DNA of 64,000 nucleotides from an uncultured Rhodobacteraceae bacterium. Lineage in GTDB: Bacteria; Pseudomonadota; Alphaproteobacteria; Rhodobacterales; Rhodobacteraceae. The stretch spans positions 15,719 to 79,718 of the forward strand of contig CANLND010000011.1 in the NCBI GenBank assembly GCA_947492585.1, given 5' to 3'. A program made the translations under genes and the position numbers. This document shows, piece by piece, positions 1 through 64,000 of the stretch. A model generated the notes under the pieces. It saw only the letters and a program-made list of their open reading frames with translations. It did not search any database and was not told the DNA's origin. Every line of letters begins with the position of its first letter. Within the stretch, counting starts at the first letter, position 1.

Positions 1-96
1 GCCCAACGGGCACAGCCCATCTAGGATGGGCAACGCCGGGCGGGAGCCATGCCTTGCAACTTCACCGCCCCCCGCGCACCACAACTCAGGACTGTT

Positions 97-2058
97 CTAG
101 GGCAGTCTGCGCCGGATAAGCGCATCGACGGCCACCGCATCCGTCGGGGTGCACAGCAGCGGATTGATTTCAAGCCTCTCCAGCCCATCAGCCTCTGCCC
201 GCACATAGGCTTCAACCGCCTGCACAGCGCGCAAAATGGCGGGACGATCCGCCCTGGGCGCGCCGCGATACCCGTCCAACACCGGCGCAATGCGCAGGCG
301 CGACAGGCTGGCGTCAATCATCGCGTCGCTCACGGGCAACAGCAGCGAAACGCTGTCCTGTGTCAGCTCCGCCAATGTGCCCCCCGCCGCCAAAGTCAGC
401 ACAAACCCATGGGTCGGATCCCGCACCACTTCGATCAGCAGCTCCACCACACCGCCGCACACCATTTCTTCCACCAAAAATCGCGTGGCAGGCATCCGGT
501 CGGCCGCCTCGCGCACGGCCAAACCTTCGGTCAGATTCACCGCAACCGCGCCGACCCCAGTCTTGTGGGCAATGCCCGCGCCCTTTAACACCACCGGAAA
601 TCCAATATCCGCGGCCACAGCCCGCGCCGCGCCCGATGAACTGGCCGGGCGGCACAACGGAGTGCGCAGACCATAAGCGGCAAGCTCCGCCTTGGCCTCG
701 ACGGCTGTCAGCAATACACTGTCGCCCTCAGCTGTGTGTTCAATGGTGGGCAACAGCAACGGCGCGGCCGGATCCGGATCCACCAGCGCCGCCGCCTGGC
801 AGGCGTTCAGCGCCGCGTGCACCCCCACAAAAGGCACAATACCCGCCGCCATCAACTCCGCAGCCACAGGTTCTGGCATCAATTCAGGCAACACGGCAAC
901 CACCGCCAACCGTCCATTGGACTCAACCGACCGCCGTGCGCATTTTAGCGCAGACAGGGTGATCTCACAAACGACGCCCCCCCCTGGGGGTACGCATAAA
1001 TCGTCCATCCCCAACACTGTCAGCGCCACGTCCGTCTCTAACAGGGCGGAAAACGCTTGGGTTTTGTCGGCCAGATCCCCACACGTGCCCAGCGCTGTAG
1101 ACACCTGCGGATCAAACGCCACGATCTCCAGACCGCGTTGCCCCGCCATATCCCGCAACAGGCCCGACCCGCCGTCCACGGCGTCCGAGCTGGCGATCTT
1201 ATGTGATGGCAGGCGGCCCGCGACATGCAGCAGCTTTAGCGTTTCGACAAAACTGGGCACATCCGTTAGCCGGGCAATGCCAAGACGCGCCAGCACAGCC
1301 TCTGCCCCAACGTCGCGCCCCCACACAGATGCCGCAGCCGACGCCCCCGTTTTCAACGCAACAATAGGTTTGCCCAGCGCCCGTGCCCGCGCCGCCAGCG
1401 CCTCAAACGCAGGCAAATCACCCAGCGTCTCAATATGCAATCCCACCGCTGTGACGCGCGCGTCCTCCAGTACAGCCGCCGCACTCTCTGCAATACCCGG
1501 AGAAACCGACGGAGCCGATACAACCATATAGGCCAATGGCAAACTACGTCGATGCAGGGTCAGGATCCGCGCGACCCGCGCGTTTTGGCTGACGATCGCA
1601 ACGCCCGCCTCACAGGGGCTCCCCTCTGGCAGTTCAGCTCCCAACACAGCCCCATCAAGAAAATTGATCACGCCAGCGCCACATGGGCCAAACACCGGCA
1701 TGTCACCAGCGGTACTCAACAGCTGGTCGTGCAACGCACCAGCCTCTGCAGTCGCGGCCCCCTCACAGCCGGATGCCACACAGACTGCCCCCCCTGCACC
1801 GGAGGCAGCCAGAAGGGCAATCTGCTCCAGCATATTGGCAGGATCCCCCGCCACCACAGCCGCATCCGGCACACCGGGCAAGCTGGCAACATCGGCAAAT
1901 GTGGCACAGCCTGCGATCTCCTCACACGTGGGGTGCACCGGCCAGATTTTCCCGGCAAAGCCCCCTGCATGGCAGTGTTCAATAGTCGACGCACACCACG
2001 CGTCATCACCCATGACTGCAATGGAATTGGGACGCAAAAGCCGCGTAAGAGACTGCAT
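97..2058 (-). CDS. Acetate-CoA ligase (NDP-forming acyl-CoA synthetase) family protein, degenerate active site
   Basis: N-terminal CoA-binding domain (LLRPNSIAVMG..GFAGKIWPVHP) and C-terminal ATP-grasp (GFPVVLKG..AHKT..GAV, FLVEEMV, LEINPL). The family motifs GPNCxG and AxSHTG read GPCGAG and AAASVWG here. Confidence 0.8.
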   Translation of the reverse strand: MQSLTRLLRPNSIAVMGDDAWCASTIEHCHAGGFAGKIWPVHPTCEEIAGCATFADVASLPGVPDAAVVAGDPANMLEQIALLAASGAGGAVCVASGCEGAATAEAGALHDQLLSTAGDMPVFGPCGAGVINFLDGAVLGAELPEGSPCEAGVAIVSQNARVARILTLHRRSLPLAYMVVSAPSVSPGIAESAAAVLEDARVTAVGLHIETLGDLPAFEALAARARALGKPIVALKTGASAAASVWGRDVGAEAVLARLGIARLTDVPSFVETLKLLHVAGRLPSHKIASSDAVDGGSGLLRDMAGQRGLEIVAFDPQVSTALGTCGDLADKTQAFSALLETDVALTVLGMDDLCVPPGGGVVCEITLSALKCARRSVESNGRLAVVAVLPELMPEPVAAELMAAGIVPFVGVHAALNACQAAALVDPDPAAPLLLPTIEHTAEGDSVLLTAVEAKAELAAYGLRTPLCRPASSSGAARAVAADIGFPVVLKGAGIAHKTGVGAVAVNLTEGLAVREAADRMPATRFLVEEMVCGGVVELLIEVVRDPTHGFVLTLAAGGTLAELTQDSVSLLLPVSDAMIDASLSRLRIAPVLDGYRGAPRADRPAILRAVQAVEAYVRAEADGLERLEINPLLCTPTDAVAVDALIRRRLP

Positions 2059-2064
2059 AGATAC

Positions 2065-2376
2065 CTATTCGTTGGGGGCTGGATCCACACGATCCAAATG
2101 CCCCAGATCTTGTTCTGGATTGATACGGTCACGCACACGGGTTTTCAGCTCTTTCACATCAGGAAAGCCACCGTCCCGTTTGCGTTCCCACAGCAACTCC
2201 TTATCCAGATGAATTTCGAAAACGCCACCGGTTTCTCCCGGCACCATGGTCACCCCCCCCAATTGCTCTTGGAAGGTTGACAGCAATTCCTGCGCCATCC
2301 ACCCGGCCCGCAACAGCCAGTTGCAGCCGATGCAATAGGTAATGGTGATCTTGGGTTTGGGGGCCTGCGTGGTCAT
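2065..2376 (-). CDS. SelT/SelW/SelH (Rdx) family redox protein
   Basis: ITITYCIGCNW CxxC motif, GGVFEI, and LLWERKRDGGFP are typical of the Rdx family; RBS GGAGGA lies upstream. Confidence 0.9.
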   Translation of the reverse strand: MTTQAPKPKITITYCIGCNWLLRAGWMAQELLSTFQEQLGGVTMVPGETGGVFEIHLDKELLWERKRDGGFPDVKELKTRVRDRINPEQDLGHLDRVDPAPNE

Positions 2377-2475
2377 CGGGTGTCCTCCGTGGGATCATTA
2401 CATTTCACAGTGGATGATAGGCGGTTCGCGCCTGCTTGTCCCCTCCCGGATGCGCCTGCCCTGCCTGCGCGCGTC

Positions 2476-2873
2476 TCAGGCGCCAAACAGAACCTGATGC
2501 ATGATCCGCCCGGGCAACAGTGTAAAGGCCCCCGCCAGCAACAACGACAGGCAATAGAGCCACGTCATCGCCTTGCGGTGCACCGAAATCTGGCCACGTC
2601 GCACCGCTCGAATGGATTTATACAACACCCCCAATGTAAACACAGACAACACATGAATGTGGCTGAACGGCCCCAGCAAGCGGATCTCAAAAATCAAAAA
2701 AGAGCTGAGCGTAACTGCAACCATCAGCAATACCCAAACCCGGCCCAACCAAATATGCGCCACCTGCCCTTTGGGCAGCGCAAACTGCACGGCCCCGACC
2801 ACGATGGCACACAGAGCCGCAATTGCATGCACAGGAATCGGAAAAGGAGCTGAAAAAAAAGTGGATCCAACAC
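2476..2873 (-). pseudogene. DUF2306-like small membrane protein with an apparent 1-nt frameshift in an A8 tract at its 5' end
   Basis: The body has His-containing hydrophobic helices (PVHAIAAL..PKG..HIWLGRVWV..PFSHIHVLS..HRKAM..AFTLLPGRIMH). The plausible N-terminus (M)LDPL is in a different frame from SAPFPIPVH, separated by T8 on the coding strand (A8 at 2853-2860). Confidence 0.6.
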
Positions 2874-2996
2874 AACAACTTTCAATGAAAATTTTAAACT
2901 CCTTATTCTGCTCAGATCCCCCAATCCAGATCAAGTTACAATGAAACCCGCTTTGGGGGTCTTGCACTTGTGAGCGCAATCAGAGTTACATGGGAC

Positions 2997-4799
2997 ATGT
3001 CAGATACCCCAGTCCCAAGTTGGCCCGACACCGCCCCCCAATTGATCGAAGTCGCCGCCGGACGCGCGCCCGCAGATATGGTTGTGCGCGGTGGCATCTG
3101 GGTCAACGTCCACACACGCGAAGTGCTGGACGGTCACGACATCGCCATCAAATCAGGCCGCATCGCCTATGCCGGCCCAGATGCCTCATATTGCACCGGT
3201 CCCGAAACTAAGGTGATCGAGGCCAAGGGGCGCTATATGATCCCCGGCCTGTGTGACGCCCATATGCACATCGAAAGCGGCATGTTGACGCCTGCGGAAT
3301 TTGCCCGCGCCGTCATTCCGCATGGCACCACCTCCATGTTCACCGACCCGCATGAAATTGCCAATGTCATGGGATTGGAAGGTGTACGCCTGATGCACGA
3401 CGAGGCGTTGTTGCAACCGGTGAACATCTTCACCCAAATGCCGTCTTGCGCGCCCTCAGCGCCCGGGCTTGAAACCACCGGGTTTGAAATCACTGCCGAG
3501 GACGTGAGGGAGGCCATGGCCTGGCCCGGTATCATTGGCCTTGGGGAAATGATGAACTTCCCCGGTGTGTCAAACGCCGACCCCAAGATGCTGGCCGAAA
3601 TCGCCGCAACGCAACGCGCCGGTAAAACCGTCGGCGGGCATTATGCTTCACCGGATCTGGGGCCGAATTTTGCCGCCTATGTGGCCGGTGGTCCGGCGGA
3701 TGATCACGAAGGCACCTGCGAGGCCGACGCCATTGCCCGTGTGCGGCAGGGCATGCGCGCGATGATGCGGCTGGGGTCCGCCTGGTATGATGTGGAATCA
3801 CAGATCACCGCCATCACCGAAAAGGGATTGGATCCTCGCAGTTTCATCCTGTGCACCGATGATTGCCACTCCGGCACGTTGGTCAACGATGGCCATATGA
3901 ACCGCGTGGTGCGCCACGCCATCGCCTGCGGCTGTGATCCGGTGGTCGCCCTGCAAATGGCCACGATTAACACCGCCACACATTTCGGGCTGGAGCGCGA
4001 AATAGGGTCCCTTACCCCCGGTCGGCGCGCGGACATCATCCTGACATCTGACCTGAAAACCCTACCGATAGAGCTGGTCATCGCCCGTGGTCAGATCGTG
4101 GCCGAAAACGGCTCAATCACAGTGGATTGTCCGCATCTCAACTGGCCCGCCCATGCCCGCGGCACCGTGCATCTGGGCCATGATCTGACCGCAACAGATT
4201 TTGAACTGGCCGCGCCTACAGGGGCCAGTTCCGTCACCGTAAACGTGATTGGCGTGGTCGAAAATCAGGCTCCAACCAAGGCGCTACAGGCGGAGCTGCC
4301 CGTACGCAACGGTCTGGTAGAAGGCACCAAGGAGATTTGCCAGATCGCATTGGTCGAACGCCATCGCGGCACCGGCGGGGTTACAAATGCCTTTGTGTCG
4401 GGCTTCGGCTATCAGGGAAAAATGGCTATGGCCTCTACCGTGGCGCATGACAGTCACCATATGATCGTGGTCGGAACAGACCGCGAACACATGGCCATGG
4501 CGGCCAATCGTCTGGCCGACGTCGGCGGCGGCGTGACCTTGTTTCAGGACGGCACCGAACAGGCGCTGGTGGAATTGCCGATTGCAGGCCTGATGTCCGA
4601 CAGCCCAGCCACAGACGTCGCCGCCAAAGCCGACGCCTTGGGTGCGGCCATGCAAAACGCAGGCTGTTCCCTAAACAACGCCTATATGCAGCACTCCTTA
4701 TTGGCCCTCGTGGTGATTCCTGAACTTCGAATCTCAGACCTTGGGCTGGTCGATGTGCGCACCTTCAAAAAAATACCAGTTATTGAGGCCCCCGTATGA
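2997..4799 (+). CDS. ade: Adenine deaminase
   Basis: DAHMHIES metal motif, PHEIANV, GLGEMMNFPGV, DDHE and STVAHDSHH. Start moved to ATG 2997, in frame with ORF 2970. Confidence 0.93.
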   Translation: MSDTPVPSWPDTAPQLIEVAAGRAPADMVVRGGIWVNVHTREVLDGHDIAIKSGRIAYAGPDASYCTGPETKVIEAKGRYMIPGLCDAHMHIESGMLTPAEFARAVIPHGTTSMFTDPHEIANVMGLEGVRLMHDEALLQPVNIFTQMPSCAPSAPGLETTGFEITAEDVREAMAWPGIIGLGEMMNFPGVSNADPKMLAEIAATQRAGKTVGGHYASPDLGPNFAAYVAGGPADDHEGTCEADAIARVRQGMRAMMRLGSAWYDVESQITAITEKGLDPRSFILCTDDCHSGTLVNDGHMNRVVRHAIACGCDPVVALQMATINTATHFGLEREIGSLTPGRRADIILTSDLKTLPIELVIARGQIVAENGSITVDCPHLNWPAHARGTVHLGHDLTATDFELAAPTGASSVTVNVIGVVENQAPTKALQAELPVRNGLVEGTKEICQIALVERHRGTGGVTNAFVSGFGYQGKMAMASTVAHDSHHMIVVGTDREHMAMAANRLADVGGGVTLFQDGTEQALVELPIAGLMSDSPATDVAAKADALGAAMQNAGCSLNNAYMQHSLLALVVIPELRISDLGLVDVRTFKKIPVIEAPV

Positions 4800-6259
4800 G
4801 CATCCAATCCCCCACTCACCCCGCATCTGAGAGTTTTATGGATGCAACCGCTGCCGTTGATCGGCTGCAACTTCTATACAACCAAGCCACCGATTTTCTG
4901 ACCCATGCGTTCAGCGACGCTGTCGAAAATGGTGTGACGGGCACGCCCCATTTTCGCGCCTTCTATCCTGAAATCCGGTTCAAGATCACCTCATACACCC
5001 CCGTCGACAGCCGCCTCAGTTTTGGCCATGTGTCAGCCCCCGGCACCTTTGCCAGCACGGTGACGCGCCCAGACCTGTTCCGCTACTATCTGATCCAGCA
5101 AATTGGCCTGTTGATCCGCAACCATGGCCAACCGGTGGAAATTGGCGTGTCAGACACTCCCATTCCGGTGCATTTCGCCGTCGTCGGCCGCGACGACGTG
5201 ACTGTGCCACAAGAAGGCACCGCGGGCTTTGTACTGCGTGATGTCTTTGACGTGCCGGACCTGTCCACCACCAATGATGACATCGTCAATGGCACCTTTG
5301 AACCCACCGACGGAATTGGCCCTCTGGCCCTGTTCACCGCCCAGCGCGTGGACTACTCTTTGGCACGGCTGGCGCATTACACCGCAACCGCACCAGAACA
5401 TTTCCAGAACCACGTGCTGTTCACCAACTACCAGTTCTACGTGTCCGAATTCGAATCCTACGCCCGCGAAATGCTGGCAGATCCAAATTCGGGCTACACT
5501 GCCTTTGTCAGCACCGGAAATCACGAAATCACCACTGCGGACGCGGACATCCCAGAGATCACCAAGCTGCCGCAGATGCCAACCTACCACCTGAAACGCG
5601 CCGACGGGAATGGCATCACGCTGGTCAATATCGGCGTTGGTCCGTCAAACGCCAAAACCGCCACTGACCATATTGCCGTGCTGCGCCCGCACGCCTGGAT
5701 GATGGTCGGCCACTGCGCCGGATTGCGCAACACGCAGGCCTTGGGTGATTTTGTACTGGCGCACGCCTATCTGCGCGAAGACCACGTTTTAGACGACGAC
5801 CTGCCGGTCTGGACCCCGATCCCCGCTCTGGCCGAAGTTCAGGTCGCACTGGAAGAGGCCGTGGCAGAGGTGACCGAGCTGAAAGGCTATGATCTCAAAC
5901 GCATCATGCGTACCGGCACTGTCGCCACCATCGACAATCGCAACTGGGAGCTGCGGGATCAATCCGGTCCGGTCAAACGGCTCAGCCAGTCGCGCGCCGT
6001 GGCGCTGGATATGGAAAGCGCCACAATCGCCGCCAATGGCTATCGCTTTCGGGTGCCCTACGGCACGCTGTTGTGTGTCTCTGACAAACCGTTGCACGGC
6101 GAATTAAAGCTGCCCGGCATGGCTTCTGATTTCTATCGCACGCAGGTCGCCCGGCATTTGCAGATCGGTATCAAGGCGATGGAAGGTCTGCGTGGTATGC
6201 CGCTGGAAAGGCTACACAGTCGCAAATTGCGCTCCTTTGACGAAACAGCCTTTCTCTAG
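4796..6259 (+). CDS. amn: AMP nucleosidase
   Basis: LFTNYQFYV, KLPQMPTYHL, NIGVGPSNAKTATDH, GHCAGLR, DMESATIAANGYRFRVPYGTLLCVSDKPLHGE. ATGA overlap with ade. Confidence 0.95.
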   Translation: MSIQSPTHPASESFMDATAAVDRLQLLYNQATDFLTHAFSDAVENGVTGTPHFRAFYPEIRFKITSYTPVDSRLSFGHVSAPGTFASTVTRPDLFRYYLIQQIGLLIRNHGQPVEIGVSDTPIPVHFAVVGRDDVTVPQEGTAGFVLRDVFDVPDLSTTNDDIVNGTFEPTDGIGPLALFTAQRVDYSLARLAHYTATAPEHFQNHVLFTNYQFYVSEFESYAREMLADPNSGYTAFVSTGNHEITTADADIPEITKLPQMPTYHLKRADGNGITLVNIGVGPSNAKTATDHIAVLRPHAWMMVGHCAGLRNTQALGDFVLAHAYLREDHVLDDDLPVWTPIPALAEVQVALEEAVAEVTELKGYDLKRIMRTGTVATIDNRNWELRDQSGPVKRLSQSRAVALDMESATIAANGYRFRVPYGTLLCVSDKPLHGELKLPGMASDFYRTQVARHLQIGIKAMEGLRGMPLERLHSRKLRSFDETAFL

Positions 6260-6402
6260 CAGCAAAAAACAACCCGATTTTGGCCAAAAACTGCCTGAAA
6301 CCCCAGTGTTTGCTGCGACATTGCGTTGTGTTGGACCACTACATACCGCTAATGTTGCGCGATGAGACCCTACACATCGGGCAGTTCTAAGGAGAAATAA
6401 CA

Positions 6403-6696
6403 ATGTCCAAACCGATGACCAAAACACAGCTGGTCGCCGCACTGGCTGACGAAATGGACAGCGACAAGAAAACCGCGGGCGCTGCGCTGGACGCCGTCTG
6501 TGGCTTGATCACCCGCGAAGTTTCTGGCGGTGGTGCTGTCACCCTGCCCGGCGTTGGCAAAATCTACTGCCGCGAGCGCCCCGAGCGCGAAGTGCGCAAT
6601 CCCGCCACCGGCGAGAAGTTCATGAAAGAAGCAGACAAGGTTGTGAAAATGACCATCGCCAAAGCGCTGAAAGACAGCGTCAACGGCGAAGCCTGA
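6403..6696 (+). CDS. HU/IHF family DNA-binding protein
   Basis: MTKTQLVAALA..VTLPGVGK..R..RNPATGE..KALKD; RBS AAGGAG. Confidence 0.9.
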   Translation: MSKPMTKTQLVAALADEMDSDKKTAGAALDAVCGLITREVSGGGAVTLPGVGKIYCRERPEREVRNPATGEKFMKEADKVVKMTIAKALKDSVNGEA

Positions 6697-6717
6697 TCCC
6701 CGCGATCAAAGGTTTGC

Positions 6718-6747
6718 AAAGGGTCGCCCACGGGCGGCCCTTTTTTT
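6718..6747 (+). terminator. Intrinsic terminator after HU gene
   Basis: GGGTCGCCC-AC-GGGCGGCCC followed by T7. Confidence 0.85.
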
Positions 6748-6806
6748 GTATGGATTGGAAGCGTCTGAGACAATGAAAACCACCCAGCACAGAAAACTGA
6801 CGCCGT

Positions 6807-7763
6807 TTACTTAAACCACCCGTCCACGGTTGCCGCGTTCTGCTCAAGCCATTCCGCTGCGAAAACGGCAGGCGCTTTTTGTTCGACCGCCAGCGCATAG
6901 GTCATCGTCGACAACACATCCGAGCTGAGGCTGATGTTAGACAACATGGCCACAACCTCCGGCTGCTGGCGCTCCAGCGTCGTCGCATAGCTGATATTCA
7001 ACTCCGCAGCTTCCCAGGCCACGCCTGCGCTGGATTTTTCCAACCAACCCGGCGTCGGGGACGGCGGCACAATGATCCAGCTTTTGGGATCATGCGCGGG
7101 TTCCTTCAGCGTCACCAGATCATGTACCGCAAACATATGGTGCGGCGTGTAGCAGAAAAACACGATGTTCTGTTTGGCCGTCACCGCCGCGTCCACCTCA
7201 GCAAGGGCTGCGGGTTCATCCATAACCTTCAACGACATGGTTTTGTCATAGCCATAAGAGCGCGCCCGGATCTGTTCGATTGGGGTAGAGCCCCAGCCCT
7301 TGGCCCCGATCCACAGATCGCCTTTGCCATCGCCATCACGGTCAAATCTGGCCGCCATTTCAGGATCCCGCAGCTGCGACAGATCAGTGATCCCGGTGCG
7401 TTCGGCGGTGCCTTTGGTCACACAGGTGGCTTGTGTCCCAGTGGCACCATTGGCGTGCATGCGGATTGATTTCTTGCCGTCCACATATTGCCGTTTCAGA
7501 TGATCCAGATTGGGCAGCCAGGCTTCGGGATGGATGTGAATGGTGCCCGCATCCATTTCCTTAAACACCACTTCATTGGTTGCATTGCGCAGCTCAACCT
7601 CCAGCTCCAGCCGATCTTCGATGGCCTGTTTAAAGATATGCGCCGTGGCCTGCACCGACGGCCAATTGGGCACGCCAATCACGACATCCGCCGCAAGGGC
7701 AGCAGATCCAGTCAGCGACAAAACCAACGTGTGGCACAGCAAAAAGGAGCGGTGAAATTTCAT
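6807..7763 (-). CDS. Glycine betaine/proline-type ABC substrate-binding protein (ProX/OpuAC-like), orphan
   Basis: Signal peptide then VVIGVPNWPS, PEAWLPN, DGDGKGDLWIGAKGW, VFFCYTPHHMFA. Start at ATG 7763 with RBS GGAGGA. Confidence 0.85.
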   Translation of the reverse strand: MKFHRSFLLCHTLVLSLTGSAALAADVVIGVPNWPSVQATAHIFKQAIEDRLELEVELRNATNEVVFKEMDAGTIHIHPEAWLPNLDHLKRQYVDGKKSIRMHANGATGTQATCVTKGTAERTGITDLSQLRDPEMAARFDRDGDGKGDLWIGAKGWGSTPIEQIRARSYGYDKTMSLKVMDEPAALAEVDAAVTAKQNIVFFCYTPHHMFAVHDLVTLKEPAHDPKSWIIVPPSPTPGWLEKSSAGVAWEAAELNISYATTLERQQPEVVAMLSNISLSSDVLSTMTYALAVEQKAPAVFAAEWLEQNAATVDGWFK

Positions 7764-7882
7764 ACCATAGTCCTCCAGGAACATACGAGTTAACGTTAAA
7801 ACACATAAATTTCTTAGGTCTCGGCCCACAACACTAGCATAAATTGTGCCGCTGCGCCAAATCCACGCCGCAAATTCGCCCT

Positions 7883-7911
7883 TTGACTTCGCACCCAAAC
7901 ACCCCATCTAG
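7883..7911 (+). promoter_or_regulatory. RpoH (sigma32)-like promoter of msrB-msrA
   Basis: TTG (7883-7885)-N17-CCCATCT (7903-7909), resembling alphaproteobacterial RpoH promoters. Confidence 0.5.
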
Positions 7912-7938
7912 GGATCAAAGAAACCAGGAGAGATCGCC

Positions 7939-8388
7939 ATGCCTCACTATACCAAAGACCCCGACGCCATTGCCGCGCTCTCCGAAGAAGAGTTCTACGT
8001 GACCCAGCGCGCGGGCACCGAACGGCCCGGCACCGGCAAACTGCTGCACACCACCGAACCGGGCATCTATGTTGATATCGTGTCAGCTGAACCGCTGTTT
8101 GCCTCTTCTGATAAATTCGATTCAGGGTGTGGCTGGCCCAGTTTCACCAAACCCATCGAACCCGCCCATGTGGCCGAAATCGAAGACCGTACACTGGGGA
8201 TGGTCCGCACCGAAGTACGATCGACCCACGGCGACAGCCACCTTGGCCACGTCTTTCCCGATGGACCACGCGATCAAGGCGGCTTGCGCTACTGCATCAA
8301 TTCCGCCGCCTTGCGCTTCATCGCCTTGGCTGACATGGAGGCCGAAGGGTATGGCAACTACATCGATCAAGTGGAGGATCACCGATGA
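7939..8388 (+). CDS. msrB: Peptide-methionine (R)-S-oxide reductase MsrB
   Basis: [41 protein letters not shown]. Confidence 0.97.
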
Positions 8389-8897
8389 GCAACATTGAAC
8401 GCGCCGTTCTGGCGGGGGGCTGTTTTTGGGGCATGCAAGAGCTGATCCGGCATCTGCCCGGCGTGACAGCCACCCGTGTGGGTTATACCGGCGGCGATGT
8501 GCCCAACGCGACCTACCAAAATCACGGCACCCATGCCGAAGGTATTGAAATACTGTTTGACCCCAGCCAAACCAGCTATCGCGCGCTGCTTGAATTCTTC
8601 TTTCAGATCCACGATCCTAGCACCGAAAACCGGCAGGGCAACGATGTTGGCCTTAGCTATCGCTCGGCGATCTATTATGTGGATGAGGCGCAAAAAGAAG
8701 TGGCCATCGACACCATCGCGGATGTGGATGCCTCAGGTCTTTGGCCCGGAAAAGTGGTGACCGAGGTCGAACCCGTGGGCGATTTCTGGAACGCAGAAGC
8801 CAATCATCAGGACTATCTTCAGCGCCTTCCAGATGGCTACACCTGCCATTTTGCCCGCCCCGACTGGGTTTTGCCCAAACGCAACGCGGCCGAGTAA
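8385..8897 (+). CDS. msrA: Peptide-methionine (S)-S-oxide reductase MsrA
   Basis: AGGCFWG, GYTGG, HAE, RQGNDVG..YRSAI, AE..HQDYL, GYTCH. ATGA overlap with msrB. Confidence 0.97.
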
Positions 8898-8917
8898 AAA
8901 CAGGCTCTAATATGGGT

Positions 8918-8943
8918 AATAGGGGAGCATCTGCTCCCCTATT
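8918..8943. terminator. Hairpin between convergent msrA and hydantoinase genes (probable bidirectional terminator)
   Basis: AATAGGGGAGCA-TC-TGCTCCCCTATT, a perfect 12-bp inverted repeat. Confidence 0.7.
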
Positions 8944-8953
8944 TCGTATCAAA

Positions 8954-10960
8954 TCAGAGGCCGGCCACGCGCGGTCGGCCGCTGGCCTCAACGGTAATCT
9001 GCGCCTCTACAAATACATCGCGGCTTTCCACCTCAGCGGTGCGAATGTCGCGATTGACTGTCACCGTGATGTCATCAGCGCCTGCCGCTTCTACCGTATC
9101 ACGCGCAACGCTCAACAGGGCGTCTTCCAACGCCTGTAACGCCGCCTCAGAGGCATTGAAATCCTGCGGCGCGCCTTCGAAATGCACCCGAAACAGGCCT
9201 TCGGACGGGGCGGTCACCGCGCCGCTGCAGCGCTGTACCACCTGCCCCACCACCGCGCCGATGGCATTGGCCACACCTGCATGTTCAGGCAGCACCATTT
9301 TGCAATTCAGATGTCTGCCCACCGCCGGATAATAACTGGGCGCCGAGGCCCCCAGCCCAATCACCTCCACATTCAACGCTGCATCAAGCGCCAAAAGACC
9401 CCGATGCCCCGCCAATCCACGTTGCACCAACACATGCTGCGCCAAGACCTGTGGCGCCACGCCAAACGTCTCAGTCTCTTCGGCAAACGCCGCCTCCAGC
9501 AGGATCTGCGCCGTTTGCTGGGTCAGTTGATCTACAATCAATTCCGCCAGCGTTTGCGCGTCCGGCGCCAGTCGATTGCCGCTGCCCACCCGGCGACGCG
9601 CCAGCAGGGTCAGCGCTTTTTCCGCGGCCTCGGTGTCCCAGCTGTCCAACCGCCCCAGAACATGGCTGGCATCCGACGGGGTGACACCCGCAACCTGCAC
9701 CAACCCTCGCGCCAGCAGTTTTTGCAAGGTCCCTTGCGCCATTCGGTTGCGTAAAATATCGCCAAGCGGATGCACCTCGCGGCCAATCCGCGCCAACAAG
9801 CTGCTCTCGCGGTCGGTCAGCCCAACCACCTGCACCCCAGGCACCGCGCGCACAAATGTGCCGTCGTGATCGCTGATCAATGGTGCGGCCAGCGCCGTAT
9901 CCAGCGCGCCGTGCACCACATCGGGGGCCTCCTGTGCGATCAAAGACACCGGCAGCACCCGCCGGGGGCCCAAAACCAGACCGCCCGCCAATCCGCTGGT
10001 GGTGACATGCACCTGACTGTCTCCTCCCAGACCCGTGGTGCGCATGGCCACTGCTTCGACCATGGTGCGAAATCCCCCCACCTCAGCCCCGGCCGGATCA
10101 ATCGCCGGGCGCCCGTCCCGGATCAGTGCCACATCGGTGGTGGTGCCGCCAATATCGCTGACCATGGCATTGTCGGCCCCCGTCAACCAGCGCGCCCCGA
10201 CGATCGACGCGGCTGGCCCGCTTAGAATGGTTTCAATCGGGCGCGCCCGCGCCGCACTGCTGCGCATCAACGCCCCATCACCGCGCACCACCATCATCGG
10301 AGCCGCAATCCCAAGATCCTGCAAACAGGCCTCAGCCCGACCAATCAGCCCTTCGATCATGCCGATCAGACGCGCGTTCAGCACCGCCGTCACCGCCCGT
10401 TTGGGCCCATTCAATTTCGCCGAAAGCTGCGAGGAACATGTCACCGGCTTCCCGGTCATCTCCTGAATGCGCTGCGCCACCTGTTGTTCATGCAGCGGAT
10501 TGCGGGTGGCAAACAGGCTGGCCACGGCAAACCCGCTCACCGCATGCCCATGCGCCGCCAAAAACACATCAAGCGCCTGAAAATCCAACGGCGCGGCTTC
10601 TTGCCCGGAATGGCTATGCCCGCCGGACATCACCAGAACCGGATCGCCTTTTAGCGCCTCAGACAGCCCATGACGGTCCAGATCCGTTTCGGAAAACCCG
10701 ACATAGATCAGCGCCACACGCCCGCCCTGTGCTTCGACCAGCGCATTGGTGGCAAGTGTGGTCGACAAAGCAGCCATGCCAATCTGTGCCGGATCGACGC
10801 CCGACTGGTCCAACACAGCCTGCACCGCCGCGCCAACGCCAAGCGCCAGATCCTGCCGGGTGGTCAGGGCTTTGGCACTGGCGATCACCTCAACATCATC
10901 GCGGATCAATACCGCATCGGTGTAGGTCCCGCCCGTATCGACGCCCAAAAGAAGTGCCAT
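8954..10960 (-). CDS. Hydantoinase/oxoprolinase family protein (HyuA/OplA-like)
   Basis: GVDTGGTYTDAV, STTLATNAL, TILSGPAASIVG, SDIGGTTTD, GLGGDS, ANAIGA. Confidence 0.9.
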   Translation of the reverse strand: MALLLGVDTGGTYTDAVLIRDDVEVIASAKALTTRQDLALGVGAAVQAVLDQSGVDPAQIGMAALSTTLATNALVEAQGGRVALIYVGFSETDLDRHGLSEALKGDPVLVMSGGHSHSGQEAAPLDFQALDVFLAAHGHAVSGFAVASLFATRNPLHEQQVAQRIQEMTGKPVTCSSQLSAKLNGPKRAVTAVLNARLIGMIEGLIGRAEACLQDLGIAAPMMVVRGDGALMRSSAARARPIETILSGPAASIVGARWLTGADNAMVSDIGGTTTDVALIRDGRPAIDPAGAEVGGFRTMVEAVAMRTTGLGGDSQVHVTTSGLAGGLVLGPRRVLPVSLIAQEAPDVVHGALDTALAAPLISDHDGTFVRAVPGVQVVGLTDRESSLLARIGREVHPLGDILRNRMAQGTLQKLLARGLVQVAGVTPSDASHVLGRLDSWDTEAAEKALTLLARRRVGSGNRLAPDAQTLAELIVDQLTQQTAQILLEAAFAEETETFGVAPQVLAQHVLVQRGLAGHRGLLALDAALNVEVIGLGASAPSYYPAVGRHLNCKMVLPEHAGVANAIGAVVGQVVQRCSGAVTAPSEGLFRVHFEGAPQDFNASEAALQALEDALLSVARDTVEAAGADDITVTVNRDIRTAEVESRDVFVEAQITVEASGRPRVAGL

Positions 10961-11019
10961 ATTTCATCCTTCACGTCACAGAGGCTTTGAATAGGGTCTA
11001 ACGCCTGTTTCCGACCGGT

Positions 11020-12078
11020 CTATCCCGCCTGCGCCATGTCCAACTGCTTCAGCGCCCAGGTCGCGGCCTCTGCCACGGTTGGGTCCGGATCTGTCACCAA
11101 TTGCGCAGCCGTCGCCCGCAGATCTGCCTCGCCCGAATTGCCAATGGCGTACAGCACGTTGCGCACAAACCGATCCCGCCCAATCCGTTTGATGGGCGAG
11201 CCGGAAAAGAACGCCCGAAACGCGGCATCATCCAGCACGGCAAGTTCGGCCAGTTTCGGCGCGATCAATTCATCCCGCGCGCTATAGCGCATGTCACTGG
11301 CGGCCACGGCAAATTTATTCCACGGACACGCCGCCAGGCAATCATCACAGCCATAGATGCGATTGCCCAGCTTGGCACGCAGCTCCGGCATAATCGGGCC
11401 TTTGTGTTCAATCGTCAGATAGGAAATGCAGCGCCGCGCATCCAGCTGATAGGGCGCGGGAAAAGCATCGGTGGGACAGGCGGTCAGACAGGACCGGCAC
11501 GAGCCGCAATGGTCTGGCTCGGCCCCATCCACGGGCAGATCTAAGGTGGTAAAAACAGAGCCTATAAAGGCCCAATTCCCAAAATCACGGCTAACCAGAT
11601 TGGTGTGTTTCCCTTGCCACCCCAGCCCCGCGGCCTGGGCCAACGGTTTTTCAGGCACCGGCGCGGTGTCCACAAATACCTTTACGGCCGTGCTGTCACC
11701 GGTTTCGGCAATCAACCACCGCGCCAGCCGTTTCAGGCGTTTTTTGACCAGATCATGGTAATCCCTGTTGCGCGCATACACCGACACCGCACCGCGATCT
11801 GGCTGGCCAATTACCGCCGTCGGATCTTCGTCTGGCGTATAGCTTTCTGCCAGCATAATCACCGATTGCGCTTCGGGCCACAGCTGGGCGGGGTCGCCGC
11901 GCCAATGCTTGCGCTCTTCCATCCACCCCATTTGCCCATGATATCCTGCGTCGAGGAAGGCCTCCAAACGTGCAGGCACCTCGGGCACATCCCACGGGCG
12001 GCAGATGCGACAGGCCACAAACCCCTCGGCCAGCGCTTGCTGAACCAGCCGCGTTTTCAGATCTGAATTGTCAGTCAT
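11020..12078 (-). CDS. queG: Epoxyqueuosine reductase
   Basis: [61 protein letters not shown]. Confidence 0.96.
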
Positions 12079-12120
12079 AGGACTATCTACTGTCTGCCCC
12101 CGCCTTCCGGCAAGGCGGGA

Positions 12121-12786
12121 TTAAAAATCCAGATCGGCATAATGTTCGGGCGGGCGAAAACCAGAAATTTGATCCGCCAGAATAGAGCGAAACGCCGGGC
12201 GGGATTTAATCTTGGCATACCAGTCTTTTACCGCAGCCGACCGGTTCCAATCCACATCCGAGATATAGTCCAAAGACGACAAATGCGCCGCCGCCGCAAA
12301 ATCAGCCAAAGTCATATTGTCCCCCGCCAACCAACGACGGTGGTCCAGAAGCCAGGCCATATAATCCAGATGATATTTGATCGCCTTGGCCCCGGCCTTG
12401 ACGTTTTTACTGTCGGGATACCCTTCACCGGTAACCTTCTTGTTCACCCGCTCATACAGCAGTTTTGAAGTCACCTCATGGTGGAATTTATCATCAAACC
12501 AGCTGATCAGGCGGCGCACTTCAAACCGAGTTTCCGAATCCGTGGGCATCAGGCGCGGCTCGGGACGGGTTTCTTCCAGATATTCGCAGATCGCAGCGCT
12601 TTCGGACATCATAATGCCATCCAGACGCAACACAGGGATCTTGGCCGCGGGATTGCGGCGCAGAAAATCCGGGTCTTTCTCCCAATAGCGCTCTTCGATC
12701 AGCTCAACCTCAATTTTCTTCTCTGCCAATGACAGGCGCACCTTGCGGCAAAATGGGGAAAGAGGGACGTGATACAGACGGGCCAT
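12121..12786 (-). CDS. fzlA: GST-like FtsZ-binding protein FzlA
   Basis: GST fold (LSPFCRKVRL..NPAAKIP..ES.AICEYL..ADFAAAAHLS..WYAKIKSRPAFR) in the alphaproteobacterial mtgA-fzlA-queG context. Confidence 0.8.
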   Translation of the reverse strand: MARLYHVPLSPFCRKVRLSLAEKKIEVELIEERYWEKDPDFLRRNPAAKIPVLRLDGIMMSESAAICEYLEETRPEPRLMPTDSETRFEVRRLISWFDDKFHHEVTSKLLYERVNKKVTGEGYPDSKNVKAGAKAIKYHLDYMAWLLDHRRWLAGDNMTLADFAAAAHLSSLDYISDVDWNRSAAVKDWYAKIKSRPAFRSILADQISGFRPPEHYADLDF

Positions 12787-12854
12787 CGGGGAACGCAGAC
12801 TCCAAATCAGTGGTACATAATTATCTTAGGACATGCCCAAACAGGCCGGAAACT

Positions 12855-13616
12855 TCAATCCTCGAAACAGGCTGCGCGACCATCTGCGCGGATCGTGGCT
12901 GCGCCGTCGCGAATGCGTTCGGCGCGCTTTGACAAAGATTCGCTGGGATTCGCGGCGGATCTCCCTCTGGGGTTGGGCAAAACCGCCGCCAATAGGGCAG
13001 CTTGGCGCGAGGTCAACTCATCCGGGCCGCGGCCAAAATATTTGCGCGCGCCGGCTTCGACGCCAAATACGCCTTCGTCGACCTCCGCCACATTCAGATA
13101 AACCTCAAGGATGCGGCGTTTGCTCCACACCGCTTCCACCACCGGGGTCAGCATGGTTTCCAACGCCTTGCGCAACCAACTGCGCTCTTGCCACAAAAAG
13201 ACGTTTTTCACCACTTGCTGCGACAGGGTTGATCCCCCCCGTTTGCGCCCACCTTCAATAGCGGCGCGAATCGCTGAAATGTCAAAACCCCAGTGAGTAC
13301 AATAATTTGCATCTTCAGCAGCAACGACAGACCGCACCATCACGGGGGCAATATCTTCGATCGGAACCCACTCTCGGTCCACATCACCCAGCCGCTGTTT
13401 TTCGGCCCAGATGGTGTGAGTGATGGGGGGATTAACCACCGAAAACAATAGGATCAGAAACACTGCAAATGCTGCGATCCCCAATGCCACACGGATGACC
13501 CAACGCCGCAACCGGCGCAGCGGATGGAACCCTGCGCGCCGCTCAGCGCGTTTGTCAGTGTGTTTGCCTGCGCCTTTGCCCGTGGGCTTTTTTGTTGCTT
13601 TTGCTGCCTTCGCCAT
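12855..13616 (-). CDS. mtgA: Monofunctional peptidoglycan transglycosylase
   Basis: GT51 motifs AAEDANY, GGSTLSQQVVKN, RKALE, KRRILEVYLN. Start moved to ATG 13616. Confidence 0.93.
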   Translation of the reverse strand: MAKAAKATKKPTGKGAGKHTDKRAERRAGFHPLRRLRRWVIRVALGIAAFAVFLILLFSVVNPPITHTIWAEKQRLGDVDREWVPIEDIAPVMVRSVVAAEDANYCTHWGFDISAIRAAIEGGRKRGGSTLSQQVVKNVFLWQERSWLRKALETMLTPVVEAVWSKRRILEVYLNVAEVDEGVFGVEAGARKYFGRGPDELTSRQAALLAAVLPNPRGRSAANPSESLSKRAERIRDGAATIRADGRAACFED

Positions 13617-13668
13617 ACCCCCTCTATAATCCAGCCTGCGCCAGATCACCAAGGGGGCATTCACACAG

Positions 13669-13700
13669 AAAAAAACCCGCAAGCGAAACACTTGCGGGTT
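13669..13700 (-). terminator. Intrinsic terminator after gltB
   Basis: On the minus strand AACCCGCAAG-TGTTTCG-CTTGCGGGTT followed by a T run. Confidence 0.85.
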
Positions 13701-13723
13701 AGTTGGGGATTTATGGGCAGAAA

Positions 13724-16700
13724 TTACTCTGCTGGAATGGCCGCGGCCTCGGCCACAATCGGGTGCACCAGCTTGTCCAGCATCTCCTTGGGGCAGACCT
13801 GAACAAAGTTGGCCTTTTCGGTGTCCCAATGCTGCAAAATCTCAGCCGCCTTACGGCTGCCAGTTTCCGCAAGATGCTGTTCAATCAGGCCTTTCAGCTG
13901 ATCTTCCCAATGCGCCACGGTCACGGCGCAGGTCACCACGCCCTCCATGTTCATCAGGTCCTCGGCATTTTCTTCTGGGTCATACAGATACGCCATGCCG
14001 CCGGTCATCCCAGCGCCAAAGTTGGCCCCAATGGAGCCCAGAATAACCGCCACACCACCGGTCATGTATTCACACCCGTTAGAGCCACAGCCCTCGATCA
14101 CCACTTTGGCGCCCGAGTTGCGCACCGCAAAGCGTTCACCGGCACGACCCGCGGCAAACAGATAGCCATCGGTGGCACCATACAGAACTGTATTGCCGAT
14201 GATGGTGTTTTCCGAGGCCTGCAACGGGCTGACCTGCTGCGGACGCACCGTGATGGTGCCCCCCGACAAACCCTTCCCGACATAGTCATTGGCATCGCCC
14301 GAGACTTCCAGTTTCAGGCCCGGCGCGGCAAAGGCGCCAAGTGACTGACCAGCAGACCCTTGCAGCTTCACCGTCAGGTGATCGGATTGCAGCGTGTTGC
14401 GCATACCAAAGTTGCGCACAATGTGGCTTGAGGTGCGTGTGCCCACGGTGCGATGGGTGTTTTGCACCGCATAAGACAGCTGCATCTTTTCACCATCCTG
14501 CAAGAAGCGCGCCGCATCACGGACAATTTCGGCATCCAGCGTGTCTGGCACTTCGTTGCGACCGCGTTCACGGTTGTAAACAATATCATGCGCACCATCG
14601 ACGGTGATCAACAGCGGGTTCAGGTCCAGATCGTCCAGATGCGCTGATCCACGTGAAACTTGTGCCAGCAAATCAGCGCGGCCGATGACCTCATCCAAGC
14701 TGCGCGCCCCGATGGAGGCCAGAATTTCACGGACTTCCTGCGCATAGAATGTGATCAGATTCACGACCTTATCTGCATTGCCGGTGAACTTACCGCGCAG
14801 ATCGTCATCCTGAGTACACACGCCCACAGGGCAAGTGTTGGACTGACACTGGCGGACCATGATGCAGCCCATCGCGATCAATGCGGCGGTGCCGATGCCG
14901 TATTCCTCGGCCCCCAGCATCGCTGCCATAACAATATCCCGACCAGTGCGCAGACCGCCATCGGTGCGCAACGTCACCCGGTCCCGCAGGTTGTTCATCG
15001 CCAGAACTTGGTGCGCTTCGGTCAGGCCCATTTCCCACGGCAAGCCGCAGTATTTGATCGAGGTCGCAGGCGACGCCCCGGTGCCGCCATTGTGACCCGA
15101 AATCAGGATCACGTCGGCTTCGGCCTTGGCCACACCAGCTGCGATGGTGCCCACACCAGACGCCGCCACCAGTTTCACAGTCACCTTACAACGTGGGTTG
15201 ATCTGCTTCAGATCGTAGATCAGCTGTGCCAGATCTTCGATCGAATAGATGTCGTGGTGCGGCGGAGGTGAAATCAGCGTCACGCCTTTGGTCGAGTGAC
15301 GCAGACGTGCAATCAGGTCGGTGACCTTCATCCCCGGCAGCTGGCCACCCTCGCCGGGTTTCGCGCCCTGTGCGACTTTGATCTCCAGCTCTTCACACTG
15401 GTTCAGGTATTCGGCAGTGACCCCAAAACGACCAGAGGCGACCTGTTTGATCTTGGCCGACGGGTTGTCGCCATTGGGTTCGGGGTGGAAATGTGCGGGA
15501 TCTTCGCCGCCTTCACCAGAATCTGACTTGGCCCCAATTCGGTTCATCGCCACGTTCAGGGTTTTATGCGCCTCAGGCGACAACGCCCCCAGCGACATGC
15601 CCGGAGTCACAAACCGCTTGCGGATCGACGTGATAGATTCGACCTCTTCCAGCGGCACAGCCTCACCCAAAGGTTTGATGTGCAGCAGATCGCGCAGGTG
15701 GATCGGCGGATTTGATTGCATCTTGGCGGAATACTGCTTCCACAGCTCAAACGACGCTTTGTTACACGCCATCTGCATCATATGCATCGAGGTCGCTTCC
15801 CAGGCGTGGGTCTCGCCGGTTTTACGCGCCTTGTAAAAGCCACCGATGGGCAAAATGCCTTCGGCCATGCCCCAACCTTTGGCGTGTATTTCTTCGGCCT
15901 TGGACTGAATACCAGTCACACCAATGCCGGAAATACGGCTGGTCATGCCGGGGAAGAATTCCGCACACATGGCGCGCGACAGACCCACGGCCTCAAAATT
16001 CAAGCCCCCGCGATATGACGAAACAACCGAAATGCCCATTTTGGCCATGATCTTCAGCAGACCCTGATCGATCGCCTCACGATAGCGCGCGACGTTTTCG
16101 GTCAACGTACCATCCAGCAGACCACGCTCAATACGATCCGCCAGTGAATCTTCGGCAAGATAGGCGTTCACAACGGTCGCACCACAGCCGATCAGCACGG
16201 CAAAATAATGCGGATCCATACATTCAGCAGCACGCACGTTCAGCGAACAGAAGGTACGCAGACCCTTGCGGGTCAGATGACTGTGCACCGCGGATGTCGC
16301 CAGAATCATCGGCACCGACACTTTGTCAGCGCTGGAATATTGATCGGTCAGCACAATGTGGCCAGCCCCCGAACGCACCGCCTCTTCGGCCTCGGCGCGG
16401 ATCCGGTTCAAGGCCGCGTTCAGCGCGCCCGTGCCCGCTTCAAACGAACAGTCGATTTCCGCCAATGGCGCCGCAAACTGCTCCACCAGCTTGTCCCATT
16501 GGGCGTTGCCAACAAATGGGCTTTCTAGAACGATGATCTCGGTCTGGCTGCTGTCTTCGTCCAACACGTTTTTCAAGTTCCCAAAACGCGTTTTCAGCGA
16601 CATCACCCGGAATTCACGCAGGCTGTCAATCGGCGGGTTGGTCACCTGGCTAAAGTTCTGACGGAAGAAATGGCTCAGCGGGCGATACATCTTGGACAGA

Positions 16701-18256
16701 ACTGCCGAAGGTGTGTCATCCCCCATAGACGCCAAGGATTCCTTGCCGTCTTCGGCCATTGGCGACAGGATTTGCTCCAGATCTTCAATGGTATACCCGG
16801 CCGCGATCTGACGACGGCGCAGCTCTTCACCTTCAAACAAAGGCGCTTCCTCAACGCCGCTCAGCGTGGCATCGAGATCCGCAATTTTACCAACCCAGTC
16901 GCCAAACGGCAGGGCGCGCGCCAGTTTGTTCTTGATCTCAGTGTCGTGAAACAGCTTGCCGTTCTTCATGTCCACTGCCAGCATCTGACCAGGGCCCAGC
17001 GCGCCTTTTTCGACAACACCAGCTTCGTCAATCGGCACCATGCCGGCTTCAGACCCTGCAATCACCAGACCATCACCGGTGACGACATATCGCATCGGGC
17101 GCAGACCGTTACGGTCCAGACCCGCACAAACCCAGCGACCATCGGTCATTGCCAGTGCGGCGGGACCATCCCAGGGTTCCATCACCGAATTGCAGTAGGA
17201 ATACATATCCCGCCAGGCTTTGGGCAGCTCCAGCGCCTGTTTGGACCAGCTTTCGGGCACCAGCATGGTTTTGGCCATCGGCGCCGAGCGACCGGCACGG
17301 ACCAGAACTTCAAACACCGAATCCAGCGCCGCCGAATCGGACGACCCCCCGGCGATGATCGGTTTGATATCATCCGCGTAATCGCCAAAGGTTGCCGAGG
17401 CCATACGGATTTCATGGCTCTTCATCCAGTTGGTGTTGCCCTTCAGCGTGTTGATTTCGCCGTTGTGCGCCAACATACGGAACGGCTGTGCCAGCCACCA
17501 CTGTGGGAAGGTATTGGTGGAATAGCGCTGGTGATAGATCGCAAAGGCGCTTTCAAAGCGGTCGTCCATCAGGTCGGGGTAGAACACCGCAACCTGTTCG
17601 GCCAGCATCATGCCCTTGTAGATGATCGAGCGGCACGACAGCGACGCAATGTACAATTCACCCACTTGGGCCGCAGCTGCCGCTTTTTCGATACGGCGAC
17701 GGATCACATACAATTCACGCTCAAAGGTGTCTTCATCAACGCCTTTGGAGTTCGAAATCAGGATCTGTTCAATCTCAGGACGGGTGGCGTTGGCTTTTTC
17801 GCCCAGGCAGGCCACATCAACCGGCACATGACGCCAGCCGTAGATGAAATAGCCCATCCGCAGAATTTCGGTTTCAACAATGGTCCGGCAGGTTTCCTGC
17901 GCGCCAAAATCGGTACGTGGCAGAAATACCTGCCCCACTGCCACCAATTCATCCATCCGCGGCTTGTGGCCGGTGCGCTCGATCTGATCGTAGAAGAATT
18001 TGACCGGGATCTGCACGTGAATGCCCGCGCCATCACCGGTTGCCCCGTCCGCATCCACAGCACCACGGTGCCAGATGGCCTTGAGCGCATCGATGCCCGC
18101 TTCAACCACCTTGCGGCTTCTCTTTCCGTCTACGGAAACAACAAGACCCACACCACAAGAGGAATGCTCTTCTTCTTCGGTGTACAGCCCGTTTTCGGAC
18201 ATCCACTTGCGTTTTGCTTCTTCAGCGCGCGCCCAGTCTGCATCATATTTCGTCAT
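13724..18256 (-). CDS. gltB: Glutamate synthase large subunit
   Basis: 1510 aa with SSCGVG Ntn cysteine, HQRYSTNT, HNGEINT, QVASGRFGV, QGAKPGEGGQLP and Fe-S motif GCIMVRQCQSNTCP. Confidence 0.99.
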   Translation of the reverse strand: MTKYDADWARAEEAKRKWMSENGLYTEEEEHSSCGVGLVVSVDGKRSRKVVEAGIDALKAIWHRGAVDADGATGDGAGIHVQIPVKFFYDQIERTGHKPRMDELVAVGQVFLPRTDFGAQETCRTIVETEILRMGYFIYGWRHVPVDVACLGEKANATRPEIEQILISNSKGVDEDTFERELYVIRRRIEKAAAAAQVGELYIASLSCRSIIYKGMMLAEQVAVFYPDLMDDRFESAFAIYHQRYSTNTFPQWWLAQPFRMLAHNGEINTLKGNTNWMKSHEIRMASATFGDYADDIKPIIAGGSSDSAALDSVFEVLVRAGRSAPMAKTMLVPESWSKQALELPKAWRDMYSYCNSVMEPWDGPAALAMTDGRWVCAGLDRNGLRPMRYVVTGDGLVIAGSEAGMVPIDEAGVVEKGALGPGQMLAVDMKNGKLFHDTEIKNKLARALPFGDWVGKIADLDATLSGVEEAPLFEGEELRRRQIAAGYTIEDLEQILSPMAEDGKESLASMGDDTPSAVLSKMYRPLSHFFRQNFSQVTNPPIDSLREFRVMSLKTRFGNLKNVLDEDSSQTEIIVLESPFVGNAQWDKLVEQFAAPLAEIDCSFEAGTGALNAALNRIRAEAEEAVRSGAGHIVLTDQYSSADKVSVPMILATSAVHSHLTRKGLRTFCSLNVRAAECMDPHYFAVLIGCGATVVNAYLAEDSLADRIERGLLDGTLTENVARYREAIDQGLLKIMAKMGISVVSSYRGGLNFEAVGLSRAMCAEFFPGMTSRISGIGVTGIQSKAEEIHAKGWGMAEGILPIGGFYKARKTGETHAWEATSMHMMQMACNKASFELWKQYSAKMQSNPPIHLRDLLHIKPLGEAVPLEEVESITSIRKRFVTPGMSLGALSPEAHKTLNVAMNRIGAKSDSGEGGEDPAHFHPEPNGDNPSAKIKQVASGRFGVTAEYLNQCEELEIKVAQGAKPGEGGQLPGMKVTDLIARLRHSTKGVTLISPPPHHDIYSIEDLAQLIYDLKQINPRCKVTVKLVAASGVGTIAAGVAKAEADVILISGHNGGTGASPATSIKYCGLPWEMGLTEAHQVLAMNNLRDRVTLRTDGGLRTGRDIVMAAMLGAEEYGIGTAALIAMGCIMVRQCQSNTCPVGVCTQDDDLRGKFTGNADKVVNLITFYAQEVREILASIGARSLDEVIGRADLLAQVSRGSAHLDDLDLNPLLITVDGAHDIVYNRERGRNEVPDTLDAEIVRDAARFLQDGEKMQLSYAVQNTHRTVGTRTSSHIVRNFGMRNTLQSDHLTVKLQGSAGQSLGAFAAPGLKLEVSGDANDYVGKGLSGGTITVRPQQVSPLQASENTIIGNTVLYGATDGYLFAAGRAGERFAVRNSGAKVVIEGCGSNGCEYMTGGVAVILGSIGANFGAGMTGGMAYLYDPEENAEDLMNMEGVVTCAVTVAHWEDQLKGLIEQHLAETGSRKAAEILQHWDTEKANFVQVCPKEMLDKLVHPIVAEAAAIPAE

Positions 18257-18393
18257 TGGCTGTTTCCTTCTTCAGAGGCAACATTGCTATTCTTTAGGTC
18301 ATTCTTGCTGACCAAAACGGAAAAGGGGGCGACCTCAGCGCTGCACAGGCGGTGCACGCCCGGTGCACAGATGGCACCCCCAATGAATTTGGC

Positions 18394-19833
18394 TTATTCG
18401 GCCGCCACGGCAGAGGCGGCGTTGAATGTCTCAAGGATCGCTTCAGCGCAATCCCGGCCGTCTTTGATGGCCCAGACCACCAGTGAGGCCCCGCGCACGA
18501 TGTCACCCACCGCATAAACGCCGTCCATTTCGGTGGCACCTGTCTGGTATTCCGCCTTGATCGTGCCCCAACGGGTCACTGGCAGATCCGGCTGGTTCCA
18601 CAGGGTTGGCAGCGCTTCAGGAGAGAAGCCCAGCGCCTTGATCACCAGATCCGCCTCTTCGACATAATCCGCACCTTCAATCACTTCAGGCGCCTGACGG
18701 CCGGACGCATCGGGCTGACCCAAACGCATCTTTTGCACCATTACGCCGCTGACGCTTTCGTCGCCGGTAAACCCTTTGGGGGCAGACAGCCATTCAAACA
18801 CCACGCCTTCTTCTTCTGCGTTCTGGGTTTCACGCTGTGACCCAGGCATATTGGCGCGGTCACGACGGTACAGGCATTTGACCGAGGTCGCGCCCTGACG
18901 GATCGAGGTCCGCACACAATCCATCGCTGTGTCACCGCCACCGATGACCACAACTTTTTTGCCGCTTGCGTTCAACTCACCCGACGTGAATTCAGCAACC
19001 TCATCGCCAAAGTTCGACGCCTTATTGGACACGGTCAGGAAATCAATAGCCTTGACGATGCCCTTGGCACCCGAGCCCGGCAGCTCAAGATCGCGGGATT
19101 TATACACGCCAGTGGCAATGATCACCGCATCATGTTTGGCGCGGATCTCTTCAAATGAGATATCTTCGCCAATGTTGCAGTTCATCACAAAGGTCACCCC
19201 CCCATCAGCCAGCAGCTGATTGCGGCGCATCACCACGTCTTTTTCCAGTTTGAAGCCGGGAATGCCGTAAGTGAGCAATCCACCCGCGCGATCATAGCGG
19301 TCATATACAGTGACCTGCACGCCTGCTTTGCGCAGCATGTCCGCCGCCGCAAGACCACCGGGGCCTGCGCCAATGATGCCGACGCTTTCGCTGCGTTCCG
19401 CAGTGGGGGCATTGGGTTTGACCCAGCCTTTGTCCCAGGCCGTATCAGTGATGTATTTTTCCACCGCGCCAATGGTCACGGTACCGTGGCCGGACTGTTC
19501 AATCACACAGTTGCCTTCACACAGACGGTCTTGCGGGCAAATCCGGCCGCAGATCTCGGGGAAGGTATTGGTGGCCTGTGACGTTGCATAAGCCTCTTCC
19601 AAACGGCCAGTCGCGGTCAGGCGCAGCCAGTCAGGGATATTGTTGTGCAAGGGGCAGTGCGATTGGCAATAGGGCACGCCACACTGGCTGCACCGGCTGG
19701 CTTGCTCTTCGGCTTTGACGGCGGCGAACTCTTGGTAAATCTCGTCGAAATCTTCTGCCCGTACCGTGGCCGCCCGCTTATCTGGCATGTCACGTTCGAC
19801 TTGGACAAATTTGAGCATTGGTTGCTTGGCCAC
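18394..19833 (-). CDS. gltD: Glutamate synthase small subunit
   Basis: RCSQCGVPYCQSHCP, CGRICPQDRLCEGNC, GAGPGG, IGGGDTAMDC, GASLVVWA. Confidence 0.98.
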   Translation of the reverse strand: MAKQPMLKFVQVERDMPDKRAATVRAEDFDEIYQEFAAVKAEEQASRCSQCGVPYCQSHCPLHNNIPDWLRLTATGRLEEAYATSQATNTFPEICGRICPQDRLCEGNCVIEQSGHGTVTIGAVEKYITDTAWDKGWVKPNAPTAERSESVGIIGAGPGGLAAADMLRKAGVQVTVYDRYDRAGGLLTYGIPGFKLEKDVVMRRNQLLADGGVTFVMNCNIGEDISFEEIRAKHDAVIIATGVYKSRDLELPGSGAKGIVKAIDFLTVSNKASNFGDEVAEFTSGELNASGKKVVVIGGGDTAMDCVRTSIRQGATSVKCLYRRDRANMPGSQRETQNAEEEGVVFEWLSAPKGFTGDESVSGVMVQKMRLGQPDASGRQAPEVIEGADYVEEADLVIKALGFSPEALPTLWNQPDLPVTRWGTIKAEYQTGATEMDGVYAVGDIVRGASLVVWAIKDGRDCAEAILETFNAASAVAAE

Positions 19834-19887
19834 GGATTGCCTCCTTCATAAGCTGCCTGCGGGGGAAACCCGAAGTTGCGAAGTAAT

Positions 19888-19902
19888 GTCAGTATTGTTG
19901 AC
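19888..19902. promoter_or_regulatory. Candidate operator GTCA-N7-TGAC upstream of gltD
   Basis: GTCAGTATTGTTGAC inverted repeat about 55 bp upstream of the gltD start. Confidence 0.35.
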
Positions 19903-20057
19903 CTATATAATCAACTCTTACCCCGTGATACCCGGAATTTTCGAAATGTACAGGAATTTTAGGACCGGATGAATACCTAACGTGAAACTTCCATTTCAAG
20001 CCAAGGGCTTATAGACATCAGTAGAATTGATTTTCCAGCCAGCCTGTCAGGATCCCC

Positions 20058-20864
20058 ATGTCATTATTTCACCTCTTCATTGTTGCGATAATTCAAGGCA
20101 TTACGGAATTCCTACCGATTTCCTCCTCCGGCCACCTGATTCTCTTGCCCGCCCTCACAGGCCTGGAAGATCAGGGACAACTCATAGACGTGGCCGTGCA
20201 CGTCGGCACGCTGTTTGCCGTGATCCTGTATTTCTGGAAAGATGTCCGTGAAGGACTACTGGGGCTTCCGGTACTGGCCTGTGGCCACGTCAACACCCCC
20301 GGTGCAAGACTGGCACTGGGATTGATCATTGCCACCATCCCCACCGTCCTTTTTGGCGCCCTCCTGCATTTCACCGGCCTCAGCGACATGCTGCGCTCTA
20401 TGGCAGTGATTGGCTGGACCATGCTGGGATTTGGCATTGTCTTATATATCATGGACCAACGTGGCCCCTCCCAAAAAGAAGTCAAAGACTGGGGGCCACG
20501 CGACGCGCTGATTCTGGGACTGTGGCAAATGCTGGCGCTGATTCCCGGCACCTCACGTTCGGGCATCACCATCACCGGCGCACGGCAACTAGGCTACACC
20601 CGCGAAGAAGGCGCGCGTATCGCCATGCTGATGTCGATCCCAACCATCATCGCCTCGGGCATTCTATTGGGCACAGAAATGGCGGTTGAGGCCAATGCCG
20701 CCGTCATGCGCGACGCTGGCATTGCCGCGGCGCTGGCCTTCGTATCGGCGCTTGGCGCACTGACCTTGATGATGCGCCTGCTGCGCAGCGTCAGCTTTAC
20801 CCCTTACGTGATCTACCGCGTCATTCTCGGTGTCATCCTGCTGGTGATCGCCTACAGCACCTGA
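20058..20864 (+). CDS. uppP: Undecaprenyl-diphosphate phosphatase
   Basis: QGITEFLPISSSGHL, HVGTL, LIPGTSRSGITI. Confidence 0.96.
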   Translation: MSLFHLFIVAIIQGITEFLPISSSGHLILLPALTGLEDQGQLIDVAVHVGTLFAVILYFWKDVREGLLGLPVLACGHVNTPGARLALGLIIATIPTVLFGALLHFTGLSDMLRSMAVIGWTMLGFGIVLYIMDQRGPSQKEVKDWGPRDALILGLWQMLALIPGTSRSGITITGARQLGYTREEGARIAMLMSIPTIIASGILLGTEMAVEANAAVMRDAGIAAALAFVSALGALTLMMRLLRSVSFTPYVIYRVILGVILLVIAYST

Positions 20865-20888
20865 CGCCCTGCTACGACGACAGCCCAA

Positions 20889-20928
20889 ACAGTAAAACAG
20901 GCGCCCGATTGGACGCCTGTTTTACTGT
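20889..20928. terminator. Bidirectional terminator between uppP and the NDUFA9-like gene
   Basis: Perfect 15-bp stem ACAGTAAAACAGGCG / CGCCTGTTTTACTGT. Confidence 0.8.
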
Positions 20929-20944
20929 CTATCTATTTGAATAA

Positions 20945-21934
20945 TCAGATGTCGTTGCGCAGGTTGCGCGCGGAACCGACCATTTCGTCATATTGACCAG
21001 AGGGGCGGAATTTCCACAGATAGTCCGGCAGGACAGAGGCCAGAGCAACAGGACGAATGCCCAATGCGTCAAAGCCCTGCGCCTCCTCAGCCACAACATT
21101 ATCTGTTTGCAGGTTGCGCAGCTGATCACGGGTCAGCATTTTGTTTTCGACCAATTGCATCGACAAGGCTTGCATCATGTCAAACCCAAAAGCCATCGGT
21201 TTGGCCACAAATGTAGGCAATGAAATGATGACACGGCGGCGATGAATGACGTCAAGCATTTGCGCCATCAAAGCGCGGAAGCTTTTGACCTCGGGACCGC
21301 CCAATTCATAGAGACCAGGCGCAACATCCCCAACGATCCCCGCCACTGCGGCCTTGGCCACATCATCCACAAAGACCGGTTGGAATTTTGTATTGCCACC
21401 AGCGATGGGCAAAATCGGCATCTGCCGCGCCATGCTGCCAAAGCGATTAAAGAACCCATCTTCGGTGCCAAAAATGACCGAGGGGCGCAGCACAATTGCA
21501 TCGGCGCGATGCGCCGCAACGCCTGCTTCACCTTCCGCTTTGGTACGTGCATAGGCGCTGTCGCTGCGGGCGTCGGCACCAATCGCGGACAAATGCACCA
21601 TTTTGGCAATGCCCTGCGCGGCCGAAATGCGCGCAATGCGTTCTGCACCCTCGGCGTGAACAGCGGCAAACGAATTTTTGCCCGTCTCATTCAAAACACC
21701 AACGCAGTTCACCACCGCATCCGCACCATGCATCGCTGCGGCCACCGAAGAATCATCCCGGATATTGCAGAACACAGGTTCCACCTGCCCCGGCACGCCA
21801 TAAGGTTTGACATGCATGGCTTCGTTGGGACGACGCACCGCAACACGCACGCGCCAGCCCTCTTTGGCCATGCGACGGGCAATATAGCGTCCGACGAAAC
21901 CGGATCCGCCGTAAATCGTGACCAGTTTGGACAT
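20945..21934 (-). CDS. Complex I NDUFA9-family NAD(P)-binding atypical SDR
   Basis: TIYGGSGFVGRY, VVNCVG, HLSAIGA, YARTKAEGE, RPSVIFG, FQPVFVDDVA. Confidence 0.9.
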   Translation of the reverse strand: MSKLVTIYGGSGFVGRYIARRMAKEGWRVRVAVRRPNEAMHVKPYGVPGQVEPVFCNIRDDSSVAAAMHGADAVVNCVGVLNETGKNSFAAVHAEGAERIARISAAQGIAKMVHLSAIGADARSDSAYARTKAEGEAGVAAHRADAIVLRPSVIFGTEDGFFNRFGSMARQMPILPIAGGNTKFQPVFVDDVAKAAVAGIVGDVAPGLYELGGPEVKSFRALMAQMLDVIHRRRVIISLPTFVAKPMAFGFDMMQALSMQLVENKMLTRDQLRNLQTDNVVAEEAQGFDALGIRPVALASVLPDYLWKFRPSGQYDEMVGSARNLRNDI

Positions 21935-22101
21935 CTTGTGGCTCCCAATTTTAGCTGCAGTTCCGATTTACCGCCCCAAAGCCTGTGGAACAAGGCGCAA
22001 AACGTCGCTGATTGTGGACAAACCCACAGCCACTCCTAAGCTGTGTGTTCAAGGAAACATCGGTCTAGCACGGTCTTTTTAAAAAAACTTCAAAATACCA
22101 T

Positions 22102-22130
22102 TTGACGCCACGCAAAACCCTGCGTAAACC
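22102..22130 (+). promoter_or_regulatory. sigma70-type promoter of tRNA-Leu copy 1
   Basis: TTGACG-N17-TAAACC followed by a GC-rich discriminator. Confidence 0.6.
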
Positions 22131-22148
22131 CCGCCTCACGACATCTGT

Positions 22149-22235
22149 GCCCAGATGGCGGAATTGGTAGACGCGCTAGCTTCAGGTGCTAGTGTCCGTA
22201 AGGACGTGGAGGTTCGAGTCCTCTTCTGGGCACCA
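22149..22235 (+). tRNA. tRNA-Leu(CAG), copy 1
   Basis: 87 nt. Acceptor GCCCAGA/TCTGGGC+A+CCA, D-loop GGAATTGGTAGAC, anticodon arm CTAGC-TTCAGGT-GCTAG, long variable arm, GGTTCGAGTCC. Confidence 0.97.
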
Positions 22236-22366
22236 AATGTCTCATTTTCCCAACATTGCTGAATTCAGATAGCGAACGCGCATATGCGCCGGTTCGGATA
22301 ATTTGACGCCCGATCTGACCCTTTGCAGTCGACGTATAAATTCTCCAAATAACAGTCGTTTTTCGC

Positions 22367-22395
22367 TTGAAGCCCCTGATACCACTGCGTATATC
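22367..22395 (+). promoter_or_regulatory. sigma70-type promoter of tRNA-Leu copy 2
   Basis: TTGAAG-N17-TATATC followed by a GC-rich discriminator. Confidence 0.55.
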
Positions 22396-22413
22396 CAGCC
22401 CCACGATATCCGT

Positions 22414-22500
22414 GCCCAGATGGCGGAATTGGTAGACGCGCTAGCTTCAGGTGCTAGTGTCCGCAAGGACGTGGAGGTTCGAGTCCTCTTCTGGGCACCA
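22414..22500 (+). tRNA. tRNA-Leu(CAG), copy 2
   Basis: Identical to copy 1 except one base in the variable loop (GTAA vs GCAA); CCA is encoded. Confidence 0.97.
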
Positions 22501-22617
22501 CCTTCATGGTATTGTAAATTCCTAAAATCGATAACAAGACCGGCCAACTGGTTGAGTTTACCCACCAGACCTCTTATCTGCGCCCCATGTCCGCACGTCA
22601 GGCAAAGGAACGCAGTT

Positions 22618-23232
22618 TTGGCAAACCATCTTTATCAAAATGACCTGCCAGACGGTCTCTCGCTTGGGACAAGTGTTGCAATTGATTGCGAGACCATGGG
22701 GCTTCATCCGCATCGCGATCGGCTGTGCGTAGTGCAATTGTCCAGCGGTGATGGCGATGCACATATCGTACAGATTGCCAGAAACCAAACAGAGGCACCG
22801 AATCTCTGCGCCCTTTTGACCGACCCTAAGGTATTGAAACTGTTTCACTATGGCCGATTTGACATTGCGGCGCTGCTGCATGCTTTTGGCGCGCTGACCG
22901 CACCGGTCTATTGCACCAAGATCGCCAGCCGACTGGTGCGCACCTACACAGATCGGCACGGGCTGAAAAATTTGACACAGGATTTGCTCGGCATCGACAT
23001 TTCAAAACAGCAACAAATGAGCGACTGGGGCGCGGCCAAGCTGACCCCCGCCCAGCTGGACTATGCGGCGTCGGATGTATTGCACCTGCACCGACTGCAA
23101 AACGCGCTGAACAAACGCCTTGCGCGCGAAGATCGCACAGAGATCGCCCAAGCCTGTTTCGATTTTTTGCCAACCCGCGCCCGGCTGGATCTCGCGGGAT
23201 GGCCAGACACAGACATTTTCACACACTCCTAA
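22618..23232 (+). CDS. rnd: Ribonuclease D (short DEDDy 3'-5' exonuclease form)
   Basis: VAIDCETMG, KLFHYGRFD, CTKIASRL, QQMSDWG, YAASDV. TTG start at 22618 with AAGGA upstream. Confidence 0.9.
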   Translation: MANHLYQNDLPDGLSLGTSVAIDCETMGLHPHRDRLCVVQLSSGDGDAHIVQIARNQTEAPNLCALLTDPKVLKLFHYGRFDIAALLHAFGALTAPVYCTKIASRLVRTYTDRHGLKNLTQDLLGIDISKQQQMSDWGAAKLTPAQLDYAASDVLHLHRLQNALNKRLAREDRTEIAQACFDFLPTRARLDLAGWPDTDIFTHS

Positions 23233-23253
23233 GACCTGAACAGACCGGACCAA

Positions 23254-23853
23254 ATGGACAGACACTCGCGCATTGTTGCCCTACTAAAAGTTCTGCTGCC
23301 GTTGGCCGCATTGGTTCTGCTGTCGACGGTATTCCTGATCTCACGCGAGGCCGACACCGAAGCGCGAATCCCATTTGCCCAGAAAGAAATCGAAGAACGC
23401 ATGCGGGGCCAGCAGATCACCGGCCCGTTTTTTGCCGGCACAACTGCGGCGGGCGATGAAATCCTGATCACCGCAACCCGTGTGACACCCGGCGACGGCA
23501 GCGCCCCCGCCAATGCCGATATGCTTGAAGCCATCCTGCGTCTGGCCAAGGGCGGACGCATGACGATGCGCTCACAGGCCGGCCAGTTCAGCCCCAACAA
23601 AGACACGGCCCAGTTCAAAGGTGATGTCATCATTACTACGGCCGATGGGCTGGTGGTTGAAACCGAAGAACTGAACACCCATCTGAACGAAATCAAGGCA
23701 ACCGCCCCCGAAAGCATCCGCGCAAACGGTGCGCTGGGGACATTTACAGCCGGACAGATGCAGATCGATTCATTTTCCCCTAGTGGTTCAGTACATATTG
23801 TATTCAATAACGGGGTGAAGCTGGTATATGATCCCACAAAATCGGAAAGATAG
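23254..23853 (+). CDS. lptC: LPS export protein LptC
   Basis: N-terminal TM helix (KVLLPLAALVLLSTVF), beta-rich body, located before lptA-lptB. Confidence 0.8.
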   Translation: MDRHSRIVALLKVLLPLAALVLLSTVFLISREADTEARIPFAQKEIEERMRGQQITGPFFAGTTAAGDEILITATRVTPGDGSAPANADMLEAILRLAKGGRMTMRSQAGQFSPNKDTAQFKGDVIITTADGLVVETEELNTHLNEIKATAPESIRANGALGTFTAGQMQIDSFSPSGSVHIVFNNGVKLVYDPTKSER

Positions 23854-23856
23854 ACT

Positions 23857-24357
23857 GTGTTTCTTATACGTTCCCTGACGTTCATCCTGGCCTGCGTCGC
23901 CCTCCCCACACTTGCATTAGCGCAGGGAACTTTTGCCTTTGGCACGGTCAAGGCCAACCCTTTGATGCCGGTGGAAGTGAGCGCGGACAATCTGGCGATC
24001 AACCAGGCCGATGGATCAGCTGAATTTCAAGGCAATGTAGTTATCATCCAAGGCGTCATGCGCCTGTCTGCCGATCAGGTTCATGTGGTCTATAAAACCA
24101 ATGACACCGCTGAAAAAACCGGGATCGAACGGCTGCAAGCCAAGGGCAATGTACTGCTGGTCAATGGCCCCGACGCTGCCGAAGCCCAGACCGCAGATTA
24201 TAGCATTGACGCCGGCACCATTGTGATGACCGGCGATGTTTTGCTGACGCAAGGGAACAGTACGCTGACCTCCAATCGACTGGTTGTGAACCTCACTGCG
24301 GGCACTGCCGAATTGGCGGGGCGTGTCAAAACCATCTTGGTTCCCGGACAAAACTGA
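23857..24357 (+). CDS. lptA: LPS transport periplasmic protein LptA (OstA family)
   Basis: Signal peptide; PVEVSAD, FQGNVVIIQG, A.GNV, MTGDV.LTQG. Confidence 0.88.
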   Translation: MFLIRSLTFILACVALPTLALAQGTFAFGTVKANPLMPVEVSADNLAINQADGSAEFQGNVVIIQGVMRLSADQVHVVYKTNDTAEKTGIERLQAKGNVLLVNGPDAAEAQTADYSIDAGTIVMTGDVLLTQGNSTLTSNRLVVNLTAGTAELAGRVKTILVPGQN

Positions 24358-25115
24358 TGACCACGCCACAATTGACCGTCACCGAAGGCTCATCCGGGCT
24401 GCGCATTGATAAGATGCGAAAATCCTACCGCAATCGCGTGGTTATCCGGGACGTCAGCATGACGCTGGACCGGGGCGAAGTTGTGGCGCTGCTTGGCCCC
24501 AATGGGTCAGGCAAGACAACGACCTTTTATACCATTGCCGGTCTGGTCTTTCCCGAAGGCGGCACGGTGTCGATTGACGGACAGAACGTGACCACCCTCC
24601 CCATGTACCGGCGCGCGCGCCTTGGCATTGGGTATCTGCCGCAGGAAATGTCCATTTTCCGGGGACTTTCCGTCGAAGACAACATTCTGGCTGTACTGGA
24701 TATTTCAGAGAAACACGCCCACAAACGGCGCGAACGTCTGGAAGAACTGCTGTCCGATTTCTCGATCGAACACCTGCGCCGCGCCCCTGCACTGGCCCTG
24801 TCGGGCGGTGAACGGCGCCGGGTTGAAATTGCCCGTTGTCTGGCGGCCAACCCCAGCTATCTGTTGCTTGATGAACCCTTTGCCGGCGTTGACCCGATCA
24901 GCGTTGGCGATATTCGCAATTTGGTATCCGATCTGAAAAAACGCGGCATCGGCGTGTTGATCACCGATCACAACGTACGCGAAACACTGGAAATTGTGGA
25001 TCGTGCCTATATCCTTCATGACGGACAGGTGCTGATGTCTGGCACCCCGGCGGATGTCGTCGAAAACGAAAATGTGCGCCGCGTTTATCTGGGCGATAAT
25101 TTTCGTATTTCGTAA
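24357..25115 (+). CDS. lptB: LPS export ABC ATPase LptB
   Basis: GPNGSGKTT, LSGGERRRVEIAR, LLDEPFAGVDP, ITDHNVRETL. Confidence 0.97.
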   Translation: MTTPQLTVTEGSSGLRIDKMRKSYRNRVVIRDVSMTLDRGEVVALLGPNGSGKTTTFYTIAGLVFPEGGTVSIDGQNVTTLPMYRRARLGIGYLPQEMSIFRGLSVEDNILAVLDISEKHAHKRRERLEELLSDFSIEHLRRAPALALSGGERRRVEIARCLAANPSYLLLDEPFAGVDPISVGDIRNLVSDLKKRGIGVLITDHNVRETLEIVDRAYILHDGQVLMSGTPADVVENENVRRVYLGDNFRIS

Positions 25116-25147
25116 AGCTAGCAATAGACCTACTGGACCCGCATAGG

Positions 25148-25176
25148 TTGATTTGCGCGACCTTCAAATCAATTTT
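25148..25176 (+). terminator. Inverted repeat after lptB (weak terminator or operator)
   Basis: TTGATTTG-N9-CAAATCAA followed by TTTT. Confidence 0.45.
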
Positions 25177-25384
25177 AGCTTTGCCATTGACTCTCCCAGC
25201 ACTTTGTCATCGAATTGAAACATGGCAAACGTGCAGTATCATGCAGCAAGACGGCGGGCCCTGATTACAGGACCTGCTCCGCTGCAACCTGATTGCCCGC
25301 TGCCTAAATTCCACACCTAATCCAGTGCTTGCACGCCCGACATCACGTCGGGGGTATTGGGTGTTCATACGTAAAGGAGACCAT

Positions 25385-25948
25385 ATGCGTTACAAAATTA
25401 GCGGAAAACAGATCGACATCGGCGAAGCTTTGCAAATTCATGTTCAAAGCGAGTTGGGAGAAGTTGTCAGCAAATATGCCGAACGACCGACCGACGCCAA
25501 TGTTGTCTTTTCGCGATCAGCGCATGAATACGTCTGCGAAGCCACGGTCCACCTGTCCACAGGTCTGACAGCGCAGGCAAAGGCCCATGCGACTGAAATC
25601 TATGCTGCATTTGACAGCTGTAACGAGAAAATGGAGAAACAGTTGCGGCGTTACAAGCGCCGCCTAAAGGATCATCACCGCGAACGCAGTGAGCCAGTTG
25701 AACTTTTGGGGGCAAATTCGTATATCCTCGCATCTGAGGGCAACGAGTCAGTCACCGAACCAGAAACTTTGCAGCCAATTATCGTCGCTGAGATGGAAAC
25801 ACAGATCCCATCTTTGTCAGTCGGAGAAGCGGTGATGCAAATGGAACTGGCCGGCGCACCGGTACTCGTGTTCAAAAATGAAAACAAAGAAGGCCTGAAC
25901 GTTGTCTACCGTCGTGAGGACGGCAACATTGGCTGGATCGATCCATAA
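25385..25948 (+). CDS. hpf: Ribosome hibernation factor, long HPF (RaiA/S30AE)
   Basis: ISGKQIDIGEAL, YAAFD, KQLRRYKRRLK, and a C-terminal domain (LSVGEAVMQM..VVYRREDGNIGWIDP). ATG 25385 with AAAGGAG. Confidence 0.93.
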   Translation: MRYKISGKQIDIGEALQIHVQSELGEVVSKYAERPTDANVVFSRSAHEYVCEATVHLSTGLTAQAKAHATEIYAAFDSCNEKMEKQLRRYKRRLKDHHRERSEPVELLGANSYILASEGNESVTEPETLQPIIVAEMETQIPSLSVGEAVMQMELAGAPVLVFKNENKEGLNVVYRREDGNIGWIDP

Positions 25949-25993
25949 TCACACCGTCAAGGTGTGTCACGGCACCCGAGCGGAGCAGAACAC

Positions 25994-26458
25994 ATGCAGA
26001 TTTCCAGCATCCTCAAGCCAGAGGCTGTGCGCGTAATCAGCGCCGTCTCAAGCAAAAAGCGACTGTTTCAAGAGATCTCTGAAATCGCGGGATCTGCTTA
26101 TGGGGTGCCAGCGTCCCAAACGGTCGATGCTTTGCTAGAACGCGAAAGCCTCGGCCCCACGGGTGTGGGCCACGGCGTGGCCCTGCCCCATGCTCGGCTG
26201 AACCAGATCGATCAGGTATTGGGGGTTTTTCTTGTTCTTGAAAAACCCCTCGACTTTGGCGCAGTGGATCGCCAGCCTGTTGATCTGGTGTTCACCCTGC
26301 TCGCCCCCGAAGACGCGGGCGTCGAACATCTAAAAGCACTGGCGCTGGTGTCGCGCACGCTGCGCGAGCAAAGCTTTTGCACCAAGTTGCGATCAAACCC
26401 GGATCCCGCAACGCTGCACACCATCCTGACAGAGAACCAATCCATTCAGGCCGCTTGA
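25994..26458 (+). CDS. ptsN: PTS EIIA(Ntr)
   Basis: SKKRLFQ, RESLGPTGVGHGVALPHAR, DFGAVDRQPVDL, HLKALA. Confidence 0.95.
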   Translation: MQISSILKPEAVRVISAVSSKKRLFQEISEIAGSAYGVPASQTVDALLERESLGPTGVGHGVALPHARLNQIDQVLGVFLVLEKPLDFGAVDRQPVDLVFTLLAPEDAGVEHLKALALVSRTLREQSFCTKLRSNPDPATLHTILTENQSIQAA

Positions 26459-26498
26459 TCTGCTGTCACGGCGCGCTCCAAACTGATCGCGCCGTAGA

Positions 26499-27932
26499 TC
26501 AGCCGATATGTGCCCAAGGGCCAAACCCAAACATCAAATAATCTCGCTGGTAGATCGACATGCAGAGCGTCTCAAGCTCCGCATCGTAGATCTCGGACAG
26601 CTCATATGGCTGATCACTTGCAGCGCGCGGCACCCCACGCGCGGGCAGGCCCATTTTCTGCGCAACCATCGCAAGATCTGCCGCCATCTCATCCTCGCGC
26701 AGAACGAGGTCCGGCGCTGAAAATTCAGAAAACCCCGAAATAGCCTGCGCCTGGCTGGCCCAGCAGGCATCAACACGTATCGAAGTCTGGCCTGCGAGGT
26801 TCAGCTTGAGAAACTTCAAAAACGCTTCAAACGCGGCGCGATGTTGGGACCGATCATAGCTGCCATCTGGCGTCTGTTCAGGAAGCGGCAGATTGAATTT
26901 GCGGCGCAGTGTATTGCGAATCTTTAGAAACGCCTGTGGCCCTTTGTTCAATATTTTCTCACAGAACACGGTATGGGCCCGGGCCAAGGGATGCCGCACG
27001 ACGGTAAAGCTGCGGAACCCTGTGTGCGTTTGCATCCAGTGGCGCAGCTGTTTTTGATTCATTTTGGTGGCAAGGTCCGCGATTTCGATCCCATCCAACT
27101 CCGCCATCCAGTGCTGCACCTGCTGATCTGGCCCACCTTTGACAGGCAAAAACAACAAAGGCGCCTTGGTTGCAGCCACATAAGTGGGCACCGCCGGCCC
27201 ACGACGAGGTTCAAAATTGGGCGTGCGGGTCAGATTAAAACGATCCATGCCCGACAGAGCTTTGATCATCTCGTCAGTGTTGACGACCTTATCAGTAACC
27301 GGGGCCGGGTTTTGCCGTTTCAACGAGTCATCCAGCGCCTCAAGCTGATCTGACACGCCCAACCAGCGTGCCAAACCATTCATCACTGAGACATCCTGTA
27401 AATCCTCATAGGCCAAATAAAATGCAGACTGTCCGCTGCGTTGCAACTGCCCCATGATGTGGATCTGAAATTGCTGCAACGCATCGACATGCGCGGCAAA
27501 TTCTTCGGCATCAAACGTCGCCTGCGCCTCTTTGCGGCGTTTGACATTTGTCAGCTTCCACTGCCCTGTCTCCCGCGCAATTTTCCACGAAACATAGCTG
27601 TCCAGAGGATTTCGGGTCAGCACAATCTTGGCACAGCGTGGATCCTGCAACAGCAGGTCAAGCACACGTGGATCGTGATCATGGAAGTATCGAAACCCAG
27701 CCAACCCAGACGGGTCCTGCCGAATCGCCGCCAACAAAACCTGTGGCTCTTCTTCCCGCATGGTCTGCGTAATCCCCAACAGATCATCACGGTTGGGATA
27801 GCCAATAAAGTGCGGGTTAAAGGCCTCCCCATGGCAGGAGATCCCGTCAAATGCGTTTAGGTTGGCCTCAAGGAAGTTGGACCCGGTCCGCATTTCCGCA
27901 AAAACAACAAAAGTATCAAAATCTTGGGACAT
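26499..27932 (-). CDS. Two-domain sulfotransferase (NodH/Stf0-like N-domain plus Sulfotransfer_2-like C-domain)
   Basis: N-domain has 5'PSB-like MRTGSNFL and 3'PB-like LTRNPLDSYVS, plus YEDL. C-domain has LFLPVKGG, FTVVRHPLARA and terminal YQRDYLMFGF. Confidence 0.8.
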   Translation of the reverse strand: MSQDFDTFVVFAEMRTGSNFLEANLNAFDGISCHGEAFNPHFIGYPNRDDLLGITQTMREEEPQVLLAAIRQDPSGLAGFRYFHDHDPRVLDLLLQDPRCAKIVLTRNPLDSYVSWKIARETGQWKLTNVKRRKEAQATFDAEEFAAHVDALQQFQIHIMGQLQRSGQSAFYLAYEDLQDVSVMNGLARWLGVSDQLEALDDSLKRQNPAPVTDKVVNTDEMIKALSGMDRFNLTRTPNFEPRRGPAVPTYVAATKAPLLFLPVKGGPDQQVQHWMAELDGIEIADLATKMNQKQLRHWMQTHTGFRSFTVVRHPLARAHTVFCEKILNKGPQAFLKIRNTLRRKFNLPLPEQTPDGSYDRSQHRAAFEAFLKFLKLNLAGQTSIRVDACWASQAQAISGFSEFSAPDLVLREDEMAADLAMVAQKMGLPARGVPRAASDQPYELSEIYDAELETLCMSIYQRDYLMFGFGPWAHIG

Positions 27933-27938
27933 CGGGGC

Positions 27939-29642
27939 CTACTGAACAACATATGGTTTGCGTAACGAAGGCGAACCTTCGGCGGTGCGCGGGGGCGTAC
28001 CAACGGGAAAGTCCCCCATCAGATACGGGTGCATGCCCTGATTTTTCAGATCTTGCAGAAACTGCCCAAACCCATCGAGGTTCACCAGTTTGGGCGGCGC
28101 ATGCTGCGACAAGGCATCTGCCACGCCCATTTCACTAAGAATCGCCTGTAGGGGGTCGATGGGAGATTCGACAAATTCTGCCATGCTCCAGATCCGTATG
28201 CGGGCCTTGGCCCACCGCGAGCGCAATTGCGCTAGAAAGGCTGCCTCAACCTTTTGCAATCGAGCGGCTTCTTTGCGCAACAAGGCAAAGTCGTGATCAG
28301 AGCGGAATAACGGCACCGCCCATGCGCCAGCCACCACAGAAATCTGCGCATTCACGTCGTGGACCATCAGGTCTGCAATTTTTTGGGTGTCACGGGGACC
28401 AAACTGGAAACATTGTCGCGTGCCGCGGGCGTTCCACAGCAGGTTGGTCAGGTAACTGTTTGGATTGTAATCCCGAATGCCCGCATCATCTGATTGCGCA
28501 CCGCTGAGAATCTGTTGCCCCCCACAAAATTCGGCCCGCTCCGGCGCGAACAAATGGCCATGCACCTGGGCATTTGACACCTGGGCCAGCCAGGGTTCAA
28601 ACCCCTCAAACAGATCTGCAAAGCCCTGAAACACAGAATACGGTGCGACGGTCGAGCTTGCTTCGCCGCGCTGCGCGGGGAAGCGGCTTTGCATATATAG
28701 CCCAGCCCGTCCGCGCGTGCGCCGCTCCAATGCGCGGGCAAACACCCGATCAATTTTTCCCGGGCTGGGTTCAACGGGGTCCCCCGTAGGTTTTTCGTCA
28801 GAAAGAAATGCCTGATACAGCCCATCTGCGCGTGGCCAAATTTTGCGCGCAACAAAGCAGTCCGACCGACGCAGCAAACGCAGGTGGTCGTCATAAAACA
28901 CATGTGGTTTACCCTGATGGTCAAATTTGGACAGGGTCAGGGACCGGCTTTCGATCTGCGTCGAGTGGCGGCGCGCCAGGGTTTGAAAATAGCTTTCATC
29001 CGGGATCCAGACCCGTTTGAAATAGCGATCATACTGCGCCCGCTCAGGATCCTGCAAAATAGCCTTCAGCGTTTTGCGCGTCAGACACCACCATTGGCTG
29101 CCCATATGGGGCAACAGCCGACCGGGGATCTTGCGCCGCAGCCCCAATCGGCGCTGCATCCGCACATACCCATCAAAAAGGTGGCGATGTTTTTTCCACG
29201 AAAAGGGAAACCGCAGCGTAAAGCGTTCCGCGCTCAACCCGCCCACGGTCCACGGCACATCAGAGGTTGTCGCACTTTCGATAAAATCTGTGGTCGGGCG
29301 GGCCGCCAAATAGCCCACCAAATCGGAGACAGGGCGCAACGGCAGACAAGATCCCGATGTCAGAAAAACGTGATCCGCATTTGGCGCCTGCGTCAACAGC
29401 AGTTCCGCCGCTGATTGGGTTGCGGCCACAATACCCCACATGCCCCAGTCACACGTGTGGCGCTGGGAAAACCAGATCTGTGACACATCAGCCAGCTCAG
29501 CCCGGAACGCCTGAAACCGGTCTGCCTCTACCTTTTTGTCCACATGGATCACAACAGGACAGCCAGCTGTGGCCCAATGCCGGGCCACCTGCGCCGCGCG
29601 GTCAAAGTCGCTGTGAACCAGCATGATGATGCCAATGCTCAT
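27939..29642 (-). CDS. GT14 (Core-2/I-branching beta-1,6-GlcNAc transferase-like) protein with an extra C-terminal domain
   Basis: IMLVH, IHVDKK, DWGMWGIV, LTSGSCLPLRP, GSQWWCLTR, IPDESYFQT, FVARK; about 230 aa of C-terminal extension. Confidence 0.85.
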   Translation of the reverse strand: MSIGIIMLVHSDFDRAAQVARHWATAGCPVVIHVDKKVEADRFQAFRAELADVSQIWFSQRHTCDWGMWGIVAATQSAAELLLTQAPNADHVFLTSGSCLPLRPVSDLVGYLAARPTTDFIESATTSDVPWTVGGLSAERFTLRFPFSWKKHRHLFDGYVRMQRRLGLRRKIPGRLLPHMGSQWWCLTRKTLKAILQDPERAQYDRYFKRVWIPDESYFQTLARRHSTQIESRSLTLSKFDHQGKPHVFYDDHLRLLRRSDCFVARKIWPRADGLYQAFLSDEKPTGDPVEPSPGKIDRVFARALERRTRGRAGLYMQSRFPAQRGEASSTVAPYSVFQGFADLFEGFEPWLAQVSNAQVHGHLFAPERAEFCGGQQILSGAQSDDAGIRDYNPNSYLTNLLWNARGTRQCFQFGPRDTQKIADLMVHDVNAQISVVAGAWAVPLFRSDHDFALLRKEAARLQKVEAAFLAQLRSRWAKARIRIWSMAEFVESPIDPLQAILSEMGVADALSQHAPPKLVNLDGFGQFLQDLKNQGMHPYLMGDFPVGTPPRTAEGSPSLRKPYVVQ

Positions 29643-30649
29643 GCCCAGTTTCCCTTGGACATCAGGCCCAGAATCTCAAGCTGTCGCCAGTTGATGTACC
29701 GCTCGCTCCATTTGCACCACAGGTCGGGCTGCGCCTCCAGCTGGGCCGCGTAGGCTTTGTATTCGGCGGAACCGGCATAATGCTGTTCGCGCTGCGCCTC
29801 TTCGGCAGCCTTTGCAGAAAACGTGTCTAAAAATTTGGTATGCAGCAACATACCGCTGGCTTTTTCGCCACCATCCGCATCAAACACGTGGTTAAGTCCC
29901 CGCGGCAACAAGGTATGCGTAGAGCTGACATAGGCGTATCTGCGATCCCATTTGACCAAGGGCGTTTTGTTCAACGCCGGCGCTTTTTGGGGACGGTTGG
30001 CAAAAAAGGCCCGCATACGCACGCCCCCTTGGATCCACAGATTGCCGTAGGTGACATTGCGGCTGATCGTGTAATTTCCACTGTCAAACCAATGCGCAAT
30101 GTCCAACGGGTTCTGTCCCGATGCATAGGGGGTCTCGCCGATTTTGCCTTTGGGATAAAGGTCCAACAGCATGGCGGAAAAACTGCGGATCTCAGATGCA
30201 TCCAGCCAGTCCGTCAGCGCCTGCAACGGGCGGGTATCGCAGTAGGGATAGACAAACAGTTCATCCGGATCGACCACCAGCACCCAATGCCCATGGGCAT
30301 ATTTGCGTTTCAGATGGTTCATCCAATCAACACCAAAGGCGGCCCGTTTGTAGCTGGCGTCTGTGTGCCAGACCGACACATCCTGCATCCCTTGTAGATA
30401 TGCCTGACAGCCATCGGTGGAGCCATTGTCGACGATCAGAAAATGCCCCACCCCAAGATTACGATAGTAGTCCAGAAAATACGGCAAGCGGATCTGTTCA
30501 TTGCGCAGAGTGCAGACCAGCAAAATATCTTGTGGTTTTATCCGGGAGGTATTGTCCTGAACAGAAGTCAACTCGTGCGATTTTCGCAGTGCCCGCACAA
30601 TCTGGCGCTGGCGCCGCAGCCGCATCCGGTAAGATTGCCAAACACCCAA
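29639..30649 (-). CDS. Glycosyltransferase family 2 (Glyco_tranf_2_4-like), paralog A
   Basis: RNEQIRLPYFLDYY, HFLIVDNGSTDG, FGVDWMN, VVDPDE (DxD). Probable TTG start at 30649, uncertain; ATGA overlap with the GT14 gene. Confidence 0.85.
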   Translation of the reverse strand: MGVWQSYRMRLRRQRQIVRALRKSHELTSVQDNTSRIKPQDILLVCTLRNEQIRLPYFLDYYRNLGVGHFLIVDNGSTDGCQAYLQGMQDVSVWHTDASYKRAAFGVDWMNHLKRKYAHGHWVLVVDPDELFVYPYCDTRPLQALTDWLDASEIRSFSAMLLDLYPKGKIGETPYASGQNPLDIAHWFDSGNYTISRNVTYGNLWIQGGVRMRAFFANRPQKAPALNKTPLVKWDRRYAYVSSTHTLLPRGLNHVFDADGGEKASGMLLHTKFLDTFSAKAAEEAQREQHYAGSAEYKAYAAQLEAQPDLWCKWSERYINWRQLEILGLMSKGNWA

Positions 30650-30763
30650 AATGTGATCCAATCGGCTAGAAAACCGCACCTCGACGGCCGCGAGGGCCAA
30701 GTGCTTTGCATTAATAAGTATCAAAAACCCCATTGGGTTCAATGGATTTGCTGCATCTGCTTG

Positions 30764-31792
30764 CTACCAGTCACCACGTTGCATCAGCCCCAGCTGTTCA
30801 AGCTGCGCGCTGTCTTTGTATCGGACCGAGTCCGCGTGCCACAAATCCGGGCTCGCGATGACCTGATCGTAATAGTCCTGATAGCGGTCCACATAGGTGA
30901 AATGCTGCTGCCGAATCTTTTCTTCCTGAGATTTCGCAACCGCTTCGTTCAGGAATTTTGTGTGCAACAAAACACCCGTAGGCAGGCGCAACCGTGGATC
31001 AAACACCGCATTCAGCGCGCGTGGCAAGGCGGTGTGGGTCGAACTGACATACGCATCCCCCGCGTGCCAACGGATCAGTGGAGTTTTGTGCAGATGGGGC
31101 GCGTAGTCGGGCGTATCCGCAAAAAACATCCGTTTTCGAGGGCCGCCGCGAATAGAAATCTGCCCGTACCGAGGCAGGTACTCCCAAGTGTAATTTTGCG
31201 CATCAAACCAGTTCAGCGCCGCAAAAGGATCCGCACCGGGCTGATAGTCCTGCGCGCCAATCGGCCCCTTGGGGTACATATCCAACATCACCGCGCCAAA
31301 CGCGCGCTGGCCGCGTGTGTCCAACCATTGGGTCAGCGCCCGCAAATCGCGGTGCTCCATATCGGGATAGGTCAGGATTTCATCTGCGTCCAAAGTCAGA
31401 CACCACTGATCCCGCCCGTATTTGCGCTGCAACCCCATCAGCCAGTCGACGCCAAAGCGTGCCTTGCGATAGCTGGCAGACGTGCTCCAGATCGACACGT
31501 CAGGTTGGCGCGCCAAATAAGCGGTGGTGCCATCGTCGCTGTCGTTGTCGACGATCAAAAAATGCGAGATCCCAAGGCGTCTATGATGATCAAGAAAGAA
31601 CGGCAAACGCAGCATTTCGTTGCGCATGGTCGAGAAACACAGAATCGGATCACGGCCAATCGTGCTGGTGCGATCTAATACAGGACGCAGCTGGGCCGCA
31701 GCGCGTCTGGCGCGCCACAGCAATTTTTTACGCCGAAGTCGAAGATGATAGGCCGCAAGCCCGCTCAGCTTTGTCTGAAAACGGCTGTTCAA
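30764..31792 (-). CDS. Glycosyltransferase family 2 (Glyco_tranf_2_4-like), paralog B
   Basis: RNEMLRLPFFLDHH, HFLIVDNDSDDG, FGVDWLM, TLDADE. Probable TTG start overlapping the galE stop (TTGA), uncertain. Confidence 0.85.
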   Translation of the reverse strand: MNSRFQTKLSGLAAYHLRLRRKKLLWRARRAAAQLRPVLDRTSTIGRDPILCFSTMRNEMLRLPFFLDHHRRLGISHFLIVDNDSDDGTTAYLARQPDVSIWSTSASYRKARFGVDWLMGLQRKYGRDQWCLTLDADEILTYPDMEHRDLRALTQWLDTRGQRAFGAVMLDMYPKGPIGAQDYQPGADPFAALNWFDAQNYTWEYLPRYGQISIRGGPRKRMFFADTPDYAPHLHKTPLIRWHAGDAYVSSTHTALPRALNAVFDPRLRLPTGVLLHTKFLNEAVAKSQEEKIRQQHFTYVDRYQDYYDQVIASPDLWHADSVRYKDSAQLEQLGLMQRGDW

Positions 31793-32772
31793 GTCTCGTA
31801 GTGGCCGGTCTGGTGCCACTTCCATGCATCCGCAATCATCAGATCCAATGTGGAGCGTTTTGGCTCCCAGCCCAGATCGGTCACCGCACGTGTGGAGCCT
31901 GACACCAGTTTGGTGCAATCCCCTGCGCGGCGATCCCCGACATTATAGGGCACGGTTTCATTGGTCACAGCGCGCGAATGATCGATCACTTCCATCACCG
32001 AAAATCCAGACCCCGTGCCAAGATTAAACACCTGGCTGCCCTTGCTGTCTTCAAGCCACTTCAGACCCAGAACATGGGCGTCGACCAGATCGCAAACGTG
32101 CACATAATCACGAATACAGGTGCCATCGGGCGTGTCGTAGTCGGTGCCAAAAACAGTCAGCGCGTCACGCTCACCTTTGATCGCCTGCAACATCAATGGG
32201 ATCAGATGGGTTTCGGGCTGGTGGAATTCACCCACCTCCGCCTCGGGATCCGCGCCAGCCACATTAAAGTAGCGAAAGATCACTGAGCGCAGACCATAGG
32301 CGGCTTCGAAATCTTTCAGGATGTCTTCGACCGCGCGTTTGCTGGCGCCATAGGCATTCAACGGCTGCTGCGGTGTCTGTTCATCCAGCACCACGTTGTC
32401 GTGCTCACCGTAGGTGGCGCAGGTGGACGAGAACACAAAATCAAGACACCCTGCGGCAACGGCTGCTTCGATCAGCTGCAACGACCCGCCCACATTGTTG
32501 GCCCAATAGCGGCCCGGCTCGCTCATGGCTTCGCCAACCTGGCTGAGGGCTGCAAAGTGCATGACAGCGATGGGCTGATATTTTTCAAACACCGCATCCA
32601 GACGGGCGCGGTCAGTCAGATCGCCCTGTTCAAAGGGGCCAAATTTGACAGCATCCTGCCACCCCGTCACGAGATTATCATAGGTGACGGGGGTATAGCC
32701 TGCGGCTTTGAGCGCCTTACAGGCGTGTGAGCCGATATAACCGGCGCCGCCGGTAACCAGAACATTCTTCAA
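31789..32772 (-). CDS. galE: UDP-glucose 4-epimerase
   Basis: GGAGYIGSH, HFAALSQVGE, FSSTCATYG, YGASK, RYFNVAGA, RDYVHV. Confidence 0.96.
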   Translation of the reverse strand: MKNVLVTGGAGYIGSHACKALKAAGYTPVTYDNLVTGWQDAVKFGPFEQGDLTDRARLDAVFEKYQPIAVMHFAALSQVGEAMSEPGRYWANNVGGSLQLIEAAVAAGCLDFVFSSTCATYGEHDNVVLDEQTPQQPLNAYGASKRAVEDILKDFEAAYGLRSVIFRYFNVAGADPEAEVGEFHQPETHLIPLMLQAIKGERDALTVFGTDYDTPDGTCIRDYVHVCDLVDAHVLGLKWLEDSKGSQVFNLGTGSGFSVMEVIDHSRAVTNETVPYNVGDRRAGDCTKLVSGSTRAVTDLGWEPKRSTLDLMIADAWKWHQTGHYET

Positions 32773-32826
32773 GTCTTTATTCCTATCTCACACACCCATG
32801 CAGGGGACCGTTGTGGGAAGGTCGCC

Positions 32827-33720
32827 CTATTGGGCGGCCTTATCAATTTGAGCAACTTCCTGGATGTAGCCCATCAGATCCTCGCGCAGATCTTCACGGG
32901 CCAACGCAAACGCAACTGTGGCTTGCAGGAAGCCTGCTTTGGAACCGCAATCAAACCGCTGACCGCGGAATCGCAGGCCGTAAACCGGCACATCGGCGGC
33001 GATATCTTTGGCAATTGCATCCGTCAGCTGAATTTCACCGCCGGCACCTTCTTTTTTCTCGTTCAGGTTGGTCAAAACGGACGGCGCCAGAATGTAACGA
33101 CCGATCACAGCCAGATTGGAGGGCGCGTCTTCGGCTTTGGGTTTTTCAACCATGCCACGTGCCTCAACAACGTTCCCCATGTCTTTTTTGACATCCAAAA
33201 CGCCATAAGACGAGGTCTGCGCGGGCGAGACTTCCATGGTTGCAACCATGTTGCCGCCGGTCTCTTCGTAGGCTTCAACCATCTGTTGCAAGCAGGGCTT
33301 TTCAGCGGCAATTACATCGTCGGGCAAAATCACCGCAAACGGTTCATCGCCAATCAAACGACGGGCGCACCATACCGCGTGCCCCAGACCCAAGGCCTGG
33401 TGTTGACGTACATAAGCAATGGCACCGGAATCCATGTTGGTGTGTTGCAGCACCTCCATCAGGTCATCTTTGCCTTTGCGGCGCAGCTCCTGCTCCAGAA
33501 CGGGGCTGTGGTCAAAATAGTCTTCCAACGCGCCTTTGCCGCGCGAGGTGACAAAAATAAACTCTTCAATACCAGCGGCACGGGCTTCGTCGATCGCGTA
33601 TTGAACCAGCGGACGATCAACCAATGTCATGATCTCTTTTGGAACAGATTTGGTGGCCGGCAGGAACCGCGTCCCCAGACCTGCAACTGGGAAAATTGCT
33701 TTTGTAACTTTTCTGCGCAT
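32827..33720 (-). CDS. galU: UTP-glucose-1-phosphate uridylyltransferase
   Basis: AIFPVAGLGTRFLPATK, LGLGHAV, MVEKP, GEIQLTDA, FDCGSK. Start at ATG 33720. Confidence 0.96.
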   Translation of the reverse strand: MRRKVTKAIFPVAGLGTRFLPATKSVPKEIMTLVDRPLVQYAIDEARAAGIEEFIFVTSRGKGALEDYFDHSPVLEQELRRKGKDDLMEVLQHTNMDSGAIAYVRQHQALGLGHAVWCARRLIGDEPFAVILPDDVIAAEKPCLQQMVEAYEETGGNMVATMEVSPAQTSSYGVLDVKKDMGNVVEARGMVEKPKAEDAPSNLAVIGRYILAPSVLTNLNEKKEGAGGEIQLTDAIAKDIAADVPVYGLRFRGQRFDCGSKAGFLQATVAFALAREDLREDLMGYIQEVAQIDKAAQ

Positions 33721-34086
33721 TACTCGCTCTCTTTCATATTCCGTATCTACGCACACGATCATGCTAGGCGGCACCCCCACCCGATACGGTTTCAACGTTC
33801 TATCGACACACAAACCACGCCCAGACTTTCGCTGGACCTCTGTGCCCGTCTTGGCGGAGGTTGATGCACCTCCGAATTCCTTAAACCGCCCTTGTAACCG
33901 CTAGGCTACAAAGTCGGCATTTGCCAACGCGATCCTTTGTTTGCCTCTACAAAGCATGACTGACGATACCCGAATAGGTGGAGTTCAGTTTCAGTAATAC
34001 TTTACATCTTAAATGGACAACTTTTGGGCAAAACTCCGCGAATTCCGCAAACAAGAGGCAGAATCGCAGAGTCTCCTGTGACTTTT

Positions 34087-34884
34087 TTACGGCTGTTTCA
34101 GCTCAACACCGGGTGTGCAGGCGATAAAGAACGGATTCGCAAAACCGTCCTTGCCGTAGGTCAGCGGCGTGTGATCGTCAAAACGAACAACTTTGCCTCC
34201 CGCTCCCCGCAGGACTGCATCACCTGCTGCGGTGTCCCACTCCATTGTCCGGCCCACACGTGGGTACAGGTCAGCCTCACCTGTCGCGACAAGGCAGAAT
34301 TTCAAAGACGAGCCTGCGCTTTTGCTGTCTTTTACGCTGTATTTGCCGATATACGCATCCGTCGCCTGATCACGGTGTGATTTCGACGCCACAACCATCA
34401 ATGCAGCATTGTCACTGTCGGCAACACGGATCGGGTTGATCGGACCTTGGACGTTGGGGTCAAACGCGCCGGTTTCTTCGACGGCAGTGCCATCCGCAAG
34501 CGTAAAGAACATCCGATCGCGCGCGGGTGCATACACAACTCCACGAGTCGGGACACCGCCTTCAACCAGAGCAATATTAACGGTGAAATCGCCGCGACGG
34601 TGAATGAACTCTTTGGTGCCATCCAATGGGTCAACGATCAGAAATGTATCGCCTTTTGCCGTATGCGATGCGGCTTGTTCTTCGGTTACCAGCATCATGT
34701 CAGGAAAGGCCGCGCGCAGCCCGGCTGAAATCAGCGCGTCTGCAGCTTCATCCGCAGCCGTAACAGGGCTGTCGTCGGATTTGACTTTCACATCAAAGCT
34801 GTCCGAATTGTAGATTTCCATGATTTTGGCACCGGCTTCGATGGCCAGCTTTCGGATCACAGGCACCAGATCATCATAGGTCAT
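34087..34884 (-). CDS. cysQ: 3'(2'),5'-bisphosphate nucleotidase CysQ
   Basis: SPVTAAD, EE, VDPLDGTKEF, SKSH, GSSLKFC, TMEWDTAAG. Start about 34884. Confidence 0.95.
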   Translation of the reverse strand: MTYDDLVPVIRKLAIEAGAKIMEIYNSDSFDVKVKSDDSPVTAADEAADALISAGLRAAFPDMMLVTEEQAASHTAKGDTFLIVDPLDGTKEFIHRRGDFTVNIALVEGGVPTRGVVYAPARDRMFFTLADGTAVEETGAFDPNVQGPINPIRVADSDNAALMVVASKSHRDQATDAYIGKYSVKDSKSAGSSLKFCLVATGEADLYPRVGRTMEWDTAAGDAVLRGAGGKVVRFDDHTPLTYGKDGFANPFFIACTPGVELKQP

Positions 34885-35005
34885 CACAAATCTCCGTGAG
34901 TTAAGGGCATGTTGAAAACAAGGGTTGCGCACCTTATGCTTTGATCGCAACGGATCAGCAAGAAGTCCGTGGTATTTAGATCCGCAGGCAATTCAATCGG
35001 TACAA

Positions 35006-35830
35006 ATGTTTAATCAACGTCGCAAAGGCAATTCGACCTTCCTTGGTTTTCTAACCATGTGCGAAGTTGTGTTCCATGCTGTGGTGCGCAGCGTACGTTC
35101 AAAACACAATAACGCGCTGGTCGCTCTTGGCCTGAATATGCTGCAAGCGCTTATGTTTGTTTCGATTTTTTACCTGATGTTTTCGATTTTGGGGATGAAA
35201 GGCGGCGCCGTTCGCGGGGACTTCCTGCTGTATGTGATGTCTGGCGTTTTCCTATTCCTGACCCATACCAAAGCCGTCAGCGCAGTGTCCGGCGCCGAGG
35301 GGCCAAGCAGCCCAATGATGCAACACGCGCCAATGAATACGATTGTGGCGATTCTTTCAGCAGCACTGGGATCACTCTACATTCAGACGCTTTCGCTGCT
35401 ATTGATCCTGTTTGGGTATCACGTTGCCTTTACCCCGGTCGAAATCGTCGATCCAATTTCGTCTTATGCCATGGTCCTGTTGGCCTGGCTCACAGGATCC
35501 TGTGTGGGTCTTATTCTATTGGTGCTGAAACCTTGGGCGCCCAGCCTTGTTGGGATCATGTCGACCATCTATCAGCGCGCGAATATGATTGCCTCGGGCA
35601 AGATGTTTCTCGCCAATTCGCTACCTAGTTTTATGCTGGCGATGTTTGACTGGAACCCGCTGTTTCACTGTATTGATCAGGCGCGCGGTTACATTTTCAA
35701 GAACTACAATCCGCATTTCAGCAGCTGGAAGTATGCCCTGACGGTCGCCTTGATCCTGTTTGTGATCGGGCTGATGGGAGAGTTTTACACCCGCAAGAAT
35801 GCCTCGATCAGTTGGAGCGCCAAGCGATAG
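35006..35830 (+). CDS. ABC-2 type permease, KpsM-like capsule export protein
   Basis: About six TM helices, SGKMF, WNPLFHCID..RG. Start moved to ATG 35006. Confidence 0.8.
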   Translation: MFNQRRKGNSTFLGFLTMCEVVFHAVVRSVRSKHNNALVALGLNMLQALMFVSIFYLMFSILGMKGGAVRGDFLLYVMSGVFLFLTHTKAVSAVSGAEGPSSPMMQHAPMNTIVAILSAALGSLYIQTLSLLLILFGYHVAFTPVEIVDPISSYAMVLLAWLTGSCVGLILLVLKPWAPSLVGIMSTIYQRANMIASGKMFLANSLPSFMLAMFDWNPLFHCIDQARGYIFKNYNPHFSSWKYALTVALILFVIGLMGEFYTRKNASISWSAKR

Positions 35831-35878
35831 GTGCCTCCGTTGCCGGCCGCCCACACTTAAAATGATTGGGTTCGGGCT

Positions 35879-36481
35879 TCAGGTGACCACCCGCAATGTC
35901 AGATTTATACGCCCGCCTTTGGGCAACAGGCGGGACGATTTAAACCGGATCCGGTCCACCCCGTGATACGCCAGACGTGCATCGCCACCCATCACCACCA
36001 CATCTCCTGAATTCAACCAGAGCGAATCACTTTTACCACCGCGTGTGGTGCCGCCGACCCGAAACAACCCGTCATCGCCCAGACTGACCGACACCACAGG
36101 GTATGAAAAGTCTGCTTCGTCCTTGTCCTGATGCAACCCCATGCGCGCATCTTCCCCATAGTAATTGAGCAGGCAACACTCGGGCGCACGCTCGACTCCG
36201 GTGAGCCCATGCCAAAGAGACAAAAGGGATGTTGGGATGTCCGGCCACGGCTGTCCCTTGGGGTGATGATCAATGTAGCGATAGCCCGCAGCGTCGGAAA
36301 ACCAGCCATATTGGCCACTTGCGGTCATCCGCACCGACATTTTGCCCCCTCTGGGTGTTTCTGGCGAAAACAGGGGGGCCGCTTTCAAAAGGGGGCGCAG
36401 CTCGGAAATCAGGGCCCGCTGCTCGGTCGCAGACAGATATGTTTTGTGGATTTCAAACCCGCGAACGCGCAGCAGGGACAT
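35879..36481 (-). CDS. alkB: AlkB-family 2OG-Fe(II) dioxygenase
   Basis: CLLNYY, MGLHQDKDE (HxD), SVSLG, AYHGV, RINLTLR. Confidence 0.92.
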   Translation of the reverse strand: MSLLRVRGFEIHKTYLSATEQRALISELRPLLKAAPLFSPETPRGGKMSVRMTASGQYGWFSDAAGYRYIDHHPKGQPWPDIPTSLLSLWHGLTGVERAPECCLLNYYGEDARMGLHQDKDEADFSYPVVSVSLGDDGLFRVGGTTRGGKSDSLWLNSGDVVVMGGDARLAYHGVDRIRFKSSRLLPKGGRINLTLRVVT

Positions 36482-36553
36482 GCTCTTATTCCAATCTTAA
36501 CCATAACTGGTGCAAAAACTGCCCCCAACGGTGACATGCGCGCGCCGAGGCGG

Positions 36554-36582
36554 TTGCAGGGACCAATTCGGCTCCTTATATA
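36554..36582 (+). promoter_or_regulatory. dnaK promoter candidate (RpoH- or sigma70-type)
   Basis: TTGCAG-N17-TATATA, also readable as TTG-N18-CTTATAT. Confidence 0.55.
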
Positions 36583-36690
36583 CGCTTCGACGCGGTTTGA
36601 ATTAGTCAAAATCGCACCGTTATCGGGGTCGGGATGCCACAAAGGGTTCAGGCCTCGTGTAATCGCCTTGAAGAGAAAAAGGGATCGAAG

Positions 36691-38610
36691 ATGAGCAAAG
36701 TTATCGGGATTGACCTGGGTACAACAAACTCTTGTGTCGCCATCATGGATGGCTCGCAGCCGCGCGTGATTGAAAACGCCGAAGGCGCACGCACAACCCC
36801 GTCAATCGTAGCCTTCACCGACGAAGAGCGTCTGGTGGGTCAGCCAGCAAAACGTCAGGCAGTCACCAACCCAGACAACACCATTTTTGGTGTAAAACGC
36901 CTGATCGGCCGTCGTGCAGACGACGCGCATCTGGCCAAAGACAAGAAAAACCTGCCTTTTGCAGTCGTCAACGGCGGCAACGGCGATGCATGGGTCGAAG
37001 CCAAGGGTGAGAAATACTCCCCATCGCAGATTTCGGCCTTCATCCTCGGCAAAATGAAAGAAACCGCAGAGTCCTATTTGGGTGAAGACGTCACCCAAGC
37101 AGTGATCACGGTTCCGGCCTATTTCAACGATGCTCAGCGTCAGGCAACCAAAGACGCCGGTAAAATCGCCGGTCTGGAAGTTCTGCGTATCATCAACGAA
37201 CCAACTGCGGCCGCTCTGGCCTATGGTCTGGACAAAGAGAACACCCAAACCATCGCGGTTTATGACCTTGGTGGTGGTACCTTCGACGTGACCATCCTAG
37301 AAATCGACGACGGCCTGTTCGAAGTAAAGTCCACCAACGGTGACACCTTCCTGGGTGGTGAAGACTTTGACATGCGCATCGTCAACTACTTGGCCGACCA
37401 GTTCAAAAAAGAACACGGCGTTGATCTGACCGCAGACAAGATGGCGCTGCAGCGTCTGAAAGAAGCGGCAGAAAAGGCCAAAATCGAACTGTCTTCGGCC
37501 AACCAGACTGAGATCAACCAGCCGTTCATCTCGATGGACCCTTCGACTGGTCAGCCTTTGCACATGGTCATCAAACTGACCCGCGCCAAGCTGGAAAGCC
37601 TCGTTGGTGATCTGATCAAAGCCTCGATGAAGCCCTGCGCAGCTGCGTTGAAAGATGCCGGTCTGTCCGCATCCGACATCGACGAAGTTGTTCTGGTTGG
37701 CGGCATGACCCGCATGCCCAAAGTGATCGAAGAAGTTTCCAAATTCTTCGGCAAAGAGCCCCACAAAGGCGTGAACCCTGATGAAGTCGTCGCCATGGGC
37801 GCCGCCATTCAGGCCGGTGTTCTGCAAGGCGACGTAAAAGACGTTGTTCTGCTGGACGTCACGCCACTGTCGCTGGGCATTGAAACTTTGGGCGGTGTCT
37901 TTACCCGTCTGATCGACCGCAACACCACCATCCCCACCAAAAAGTCTCAGGTCTTCTCGACCGCAGAAGACAACCAGAACGCCGTGACCATCCGCGTGTT
38001 CCAAGGTGAGCGTGAAATGGCTGCGGACAACAAGATCCTGGGTCAGTTCAACCTTGAAGACATCCCCCCCGCACCCCGCGGCATGCCTCAGATCGAAGTG
38101 ACCTTTGACATCGACGCCAACGGCATCGTGTCGGTTTCGGCCAAGGACAAAGGCACCAACAAAGAGCACCAGATCACCATCCAAGCCTCTGGTGGCCTGT
38201 CCGATTCCGACATCGAACAGATGGTCCAAGAAGCCGAAGACAACGCCGAGGCGGACAAAGAACGCCGCGAGCTGATCGAGGCGCGCAACCAGGCCGAAAG
38301 CCTTGTGCATTCGACCGAGAAATCGCTGGAAGAGCACAGCGACAAGGTTGATCCATCCACCGTGGAAGTCATCGAACTGGCGATTGCTGCGCTGAAAGAC
38401 GATCTGGAAAACGAAAAGTCCAACGCCGAGAAAATCAAGGCAGGGATCCAGAACGTGACCGAAGCTGCGATGAAGCTGGGCGAAGCGATCTACAAAGCGT
38501 CTGCAGAAGAAGCTGGCGACGAGCCAGAAGCTGCCGATGCTGCCGCCGGTCCCGCGGATGACGACATCGTCGACGCGGAATTCGAAGATCTGGATGGCGA
38601 CAAGCGCTAA
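36691..38610 (+). CDS. dnaK: Chaperone DnaK
   Basis: [34 protein letters not shown]. Start at ATG 36691. Confidence 0.99.
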
Positions 38611-38630
38611 CGTTTGCGCCTAGGCCAAAA

Positions 38631-38664
38631 CAGGCCGGTCCGGCACACGGACCGGCCTGCTTTC
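38631..38664 (+). terminator. Strong hairpin between dnaK and dnaJ
   Basis: 12-bp perfect stem CAGGCCGGTCCG / CGGACCGGCCTG with only a short CTTT tail. Confidence 0.65.
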
Positions 38665-38687
38665 GTTGAGGCAGAAGGAACTAACTG

Positions 38688-39845
38688 ATGTCAAAACGTG
38701 ACTATTACGACGTATTGGGCGTGGCCAAAGGGGCCTCAGCTGACGAAATCAAAAAAGGCTATCGCAAGAAAGCCAAAGAACTGCATCCCGACCGGAACAG
38801 CGACAATCCGGACGCCGAAGCCATGTTCAAAGACGCCAACGAAGCCTATGAGGTTCTGAAGGACGCCGAGAAAAAGGCCGCCTATGACCGATATGGTCAT
38901 GCCGCGTTCGAAAACGGCATGGGCGGCGGCGGTGGTGGCCAACGCGGCGGTCATCCCGGTGGCGATTTCTCCTCTGCCTTCTCGGATGTCTTTGACGATC
39001 TGTTTGGCGACTTTATGGGGGGGCAACGCGGCGGCGGTGGCGGGCGGCAACGTGCGTCACGCGGTGCGGATCTACGCTATAACCTGCGCGTCACCCTCGA
39101 AGACGCCTTTGCCGGCATGCACAAAACCATCAAAGTCCCCACTGCGGTGCCTTGTGGTTCGTGTGACGGCACCGGATCAGAAGGCGGCGTAGAACCTGCG
39201 ACCTGCCCCACATGTTCCGGCATGGGCAAGGTGCGCGCGCAGCAGGGCTTTTTCACCGTGGAACGCGGCTGCCCCACCTGTTCGGGCCTGGGCCAGATCA
39301 TCAAAAATCCATGTAAATCCTGCCACGGCCATGGGCGCGTTGAAAAAGACCGCTCTTTGTCTGTGAACATTCCGGCAGGTGTGGAAACCGGCACACGCAT
39401 TCGCCTGGCAGGCGAAGGCGAAGCCGGTCTGCGCGGTGGTCCTCCGGGTGATCTCTACATCTTTGTTGAGGTTTCGTCGCACGACCTGTTCGAGCGCGAT
39501 GCCAACAATCTATATTGCCGCGTGCCCGTCTCAATGGCCAAAGCGGCCTTGGGTGGTGCAATCGAAGTGCCGACCATTGATGGCGGTCGCGGTCGTGTTC
39601 AAATCCCCGAAGGCAGCCAATCAGGCCGCCAAATGCGTCTGCGTGGCAAAGGTATGCCTACCCTACGCGGTGGCGGTGTAGGGGACATGTTCATCGAGCT
39701 TGCGGTGGAAACACCAGTCAATCTGACAGCGCGTCAGAAAGAAATCATGCGAGAATTCGAAGATCTGTCAGTGGAAAACACCAACCCCGAAAGCGGCAGT
39801 TTCTTTTCCTCGGTGAAAAGTTTCTGGGACGGCATGAAGGGCTGA
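38688..39845 (+). CDS. dnaJ: Chaperone DnaJ
   Basis: J-domain with HPD, G/F-rich region, four CxxCxGxG repeats. Confidence 0.99.
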
Positions 39846-39852
39846 ACCATCG

Positions 39853-39881
39853 AACGCTCCCTTCGGGGGGCGTTTTTTTTT
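39853..39881 (+). terminator. Intrinsic terminator after dnaJ
   Basis: AACGCTCCC-TTCG-GGGGGCGTT plus a T run. Confidence 0.9.
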
Positions 39882-39929
39882 GCGGCCTGCATTAGGGTTT
39901 CGTTTACCAGACTCACCTCACTATGACGT

Positions 39930-40688
39930 ATGGAACAGGATCGCTCATTTCAGGAAATGCCCCTGCCCTTGTTTTCGGATGAGGCCGACGCCGCCCTCCC
40001 CGTCGGAAAGCGCCAGCCCTCCTACATCAAAGATCATCGCGCCCGGTTGCGTGAACGGTTTATGTCGGGCGGTGCCGCGGCCTTGCCGGATTACGAACTG
40101 CTAGAACTGATCCTGTTTCGATCAATTCCGCGCAAAGATGTGAAACCTTTGGCGCGGCGACTGCTGGACACCTTTGGTGATTTCAACCGGGTGATCACCG
40201 CGCCACAGGACCGGCTTGCAGCGGTGGCTGAGGTTGGTCCCGCCGTCATCACCGATTTCAAAATTTTTGAGGCCGCGGCCCAGCGGCTGGCCCGCGCACG
40301 CGTTATCCAGCGACAGGTGATTTCCAGCTGGGATGCACTACTGGACTATTGCCACACAACCATGGCGCATCTGGAAATTGAACAGTTTCGAATCCTGTTT
40401 TTGGATCGTAAAAACGTGCTGATTGCGGACGAAGAGCAGGCCCGTGGCACCGTTGATCACGTCCCGGTTTATCCCCGCGAGGTGGCAAAACGGGCTCTCG
40501 AACTGAATGCCAGCGCAATATTGCTGGTGCACAACCATCCCTCGGGTGATCCCACACCCTCACAAAGCGATATTGATATGACCGGAAAAATCGTTGCCGC
40601 GCTGGCCCCATTGGGGATCACCGTCCACGATCATCTCATTATCGGAACATCACAAGAGCTAAGCTTTCGTTCCGAAGGGTATTTGTGA
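39930..40688 (+). CDS. radC: RadC/JAB-domain protein
   Basis: HRARLRERF, DYELLEL, GTVDHVPVYPREV, HNHPSGDPTPSQSD, VHDHLII. Confidence 0.93.
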   Translation: MEQDRSFQEMPLPLFSDEADAALPVGKRQPSYIKDHRARLRERFMSGGAAALPDYELLELILFRSIPRKDVKPLARRLLDTFGDFNRVITAPQDRLAAVAEVGPAVITDFKIFEAAAQRLARARVIQRQVISSWDALLDYCHTTMAHLEIEQFRILFLDRKNVLIADEEQARGTVDHVPVYPREVAKRALELNASAILLVHNHPSGDPTPSQSDIDMTGKIVAALAPLGITVHDHLIIGTSQELSFRSEGYL

Positions 40689-40713
40689 AGTTAAAAACAG
40701 CGGACCCGACGCA

Positions 40714-42264
40714 TCAGCGCACCCAGATCTCAACCCGGCGGTTTACTTGTCGTCCCCATGCGCTGTCGTCACAGGCCATTGGCATGGCTTCCCCAAAAGC
40801 CTGTGCCGAGACATTCACGCGTTCAAGGTTGGCCGTTTCAGCGGAGGCCAGAACGGCGTCCCGCACTGCTGACGCGCGTTTGAGCGCGATATCTTGATTG
40901 CCCGCGGCCGGGCCTTGTCCGTCGGAAAAGCCAACAAACATTAATTCGCGCGCGTCATAGGCCCCGGCTTCCAAAGCGCGGGCCAGCTGTTCGATGTTAC
41001 TGCGCGACTGCGCATCGGGCCGCGAGGATCCAGCCTCAAACCGGAACGAAGTCGTCAGGCGCTGACGCCCTTGAAGGGTTTTGATCATCCGGTTCAGCTC
41101 GTCCAGGCCGACTTCATCACCACCGGACAGAATCGCATTGGCCAGACGGTTTCCCTGCGCGTTCATCGATATGGTTTCTGGCGCCTGATCCACAAAGCCC
41201 GCACGTCGGATTACGATCTGGGCCCCCGGCCCCCGGCTGTAAGACAGAAAATCGCGAGCGACTTTGGGCAAACGGCGTGCGGGGAGATATAGGAACAATG
41301 GCGACGTCAATGGATAGTCTTCGGTTTTTATGGTGCGCCGGTTTGCTTGCAAGGCATGACCGCAAGGTCCAGTCAGCGTCAGCATACGCGCAGGTCGGGC
41401 TTCGGCAAAACTGGCGACCCCCAAAGCAAACGGATCGGTGGCGACGCGGCGCACCAACGTGCTGATGCGGTCATGGCGCCGGCTTCCCCCAGCCAGTTTG
41501 GCTCGCCCCAACAACTGATCCTGAATGGCCTGCATCAGGCCCGATGTCGCCGCCGGGAGATTTAATGAAATCGGCGCATCTGGCCCGCCCAAGTCGCGCC
41601 AATTAGTTATTGCCCCTGTCAGCACATCCACCAACTGAGGCACAGTGATATCACGCACTGGATTTTCTGGGGCCACCACCGGCACCAACGCATCCAGCGC
41701 CAGCACCCGGCTGCGTGCGGGGCCGGTCATGTCTCCCATGCCCGCGGCACGGGCTTTTGCACGCTCATCCTCGCGAATTTCCCGCAAGGCCATCACAATA
41801 TCGGCCTTATTCTCTAGGAGGTCGGCAAAGCCTTCGTCGGTGTTGCTGACGAAAAAGGAAAAACGTGCCGCCGTACGCCCACCCGGCTCGCGCAGGAGGT
41901 ATTCAAAATTTGCTCCGCCCAAGGAATCTCTGTGGGTTTGGTATCCGTTGCGCAGCGCAAAGCCTTCTATCAGTGCAGGCAACAGCACATCAGCCATCGT
42001 CGCCGAACCAGACAACGCAATTTCCGCGACAAAACCTGACAGGCTGGGGCAACCCGGCCCGTCACAACGCACACCGGAACCATCAACGGTGAGTTCACCA
42101 AATTTGGTTTCAACTCTGTAAAACTCACCGTCAAAGCTGAGCAGCGTGCCATTTATTTCAACGGATCCATCTGGCGAAGACAGTGTAACGTCCTGCCCCA
42201 GAGCCGAAAAAGCCGTGGTCAAAAGAAGAAGTGCGGCTGAAACCGCCGCACGGAATAGTGCCAT
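40714..42264 (-). CDS. PstS-like periplasmic binding domain fused to a C-terminal OmpA-like peptidoglycan-binding domain
   Basis: Signal peptide; SGSATM..LALDALVPVVAPENP..EDYPLTSPLFLY (PBP); FRFEAGS..GFSD..N..IALKRA..FGEAMP..NRRVEIW (OmpA_C). Confidence 0.85.
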   Translation of the reverse strand: MALFRAAVSAALLLLTTAFSALGQDVTLSSPDGSVEINGTLLSFDGEFYRVETKFGELTVDGSGVRCDGPGCPSLSGFVAEIALSGSATMADVLLPALIEGFALRNGYQTHRDSLGGANFEYLLREPGGRTAARFSFFVSNTDEGFADLLENKADIVMALREIREDERAKARAAGMGDMTGPARSRVLALDALVPVVAPENPVRDITVPQLVDVLTGAITNWRDLGGPDAPISLNLPAATSGLMQAIQDQLLGRAKLAGGSRRHDRISTLVRRVATDPFALGVASFAEARPARMLTLTGPCGHALQANRRTIKTEDYPLTSPLFLYLPARRLPKVARDFLSYSRGPGAQIVIRRAGFVDQAPETISMNAQGNRLANAILSGGDEVGLDELNRMIKTLQGRQRLTTSFRFEAGSSRPDAQSRSNIEQLARALEAGAYDARELMFVGFSDGQGPAAGNQDIALKRASAVRDAVLASAETANLERVNVSAQAFGEAMPMACDDSAWGRQVNRRVEIWVR

Positions 42265-42287
42265 GAGAAACCCTGAAGTATCGTCGC

Positions 42288-43184
42288 CTAGTTGCGCGCG
42301 ATCTTCAGGTTTTCGACGAGATTATTCAACACCAGAAAGTCACCCGTGGAGCCACAATCTGGCATATTCAGCACCAGTTCGCGGGTGCGCATCTCTCCAT
42401 CACGGATTTCGATGGATTGAGCCACGACATCACGATCGCAATTCAATGCTGTCACCTCGGTTTCGACGGTCAAATCGACCTGCCCTGCCGCCTGCCCTTT
42501 GGGGAAACTGTAGATTTCCGCCTGACGTGCAGCCAGCAATCCGGCATCCCCCAACTGGTGAATCATCCCAGTTCCAGCGGATGGTGCCCCCTGCCACACA
42601 TGCCCCTGGTCGCCATATGCGGCACCAAATTCGCGCGCATGCAATTCGAAACCGGCCGTTCCTTGCCATTGAACCGCTATCCGTTCGACCGTATCAAAAT
42701 CAGGAACGTGCACCGACGCCACTGCACCAGCCCCCTGGGCCGGATCTACGATAAACACAGCCGTTTCGGACAAAGCGGGCACCACGACAGTAAGGGAGCC
42801 ATTTGCATCAAGCATGTCTGAGAACATCAACCCAGCATGGTGCACGGTCACGCGGCTGTCGGCTTGGCACGGCGCGTCTATTGTCACATCGACAAGCGCC
42901 ATCGGTTTGGCAGTTGTCGACACACTGACATCACAATTTGCCACCAGAGCGGGCTGAAAGGTCTCATTTTCAAAGGTCGGAGAGTGACGCGCTGACGTCA
43001 AAGTGATCTGCTCCAAGAGCAGCTCATCATCGGGTTCAAGAGACAGGTCAAGGTCTGCGAGATCTAGCGCTGTGTCTGATAGGGGAGAGGTCTCAGGTGC
43101 AGTCGTGGGCTGCATGAGAAATCCAATTCCCAGAGCGGAACACAGGGTCGCCGCCGCCATAACAACAATACGATTCGTCAACAT
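42288..43184 (-). CDS. Conserved-looking hypothetical protein: N-terminal membrane anchor, acidic linker, Cys-paired beta-rich domains
   Basis: ATG 43184 with RBS AAGGAG; hydrophobic aa 6-23; typical codon usage; ends 23 bp before the PBP-OmpA gene. Confidence 0.8.
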   Translation of the reverse strand: MLTNRIVVMAAATLCSALGIGFLMQPTTAPETSPLSDTALDLADLDLSLEPDDELLLEQITLTSARHSPTFENETFQPALVANCDVSVSTTAKPMALVDVTIDAPCQADSRVTVHHAGLMFSDMLDANGSLTVVVPALSETAVFIVDPAQGAGAVASVHVPDFDTVERIAVQWQGTAGFELHAREFGAAYGDQGHVWQGAPSAGTGMIHQLGDAGLLAARQAEIYSFPKGQAAGQVDLTVETEVTALNCDRDVVAQSIEIRDGEMRTRELVLNMPDCGSTGDFLVLNNLVENLKIARN

Positions 43185-43225
43185 TACTCTCTCCTTACCC
43201 GAATGGGTTAAGGAAATGTGCATGG

Positions 43226-43254
43226 AAAAGGTGACCAACTCGTGGCCACCTTTT
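43226..43254 (-). terminator. Probable secA terminator
   Basis: On the minus strand GGTGGCCA-CGAGT-TGGTCACC followed by TTTT. Confidence 0.6.
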
Positions 43255-43287
43255 GGATAAAATCAGGCAAATTTTAGATAAACGCGA

Positions 43288-45984
43288 TCAGGCCAAGCGG
43301 CCGTGACAATGTTTGAACTTTTCGCCAGACCCACAGGGGCATTTATCATTGCGCGATGGGTTGCCCCAGGTTGAAGGGTCGTTTTCGTCGAACCCTTCAA
43401 TCGCATCCTCGGTCGGAGCCGGGGGAGCAACGGGCGTAGCCTGTGGTTGCAATGCCGCCTGACGGGCTGCCATTTCCATCAGCATCTGGCGCTGTTCCTC
43501 TTCGGAAATCGGGCGCACGTGGCTTAGCTGTTTGGTCACGGTTTCGCGTAAAGAGTCGAGCATGGTTTCAAACAGCTGGAAGCTTTCGTTTTTATACTCG
43601 TTCAGCGGATCACGCTGCGCATACCCCCGGAACCCCACAACCGAACGCAGGTGTTCTAGTGTCAGCAGGTGCTCGCGCCATTTGGCATCGATGGTCTGCA
43701 ACAACACCTGTTTCTCGATGTTGCGCATGCCCTCTTCGCCAAAGGCTTCGACCTTTTCCGCCATTTTGGCATCGGTGGCCTCAACCAGACGTTCGCGGAT
43801 TTGCTCGTCGTCCACGCCCTCTTCTGCGGCCCAGTATTTGACAGGAGCGTCCAGCGCCAGCTGATCAAGCACCGCAGCCTGCAGGCCATCGGTGTCCCAT
43901 TGATCCGCATAGGTTTTGGGCGGCATGTAGGTGTCCAGCAGATCGTCGATAACTTCGTGGCGCATGTCGCCTACGATTTCAGACAGGTCTTTGGCGGCCA
44001 TGATGTCACGGCGCTGGCTGAACACAACTTTACGCTGGTCATTCATCACATCGTCGAACTTCAACACGTTCTTACGCATATCAAAGTTACGACCTTCGAC
44101 TTTGGCCTGCGCGCGTTCCAGCGATTTGTTCACCCAAGGGTGAACGATCGCTTCGCCTTCTTTCATACCAAGGGTCGACAGCATCTTTTCCAGACGCTCA
44201 GACCCAAAGATCCGCATCAGGTCATCTTCGAGGGACAGATAGAAACGGGTCAGGCCTGGATCCCCCTGACGGCCAGAACGACCGCGCAGCTGGTTGTCAA
44301 TCCGACGGCTTTCGTGACGTTCAGACGCCAGAACACACAAGCCGCCCGCCTCAAGCACCTTTTGCTTATTGGCGGCGTGCTTCGTCTCTTCTTCGCGACG
44401 CAGGGCAATAGGATCTGCGTCTGGATTGGCCTCTAAGGCCGCCATGACGATCATCTCAACGTTGCCGCCCAGCTGAATATCGGTGCCGCGGCCGGCCATG
44501 TTGGTGGCAATAGTCACCGCGCCCAAACGACCTGCGTCGGCCACAATCTGGGCTTCCTGCTCGTGCTGACGTGCGTTCAACACGTTGTGCGGGATATCTT
44601 CTTTTTGAAGCATCTGGCTCAGGAGCTCAGACTTTTCAATCGAGGTGGTGCCCAGCAGAACCGGCTGGCCTTTTTCGTGGGCTTTTTTTGCCTCGTCGAT
44701 CATGGCCTGATATTTTTCCATCGCGGTGCGATAGACTTGGTCGTCTTCGTCTTTACGTGCGATGGGTTTGTTCGTGGGAATCTCCACAACACCCAGACCG
44801 TAGATTTCGGAAAACTCTTCGGCTTCGGTCATCGCGGTGCCGGTCATGCCGGACAAACGATCATACAGACGGAAGTAGTTCTGGAAGGTCACCGAGGCCA
44901 GAGTGGTGTTTTCTGGCTGAATCGCAACGCCTTCTTTGGCTTCCAGTGCCTGATGCAGACCTTCCGACAGGCGACGACCGGCCATCATACGGCCGGTGAA
45001 TTCATCGATCAGAACCACTTCGCCATCGCGCACGATGTAATCTTTGTCGCGCTGGAACAGTTTATGCGCCCGCAGGGCCTGGTTGACGTGGTGCACAAGG
45101 CTTGTGCTTTCGGGATCGTACAGCGACGCGTCCGTGTCCAGCAGCATGGAGCCCATGAGGATTTTCTCAAGCTCATCATTGCCCTCTTCGGTGAAGGTGA
45201 CACCGCGGGTTTTTTCATCGATCTCGTAATGGTCGTCCTGAAGTTTCGGGATCACAGTATCAATGGTGGTGTACATCTCTGAGCGATCTTCGGCAGGGCC
45301 AGAGATGATCAGCGGCGTGCGGGCTTCGTCGATCAAGATCGAGTCGACCTCATCCACGATCGCAAAATTGTGATGCTGCTGGAACACCTGATCAAGGCTC
45401 GGCTTCATGTTATCGCGTAGATAATCAAAGCCCAGCTCATTGTTTGTGGCGTAGGTTACGTCACAGTCATAGGCGGCTTTTTTCTCAGGGTCGGGCTGTC
45501 CGGACCAAATGACACCGGTGGTCATGCCAAGCGCCGCAAAAACCTTGGACATCCATTCACTGTCACGTTTGGCGAGATATTCGTTCACCGTAACGACGTG
45601 CACACCCTTGCCGGTCAGCGCGTTCAAATAGGCCGGGAAACAGGCCACGAGGGTCTTACCCTCGCCGGTTTTCATTTCCGAAATATTGCCACGGTGCAGG
45701 AAAATACCGCCCAATAGCTGTGTATCAAAAGCGCGCAGGCCCAGGGCACGACGTGCACCTTCGCGCACGTTTGCAAAGGCTTCCGGCAACAGCGCGTCGA
45801 GGCTTTCGCCATCCTTGGCACGTTTGCGCAGCTCTTCGGTCTTGGCGATAAGCGCGTCATCACTAAGCTTTTCGAACTCCGGCTCAAGCGCATTAATTTG
45901 CGCAACCACCGGCCGCGTCGCCTTTACTTTTCGGTCATTTGGGGTGCCGAAAATCTTTTTGGCGAGTGTTCCTAAACCTAGCAT
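43288..45984 (-). CDS. secA: Preprotein translocase ATPase SecA
   Basis: [53 protein letters not shown]-terminal [14 protein letters not shown]. Start moved to ATG 45984. Confidence 0.99.
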
Positions 45985-46153
45985 GTCTTCTCCAACGTTA
46001 CTGTCATTGGCCGTATTGAAGGGCAGGCTTGCCCGCCCTGCCCGCAACCCATAAACAATGGAGGAAAAGACGGTCCCGCAATAGGCCCCTAGGCGATGTA
46101 AGCGGCAGATATTTCAGTGTCAACGCCACGCCCCGTGGTCACAATAGAATAGG

Positions 46154-47014
46154 ATGAATTCAATGCGTAAAGGTCTCACTTTTCTGCCAGCACTGGCGCT
46201 GGCCGCCTGGATGGCCCTGCCTGCCCCGGTGACGGCAGCACCGCATGCCAACACTGTCGTGGCCACCGTGAACGGCGAAGACATCACATTGGGTCACATG
46301 ATCTTGGCCCGGGAAAGCCTGCCGGCCCAATACAAACAATTGCCTGCTGACGTACTCTACAAAGCAATCTTGGATCAGCTGATTCAGCAGACCGCGCTAA
46401 AGCAAGAGCTGCATGGCGAAGTGCCGCACGACATTCAACTGAGGCTGGACAATGAAACGCGGTCTCTGTTGGCCAATCAGGTGATCGAAACCGTCATGAC
46501 CAATGCCGTCAACGAAGACAGCATTCGCAAGGCCTATGACGCGGCTTATTCAACGGGCGACGGCGGCGATGAATTCCACGCGGCACATATTCTGGTTGAA
46601 ACCGTCGAGGAAGCCGAAGAGGTCATCGCGGATCTGAAAAAGGGCGCCGATTTTGGAAATTTGGCCAAATCACGCTCCACAGGTCCATCCGGCCCCTCGG
46701 GCGGAGATCTGGGCTGGTTTGGTCTAGGTCGCATGGTACCCGAATTTGAAACCGCAGTTCTGGCCATGGAGGCCGGGGAATTTTCTGCTCCGGTACAAAC
46801 CCAATTTGGCTGGCACGTTATCTTGCTGCACGAACGCCGCAAGACAGCCGCGCCTGATATTGAAGAGGTGCGCGGGCAGCTTGAACAGCAGGTACAACAG
46901 GCCGCGATCGAGGCACATGTGGACCAATTGACCGGCCGTGCTGAAATCACCCGCCCGACGATTGAAGGGTTCGATCCCGCAATCCTGCAAGACCTGAGCT
47001 TGGTTAGAAAGTAA
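46154..47014 (+). CDS. Periplasmic parvulin-type peptidylprolyl isomerase (PrsA/SurA-like)
   Basis: Signal peptide, VATVNG, AAHILV, STGPS..GGDLGWF, MVPEF, PVQTQFGWHVI. Confidence 0.92.
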   Translation: MNSMRKGLTFLPALALAAWMALPAPVTAAPHANTVVATVNGEDITLGHMILARESLPAQYKQLPADVLYKAILDQLIQQTALKQELHGEVPHDIQLRLDNETRSLLANQVIETVMTNAVNEDSIRKAYDAAYSTGDGGDEFHAAHILVETVEEAEEVIADLKKGADFGNLAKSRSTGPSGPSGGDLGWFGLGRMVPEFETAVLAMEAGEFSAPVQTQFGWHVILLHERRKTAAPDIEEVRGQLEQQVQQAAIEAHVDQLTGRAEITRPTIEGFDPAILQDLSLVRK

Positions 47015-47019
47015 AATAG

Positions 47020-48246
47020 ATGGCTGGATCTCTTCCCCGTTCTCCGCTGGCACCTGCTGAATTTCCGGTGTTGCCGGTGATCAAAGGCGTGCGCTTTGCC
47101 GCAGCTGCGGCTGGTGTAAAGTATCAAGACCGTGCAGATGTTATGCTGGCGCTTCTGGACCCCGGCAGTTCAGTTGCAGGCGTGTTCACACGTTCCAAAA
47201 CCCGATCAGCCAATGTTCTGGATTGCGAGGCCAAAATCGGCAGCGACAGCACAGATGGTGCGGCGATTTTTGTGAATTCCGGCAATTCCAATGCCTTTAC
47301 CGGCCGGGCGGGCGAAGGATCTGTTTCGGCAATTTGCAAAGCCATCTCAGAGACAACTGGCTTGCCTGAAACACGCGTGTTCACCTCTTCGACCGGGGTG
47401 ATCGGGGAACGTCTTCCGCATGATCGCATCATTTCCAAGGTGGATACGCTATTCAGAAGCCTGGACGAAACCGCGCTCCCTGACGCTGCCAAGGCGATCA
47501 TGACCACCGACACCTTTGCCAAAGGTGCCGCCGCAGAAGTTCTGATCAACGGCCAGCCCGTAAAAATTGCCGGGATCGCTAAAGGGTCCGGCATGATTGC
47601 CCCAGATATGGCGACGATGCTGGTCTACATCTTCACCGACGCGAAAATCGCAACGTCCGATCTGCAAACGCTTGTCGGCGCCCTAAACGATCGCAGTTTC
47701 AACTGCATCACCGTGGATGGCGACACCTCGACCTCGGACACGTTGCTGATGGCTGCAACCGGCGCGTCGCATGTGGATGTCACCGGCAACGCCGCCTTTG
47801 AAGGTGCCTTGCGCGATGTGTTCCTTGATCTGGCCCACCAAGTGGTACGAGACGGGGAGGGCGCCACCAAATTTGTTGAGATACAGGTCACAGGCGCAAT
47901 GTCGGACGAAGAGGCCAAGACCCACGGCCTGTCCATCGCCAACTCTCCTTTGGTGAAAACCGCGCTGGCAGGCGAAGACCCCAACTGGGGGCGCGTGGTT
48001 ATGGCAATCGGAAAATCCGGCGCGACCGCGGACCGGGATCTGTTGTCGATTTCTTTTGGCGATGTTCTTGTCGCCGAAAAAGGCTGGGTCTCGCCTGACT
48101 ATCGCGAGGAATTGGGGGCGGCTGAAATGAAAAAGCAAGAGATCACCATAAAGGTCGATCTAGGCATTGGGTCGGGACAGTCCACCGTGTGGACCTGTGA
48201 TTTGACCCATCAGTACATCACCATCAACGCAGATTACCGATCATGA
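47020..48246 (+). CDS. argJ: Glutamate N-acetyltransferase/ornithine acetyltransferase
   Basis: NSGNSNAFTG, STGVIG, IMTTDT, KGSGMIAPDMATML, DTSTSDT, DGEGATK. Confidence 0.97.
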   Translation: MAGSLPRSPLAPAEFPVLPVIKGVRFAAAAAGVKYQDRADVMLALLDPGSSVAGVFTRSKTRSANVLDCEAKIGSDSTDGAAIFVNSGNSNAFTGRAGEGSVSAICKAISETTGLPETRVFTSSTGVIGERLPHDRIISKVDTLFRSLDETALPDAAKAIMTTDTFAKGAAAEVLINGQPVKIAGIAKGSGMIAPDMATMLVYIFTDAKIATSDLQTLVGALNDRSFNCITVDGDTSTSDTLLMAATGASHVDVTGNAAFEGALRDVFLDLAHQVVRDGEGATKFVEIQVTGAMSDEEAKTHGLSIANSPLVKTALAGEDPNWGRVVMAIGKSGATADRDLLSISFGDVLVAEKGWVSPDYREELGAAEMKKQEITIKVDLGIGSGQSTVWTCDLTHQYITINADYRS

Positions 48247-48641
48247 AACTGGTTCTGGTTTCCGCCGTCGCGCTCATCGATGTTGATGGGCGCGTTTTGC
48301 TGGCGCAGCGCCCCGAAGGCAAATCCATGGCAGGGCTGTGGGAGTTTCCTGGTGGCAAAATCGAAGCCGGCGAAACACCCGAAGCCGCATTGGTGCGTGA
48401 ACTTCAGGAAGAGCTGGGCATTGATACCTGGACCTCTTGTCTGGCGCCCTTAACCTTTGCCAGTCATTCTTATGACGATTTTCACTTGTTGATGCCACTG
48501 TTTGCCTGCCGCAAATGGAACGGTATCCCCCAAGCCAAAGAAGGCCAGACGTTGAAGTGGGTCAAACCCAATGAGCTGCGCGATTATCCGATGCCCGCAG
48601 CAGACGTTCCCCTGATCCCAATCTTGCGCGACTGGCTGTAG
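48243..48641 (+). CDS. mutT: 8-oxo-dGTP diphosphatase (Nudix)
   Basis: Nudix box WEFPGGKIEAGETPEAALVRELQEELG; ATGA overlap with argJ. Confidence 0.92.
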   Translation: MKLVLVSAVALIDVDGRVLLAQRPEGKSMAGLWEFPGGKIEAGETPEAALVRELQEELGIDTWTSCLAPLTFASHSYDDFHLLMPLFACRKWNGIPQAKEGQTLKWVKPNELRDYPMPAADVPLIPILRDWL

Positions 48642-48789
48642 ATCCGTTTCCGACAGGGTGAAACCTTCGAAATTCGTTTATAATCTGTTGCAGTCTGCCC
48701 AAAAAATAAACGCTTTGTTAGGTTTTCTGGGCGAACTTAAGGTCAAGAGATTAAAGATAACGCAATTGAGACAATAGAAGGACCACCTC

Positions 48790-48912
48790 ATGATCCGAAC
48801 TATCACAATTGGCGCTTTTATTTCGGTACAGGGCGACTATGTGCAGGCGCTGCCCAATGGCATGATTGCCGTCAAAGTTGGCCAAACGATTTACGAAGGC
48901 CGACCGGTCTGA
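48790..48912 (+). CDS. Small 40-aa protein MIRTITIGAFISVQGDYVQALPNGMIAVKVGQTIYEGRPV, below the ORF-track cutoff
   Basis: AAGGA RBS 7 nt upstream, AT-rich upstream region, its own downstream terminator, beta-strand-like residue pattern. Confidence 0.75.
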   Translation: MIRTITIGAFISVQGDYVQALPNGMIAVKVGQTIYEGRPV

Positions 48913-48950
48913 CCACCGGTCGCACGAAGACCACCACTCAACAAATCATC

Positions 48951-48982
48951 AAAACGGGGCGGCATTTTCGCCCCGTTTTTTT
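48951..48982 (+). terminator. Terminator after the 40-aa ORF, possibly bidirectional
   Basis: AAAACGGGGCG-GCATTTT-CGCCCCGTTTT plus further T. Confidence 0.85.
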
Positions 48983-49017
48983 GTGCCTGCCAGTTCGGCA
49001 CATCGGCGCAGCACCAC

Positions 49018-49053
49018 AAAAAAAGAGCCCGACCAATCAAGGTCAGGCTCTTT
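49018..49053 (-). terminator. Terminator after infB
   Basis: On the minus strand GAGCCTGACC-TTGATT-GGTCGGGCTC followed by T7. Confidence 0.85.
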
Positions 49054-49074
49054 CAAAATGCTTTTGTATGACGC

Positions 49075-51558
49075 TTAGGCCAGTGTGCGTGTGACTTCTT
49101 CGCGCTCGAAGATTTCGATCACGTCGTCTGGGCGGATGTCGTCGTAGTTTTCGAACGCCATACCACATTCCTGACCAGATTGAACGTCAGACACTTCGTC
49201 CTTGAAGCGTTTCAAGGTCTTCAGCGTGCCTTCGTGGATCACCACGTTGTCGCGCAGCAGACGTACACCTGCGGAGCGGCGTGCAACGCCTTCTGTGACC
49301 AGACAGCCTGCAACCTTGCCAACGCCGGTAACCTTGAAGACTTCTTTGATGTTGGCATAGCCAATGAAGTTTTCTTTGATTTCCGCAGACAGCAGACCAG
49401 AGGCCGCTGCTTTGACGTCGTCAACCAGATCGTAGATCACCGAGTAGTACCGGATCTCAACGCCTTTTTGGTTGGCGGTGTTGCGTGCCGAGGTGTTGGC
49501 ACGGACGTTAAAGCCCATGATTGGCGCGCCAGAGGCTTCGGCCAGACCCACGTCGGTTTCGGTGATCGCACCAACGCCCGAGTGCAGAACGCGAACGCGC
49601 ACTTCATCGTTGCCGATTTTTTCCATCGCCTGAACGATCGCTTCCGCAGAACCCTGCACGTCAGCCTTCAACAAGATGGGCAGTTCGGAGACGTTTTCGT
49701 CTTCTTTTGCCTTTTGCATCAACTGTTCCAGCGTGGTCGCCGCACCGGCCGCTGCGCGTTTGTCTTTGGCGGCTTGTTCACGATATTCCGCAATCTCACG
49801 CGCCTGCGCTTCGGTTTCGGTCACGTTCAATACGTCGCCTGCTTCGGGTGTGCCGTTGAGGCCGAGAACTTCGACAGGAACCGAAGGACCGGCTTCTTTG
49901 ACGCGCTCGCCCTTGTCGTTGATCAGCGCACGGACCTTACCGTATTGCTCACCCACAACAAAGATATCGCCCTGACGCAGCGTACCGGTTTGAACCAGAA
50001 CGGTTGCAACGGGACCACGACCCACGTCCAGCTGCGCCTCGATCACGGCACCTTGGGCGGCGCGCTCGGGGTTGGCTTTCAGTTCCAGAATCTCTGATTG
50101 CAGCGCGATGGCTTCCAACAGCTCGTCCAGACCTTGACCGGTGTGCGCAGAGACTTCGACGTCTTGCACTTCACCTGACATGGCTTCCACGATGACCGAG
50201 TGCTGCAGCAGTTCGGTGCGCACTTTCGTCGGATCTGCGGCGGGTTTGTCGCATTTGTTGATCGCAACGATCATCGGCACCTGCGCCGCTTTGGCGTGAT
50301 TGATCGCTTCAATTGTCTGCGGCATGACCGAGTCATCCGCCGCGACGACCAAAACAACGATATCCGTCACCTGAGCACCGCGTGAGCGCATCGAGGTAAA
50401 GGCCGCGTGGCCTGGTGTATCAAGGAAGCTCAATACCGTGCCGCTGGCAGTTTTCACCTGATACGCACCGATGTGCTGGGTGATCCCACCCGCTTCACCG
50501 GCCACAACACGGGCGTTGCGGATCGCGTCCAGAATAGAGGTTTTACCGTGGTCAACGTGGCCCATGATGGTGATCACAGGTGGACGTGATTTCAGGTCTT
50601 CGTCTTTGTCTTTGATCTCTTTGATCACGTCTTCGACGTCCGCGTCAGACACGCGGGTCACTTTGTGACCAAATTCTTCGATGATCAGTTCAGCGGTGTC
50701 CGCATCGATGGTTTGGTTTTGTGTAACCATCATGCCCATCTGCATCAGCGACTTCACGACGTCGGCAACACGTTCGGACATACGGTTCGCCAGCTCCGAC
50801 ACCACGATGGCTTCGGGCAGCTGAACTTCACGGATTACCTTTTCGCGCTCGACCGTCCCCATCGCCTTTTGGCGGGCACGCTCTTGCTTACGACGCATCG
50901 AGGCAACAGAACGATGACGCCCATCGCCACCACCGGTCGCTTGACCCAGTGTCAGTTTGCCCGAGCGCCGGCCTTCGTCACCGCGATTTTTGTTGCGGCC
51001 ACGTTCATCACGCTCACGGTCCGTTTTACGCGGAGTTGCAGCGGGCTGTTTGTTCGGCAGCGGACGGCTGGACGACGGCGCAGGTTCGGATTTTTTCTTC
51101 TCAGCTGCAGACGCTGCGGCGCGCTTGGCGTCTTCAGCTTCTTTGCGTTTGCGCTCTTCTTCAGCCGCTTTGGCTTTGACGCGCTCTTCCGCTTCACGCT
51201 GTTCGCGTTCTTTAGCTTCGGCTTCGGCACGACGGCGGGCGCGATCTTCTTCGCGCGCCTTTTCTTCTGCAACACGAGCCGCAGCTTCTTCGACTTCGCG
51301 CGCCTTCGCAGCTTGCAGAGCTTTCAGTCGGCGGGCCATTTCCACATCAGAAATACCGGCGGGGCGACGCGAACGGTCACCTGACCCACCGATGTTGCCA
51401 CCAGGTTTACCGGCAGGACCGGGCTTGGGAACCACAACGCGCTTGCGTTTGGTTTCAACCACAACGTTTTTGGTCCGGCCATGGCTGAAACTCTGTTTCA
51501 CGTTTGCTGGACGGGAACCCTGCAGGCCTAACGTCTTTTTGCCGTCATTATCGCTCAT
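49075..51558 (-). CDS. infB: Translation initiation factor IF-2
   Basis: [32 protein letters not shown]; charged N-terminal region. Confidence 0.99.
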
Positions 51559-51566
51559 AAAGCTCT

Positions 51567-52196
51567 TTATCCTTCTGCGCGGCCCTTGCCGCCCTTCACA
51601 TCTATTACATCACGCAACCCTTGAAGTCGTTGCGCCTCGTGTACAACACGTTTGCTGAGTCCACCAGAGGCGAGCGCAGCATGTATGACAGTTTCGCGTC
51701 CAAATGCCATTCCCAGCTCATCTGCTGTCAGACATCCAATAAATTTCCCTTTATAGGGCGTGCTCAACTTTGTCTTGCCACGCGCCGAACCATCCAACGC
51801 CTGAATGAGTACCCACGCGTCTTCTTTGTAGAGCCAGTCTTTGACTTTCTCATATCCTGCAATGGCATGGCCGGATTTACGCGACAGGCTAATCAAATCG
51901 ATCAACCGACGCAGCACCAGGCGCTCAACCTCGGCGATAATATTATCGCCGACGGTCACTTGTGTTTTGAAGCCGCGAGAAAAAAGTTTCTTTTTCACGG
52001 CGGTTTCAAGCGCATCACGTGTTGCGGTGATGTAGACCCCACGCCCAGGCAATTTGCCCATGACATCGGGATACACTTGACCATCCGGCCCCAAGACAAA
52101 CCGGATCAGCCCTTGTTTTGGCTGCACCTCGCCGGTGGCCAGACATTTACGCTCTGGACCACTGGTTTGGTCTGTCTCGGTTTCTACATCACCCAT
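51567..52196 (-). CDS. YlxR/DUF448 RNA-binding protein fused to an L7Ae-like domain
   Basis: [21 protein letters not shown]-terminal L7Ae-like half; located between nusA and infB. Confidence 0.88.
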
Positions 52197-52218
52197 TTAC
52201 GTTCTCCAGAGACCTGAA

Positions 52219-53835
52219 TCAGGCCTCGCCTTCTTCTTCAACTGCTTCTTCTGCGTCGTCTTCGGCTGTTTCCAGCTCAGCCGGATCCACCCAGCCCAGA
52301 ACGATACGTGCGGTCATGACCAATTCCTGGGCCTCTTCCAGCGACATGCCGAAAGGTTCCAGAACGCCATCATCTTTGACACGTTGACCATCCACGGTGG
52401 TCCAGCCACCAGCCAATTCCCAGTCCGCACAGGTCGCGAAATCTTCCAGCGTTTTCACATCATCTTTGGCCAGCGCTTCCACCATCTGTGGTGTCAGACC
52501 TTCAAAGTTGATCAGGTTCTCTTCGACACCCAACTCACGTGCGGCATCCAAAGCAGCCTTGGCTTGCGCTTCCAGATAGTCACGGGCACGTGCTTGCAGT
52601 TCGGACGCTGTGCTTTCGTCGACGCCATCGATCACCAGCAATTCGTCAAGCTCGACATAGGCAACCTCTTCGAGAGTGGTAAAGCCTTCGGCGACCAGCA
52701 GTTGCGCAAAGAACTCGTCAAGATCCAAAGTGGCCATGAACAGGCCGGTGCGGGCTTCGAATTCTTTCTGACGGCGTGCCGATTCCTCGGCTTCGGTCAT
52801 GATATCGATGTCCAGCTTGGTCAGTTGTGACGCCAAACGCACGTTTTGACCACGACGGCCAATCGCCAGGCTCAGCTGTTCTTCGGGAACCACAACTTCG
52901 ATTTTGCCAGCTTCTTCGTCCAAAACAACTTTGGACACTTCAGCCGGTTGCAGCGCGTTCACCAAGAAGGTTGGCTGGTCTTCGTTCCACGGGATGATGT
53001 CGATCTTTTCACCCTGAAGCTCGTTTACAACCGCCTGAACTCGCGACCCACGCATACCCACACAGGCACCCACGGGATCAATCGAGTTATCATAGGAGAT
53101 CACGGCGATCTTAGCACGCGAACCAGGGTCACGAGCAACTGCCTTGATTTCAATGATGTTGTCATAGATTTCAGGCACTTCCATTTTGAACAACTCGGCC
53201 ATAAATTCTGGCGCGGTGCGGCTCAGGAAGATCTGTGGGCCACGCTGTTCGCGACGCACATCTTTGATGTAGCAGCGGATGCGATCGTTGGGGCGATAGG
53301 CTTCGCGGCCGATCTTTTCGTTGCGACGCAAAATGGCTTCGCCTGCGCCCAGATCGACGATGACGTTGCCGTATTCTTCGCGTTTGACCAGACCGTTGAT
53401 GATGGTGCCGGCGCGGTCCTTGAATTCTTCGTACTGACGGTCACGTTCTGCTTCACGAACCTTCTGCAGGATCACCTGTTTGGCTGACTGTGCCGCGATG
53501 CGGCCCATTTCAACCGGGGGGATCTCTTCGACGTAAGTGTCGCCGATTTCTGGCTCAGACATGTACTGTTTCGCCTGCTCGACGGTCAGTTCAGACTGAT
53601 AGTTTTCCAGCTCTTCTTCTTCGACAACGGTGCGCACGCGGGTGAATTTGGCGCGACCGGTCTTGCGATCGATAGACACGCGAATGTCCATTTCCGAGCC
53701 GTACCGGCTTTTGGCAGCGCGGGCCAGCGACTCTTCCATCGCTTCCACGACCAGACCGGGGTCGATCATCTTTTCGCGGGCCACGGCCTCAGCGGTTTGA
53801 AGCAGCTCAAGCTGGTTTGCAGAGGTAATCGCCAT
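52219..53835 (-). CDS. nusA: Transcription termination/antitermination factor NusA
   Basis: GRIAAQSAKQ, ARDPGSRAKIAV, DPVGACVG, AIGRRGQNVRLA. Confidence 0.99.
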   Translation of the reverse strand: MAITSANQLELLQTAEAVAREKMIDPGLVVEAMEESLARAAKSRYGSEMDIRVSIDRKTGRAKFTRVRTVVEEEELENYQSELTVEQAKQYMSEPEIGDTYVEEIPPVEMGRIAAQSAKQVILQKVREAERDRQYEEFKDRAGTIINGLVKREEYGNVIVDLGAGEAILRRNEKIGREAYRPNDRIRCYIKDVRREQRGPQIFLSRTAPEFMAELFKMEVPEIYDNIIEIKAVARDPGSRAKIAVISYDNSIDPVGACVGMRGSRVQAVVNELQGEKIDIIPWNEDQPTFLVNALQPAEVSKVVLDEEAGKIEVVVPEEQLSLAIGRRGQNVRLASQLTKLDIDIMTEAEESARRQKEFEARTGLFMATLDLDEFFAQLLVAEGFTTLEEVAYVELDELLVIDGVDESTASELQARARDYLEAQAKAALDAARELGVEENLINFEGLTPQMVEALAKDDVKTLEDFATCADWELAGGWTTVDGQRVKDDGVLEPFGMSLEEAQELVMTARIVLGWVDPAELETAEDDAEEAVEEEGEA

Positions 53836-54428
53836 TACTTTGTCTCCTCTTCGGACCCGTCTTGGGTCTCAATCTCGTCGAATGCGTCTTCGTTCAATGT
53901 GCCCGCAGCCTTACGCTGCCGCAGCATTTCGCTAATCAGGTCGTCGGTCAGCACCAGTTTGGCGTCAGACAACCAGTCAAACTGCAAACCGATGGTAATT
54001 GTTTCGCCGTGCTCTTCGATGTTGATCAGCACGTCATCGCCTTCGATTCCGGCCAGTTCACCTTTGAACCGACGCCGCCCGTCAATCAATTCCGTGGTTT
54101 CCAGCTTGGCCTCGTAGCCTTCGAACATGTCAAAGTCTTTCAGGCGGGTCAGCGGGCGATCGATACCAGGGCTGGACACCTCCAGCGCATAGGCATCCAA
54201 AATCGGATCTTCAACATCAAGCGTCGCGCTGATGGCATTTGAGATTACGGCGCAATCATCCACTTCAATGCCACCATCCGGCTTGTCAGCCATGACTTGC
54301 ATTGTTGTCGTCTTACCAGACATCAGGCGAATGCGCACCAGCTCATAGCCCAGATCCTCGATCACCGGTGAGATGATCTCGGCCAGGCGCTGATCTATCG
54401 CGGCTTTGGCGATCAGGTCATTGGTCAT
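53835..54428 (-). CDS. rimP: Ribosome maturation factor RimP
   Basis: [30 protein letters not shown]. Start moved to ATG 54428. Confidence 0.97.
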
Positions 54429-54443
54429 AGGGTGTCCAAACAC

Positions 54444-54504
54444 AAAAAAACGGGCGCGCGGCCCGTCGAAAATTCCGGTGGTGTATCAGGCTCCAGAGCC
54501 CGAC
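54444..54504 (-). promoter_or_regulatory. rimP leader: upstream hairpin plus intrinsic terminator (attenuator)
   Basis: On the minus strand hairpin GTCGGGCTC-TG-GAGCCTGAT, then ACGGGC-CGCGC-GCCCGT with a T7 tract ending 15 nt before the rimP ATG. Confidence 0.7.
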
Positions 54505-54522
54505 GCGCCGCTGTTGAGCCGT

Positions 54523-54551
54523 TATATAGGCCCATGGGGGCGAATCTGCAA
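54523..54551 (-). promoter_or_regulatory. Promoter of the rimP-nusA-infB operon
   Basis: On the minus strand TTGCAG-N17-TATATA (also TTG-N18-CCTATAT). Confidence 0.6.
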
Positions 54552-54702
54552 GGGAAACCTCATCCGCGCCAGGCCGGGACACCGCAGCACCTCTGAGCAA
54601 ATTTTTTCAATAATTTTCTGAATAGCAATCGTGCTTTGAGTGTTTTCCTAATGTCGGACCTCGGCACCTTATTTGGAACCTATTAAAATGGATAACGTCT
54701 TC

Positions 54703-55638
54703 ATGCGGACCTCACAGCTTACACGCTCATCGATTCTTGCGCTCTTTCTGTCATCAACCCCACTGTGGGCCAACACGTGGGTCTTGAACGCCGATCAGTC
54801 CACTCTGGCGTTTGGGTCGATCAAAAAAGAGACCGTTGGCGAAACTCACAGCTTTGAAACGCTATCTGGTACGGTCAGTGCCGCGGGCGCCGTGGACATC
54901 GCGATCTCTTTGCCCTCGGTAGAAACATTCATCGACATCCGCAACGAACGCCTGATCGAACATGTGTTCAAAGGCGCCGAAACCGCCAATCTGCGGGCTG
55001 CTGTGGATATGAACGCGCTGAACGCGCTTTCGGTGGGGGATCTGCTTATGACAGATGTCGCGGCCACGTTGTCCTTTTTAGGACGTGAGATCCCGGTCGA
55101 TGCAGAACTGGTTCTGGCCCGTCTCAGCGCAACAAAGGTGATGATTTCAACCGCAAATATGGTCTTTGTCACCGTCGAAGATGCCGGCATGTCGGACGGC
55201 ATCGATGTTTTGCAGTCCCTGGCCAAGCTGAGTGGCATCACCCGCACCGTTCCCGTTACCGCCCGTCTGGTATTTGAAACAGACGGCGAGTCTGCGGCTG
55301 TCCTCACTGAAACTCCTGTAGCCGTAGCCACGGCTGGAGACGCAGAACGGGGCAAGAAGATTTTTAAGAAATGCAAAGCCTGCCACGTGTTGGATGAAGG
55401 CAAACACCGCACCGGGCCCAGCCTTCATGCAGTAGTTGGCAAACAGGCAGGCACAACAGATGGGTACAAATATTCCAAAGCCTTCAAAGAGGCCGATTTC
55501 ACCTGGAGTGAAGAGGCTCTGGGTGCGTTTTTAGCGAAACCGCGCAGCTATCTAAAGGGAAATAGAATGGCGTTTCCCGGCCTCAAAAAAGAAAAAGATC
55601 GACAGGACCTGATCGCCTATTTGCGTACCGCGGAATGA
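54703..55638 (+). CDS. YceI-like lipid/quinone-binding domain fused to a class I (c2-type) cytochrome c
   Basis: Signal peptide; W.L....S.LAFGSIKK..H.F..LSG..SVETFIDIRNERL (YceI); C-terminal GDAERGKKIFKKCKACH..GPSL..WSEEAL..P..G.RMAFPG. Start 54703, alternative 54688. Confidence 0.85.
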   Translation: MRTSQLTRSSILALFLSSTPLWANTWVLNADQSTLAFGSIKKETVGETHSFETLSGTVSAAGAVDIAISLPSVETFIDIRNERLIEHVFKGAETANLRAAVDMNALNALSVGDLLMTDVAATLSFLGREIPVDAELVLARLSATKVMISTANMVFVTVEDAGMSDGIDVLQSLAKLSGITRTVPVTARLVFETDGESAAVLTETPVAVATAGDAERGKKIFKKCKACHVLDEGKHRTGPSLHAVVGKQAGTTDGYKYSKAFKEADFTWSEEALGAFLAKPRSYLKGNRMAFPGLKKEKDRQDLIAYLRTAE

Positions 55639-55647
55639 GTTGGTTCA

Positions 55648-55672
55648 GGTGGATGGGGTTAGCCCATCCACC
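55648..55672. terminator. Hairpin between the convergent cytochrome fusion and SBP genes
   Basis: GGTGGATGGG-GTTAG-CCCATCCACC, a 10-bp stem overlapping the SBP stop codon. Confidence 0.55.
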
Positions 55673-56504
55673 ACCGCTCAACGATGCGGCCATCATCTAG
55701 CGCAGACTGAACACCGATTTTGCGCGGCACCCCGACCGCGGATTTAGCCGCGAGAGCCATTTCATGGGCCGAGGGATGAAAGAACAACGCCCGGTGCTCC
55801 AGCAGGGTATCCGGCGTCGGCAGCGCGGCGACATCAACAAAACCGTCCCGCAAAGCTTCGGCACGGGCTGTGTCATCGGGAATCACGATAATCTCAACCG
55901 CATCAAACCAGCCCGCGTGCCCATCTTTATAGTGCACAGGCTTACGCTCTGCCCGAAAATGGCGGCCGGCCTGTGCCCGCACCACCCTGTAACACCCGGT
56001 GCCATCGGCCTGATCCAGCGGATCAACCGGTGCGCCGTTTGCCGTGATAACATGGGCCTGGTCCGCCAGAAGATATGGCAGCTGCGGGTTTGGCGCGTCC
56101 AGTTCAAGCCGGACTTTATGCGGGCTGACCACCCAGACCCCCAAGATTTCGCTCTCGCGCAATGGCATACGCAGTATAGAGGCTTTGACGTCATGTGCGG
56201 TCATCAATTGGCCTGACTGGAATCGCGCATCCTCTCGCAGATCAAAAGTCCACACCCGCGCATCCATACTGGCGCGCCAACTGGTTGCCAGTTCCCCGCG
56301 CACCACGCCGTCAGGGCCAATTTCAGTGAGCGCATCAAACAGCGCCCAGCGCGCCACGCGCTCCATTACGTCATCTGCGCGCGGCACGGCCAGACGCAAA
56401 ACCCCGCCGGGTTGTGGCGTCGCCTGCACCGCAGCCCCCGTGGCCGCCAGCAAAGCAGCAGCAGCACCAGAGGTAAACAGGGCACGGCGATCAAGGCGCG
56501 TCAT
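55659..56504 (-). CDS. Short family-5 (peptide/nickel) ABC substrate-binding-like protein with Tat signal
   Basis: Tat motif DRRALF, PQPGGVLRLA, GELATSW, WTFDLREDARF.SG..MTAHDVKAS, GTGCY, WFDAVE, ARAEALRDG. Only 281 aa. Confidence 0.8.
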   Translation of the reverse strand: MTRLDRRALFTSGAAAALLAATGAAVQATPQPGGVLRLAVPRADDVMERVARWALFDALTEIGPDGVVRGELATSWRASMDARVWTFDLREDARFQSGQLMTAHDVKASILRMPLRESEILGVWVVSPHKVRLELDAPNPQLPYLLADQAHVITANGAPVDPLDQADGTGCYRVVRAQAGRHFRAERKPVHYKDGHAGWFDAVEIIVIPDDTARAEALRDGFVDVAALPTPDTLLEHRALFFHPSAHEMALAAKSAVGVPRKIGVQSALDDGRIVERWWMG

Positions 56505-57481
56505 AAGTCAGACCAGTCTGCAATTCGTTTCATCGCCCGCACCAATTCCAAAGTGATTCCAGGCTCGGACAAAGCATGGCCCGCGTCACGCACCATCGCA
56601 AGCTCCCCGTTGGGCCACAGCTCATTCAAACGCCACGCCGAAGCCGGCGGGCAAATCATATCATACCGCCCTTGCACAATGATGCCCGGAATATGAGAGA
56701 TACGCCCCATGTTGGCCAATATCTGACCGTCGTAATCCAAAAAACCACCATTGCTAAAGTAATGACATTCTAAACGCGCAAAGGCCCGCGCATAGTCCCC
56801 CGGTGGCTCTACCGAAACGCCATTTGAAGAAATCGACGCCAGTGCGTTCTCCCAGGCAGACCACGCCTGCCCAAACCGTTTTTCCTCGGCTAAGTCGCCA
56901 GAAAATAATCGTTTGTGGTAGGCGCCAATCAAATCTGCGCGTTCGTTGTCTGGCACAGGGGCCACAAAACGCGCCCAGGCTTCCGGCCAGAACCGCCCTG
57001 CATCGCCACCGTAAAACCATTGCAGTTCCGAAGTTGTCATCAAAAACACCCCGCGCAACACAAGTGCCATCACACGATCCGGGTGCGTTTGCGCATAAAT
57101 CAGCGACAAGGTCGCCCCCCAACTGCCCCCAAAAACAATCCATCGATCGATGTTCAGGTGTTGGCGGATTTGCTCCATATCTTTGATCAGATGCCAGGTG
57201 GTGTTGTCGCTCACCTCAGCAAAGGGGCGGGAGCGGCCACAACCGCGCTGATCAAACAAGATGATGTGATAGACGTCGGGGTCGAAAAATCGCCGCATCG
57301 CCGGGCTGCATCCACCACCGGGACCACCGTGACACACCACGACAGGTATACCATCCGGGTTGCCCGATTGCTCAACATAAACCCGATGCCCCTGCCCCAC
57401 GTCCAACATGCACTGATCAAACGGGTTGATCGGTGGAAAAAGAAAATGCACTGCGCGCTTTTGGTCCGAGTATTTGTCCAT
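56501..57481 (-). CDS. pip: Proline iminopeptidase
   Basis: HGGPGGG, FDQRGCGRSRP, VFGGSWG, QGRYDMICP, AGH. Confidence 0.95.
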   Translation of the reverse strand: MDKYSDQKRAVHFLFPPINPFDQCMLDVGQGHRVYVEQSGNPDGIPVVVCHGGPGGGCSPAMRRFFDPDVYHIILFDQRGCGRSRPFAEVSDNTTWHLIKDMEQIRQHLNIDRWIVFGGSWGATLSLIYAQTHPDRVMALVLRGVFLMTTSELQWFYGGDAGRFWPEAWARFVAPVPDNERADLIGAYHKRLFSGDLAEEKRFGQAWSAWENALASISSNGVSVEPPGDYARAFARLECHYFSNGGFLDYDGQILANMGRISHIPGIIVQGRYDMICPPASAWRLNELWPNGELAMVRDAGHALSEPGITLELVRAMKRIADWSDL

Positions 57482-57530
57482 TACAGGCCTATATTAACAC
57501 TGAAACCTAAAAGAACATACGGAGACAGGA

Positions 57531-58280
57531 ATGCAAGCGCCTCAGTCCACGGTAGACCCGTCCGAGATCGCAAAATTTGAGGCCATGGCAGCCGAATGGT
57601 GGGATCCCAACGGCAAGTTCAAGCCCCTCCACATGCTGAACCCCTGTCGCCTGGATTATATCACACGTCAGATCGCCGCTGAATTTGACCGAGATCTGAC
57701 GGCATCAATGCCCTTTGAAGGCTTGCGTTTACTGGACATCGGCTGTGGCGGCGGATTGCTGAGTGAACCAATGGCGCGGCTTGGGGCGACGGTCATTGGC
57801 GCTGATGCCGCCGAGGGCAACCTGCCGGTGGCGCGTGTGCACGCTGAACAATCAGGCCTGACCATCGATTACCGACACACCACAGCCGAAGCATTGGCGG
57901 AGGCCGGTGAACAATTTGACGTGGTGCTGAATATGGAAGTGGTCGAACATGTGGCGGATCCGCTCAACTATCTGACCGCAACACGACAGCTGCTGAAACC
58001 CGGCGGGTTGCAGATTTGCTCAACCATCAATCGCAACCCCAAAAGCTTTGCCATGGCGATTGTCGGTGCAGAAGTGATCATGAGATGGCTGCCGCGTGGC
58101 ACCCATGAATGGGCCAAATTCATCACCCCCGATGAATTGTTTGACTTGCTGAACATGGCGGGCCTGACACCGGTGGATCGCAAAGGGTTTGTGTTTAATC
58201 CTTTGGGGTGGTCATGGTCGATTTCCGACAAAGATCTGAGCGTAAACTACGTAACAGCCAGCACCAAACCCCAATCGTGA
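57531..58280 (+). CDS. ubiG: Ubiquinone biosynthesis O-methyltransferase
   Basis: [49 protein letters not shown]. Confidence 0.96.
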
Positions 58281-58489
58281 TTCGGCGCGCAGAGACGCAA
58301 CCATAAGAGCAATCAAATATCATCCGCGATCCTTATGGCAGAAATTCGCCACACTAACCTTTTGGATAGGTGAGCATCCTTCTGAACCGTTTCAAAATCC
58401 AGGAATAATTGCTACGGTTGTTTCATACCAGTACAGGACCCAATTAGGTCCACCACTCACACAGAACTAAAAAAGCAGCGTTTACGTTT

Positions 58490-58576
58490 TTGTTATGCGC
58501 CGTTTTACGGGATCAAAACACTCAAACCGATCCTTGGGGATGATGGGGAGGGCGTCCGGAAACGGGCGCCCTTTAT
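58490..58576 (+). ncRNA. Candidate small RNA ending in a GAAA-tetraloop hairpin
   Basis: Lies in a 353-bp gap between convergent genes. AGGGCGTCCG-GAAA-CGGGCGCCCT-TT pairs best on the plus strand; upstream GGATC/GATCC stem. The 5' end is a guess. Confidence 0.3.
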
Positions 58577-58633
58577 CTTATCGGTGTCGTTAAGGCGGGT
58601 CTTGGTCAAACGGTTCCACAAAAATAGAAACGT

Positions 58634-59080
58634 TTAGCTGTCTTGATCCAATTTCCCACGCAGCTCACGCAGAATGGGCAATGTCGCCCGAACCTTCTCT
58701 TGCCCCAGGTCGGTGACAACTTCTGAAATCAGCGGCACAATTTCAGCAAGAGCGGCATCGCGAGCGCGCCGACCAGCCGGACTGATCGCGACCATCTTGC
58801 GCCGTGCGTCATCCCAATCGGGACGGATGTGAACATGCCCGGCGACTTCCAGTTTGTTCAGAGTGTTGGTCATAGCACCGCGCGTCACGTGAAACAGTTT
58901 GGCCAATTGCGCCGGTGACCGTTCGACCCCTACGCCGACACCTGACAGATGGTTCAGCACAGAAAAATGTGACAGCTCCATTCCCTTGGGCAGCACTTTG
59001 CTGAGACGAGACCGCGCCAGCTGGTCCGCCATCAGGATTTCACTAAACAGTGAAACAGCAAGAGAATTGGTATCATCCAT
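58634..59080 (-). CDS. MarR family transcriptional regulator
   Basis: wHTH (SPAQLAKLFHVTRGAMTNTLNKLE) with wing DARRKMV; TGATG coupling to the nitrilase gene. Confidence 0.92.
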   Translation of the reverse strand: MDDTNSLAVSLFSEILMADQLARSRLSKVLPKGMELSHFSVLNHLSGVGVGVERSPAQLAKLFHVTRGAMTNTLNKLEVAGHVHIRPDWDDARRKMVAISPAGRRARDAALAEIVPLISEVVTDLGQEKVRATLPILRELRGKLDQDS

Positions 59081-59910
59081 CAGGGTCCGTCGAACTCACG
59101 ATCATGGGTCAGGGAAGGCACACGCCTGCGCGCTTCTTCTACCTTTTCCATGTTAAGATCAACGTAACTCACACCATTTGCTTCCCCAGCGTCCGACAAA
59201 ACCTCTCCCCAGGGGGACACAACAAGCGAATGACCATACGTCGTGCGCCCGCGCCCGGCTTGTGCGCCGTGTTGGCCGGTCTGAGCCGGCGCCAGAATAT
59301 AGCACCCGGTCTCAATCGCGCGCGCCTGCAACAACGCCTGCCAATGCGCGGCGCCCGTGACGGGTGAAAAGGCAGCTGGCACCGTAATGACCCCCGCCCC
59401 GTGATGGGCAAGATGACGGTACAAATGCCCAAACCGCACGTCGTAACAAATGGTCAGACCAATGTTGGCAAACCCCGCGTCCGCAACCACCGCCTGGGTG
59501 CCGGGGCGATAGCCATCCGATTCCCGATAGGTTTCCTCGGCGGATACAGCCACGTCAAACATGTGAATCTTGTCATACTGCGCGTGGATTTCACCGCTTG
59601 GAGCGATCAAAAATTGCCGATTTGCAAAACGGCCATCAGGATCATCAGTTTTCAAAGCCAATGACCCGATGGTCAACCAGATGCCATGCTGGCGCGCTGC
59701 ATCCTGCAGGACCGCCAACGTGGGATCGGTTTGCTGCAAATGCAGAACCTGTTGCTGATGGCGGCGACTGCTGGACAGACAGTTTGTCACCTCTGGGGTC
59801 AATACATAACCCGCACCCCCGGCGACGGCCTGCTGAATCATAGACACCGTCGTTTCGATATTTTCATCCGGCTGATCCGAAGAGGTCATCTGCAATAGCG
59901 CTGCACGCAT
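59080..59910 (-). CDS. Carbon-nitrogen hydrolase, Nit1/deaminated-glutathione amidase-like
   Basis: Glu-Lys-Cys triad motifs LTPEV, YDKIHMFDV, ICYDVRF; ARAIETGCY, GHSLVVSPWG. Confidence 0.92.
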   Translation of the reverse strand: MRAALLQMTSSDQPDENIETTVSMIQQAVAGGAGYVLTPEVTNCLSSSRRHQQQVLHLQQTDPTLAVLQDAARQHGIWLTIGSLALKTDDPDGRFANRQFLIAPSGEIHAQYDKIHMFDVAVSAEETYRESDGYRPGTQAVVADAGFANIGLTICYDVRFGHLYRHLAHHGAGVITVPAAFSPVTGAAHWQALLQARAIETGCYILAPAQTGQHGAQAGRGRTTYGHSLVVSPWGEVLSDAGEANGVSYVDLNMEKVEEARRRVPSLTHDREFDGP

Positions 59911-59925
59911 TATTTGCTCCGGCGG

Positions 59926-60183
59926 TTAGGCGGCGAGTAGAGAATCCAACTTGCCTTCACGTTCCAATTCATACAGATCATCGCAGCCCCCCACATGGGT
60001 TTTTCCAATAAAAATCTGTGGGACCGTCCGACCGCCGCTGGCGCGTTTAATCATCTCTTCTTTACGCTTGGGGCTGCGCAACACGTCCACCTCGGAAAAG
60101 GTCACGCCTTTTTGTTTTAGCAGGCGTTTGGCGGCATGGCAGTAGCCGCACAGGGGAGAGGTGTAGATTTCAACGGGTTTCAT
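59926..60183 (-). CDS. grxC: Glutaredoxin 3
   Basis: CGYC active site, TVPQIF, GGCDDL. Confidence 0.95.
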   Translation of the reverse strand: MKPVEIYTSPLCGYCHAAKRLLKQKGVTFSEVDVLRSPKRKEEMIKRASGGRTVPQIFIGKTHVGGCDDLYELEREGKLDSLLAA

Positions 60184-60265
60184 GTGCGGCTCCAGACAAG
60201 CAGAATTTCACTGCTGGGCAATCTGGGGCCATATTCACAAAAATTCTAGCCCAATCACGTTTAGT

Positions 60266-60994
60266 TCATCGGGGCATGACCCGCGCCAGCACCACTATTC
60301 GCACATCCGCAGCCCCCGCGCGCAAACAGGCATCACTACACGCAGTCAACGTCGCACCAGAGGTCATAACATCATCGATCAGCACCACAACACGCCCTGC
60401 CAAACGGGCCTTGTGGCGGGCACATACAGAAATTGCATTGCTCAACGTGCGAAATCTCTCGTCTCGCGATTTACGGTCCAGCGACGGAGTGTACCGAGTG
60501 CGCCGAAGAAGACCCGGCCAATACTCCAGCTCCGCGTGATCGGCAAAGGCACCGCCCAACAAGTCGGACTGATTGTATTTGCGGCGCAAAATGCGGCTCC
60601 AATGTAGGGGCACCGGAGCCACAATCGGCGCATCGCGTATCAACAGACCTGCCGCGCGGTGCATCCAGCCCGCAGCCGTACGCGCAACATCGGTGCGATC
60701 CCCGTGTTTCAACCCCAATACAAGCTCTTTGGCGCGGTCTTCGTACAAAAGAGCCGCCCGGCCCTGACTCCAGACGCGAGGCGTCGACATGCACTCGTCG
60801 CATTCCAACCGATGGCCATCGTCTTCGCCTTGCAATGGGCAGCCACAGCCTTCGCAAACCGTTCCGCCAATAAAATGCATATCCCGCCAGCAACTGCCAC
60901 ACAGACCAAACGCATCCCCGACAGATCCGTCACAGGACAGGCACTGCGGCGGGTAAATCAACGAAACGGTTGTTTGTATCTGCCTGCGCATCAT
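60266..60994 (-). CDS. comF: ComF family protein (zinc ribbon plus PRTase domain)
   Basis: CxxC pairs, PVPLH..R..RKYNQS, VLIDDVMTSGATL. Confidence 0.92.
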   Translation of the reverse strand: MMRRQIQTTVSLIYPPQCLSCDGSVGDAFGLCGSCWRDMHFIGGTVCEGCGCPLQGEDDGHRLECDECMSTPRVWSQGRAALLYEDRAKELVLGLKHGDRTDVARTAAGWMHRAAGLLIRDAPIVAPVPLHWSRILRRKYNQSDLLGGAFADHAELEYWPGLLRRTRYTPSLDRKSRDERFRTLSNAISVCARHKARLAGRVVVLIDDVMTSGATLTACSDACLRAGAADVRIVVLARVMPR

Positions 60995-61009
60995 TTTAAA
61001 CACTCAGTC

Positions 61010-61843
61010 ATGACCCAGACACCCCACACACAACCCCAACTATTCGATCGCGCCACACTCAAATCCTATCGTGCACGCGTCAAACCTACCGCGCTGTTTC
61101 TGCAAGAAATGGCCCGTGATGAGATTGAGGATCGCCTTACCATGGTTAATAGATCCTTTACGTCACCTGCGATTGTGACCGGGTTTGCCGAGATCTGGGC
61201 CGGTTTTAACCACGACGCAAAGATTGTCCCCGATGACGATGTGCTGAATCTACAACCCAGCGCGCATGATCTGGTGGTCCACGCCATGGGGTTACACTGG
61301 GCCAATGACCCGGTTGGACAGCTGATTCAATGCCGTCGTGCCCTCACCGAAGACGGGCTTTTGCTGGTGGTCATGCTGGGTGGGCGCACCCTGCACGAGT
61401 TGCGCGCTGTTTTGGCCCAGGCGGAAACTGCAGTGACGGGGGGGCTGTCGCCCCGCATTGCTCCGATGGGTGAAGTGCGAGATCTCGGCGGTCTGCTGCA
61501 ACGCGCAGGATTTGCCTTGCCTGTGGCCGATGTGGTCCCTGTTACGGCTGAATATCGCGATCTGACACATCTGATGCACGACCTGCGCGACATGGGCGAA
61601 ACCAATGCGCTGACGCAGCGATTAAAGCGCCCCACCCCACGCAAGCTGTTTGTCGAAGCCGATGCGCTATATCGCCGTCATTTCGCCAACGCAGCCAACC
61701 GCCTGCCGGCAACCTATGAATTGGTGTGCCTGACGGGCTGGTCTCCGTCACAGACGCAACAACAACCACTGCGGCCCGGTTCAGCAAAGATGCGGCTGGC
61801 TGACGCACTGAGCGTTCCAGAAACAAAACTGCCCAAGCAATAA
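61010..61843 (+). CDS. BioC/NDUFAF5-like SAM-dependent methyltransferase-fold protein
   Basis: LFDR, LHWANDPVG.L, GGRTLHELR, SPRIAPM, LLQRAGFALPVAD, LMHDLRDMGE, PLRPGSA. Start moved to ATG 61010. Confidence 0.88.
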   Translation: MTQTPHTQPQLFDRATLKSYRARVKPTALFLQEMARDEIEDRLTMVNRSFTSPAIVTGFAEIWAGFNHDAKIVPDDDVLNLQPSAHDLVVHAMGLHWANDPVGQLIQCRRALTEDGLLLVVMLGGRTLHELRAVLAQAETAVTGGLSPRIAPMGEVRDLGGLLQRAGFALPVADVVPVTAEYRDLTHLMHDLRDMGETNALTQRLKRPTPRKLFVEADALYRRHFANAANRLPATYELVCLTGWSPSQTQQQPLRPGSAKMRLADALSVPETKLPKQ

Positions 61844-61941
61844 TTTCACCTTATCCCTGCGCCAATATGTTGCAATTGGATTTCCCATCTCTACTTGCTT
61901 AGATCATCGCTGACCCAAGACGCATTTCAAAGGATTCCCCC

Positions 61942-63003
61942 ATGTCTGCAGACGTTAAGATCGCCCAATGCCCGGCTCATGCGCCCGCAGACCACCCGGC
62001 GATCAAACCTGAAAAAGTAGGCATCTTGCTGGCCAACTTGGGCACACCAGATGACTATTCCTATTGGCCGATGCGGCGCTATTTGAACGAGTTTCTGTCA
62101 GATCAAAGGGTTATCGATTACCCGAAATGGAAATGGCAACCGCTGTTGCAGCTGATCATCCTAACCAAACGACCGTTTTCATCGGGTGCTGCCTATAAAT
62201 CGATCTGGAATCACGACAAGGGCGAAAGCCCCTTGATGACCATCACCAAAGATCAGACCGCCAAATTGACCCGTGCATTAACTGAACGGTATGGCGACGA
62301 CGTGATGGTAGATTTTTGCATGCGCTACGGCAATCCATCGACCCAATCGAAGGTACGCCAGATGGTTGAGGCCGGCTGCACCAAAATTTTGTTTGTGCCG
62401 CTTTATCCGCAATATGCCGGTGCGACCTCTGGCACGGCCAATGATCAATTCTTTCGTGCCCTAACGAAGGAAACTCATCAACCGGCGGCCCGCACGATTG
62501 CTCCATATTTCGATCAACCCGCCTATATTGAAGCCCTCGCGCAATCAGTCGAGCGGGCCTATTCGGCGGCTGATAAACGCCCGGACATTCTGGTGGTTTC
62601 CTATCACGGCATGCCAAAACGCTATTTGATGCAAGGCGATCCTTATCACTGCCAGTGTCAGAAAACCACGCGCCTGCTGCGCGAGCGTCTGGGCTGGGAT
62701 CAGACTAAGTTGACCACCACCTTCCAATCAGTCTTTGGCCCCGAAGAATGGCTAAAACCCTATACTGTGGATCACGTGGCTGAATTGGCGCGGGACGGAA
62801 AGAAAAACATCGCTGTCGTCGCGCCAGCGTTTTCCGCCGATTGCATCGAAACGCTGGAAGAAATCAACGAAGAGATTCGCGAAAGCTTTGAGCATGCTGG
62901 CGGCGAGGACTTTTTGTATATTCCCTGTCTGAACGATGAACCCGCACATGTTGAGGCCCTGACAGGTGTGATTGCAGACAATCTAAAAGGCTGGCTCGAC
63001 TGA
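61942..63003 (+). CDS. hemH: Ferrochelatase
   Basis: LANLGTPD, SPL, MRYGNPS, PLYPQY, SYHG.P, FQS..GPEEWLKPYT, F.ADCIETLEEI, PCLND. Confidence 0.97.
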   Translation: MSADVKIAQCPAHAPADHPAIKPEKVGILLANLGTPDDYSYWPMRRYLNEFLSDQRVIDYPKWKWQPLLQLIILTKRPFSSGAAYKSIWNHDKGESPLMTITKDQTAKLTRALTERYGDDVMVDFCMRYGNPSTQSKVRQMVEAGCTKILFVPLYPQYAGATSGTANDQFFRALTKETHQPAARTIAPYFDQPAYIEALAQSVERAYSAADKRPDILVVSYHGMPKRYLMQGDPYHCQCQKTTRLLRERLGWDQTKLTTTFQSVFGPEEWLKPYTVDHVAELARDGKKNIAVVAPAFSADCIETLEEINEEIRESFEHAGGEDFLYIPCLNDEPAHVEALTGVIADNLKGWLD

Positions 63004-63036
63004 TCGCAGCGGCGCTTTGAACTTTAGAATGGCAAT

Positions 63037-63067
63037 AAAAAAGGCGGTGCTAATGCACCGCCTTTTT
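63037..63067. terminator. Bidirectional terminator between hemH and the small protein gene
   Basis: A6-GGCGGTGC-TAAT-GCACCGCC-T5. Confidence 0.88.
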
Positions 63068-63088
63068 CAATTTCCGTTGTAATCGAAC

Positions 63089-63271
63089 TTAGTTCGATGC
63101 AACAGCCGCGCCAACAATAACCAGCAGCAGCAGCGGCAGCAGGATGCCCGAAGACGAACCTTCAGCAGCTTCTACGATAACCGGTGCTTCTACGATCGGC
63201 TCAGCCAAACCACCAGCAAATGCAGTCGAAGCAGCGACGGTCAGGGCAGCGGCGAGAACGAGTTTTTTCAT
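63089..63271 (-). CDS. Small 60-aa protein: signal peptide, Glu/Pro/Ala linker, C-terminal TM helix
   Basis: MKKLVLAAALTVAASTAFA|GGLAEPIVEAPVIVEAAEGSSSGILLPLLLLVIVGAAVASN; RBS GGAGG. Confidence 0.85.
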   Translation of the reverse strand: MKKLVLAAALTVAASTAFAGGLAEPIVEAPVIVEAAEGSSSGILLPLLLLVIVGAAVASN

Positions 63272-63404
63272 ATTAACCTCCAGAAAAAAGCGCACAGCTC
63301 AGCTGTACACACGCAAGACTTACCTCGTGATTTTTTCTAACCAGCTTAGATAAGAAATTGCAATCAATAGTGGGGGGTTGCAGGCGGCTATCGGCCGAGC
63401 ATCG

Positions 63405-64000
63405 TCAAATTAGCAACACTTGAGTGCCCACTTTTGCCAAGCCAAACAACTGCGCGATATGCTCGTTGTACAGCCCCACACAGCCGTTGGACGAACGACG
63501 CCCAATCTTGCGGGTATCATGGGTTCCGTGGATCCGATAATACTGCCAGCTTAGGTACAATGCGTGCGTTCCCAACGGGTTATCTGGACCTGCAGGAATA
63601 AACGCAGGCCATTCTGGATTTCGTTTGCGCATATTTGGCGTGGGCGCCCAGCTGGGGCCTTCGACTTTACGGATCACCTTGGTGCGGCCACGGCGGGTCA
63701 GATCGTCCGACAAAGGCACCGACGAGGGGAATAATTTGTAGATTTCCCCATTTTCGGACCAGTAGTGCAAAGCACGGCTGTCAATATCGACAAGAATCGC
63801 CCCATTGTTCAGCGTATCAAAATAGGGACGCCAGTCTTTCGAGCGAAACGCCGAAATATTGCGTTTGACCGGTGCCTCGGGTTCAGGCGGAGGCCGCAAC
63901 GGGTCATAGGCTGGGGCTTGGGGCTCGGCCGCTTGCTGGGCCAGCGCGGGAGCGGCGGCAAAAGCAGCCGCTGAGGTCATGAAAAGCCGCCGAGACGGGT
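63405..64000 (-). CDS. L,D-transpeptidase (YkuD/ErfK), 5' end outside the window
   Basis: ILVDIDSRAL, W.P, GPDNPLG..ALYL, RIHGT..IGRRSSNGCV. The frame stays open past 63980 and shows Tat motif SRRLFM. Confidence 0.93.
   Translation of the reverse strand, partial: PSRRLFMTSAAAFAAAPALAQQAAEPQAPAYDPLRPPPEPEAPVKRNISAFRSKDWRPYFDTLNNGAILVDIDSRALHYWSENGEIYKLFPSSVPLSDDLTRRGRTKVIRKVEGPSWAPTPNMRKRNPEWPAFIPAGPDNPLGTHALYLSWQYYRIHGTHDTRKIGRRSSNGCVGLYNEHIAQLFGLAKVGTQVLLI

What the first reader, a model, noticed from the sequence alone, without database searches (positions are those of the whole stretch)
26499..35830. Candidate sulfated surface-glycan biosynthesis system
The co-oriented genes cysQ, galU, galE, GT2, GT2, GT14 and the sulfotransferase include tight couplings (TTGA at 31789-31792, ATGA at 29639-29642, a 6-bp gap), and a KpsM-like permease is divergent from cysQ. 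Established: GalU/GalE supply UDP-Glc/Gal, and CysQ removes PAP, the inhibitory by-product of PAPS-dependent sulfotransferases. GT14 branching enzymes and Sulfotransfer_2 enzymes are best known from animal mucin and glycosaminoglycan synthesis. Inference: the cell makes a branched, sulfated capsule, LPS-linked glycan or glycoprotein decoration that may mimic marine eukaryote glycans. The locus sits among core genes with no mobile element, which suggests a vertically inherited trait.
Basis: partly seen in the sequence, partly recalled or inferred. Interest (0 to 1): 0.7.

Follow-up and report, generated by a model that had tools for sequence, protein, structure and literature searches.

The report
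Roseobacter-wide sulfated glycan operon
This is a real gene cluster, inherited vertically and kept almost unchanged across hundreds of marine roseobacter species, that most likely builds a sulfate-decorated cell-envelope sugar structure which nobody has yet identified chemically.

Summary
The window carries, on the minus strand, cysQ, galU, galE, two PF13704 glycosyltransferases, a GT14 (Branch)+DUF5927 fusion and a sulfotransferase. The stated couplings are present (TTGA, ATGA, a 6-bp gap), and a distant KpsM-like permease lies divergent from cysQ.

New points:
- The GT2_4–GT14/DUF5927–sulfotransferase triad is the invariant core. It is adjacent in 77/78 and 77/77 of 80 roseobacter loci, and at least 598 GTDB species carry the GT14 gene.
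- The whole super-locus persists in the most distant Rhodobacterales lineages sampled, so inheritance is vertical.
- The sulfotransferase has two domains: an N-terminal NodH-type domain with intact PAPS motifs, and a C-terminal Sulfotransfer_2-like domain with a degenerate 5'-phosphosulfate loop.
- In most relatives kdsB (CMP-Kdo synthetase) is coupled to cysQ. This window lacks it.
- No KpsT/E/D/C/S and no PAPS-synthesis genes are in the window.
- All the enzymes lack transmembrane segments.

Best reading: a cytoplasmically assembled, PAPS-sulfated envelope glycoconjugate conserved across the family. Whether it is a KpsM-exported polysaccharide or an LPS-core structure is unresolved. Mimicry of eukaryotic glycans is unsupported. 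No functional study was found, and no chemistry or expression could be tested here.

The parts
26499..27932 (-). Two-domain sulfotransferase (477 aa). The N-terminal domain (about residues 1-235) is NodH/Stf0-type. The C-terminal domain (about residues 250-477) is Sulfotransfer_2-like.
   Evidence: Pfam Sulfotransfer_2, E 2e-9, residues 298-470. A profile of homologs hits PDB 9vki 'LPS sulfotransferase NodH' at E 3.4e-8, with the motifs aligned. Foldseek top hits are Stf0, TPST and 3-OST. R15-T16-G17-S18, R107, S112 and S115 are invariant. The C-domain loop is P263-x-x-G-G-P-D/E, without the family Lys/Thr/Ser.
27939..29642 (-). GT14 (Core-2/I-branching type) glycosyltransferase fused to DUF5927 (567 aa). 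It is the ortholog of R. pomeroyi SPO0035.
   Evidence: Pfam Branch 70.7 bits and DUF5927 469 bits. Foldseek finds C2GnT-L and XylT1 at E about 1e-9 to 1e-10 for the N-domain. DUF5927 is found in only 246 representative clusters, in full-length representatives always from about residue 266 of a ~565-aa fusion; the shorter hits look like fragments. SPO0035 is named in PMC8319176.
29639..30742 (-). GT2a, a PF13704 (Glyco_tranf_2_4) GT-A glycosyltransferase. Its stop overlaps the GT14 start (ATGA). By homology the likely start is near 30643.
   Evidence: Pfam 115 bits. It lies immediately upstream of GT14 in 77/77 loci, at 65-78% identity. Overlap read.
30764..31792 (-). GT2b, a second PF13704 paralog (the ORF runs to 31918). 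A TTG at 31792 overlaps the galE stop (TTGA).
   Evidence: Pfam 114.6 bits, with a sub-threshold GT92 hit at E 0.023. Present in 36/68 loci; the other loci carry a GT4 plus a PF00535 GT2 instead.
31789..32772 (-). galE, UDP-glucose 4-epimerase
   Evidence: TIGR01179, 414.9 bits against a cutoff of 262.3. In the locus in 50/68 relatives.
32827..33720 (-). galU, UTP-glucose-1-phosphate uridylyltransferase (the ORF extends to 33813; the likely start is MRRKVTK at 33720)
   Evidence: TIGR01099, 332.2 bits against a cutoff of 326.8. In the locus in 57/68 relatives. Start inferred by comparison with L008/L024.
33721..34086 (.). Non-coding gap of 366 bp between cysQ and galU. Most relatives carry kdsB (and sometimes a GT2) at this position.
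   Evidence: Sequence read. kdsB follows cysQ in at least 52 loci but gives no hit anywhere in the window. The CTP_transf_3 assignment is.
34087..34884 (-). cysQ, 3'(2'),5'-bisphosphate nucleotidase (PAP phosphatase). The ORF extends to 34950.
   Evidence: TIGR01331, 261.9 bits against a cutoff of 228.8. In the locus in 65/68 relatives.
34912..34961 (.). Conserved back-to-back promoter-like elements that share overlapping -10 boxes. TTGCTG-N17-CATAAG points towards cysQ and TTGAAA-N17-TATGCT points towards the kpsM-like gene.
   Evidence: The cysQ-side motif is in 58/70 loci and the kpsM-side motif in 44/70. These are consensus matches only, so function is inferred.
35006..35830 (+). Orphan KpsM-like ABC-2 permease (the ORF starts at 34925). 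It is the ortholog of R. pomeroyi SPO0040.
   Evidence: NCBIfam VexB 2e-14 and KpsM 6e-8, both below cutoff. PDB KpsM 8tsh_C at E 0.0033 over residues 48-283. Several TM-like hydrophobic stretches in four regions. Divergent from cysQ in 65/68 loci.
35573..35725 (-). Match to Rfam 'Ruegeria cis2 sRNA', antisense to the 3' part of the KpsM-like gene
   Evidence: RF02645, 71.3 bits against a gathering score of 50, full length. In R. pomeroyi cis2 is antisense to SPO0040 and was RT-qPCR validated (PMC4809877). The match could simply reflect conservation of the coding sequence.

Best explanation
The locus is a vertically inherited operon, present across the Rhodobacterales, for a sulfated cell-envelope glycoconjugate assembled on the cytoplasmic side of the inner membrane.

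Proposed steps (all inferred unless marked otherwise):
1. GalU and GalE supply UDP-glucose and UDP-galactose. These are family assignments above curated cutoffs; their role in this pathway is inferred.
2. One or two PF13704 GT-A transferases and the GT14 enzyme extend an acceptor. The acceptor is unknown. I infer that it is lipid-linked and Kdo-bearing, because kdsB sits in the same operon in most relatives.
3. The NodH-type domain of the tandem sulfotransferase transfers sulfate from PAPS. The PAPS motifs are intact; activity and substrate are inferred.
4. CysQ hydrolyses the inhibitory by-product PAP. This is established biochemistry for the family.

The GT2_4, GT14-DUF5927 and sulfotransferase genes are the invariant functional core. 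The remaining glycosyltransferases vary between two cassette types, which suggests a conserved inner part and a lineage-specific outer part.

My preferred export route, held with low confidence, is the orphan KpsM-like ABC-2 permease working with an ATPase encoded elsewhere. That would make the product a conserved, completed-in-cytoplasm polysaccharide comparable to a 'common antigen' or a group-2-like capsule. An LPS-core product is nearly as likely.

DUF5927 and the C-terminal Sulfotransfer_2-like domain look like degenerate sulfotransferase-type modules. They may bind substrate or partner proteins rather than catalyse (tentative).
For: - Family assignments.
- Translational couplings read from the sequence.
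- At least 598 species carry the GT14 gene.
- The triad is adjacent in 77/78 and 77/77 loci. cysQ and the divergent kpsM-like gene are in the locus in 65/68.
- The triad stays intact in rearranged loci.
- R. pomeroyi has a contiguous cysQ-kdsB-GT-GT-GT14-sulfoT run with gaps of 0-160 bp.
- The same super-locus is present in the distant lineages Amylibacter, a MAG and 'Maritalea'.
- The N-domain is homologous to NodH and its PAPS motifs are invariant.
- The GT14 fold is confirmed.
- None of the enzymes has a TM-like segment, while the KpsM-like protein has several TM-like hydrophobic stretches.
- The KpsM-like protein matches solved KpsM over its full length.
- A conserved bidirectional promoter region joins the kpsM-like gene and cysQ.
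- Sulfated O-polysaccharides have been reported from the Rhodobacteraceae genus Poseidonocella. I saw only the titles, as cited in PMC7281560 and PMC9912281.
Against: - There are no chemical, genetic or expression data. No RNA runs exist for this organism, and no functional paper was found.
- No KpsT, KpsE, KpsD, KpsC or KpsS, and no PAPS-synthesis genes, were found among the Pfam-scanned large ORFs of the window (a handful of ORFs were not scanned) or in the annotated flanks of related loci.
- The KpsM assignment is sub-threshold.
- The glycosyltransferases are 65-78% identical between genera, which is unusually conserved for a surface polysaccharide.
- A relative (L038) lacks the sulfotransferase but keeps cysQ and the GTs.
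- The only roseobacter LOS structure I could read (Loktanella rosea) has no hexose and no sulfate (PMC3210612).
- In this window kdsB is absent and cysQ is separated from galU by 366 bp.
Confidence: 0.55

Rival explanations
1. The product is the LPS (LOS) core. The GTs extend lipid A-Kdo with Glc/Gal, the NodH-like enzyme sulfates the core as S. meliloti LpsS sulfates LPS, and MsbA and Lpt export it. On this view the KpsM-like gene is unrelated.
For: - kdsB lies inside the operon in at least 52 relatives.
- galU and galE are classical suppliers of core sugars.
- Many sources name the orthologs 'LPS sulfotransferase NodH', and the N-domain matches PDB 9vki, which carries that name.
- The high cross-genus conservation is typical of inner-core enzymes.
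- lptA/B(/C) are adjacent in 63/75 loci, and lpxL plus waaA are adjacent in L083.
Against: - The Loktanella rosea LOS core is only Kdo2 plus Neu, with no hexose or sulfate, whereas Loktanella loci carry the triad (L039, L049, L060).
- Adjacency to lptCAB is no stronger than adjacency to dnaK, which reflects general synteny.
- waaA or lpxL is nearby in only 1-2 of 85 loci.
- This reading leaves the conserved promoter-sharing KpsM-like gene unexplained.
Confidence: 0.25
2. The product is a small sulfated glycolipid or oligosaccharide, analogous to trehalose sulfate/sulfolipid (Stf0) or to sulfated Nod factor (NodH), and not a polymer or an LPS part.
For: The closest structural and sequence relatives of the catalytic domain are Stf0 and NodH, both of which act on small glycans. 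Only 3-4 GTs are present. No polymer-export machinery is adjacent.
Against: I know of no sulfated glycolipid described from roseobacters; I ran no search aimed at such lipids. The variable GT cassettes and the KpsM-like/kdsB linkage fit an envelope glycan better.
Confidence: 0.1
3. The genes are merely syntenic housekeeping neighbours. cysQ, galU and galE serve general metabolism, the GT/sulfotransferase triad has some unrelated role, and there is no integrated 'system'.
For: galU and galE are missing from the locus in R. pomeroyi and others. cysQ is retained where the sulfotransferase is lost (L038). In this window cysQ is 366 bp away from galU. The triad occurs without the other genes in L026, L050 and L027.
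Against: The triad itself is translationally coupled and invariant. cysQ-kdsB directly abuts the GTs in R. pomeroyi, in the same orientation with tiny gaps. A PAP phosphatase next to a PAPS-dependent enzyme in 65/68 loci is a functionally meaningful pairing.
Confidence: 0.1
4. The locus was acquired from, or evolved to mimic, marine eukaryotes (animal-type GT14 and Sulfotransfer_2), giving a mucin- or GAG-like decoy glycan.
For: The best solved-structure matches of the GT14 domain are mammalian C2GnT-L and XylT1. The Pfam families are best known from animals.
Against: Composition is native. There is no mobile element. Inheritance is strictly vertical across the order. The intact catalytic sulfotransferase domain is the bacterial NodH type. 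DUF5927 fusions are confined to a narrow bacterial family.
Confidence: 0.05

Closest known systems
Sinorhizobium meliloti LpsS (LPS sulfotransferase) and NodH (Nod-factor sulfotransferase), with CysQ-type PAP removal
   Same: It is an alphaproteobacterial, cytoplasmic, PAPS-dependent NodH-family sulfotransferase acting on a glycoconjugate. The N-domain aligns with solved 'LPS sulfotransferase NodH' 9vki, and the 5'-PSB (RxGS) and 3'-PB (R...S) motifs are conserved.
   Different: Here the enzyme carries an extra Sulfotransfer_2-like domain. It is translationally coupled to a GT14-DUF5927 fusion and a PF13704 GT. It is a core, family-wide gene rather than a symbiosis gene. The substrate is unknown.
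ABC-transporter-dependent (group 2, Kps) capsules of E. coli, and rhizobial K-antigens, including the sulfated capsule of Mesorhizobium loti (KpsS sulfotransferase; from memory)
   Same: There is a KpsM homolog. In relatives a CMP-Kdo synthetase (a KpsU analogue) lies next to it. All biosynthetic enzymes are cytoplasmic, so the glycan would be completed and sulfated before export.
   Different: No KpsT, KpsE, KpsD, KpsC or KpsS is in the window or in any examined flank. The KpsM match is below family thresholds. The GTs are conserved across genera instead of being serotype-variable.
Pseudomonas aeruginosa common polysaccharide antigen (CPA; Wzm/Wzt pathway)
   Same: The concept is the same: a conserved, cytoplasmically built glycan shared across a whole taxon and exported through an ABC-2 permease.
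   Different: The GT families differ, CPA is not sulfated, and its Wzt ATPase is adjacent. The comparison is by analogy only (own knowledge).
Animal GT14 enzymes (C2GnT-L, xylosyltransferase 1) and Golgi Sulfotransfer_2 enzymes
   Same: The fold and the Pfam family of the GT14 domain match (E about 1e-9). The C-domain passes the Sulfotransfer_2 gathering score (38 bits against 22).
   Different: The bacterial proteins are soluble and cytoplasmic, with no signal anchor. GT14 is fused to the bacteria-specific DUF5927. The Sulfotransfer_2-like domain lacks the family's PKTGGTS-type loop.

Membership tests
NodH/Stf0-type PAPS-dependent sulfotransferase | 5'-phosphosulfate-binding loop (RxGS/T) after strand 1, and a 3'-phosphate-binding R...S motif | tested here: met
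   R15-T16-G17-S18, R107, S112 and S115 are invariant in 27-28 orthologs. They align to the ARSGSS and ILERxxxLASYSS motifs of PDB 9vki.
NodH/Stf0-type PAPS-dependent sulfotransferase | Sulfotransferase fold | tested here: met
   AF2 model with mean pLDDT 79. Foldseek top hits are Stf0, TPST and 3-OST at probability 1.0.
NodH/Stf0-type PAPS-dependent sulfotransferase | PAPS-dependent sulfate transfer to a carbohydrate | not testable with these tools
   This needs an enzyme assay.
Sulfotransfer_2 (PF03567) | Score above the Pfam gathering threshold | tested here: met
   38.4 bits against 22, but only profile positions 73-251 are matched.
Sulfotransfer_2 (PF03567) | 5'-PSB loop with catalytic Lys and Ser/Thr (a PKTGGTS-type motif, recalled from own knowledge) | tested here: inconclusive
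   The loop reads P263-[VILAM]-[KRQA]-G-G-P-[DE]. The Lys position is hydrophobic and the Ser/Thr positions are Pro and an acidic residue. The 3'-PB-like R313-H-P-x-x-R318 is conserved.
GT14 (Core-2/I-branching, PF02485) | Domain above the gathering score, with the GT-A fold of C2GnT/XylT | tested here: met
   70.7 bits against 23.4. Foldseek finds C2GnT-L at 5.5e-10 and XylT1 at 1.8e-9.
GT14 (Core-2/I-branching, PF02485) | Beta-1,6 branching (or any specific) linkage and donor sugar | not testable with these tools
   'Branched' rests only on the family name. GT14 members use UDP-GlcNAc, UDP-Xyl or UDP-GlcA (own knowledge).
Kps (group 2) ABC-transporter-dependent capsule system | KpsM permease | tested here: inconclusive
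   NCBIfam KpsM gives 33 bits against a cutoff of 300, and VexB 54 against 297. Pfam ABC2_membrane E 0.28. PDB KpsM E 0.0033 over the full length.
Kps (group 2) ABC-transporter-dependent capsule system | KpsT ATPase adjacent to or paired with KpsM | tested here: not met
   No ABC ATPase lies next to the permease in the window or in loci L081 and L083-L085. The rest of the genome could not be searched.
Kps (group 2) ABC-transporter-dependent capsule system | KpsE/KpsD export proteins and KpsC/KpsS Kdo-linker transferases | tested here: not met
   None was found among the Pfam-scanned large ORFs of the 64-kb window (a handful were not scanned) or in the annotated flanks of relatives. Presence elsewhere in the genome is not testable.
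CysQ, GalU and GalE equivalogs | Score above the NCBIfam equivalog cutoffs | tested here: met
   CysQ 261.9 against 228.8; GalU 332.2 against 326.8; GalE 414.9 against 262.3.
LPS-core biosynthesis locus | Co-location with waaA/lpx genes, and a core that contains the sugars supplied | tested here: inconclusive
   kdsB is in the operon in at least 52 relatives. waaA and lpxL are adjacent only in L083 and L014. The published Loktanella rosea LOS lacks hexose and sulfate.

The most novel reading that the evidence does not exclude
Roseobacters make a family-wide, conserved, glycosaminoglycan-like sulfated polymer. One possibility is a keratan-sulfate-like repeat of Gal and a GT14-added beta-linked sugar. 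It would be built by alternating PF13704/GT92-like and GT14 transferases, and sulfated by an enzyme complex in which DUF5927 and the C-terminal Sulfotransfer_2-like domain are pseudo-sulfotransferase scaffolds that couple chain growth to sulfation. Such a 'roseobacter common antigen' would be a major unrecognised sink of sulfate ester and a determinant of phage and algal interactions in the ocean.
Probability: 0.1. Interest if true: 0.8.

Novelty: new variant of a known kind. Interest (0 to 1): 0.5.

Why it matters
Roseobacters are among the most abundant and best-studied marine heterotrophs, and they live attached to algae and particles. A sulfated envelope glycan encoded by a near-universal, strongly conserved operon would be a defining cell-surface trait of the group. 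It would bear on attachment, biofilm and rosette formation, recognition by phages and gene transfer agents, and interactions with algal hosts, and it would be a previously uncounted pool of organic sulfate esters.

The locus is directly testable in genetically tractable models. In R. pomeroyi it corresponds to SPO0034-SPO0040, and Phaeobacter and Dinoroseobacter could also be used.

At the protein level it offers three things to study: an uncharacterised domain (DUF5927) that may be a degenerate sulfotransferase module, an unusual tandem sulfotransferase, and an orphan KpsM-like permease with a validated antisense RNA in R. pomeroyi.

Tried and rejected
1. A CtrA-like box (TTAA-N7-TTGA) in the cysQ/kpsM intergenic region occurs only in the window (1 of 70 loci), so it is a chance match.
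2. RNA evidence for co-transcription could not be obtained. No RNA run holds the window sequence. Only one marine metagenome holds 16% of its words.
3. Ten literature searches found no functional study (DUF5927; NodH or sulfotransferase with roseobacter or Ruegeria; SPO0033-38; Poseidonocella; Loktanella; LpsS). The only mention is SPO0035 listed as a roseobacter-specific orthologous group.
4. Simple promoter and terminator scans within the cluster were at background level: 5 promoter-like sites against 6.1 expected, and 19 terminator-like sites against 13.5 +/- 3.7. They were not used to define transcription units.
5. I looked for kdsB remnants and for kpsT/E/D/C/S or cysDN/cysC in the window. 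None was found.
6. The first hhalign run of DUF5927 against the sulfotransferase, using shallow alignments, was insignificant (probability 1.3%). With a more diverse alignment it reached E 4.8e-4 and probability 32%. I treat this as tentative only. No similarity to the C-domain was found.
7. ABC transporters downstream of the sulfotransferase in Ruegeria-type loci are type-1 half-transporters unrelated to KpsT.
8. A membrane GT2 sits next to the triad in Roseovarius loci. It is lineage-specific and I did not pursue it.

Full report
**Observation**

On the minus strand:
- 26499-27932: a 477-aa sulfotransferase.
- 27939-29642: a 567-aa protein with a Branch/GT14 domain followed by DUF5927.
- 29639-30742 and 30764-31918: two PF13704 (Glyco_tranf_2_4) glycosyltransferases.
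- 31789-32772: galE.
- 32827-33813: galU.
- 34087-34950: cysQ.

GalE, GalU and CysQ all score above the NCBIfam equivalog cutoffs.

On the plus strand, 34925-35830 encodes a multi-pass membrane protein. It resembles KpsM/VexB only weakly: it has no Pfam hit, its NCBIfam scores are far below cutoff, and it matches solved KpsM 8tsh_C over its full length at E 0.0033.

The three couplings are in the sequence exactly as stated: TTGA at 31789-31792, ATGA at 29639-29642, and a 6-bp gap at 27933-27938.

There are two corrections. First, comparison with orthologs places the galU start at about 33720, so cysQ and galU are separated by about 366 non-coding bases rather than being coupled. Second, the permease has no ATPase partner nearby.

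The flanks are housekeeping genes: lptA, lptB, hpf and ptsN on one side, and alkB, dnaK and dnaJ on the other (dnaK/dnaJ were recognised from their translations). G+C content is uniform, and no transposase or integrase appeared in the Pfam scans.

**Distribution and synteny**

The GT14-DUF5927 protein has thousands of close homologs. All the named ones come from Roseobacteraceae/Paracoccaceae.

I ran tblastn of the window proteins against the 80 best loci. Each count is out of the loci with enough sequence on that side:

| Feature | Count |
|---|---|
| Sulfotransferase directly after GT14 (median gap 6 nt) | 77/78 |
| PF13704 GT directly before GT14 | 77/77 |
| cysQ and the divergent kpsM-like gene within 10 kb | 65/68 |
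| galU in the locus | 57/68 |
| galE in the locus | 50/68 |
| Second PF13704 paralog | 36/68 |
| ptsN-hpf-lptB-lptA on the far side | 63/75 |

- Loci without the second PF13704 paralog carry a GT4 and a PF00535 GT2 instead, in 33-35 loci. The cluster therefore has an invariant core and two alternative accessory cassettes.
- In rearranged loci the triad stays together although the neighbours change.
- One species, Roseobacter sp. MH60115 (L038), has lost the sulfotransferase cleanly but keeps the GTs, cysQ and the permease.
- To reach distant members I searched DUF5927 alone against 1.84 billion representative proteins. Only 246 clusters match. Full-length representatives all carry the domain from about residue 266 of a ~565-aa Branch fusion, down to 25-30% identity; the shorter hits look like fragments.
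- The contexts of three distant members keep the same order (Amylibacter, an unnamed MAG, and a record labelled Maritalea mobilis). The order is kpsM-like | cysQ-kdsB-(GT2)-galU-(GT4)-GT2_4-GT14/DUF5927-sulfotransferase | ptsN-hpf-lptB-lptA-lptC.
- Vertical inheritance is therefore well supported.

**kdsB**

In at least 52 of the 80 loci a CMP-Kdo synthetase gene (CTP_transf_3) follows cysQ with no gap. In R. pomeroyi DSS-3 the run cysQ-kdsB-GT2_4-GT2_4-GT14(SPO0035)-sulfotransferase is contiguous and co-oriented, with no galU or galE. The window has no kdsB anywhere in its 64 kb. Here the gene has been lost from this position, leaving the 366-bp gap.

**The sulfotransferase**

An alignment of 27 orthologs shows two domains.
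- The N-terminal ~235 residues carry an invariant R-T-G-S loop after the first strand and an invariant R107...S112/S115 motif. A profile of the family hits the solved 'LPS sulfotransferase NodH' (9vki) at E 3.4e-8, with these motifs aligned.
- An AlphaFold model (mean pLDDT 79) finds Stf0, tyrosylprotein sulfotransferases and heparan 3-O-sulfotransferases as its best structural matches.
- The C-terminal domain is the part Pfam calls Sulfotransfer_2. Only profile positions 73-251 match.
- In the C-domain, the loop where that family has its phosphosulfate-binding Lys/Thr/Ser reads P-[hydrophobic]-[K/R/Q/A]-G-G-P-[D/E] instead. An R-H-P-x-x-R motif is conserved.
- I therefore regard the NodH-type domain as the likely catalyst. 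The activity of the second domain is uncertain.

**GT14-DUF5927 and the GT2_4 proteins**

- The N-domain of the model matches murine C2GnT-L and human xylosyltransferase 1 at E about 1e-9 to 1e-10.
- The C-terminal part of DUF5927 is modelled with pLDDT around 80 as an alpha/beta domain. Its strand-helix order parallels that of the NodH-type domain.
- A profile-profile comparison with a diverse DUF5927 alignment gives E 4.8e-4 (probability 32%) against residues 23-108 of the NodH-type domain. VHGxLFxP aligns with CHGEAFNPH. DUF5927 has no Arg at the position that aligns with the 3'-phosphate-binding Arg. That alignment starts after the RxGS loop; in the earlier, insignificant alignment DUF5927 has a two-residue gap in place of that loop.
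- This suggests, tentatively, that DUF5927 is a degenerate sulfotransferase-like module.
- The PF13704 proteins have the DNxSxDG and DxDE signatures of GT-A enzymes and a very basic N-terminal helix. GT2b has a sub-threshold GT92 hit.
- None of the enzymes has a transmembrane-like segment. Assembly and sulfation must therefore happen in the cytoplasm, where PAPS is available.

**Regulatory features**

The cysQ/kpsM-like intergenic region is 105-154 nt long in 70 loci and contains a conserved block. It reads as two back-to-back sigma-70-like promoters whose -10 hexamers overlap on opposite strands:
- TTGCTG-N17-CATAAG points towards cysQ (58/70 loci).
- TTGAAA-N17-TATGCT points towards the permease (44/70 loci).

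These are consensus matches, not demonstrated promoters.

Rfam's 'Ruegeria cis2 sRNA' matches 35573-35725 on the minus strand, antisense to the permease gene. In R. pomeroyi this RNA is antisense to SPO0040, an 'ABC transporter permease', and was validated by RT-qPCR (PMC4809877).

**What it most likely does**

The economical reading is an operon for a sulfated envelope glycoconjugate:
- sugar-nucleotide supply by GalU and GalE, and by KdsB in relatives;
- three to four cytoplasmic glycosyltransferases;
- a PAPS-dependent sulfotransferase;
- PAP removal by CysQ.

The acceptor and the export route are open.

Points favouring an ABC-2-exported polysaccharide:
- the conserved KpsM-like gene that shares a promoter region with the operon;
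- the KpsU-like position of kdsB;
- the cytoplasmic location of all the enzymes.

Points favouring an LPS-core product:
- kdsB, galU and galE;
- the 'LPS sulfotransferase' family;
- the high cross-genus conservation of the GTs (65-78% identity), which is unusual for surface polysaccharides.

Points against each:
- Against the capsule reading: no KpsT/E/D/C/S was seen in any flank.
- Against the LPS-core reading: the only roseobacter LOS structure I could read, from Loktanella rosea, has a core of two Kdo and one neuraminic acid, with no hexose or sulfate (PMC3210612). I did not verify that this strain carries the cluster.

Sulfated O-polysaccharides have been reported from Poseidonocella, another Rhodobacteraceae genus. 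I saw only the titles, as cited. No paper linking genes to such a product in roseobacters was found.

**Comparison and novelty**

The parts belong to known families, and PAPS-dependent sulfation of LPS and capsule is known in rhizobia (my own knowledge). New here are:
- the fixed triad architecture;
- the tandem sulfotransferase;
- the DUF5927 fusion;
- the orphan permease;
- the order-wide conservation.

I class it as a new variant of a known kind. The claim of mimicry of eukaryotic glycans has no support.

**Verdict**

Confidence that the core triad makes a sulfated glycoconjugate is about 0.55, and the choice between polysaccharide and LPS core is close to even. Interest is moderate (0.5). 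The system is real, conserved, uncharacterised and easily testable in an ecologically important group, but nothing about its product has been shown.

Noticed in passing
window 35573-35725 (-): Full-length match (71.3 bits) to Rfam RF02645 'Ruegeria cis2 sRNA', antisense to the 3' part of the KpsM-like gene. In R. pomeroyi cis2 is antisense to SPO0040 and was RT-qPCR validated (PMC4809877). The match may partly reflect conservation of the coding sequence.
   Followed up: partly
window 34912-34961: Conserved back-to-back promoter-like elements between cysQ and the kpsM-like gene, with overlapping -10 boxes on opposite strands. The cysQ-side motif is in 58/70 related loci and the kpsM-side motif in 44/70. 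A conserved GAATTCTTGC block lies upstream.
   Followed up: partly
window 33721-34086: A 366-bp non-coding gap sits where at least 52 related loci carry kdsB (CMP-Kdo synthetase) coupled to cysQ. No kdsB is found anywhere in the 64-kb window.
   Followed up: partly
L038:11698-11725 (Roseobacter sp. MH60115): A natural clean loss of the sulfotransferase gene. GT14 is followed directly by ptsN, while the GTs, cysQ and the kpsM-like gene remain. This strain is a ready-made comparison.
   Followed up: no
window 27942-28847 (-), DUF5927 domain: DUF5927 shows weak profile similarity (hhalign E 4.8e-4, probability 32%) and the same secondary-structure order as the NodH-type domain of the neighbouring sulfotransferase, and it lacks the 3'-phosphate-binding Arg at the aligned position; the 5'-PSB loop lies outside the significant alignment. 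It may be a pseudo-sulfotransferase module.
   Followed up: partly
window 22102-22235 and 22367-22500 (+): Tandem 134-nt direct repeat (90% identity, 265-nt spacing), each copy containing a tRNA-Leu(CAG). The second copy overlaps the annotated start of the 3'-5' exonuclease ORF (22303-23232), so that ORF probably starts later.
   Followed up: partly
L024, L084, L085 and about 33 other loci, against the window: There are two alternative accessory cassettes in the cluster. One is a second PF13704 paralog (as in the window, Ruegeria, Leisingera and Roseovarius). The other is a PF00535 GT2 after kdsB plus a GT4 before GT2a (Sulfitobacter, Loktanella and Amylibacter).
   Followed up: partly
L050:14079-15962 and L027:10855-12738: In Roseovarius-type rearranged loci the triad is followed by a 627-aa membrane GT2 (Glyco_trans_2_3) and a ~500-600-aa ORF. 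These could be periplasmic-glucan (Opg-like) genes; this was not checked.
   Followed up: no
L083:16989-19123: In a distant MAG, a lipid A acyltransferase (PF03279) and a Kdo transferase (Glycos_transf_N) lie next to the rnd-like exonuclease gene that flanks lptC beside the cluster. This LPS neighbourhood is not seen in most other loci.
   Followed up: partly

Follow-up and report, generated by a model that had tools for sequence, protein, structure and literature searches.

We have found that a gene of the 64,000-nucleotide window (the whole stretch of DNA analyzed here, from an uncultured Rhodobacteraceae bacterium) codes for an exported protein in which a YceI-like beta-barrel of the X158 type is joined by a flexible linker to a class I cytochrome c, and that this gene belongs to a family linked to an ECF sigma/anti-sigma pair and preceded by a conserved promoter-like motif. 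The linkage and the motif are new here and are the main clue to the function of the protein, which is probably a membrane-protecting periplasmic redox device. More specifically, we give about even odds (a probability of roughly 0.5) to a stress-induced device of two domains, with electrons passing between the tethered haem and an isoprenoid quinone or a damaged lipid bound in the barrel. The features of the gene and of its surroundings are collected in Table 1.

Table 1. Features of the fusion gene and its flanks (positions in the window, residues in the 311-residue product)
Feature	Position	Strand	Basis
Fusion coding sequence, YceI(X158)-cytochrome c, 311 aa, stop codon counted in	54703..55638	+	ORF, profile and homology matches
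Predicted ECF-type promoter GAATAG-N14-GTGTT (-35 block 54620-54625 and -10 block 54640-54644; 59 nt upstream of the ATG)	54620..54644	+	comparative motif
Sec-type signal peptide, residues 1-23, ending ...STPLWA/NTW, without lipobox cysteine	54703..54771	+	read from sequence
X158-type YceI-like eight-stranded beta-barrel, residues 24-193, presumed isoprenoid lipid/quinone pocket	54772..55281	+	phmmer, Foldseek
Flexible Ala/Thr/Val/Pro-rich linker, residues 194-211	55282..55335	+	pLDDT, family alignment
Class I (mitochondrial/c2/c552-type) monohaem cytochrome c domain, residues 212-311	55336..55635	+	Pfam, phmmer, Foldseek
Haem attachment motif CKACH (C224, C227, H228)	55372..55386	+	read from sequence; invariant in 30 relatives
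Met289, distal haem ligand, in NRMAFPG	55567..55569	+	read from sequence; invariant in 30 relatives
Inverted repeat GGTGGATGGG-gttag-CCCATCCACC between convergent genes, possible shared transcript end	55648..55672	.	read by eye; weak

The open reading frame is real, as first described. The ATG at 54703 is likely the true start codon; the one at 54688, where the 316-aa form of the database (P0002) begins, was discarded because in the nearest relative a 1-nt indel between the equivalents of the two ATGs puts the upstream one out of frame. In the relatives, too, the signal peptide begins with a positively charged N-terminus, followed by a hydrophobic core and an A-x-A-type end, and the presence of a signal peptide in the protein and of CcmE in the same genome (contig C9) points to export and predicts haem attachment. 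In the AlphaFold model the pLDDT was 85-93 in both the barrel and the cytochrome domain and fell below 50 in the signal peptide (residues 1-23) and in residues 196-210 of the linker. The latter is a disordered, Ala-rich segment of about 19 aa (residues 197-210 are AAVLTETPVAVATA), and over the family its length varies between 19 and 28 residues, with 36% Ala and a sequence that is not conserved.

The N-terminal domain falls by both sequence and structure within the X158 subfamily. Over residues 26-193 the protein aligns with the X158 YceI-like domain solved from Saccharophagus degradans, with an E value of about 1e-27 (7.5e-28; phmmer, PDB 2x32/2x34), and the barrel shares with 2x32 and 2x34 38% identity over structures that superimpose at an rmsd of 1.1 Å and a TM of 0.92-0.94. 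Foldseek gave similar figures for the barrel model when 3q34 was counted together with these two entries (TM 0.92-0.95, rmsd 1.0-1.2 Å). The model shows the eight-stranded antiparallel lipocalin-like barrel of the YceI-like superfamily. Canonical YceI proteins (E. coli YceI 1y0g, TT1927b 1wub, HP1286 3hpe and BcnA 5ixh) fitted it more loosely, with TM values of 0.68-0.80 at a Foldseek probability of 1.00, and the identity of the barrel to BcnA and E. coli YceI was merely 12-15%. The window protein does not reach the Pfam cut-off for YceI (PF04264; 18.0 bits vs 23.7, E 0.004), which many of its relatives pass. At 50% identity the X158 subfamily (E <= 1e-3) has 1182 representatives, and most of these are stand-alone proteins of ~195 aa. 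X158 has been described as a polyisoprenoid binder, one of its two structures containing ubiquinone-8 (PMC8981238). Entries 2x32 and 2x34 carry the name polyisoprenoid-binding domain.

The C-terminal domain has everything that defines a class I c-type cytochrome: the CXXCH motif, the distal Met, the fold and the score. Pfam Cytochrom_C (PF00034) matched residues 214-310 with an E value of 1.9e-9 and 39.2 bits, above the cut-off of 21.3, and phmmer found horse cytochrome c with an E value of 1e-27. In the same way, the Foldseek comparison with mitochondrial cytochrome c and with Paracoccus c552 gave a TM of ~0.9. The original prediction had read from the letters alone a signal peptide, a YceI-type barrel, a flexible linker and an intact class I cytochrome c, with CKACH and a distal Met as its haem ligands. 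This reading of the architecture was right in all its parts.

The same prediction had proposed a survey of domain architectures and phyletic spread, which revealed that the fusion is not unique. Relatives were found in 311 species genomes, almost all of them marine Rhodobacterales, with a patchy distribution (5 of the 201 genera sampled). They are annotated with generic names only, and our literature searches on a YceI(X158)-cytochrome c family found no study. Across 30 aligned relatives 44 residues are invariant, including C224, C227, H228 and M289; on sequence grounds, the architecture is conserved far beyond chance. The barrel and the cytochrome are fused in at least seven clusters at 50% identity. 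In one genus (G098) each domain has a gene and a signal peptide of its own; the two genes lie side by side and share one operon with the sigma and anti-sigma genes. Together, the fusions and this split operon indicate that the two domains work as a pair. In the tree of the N-terminal domain the fused and unfused forms interleave; its base is not resolved and is compatible with a single origin. YceI barrels recur with other redox partners, as in the Cbp2D-like proteins that combine CBM2, YceI and cytochrome c, in a fusion of YceI with PCuAC (an oxidase copper chaperone) and in a cytochrome b561::YceI fused ORF located on contig C9 of the same genome.

An ECF sigma/anti-sigma pair adjoins the fusion gene in 57 of the 80 related loci, and such a pair also adjoins a stand-alone X158 gene. 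No pair is found between rimP and the fusion gene in the window or in the nearest relative; the one of the source genome is located on another contig (C4:88227-89543). Upstream of the gene, at a distance of 70-110 nt, the two-block motif GAATAA-N14-GTGTT was detected in 66 of the 80 loci. The window has kept it as well (54620-54644, as GAATAG-N14-GTGTT), although the pair has moved away to the other contig. Its consensus is CATCGAATAAA-N14-GTGTTT, the spacer is 14 nt long in all but one of 58 unique sites, and it appears mostly once per ~9-kb locus. The whole source genome (3.59 Mb) contains only 8 matches. A second one of these lies 68 nt before the canonical stand-alone YceI gene of this genome (C1:139570-140160), and the ortholog of that gene in Tritonibacter multivorans has the motif upstream too. 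Among the genomes in which the pair is not adjacent, all those with the motif (7/7) have an anti-sigma gene elsewhere, and 4 of the 5 without the motif lack it. We infer from these comparisons that the motif depends on the sigma factor, and expression of the fusion gene appears to be turned on by an envelope-stress sigma factor of its own. In operonic variants GAATAA-N14/15-CGTTTT is found ahead of the gene and sigma, which would allow autoregulation. Such an arrangement is confined to those variants: no copy of the motif precedes the sigma gene in the source genome, nor, where the genes are arranged divergently, on the strand that codes for sigma. A second candidate promoter, GGAAC-N16-CGTC (54675-54699), has a classic ECF look; it was rejected, being not conserved in the nearest relative and so close to the gene that no leader would be left.

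Could the protein be an ordinary electron carrier from the bc1 complex to terminal oxidases or reductases, in which the barrel replaces the transmembrane anchor of c552 or cy-type cytochromes and docks to a membrane lipid, with no electrons passing to the ligand? The cytochrome domain has 51% identity to another cytochrome c of this genome that is anchored in the membrane by a transmembrane helix, to which an acidic Ala-rich linker joins its cytochrome c domain. Paracoccus c552 'with its flexible linker segment' is among the structural neighbours of the domain, and the fusion of a related barrel to PCuAC would also fit a place near the oxidases. The comparison extends to the membrane-tethered cytochromes as a class: in c552 of Paracoccus and in CycM, homologous cytochrome c domains (about 45-51% identity) are likewise held by an N-terminal module through a flexible, Ala-rich linker. 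This module is a transmembrane helix in them and a soluble lipid-binding barrel in the fusion. Cytochrome cy of Rhodobacter is another membrane-tethered cytochrome like c552. Against such a carrier, stand-alone X158 barrels that have no cytochrome come with the same sigma pair and the same motif, so the barrel is not just an anchor; besides, the cytochrome of the split version has only a cleavable signal peptide. Dedicated ECF control and a patchy distribution over 5 of 201 genera are more in line with an accessory function under stress than with core respiration, and we consider the carrier an unlikely explanation. If it were correct, the fusion would be a minor architectural variant.

The tight linkage with the sigma/anti-sigma pair might also be read the other way round, with the fusion as input and not merely output: a periplasmic co-sensor that reports the occupancy of the barrel or the redox state of the haem to the anti-sigma factor at its periplasmic domain, in the manner of RseB towards RseA. 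A single transmembrane helix of the anti-sigma factor separates its N-terminal anti-sigma domain from its periplasmic domain. The model of the latter is confidently folded and contains a single invariant cysteine, and the only structural neighbours retrieved by a fold search with this sensor domain were RseB/MucB. However, these matches are marginal (best E 2e-3, ~85 columns). Furthermore, the fusion gene has a promoter-like motif that is kept even where the gene and the pair lie apart in the genome, which is the signature of a regulon target. A role as co-sensor appears quite improbable to us. The roles of target and of feedback may coexist in one protein. Like in the RpoE-RseA-RseB modules, an ECF sigma factor is combined here with a single-pass anti-sigma factor and a two-block promoter is predicted before the target gene. 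The differences lie in the anti-sigma factor, which had no match to any Pfam or NCBIfam family and whose periplasmic domain, with its invariant Cys, has no close solved relative. Our literature searches retrieved no description of the ECF group, signal or regulon of the pair, and the ECF reclassification paper gave no keyword match.

The precedent of Saccharophagus degradans and of Cellvibrio japonicus Cbp2D and Cbp2E (PDB 2x32, 2x34; PMC8981238) is close in that the barrel is of the same kind and Cbp2D likewise has c-type cytochrome domains on one polypeptide. The window protein differs from them in being small, with a single cytochrome of mitochondrial/c552 type, with a Sec signal only and predicted ECF sigma control, without CBM2, PKD or FN3 domains and in a genome without LPMO. 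That it might be a miniature Cbp2D, donating electrons to lytic polysaccharide monooxygenases in the oxidation of extracellular polysaccharides, is suggested by its closest solved relatives coming from Cbp2D-type proteins, one of whose c-type cytochrome domains reduces LPMOs in vitro (PMC8981238), but we rejected this role as hardly credible, given housekeeping neighbours, a cytochrome of mitochondrial/c552 type (the X183/X132 domains of Cbp2D being outside the comparison), no LPMO_10 gene in the source genome and, in the Pfam search, no carbohydrate-binding module in the protein, unlike the CAZy context where X158 was named. CBM2-bearing relatives of the barrel do exist.

Coming back to a stress-induced device with haem and lipid in exchange, the protein would be exported by Sec and would receive its haem from the Ccm system to become a soluble periplasmic protein. 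Its barrel would hold a long-chain isoprenoid lipid, the likeliest ligand being ubiquinone/ubiquinol or an oxidised membrane lipid. The class I cytochrome c would hang from it on a flexible tether of ~20 residues, and the haem would link the bound lipid to the periplasmic pool of c-type cytochromes. The possible reactions are limited, since the potential of a class I cytochrome c, about +250 mV, is too high for it to reduce ubiquinone (about +90 mV): the haem could take electrons from a bound quinol, or give them to a bound semiquinone or lipid radical. The AlphaFold model yields no haem-to-barrel distance (disordered linker, pTM 0.55) and, as the relative placement of the domains is not predictable, direct transfer between haem and barrel is assumed. 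The gene would be an output of the dedicated ECF envelope-stress pathway through the GAATAA-N14-GTGTT promoter. In the source genome this pathway would act in trans and would also control the second, stand-alone YceI protein. As such an output, the fusion would most likely serve to protect or repair envelope lipids when induced, as the c-haem counterpart of BcnA-LcoA.

YceI proteins are widespread and, as far as we know, what they do biochemically is still ill defined. According to the best current model, a lipid binder and a cytochrome together control membrane lipid peroxidation; this model comes from BcnA-LcoA of Burkholderia cenocepacia, an experimentally studied pair of a YceI-family lipocalin and a cytochrome b561 in lipid-peroxyl detoxification (PMC9113575). 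A haem that exchanges with a barrel-bound isoprenoid lipid would fit the two closest precedents, X158/Cbp2D (PMC8981238) and YceI/BcnA with cytochrome b561 (PMC9113575). Like in BcnA-LcoA, a lipid binder of YceI fold is paired with a haem protein and has a tie, predicted in our case, to envelope oxidative stress; the partner differs, being a soluble domain with covalent c-type haem instead of a membrane b-type cytochrome. No b561 gene is located near the fusion gene in the window, so that the locus does not have the linked lipocalin and b561 genes of BcnA-LcoA. The yceI-yceJ genes of E. coli are a case comparable to BcnA-LcoA.

A bolder and doubtful extension would make the fusion a self-contained soluble 'quinone protein', in which ubiquinol or semiquinone held by the barrel reacts directly with the tethered haem c. 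It would act in the periplasm as a lipid-radical (or quinol):cytochrome c oxidoreductase, and its induction would follow the oxidation of envelope lipids, sensed through the invariant periplasmic cysteine of an anti-sigma factor of an undescribed class. If true, this would for the first time define a biochemical reaction for a member of the YceI family, and would add a new envelope-stress circuit. In this family one small soluble polypeptide combines a lipid binder with a c-type haem that is convenient for spectroscopy, its natural split and barrel-only versions serve as controls and the sigma/anti-sigma switch should let the response be turned on genetically, so that the exchange of electrons between a YceI-bound quinone or lipid and a haem could be tested directly. 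The family could also reveal an envelope-stress pathway in the abundant marine roseobacters.

With regard to the locus, the gene is monocistronic, with rimP on one side and a convergent gene on the other, as originally predicted from the ORF layout. The idea that it resembles an accessory insert did not hold: its GC content equals that of the surroundings, and the synteny infB-nusA-rimP...pip-ubiG is common to Leisingera and to the nearest metagenomic relative, which argues against a recent horizontal acquisition. A functional link to the nearby ubiG was dropped because the downstream genes are different in Pseudovibrio and Thalassococcus. The inverted repeat located between the convergent genes was missed by the terminator scan for want of a T run, and may be the point where both transcripts end.

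The product of the fusion gene is exported and carries an intact haem c domain on a tether from a YceI/X158 barrel. Its open frame covers 321 codons, and translation from the downstream of two ATGs gives 311 residues. A public collection holds a 316-aa form, P0002, with 100% identity and a length that fits a start at the upstream ATG, at 54688. In the nearest relative (protein 74% identical) a 1-nt indel located between both ATGs leaves only the downstream one in frame, and for this reason we place the start at 54703. The comparison with this relative indicates that the 316-aa form is five codons too long (54688-54702). The protein begins with a signal peptide of Sec type that lacks a lipobox, and CcmE is present in the genome. 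The original prediction had described a periplasmic YceI-cytochrome c fusion, and its landmarks held: the CKACH motif lay exactly where it had been placed, the distal Met was found within NRMAFPG, and the linker AAVLTETPVAVATA corresponds to residues 197-210.

Features of the fusion locus, of other contigs of the same genome (C1, C3, C4, C9) and of loci in relatives
Feature	Location	Strand	Remarks
Open frame of the fusion gene	window 54673-55638	+	ATG at 54703
CKACH	window 55372-55386	+	
Distal Met codon	window 55567-55569	+	
Promoter-like motif	window 54620-54644		GAATAGCAATCGTGCTTTGAGTGTT
Conserved region upstream of rimP	window 54444-54575		
Hairpin and T run	window 54467-54449	-	
Convergent neighbour, 281-aa protein	window 55659-56504	-	twin-arginine-like signal (RRALFTSGAAAALLAATGAA)
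Stand-alone canonical YceI gene, 196 aa	C1:139570-140160		Pfam YceI E 5e-21; with motif C1:139502-140160 (locus L087 3003-3661)
Membrane-anchored cytochrome c gene	C3:51175-51900		
ECF sigma (187 aa) and anti-sigma (251 aa) orthologs	C4:88227-89543		locus L006 6228-7543
b561::YceI fused ORF, 471 codons	C9:113870-115282	+	outside the window
Second YceI gene beside b561::YceI ORF	C9:115514-116002	-	divergent
Second strict motif copy, Pseudovibrio	L054, L072, L083, about 6393-6417	+	
Second ECF sigma gene region, genome G084	L089 782-3652		

The Pfam model Cytochrom_C matched residues 214-310 (E 1.9e-9, above cut-off) and mitochondrial cytochrome c was matched by residues 212-310 (E 1e-27). The Pfam YceI model stayed below threshold (18 vs 23.7 bits); residues 26-193 matched PDB 2x32/2x34 (E about 1e-27), the X158 domain of a Saccharophagus degradans cellulose-binding protein, with polyisoprenoid-binding domain as PDB entry name. 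X158 has been described as YceI-like and polyisoprenoid-binding, with ubiquinone-8 in one of two structures (PMC8981238). An AlphaFold model using 30 relatives as input (mean pLDDT 80.8, pTM 0.55) was confident for both domains, with pLDDT <50 in the signal peptide (1-23) and the linker (196-210). The modelled barrel gave TM values of 0.92-0.95 (rmsd 1.0-1.2 Å) against 2x32/2x34 and 3q34, a YceI-like protein of Pseudomonas syringae, and of 0.68-0.80 against canonical YceI, TT1927b, HP1286 and BcnA. In the case of the C-terminal domain, the TM was about 0.9 with mitochondrial cytochrome c and Paracoccus c552. Across the family the linker has 19-28 residues, 36% of them Ala, its sequence is not conserved, and it looks like a flexible tether. 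The proposed architecture of signal peptide, YceI barrel (X158-type), flexible tether and class I cytochrome c is therefore confirmed.

Within the same genome, a membrane-anchored cytochrome c shares 51% identity with the cytochrome domain; it consists of a transmembrane helix, an Ala-rich linker of acidic character and a cytochrome c domain. This resemblance and the type of linker would suit a counterpart of the membrane-tethered c552/cy cytochromes that is anchored by its barrel, but the same putative regulon has barrel-only members and we regard this explanation as unlikely.

The pairing of barrel and cytochrome is conserved, either fused or as neighbouring genes. A sequence search recovered 457 relatives of the fusion protein; the closest, about 100, are nearly all of 290-330 aa, match over the full length and carry generic names such as 'c-type cytochrome', and once 'cytochrome c2/polyisoprenoid-binding protein YceI'. 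Forty-four residues are invariant in 30 aligned members; the haem ligands are among them, as is an IDIRNER motif of the barrel. Scanning one genome per species, relatives appeared in 311 genomes, and the best 80 were almost all marine Rhodobacterales (Ruegeria, Leisingera, Tritonibacter, Roseobacter, Sulfitobacter, Ascidiaceihabitans, Neomegalonema and Pontivivens); other carriers were Pseudovibrio and single MAGs of Kiloniellales and Rhodospirillales. The fusion is distributed patchily. When each genus of the window's own bacterial family was represented by one genome, it was found at full length in only 5 of 201 genera, and a stand-alone barrel of the same subtype in about 15 of the 201. Searched against a library clustered at 50% identity, the barrel itself drew 1182 relatives (E <= 1e-3); the best 150 were mostly stand-alone, of about 195 aa, and seven of them combined barrel and cytochrome c. 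In the barrel tree, whose base is poorly resolved, fused and unfused forms are interleaved, and the fusion may have arisen once or several times. Also among these 150 is P0253 (312 aa), an X158-like YceI barrel fused to the copper chaperone PCuAC (Pfam E 8.5e-27), a further tie of such barrels to respiratory or periplasmic redox machinery.

The fusion gene is linked to a dedicated ECF sigma/anti-sigma pair and to a conserved promoter-like motif. In Leisingera, Pseudovibrio and Thalassococcus an ECF sigma factor gene runs divergently from it and is followed by a gene for a protein of about 250 aa without Pfam match, in which an anti-sigma-like N-terminus is joined by a single transmembrane helix to a periplasmic domain. 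The pair directly adjoins the fusion gene in 57 of 80 related loci, and the same divergent pair is located beside a stand-alone barrel gene in another genus. In one genus (G098) the barrel (197 aa) and the cytochrome c (140 aa, bearing a signal peptide of its own) come from two adjoining genes, followed on the same strand by the sigma and anti-sigma genes. This natural split version shows that both domains go together with each other and with the regulators. The gene order of Leisingera, infB-ylxR-nusA-rimP-(anti-sigma-sigma)-gene-SBP5-aminopeptidase-ubiG, is common to the window, except that the pair is absent at the fusion locus both here and in the nearest relative. Orthologs of the pair are found on another contig of the genome (sigma 64% and anti-sigma 39% identical to those of Leisingera). 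For this anti-sigma factor neither Pfam nor NCBIfam gave a family match. Its periplasmic domain (residues ~112-251) was modelled with pLDDT 92-97 and has as invariants W116, Y123, Y127, R170, Q172 and the single cysteine C197; RseB/MucB were the only structural neighbours, and marginal ones (E 2e-3 over about 85 columns). That its input is thiol-based or lipid-based is a guess. The fusion protein might itself be a co-sensor feeding the anti-sigma factor, which is compatible with being a target of the pathway; we find this role quite improbable. Besides, in genome G084 a second ECF sigma gene adjoins the pair of a stand-alone X158 gene and is followed by a putative ChrR-like anti-sigma gene, recognized by eye from its N-terminal motif. 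ChrR-type anti-sigma factors are known from the singlet-oxygen response.

In 66 of the 80 loci the motif, with consensus CATCGAATAAA-N14-GTGTTT, precedes the start codon by 70-110 nt, and its spacer is 14 nt in 57 of 58 unique sites. The great majority of these loci of ~9 kb contain exactly one strict match, at that upstream site; by chance about 2-3 would be expected over all 80 together, a figure extrapolated from a composition-based estimate of 12 for the window's genome, where strict matches were only 8 including the window site. In both loci where the sigma genes follow the fusion gene on the same strand the version is GAATAA-N14/15-CGTTTT, which would also drive the sigma gene. We tested 12 genomes with the fusion gene and no adjoining pair: an anti-sigma ortholog was present elsewhere in 7 of 7 with the motif, and absent from 4 of 5 without it. 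Of the evidence for the motif being the promoter of the linked sigma factor, this co-occurrence, seen in genome comparison, is the best available. We looked for the motif before the sigma gene in the window's genome and did not find it. A second YceI gene bears the same motif: the stand-alone canonical gene on C1, flanked by prpE-like and maeB-like genes, has GAATAA-N13-GTGTT 68 nt upstream, and the motif is also present at its closest ortholog, in Tritonibacter multivorans (L096). Three Pseudovibrio loci have a second strict copy about 1.5 kb downstream of the fusion gene.

UQ-10 is the ubiquinone of this bacterial group, and the barrel may hold ubiquinone/ubiquinol or a damaged lipid, with the tethered haem connecting this ligand to the periplasmic cytochrome c pool. 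Judged by its midpoint potential, a class I cytochrome c can take electrons from quinol, or give them to semiquinone, peroxyl or other radicals; reduction of ubiquinone is beyond it. These redox limits and the predicted ECF control, taken together, argue for inducible protection or repair of the envelope rather than for core respiration; to this reading we assign a probability of about 0.5.

Haem partners of YceI barrels are an established theme. BcnA, a YceI-family lipocalin, and LcoA, a cytochrome b561, guard Burkholderia membranes against lipid peroxidation (PMC9113575), and Cbp2D contains X158 together with c-type cytochromes, one of them an electron donor to LPMOs (PMC8981238). The domain pair of the fusion protein, already found in Cbp2D, is not new in itself, and automatic annotation had noticed both halves in this family. 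Two long proteins among the best 150 barrel relatives, of 1156 and 764 aa, were scanned for domains and are Cbp2D/E-like: both contain CBM2, PKD and YceI, and one also cytochrome c. A miniature Cbp2D for polysaccharide oxidation is hardly credible here, with no CBM in the fusion protein and no LPMO (LPMO_10) gene in the genome. Our literature searches found no description of the compact periplasmic fusion family, of its split and barrel-only variants, of a dedicated ECF sigma/anti-sigma pair with unclassified sensor domain or of the conserved promoter-like motif. The family is unlikely to astonish a specialist, and it offers a clean, soluble and spectroscopically tractable system to test the function of a YceI barrel.

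The fused ORF on C9 joins a cytochrome b561 (Ni_hydr_CYTB) membrane domain through a His-rich linker (GHTHHHADGHSHAPP) to a YceI domain, so that b-haem and c-haem YceI fusions are found in one genome. The convergent neighbour of the fusion gene matches the family-5 solute-binding protein profile in its first half only (positions 2-182 of 368); this is no fresh truncation, as the short form (281-287 aa) is kept in Leisingera and the nearest relative. Upstream of rimP, a stretch of about 130 nt beside its start shows strong conservation with the nearest relative; within it, on the minus strand, a G+C-rich hairpin precedes a T run. This region could serve the rimP-nusA-infB operon as leader/attenuator, or else be the old terminator of a lost anti-sigma gene.
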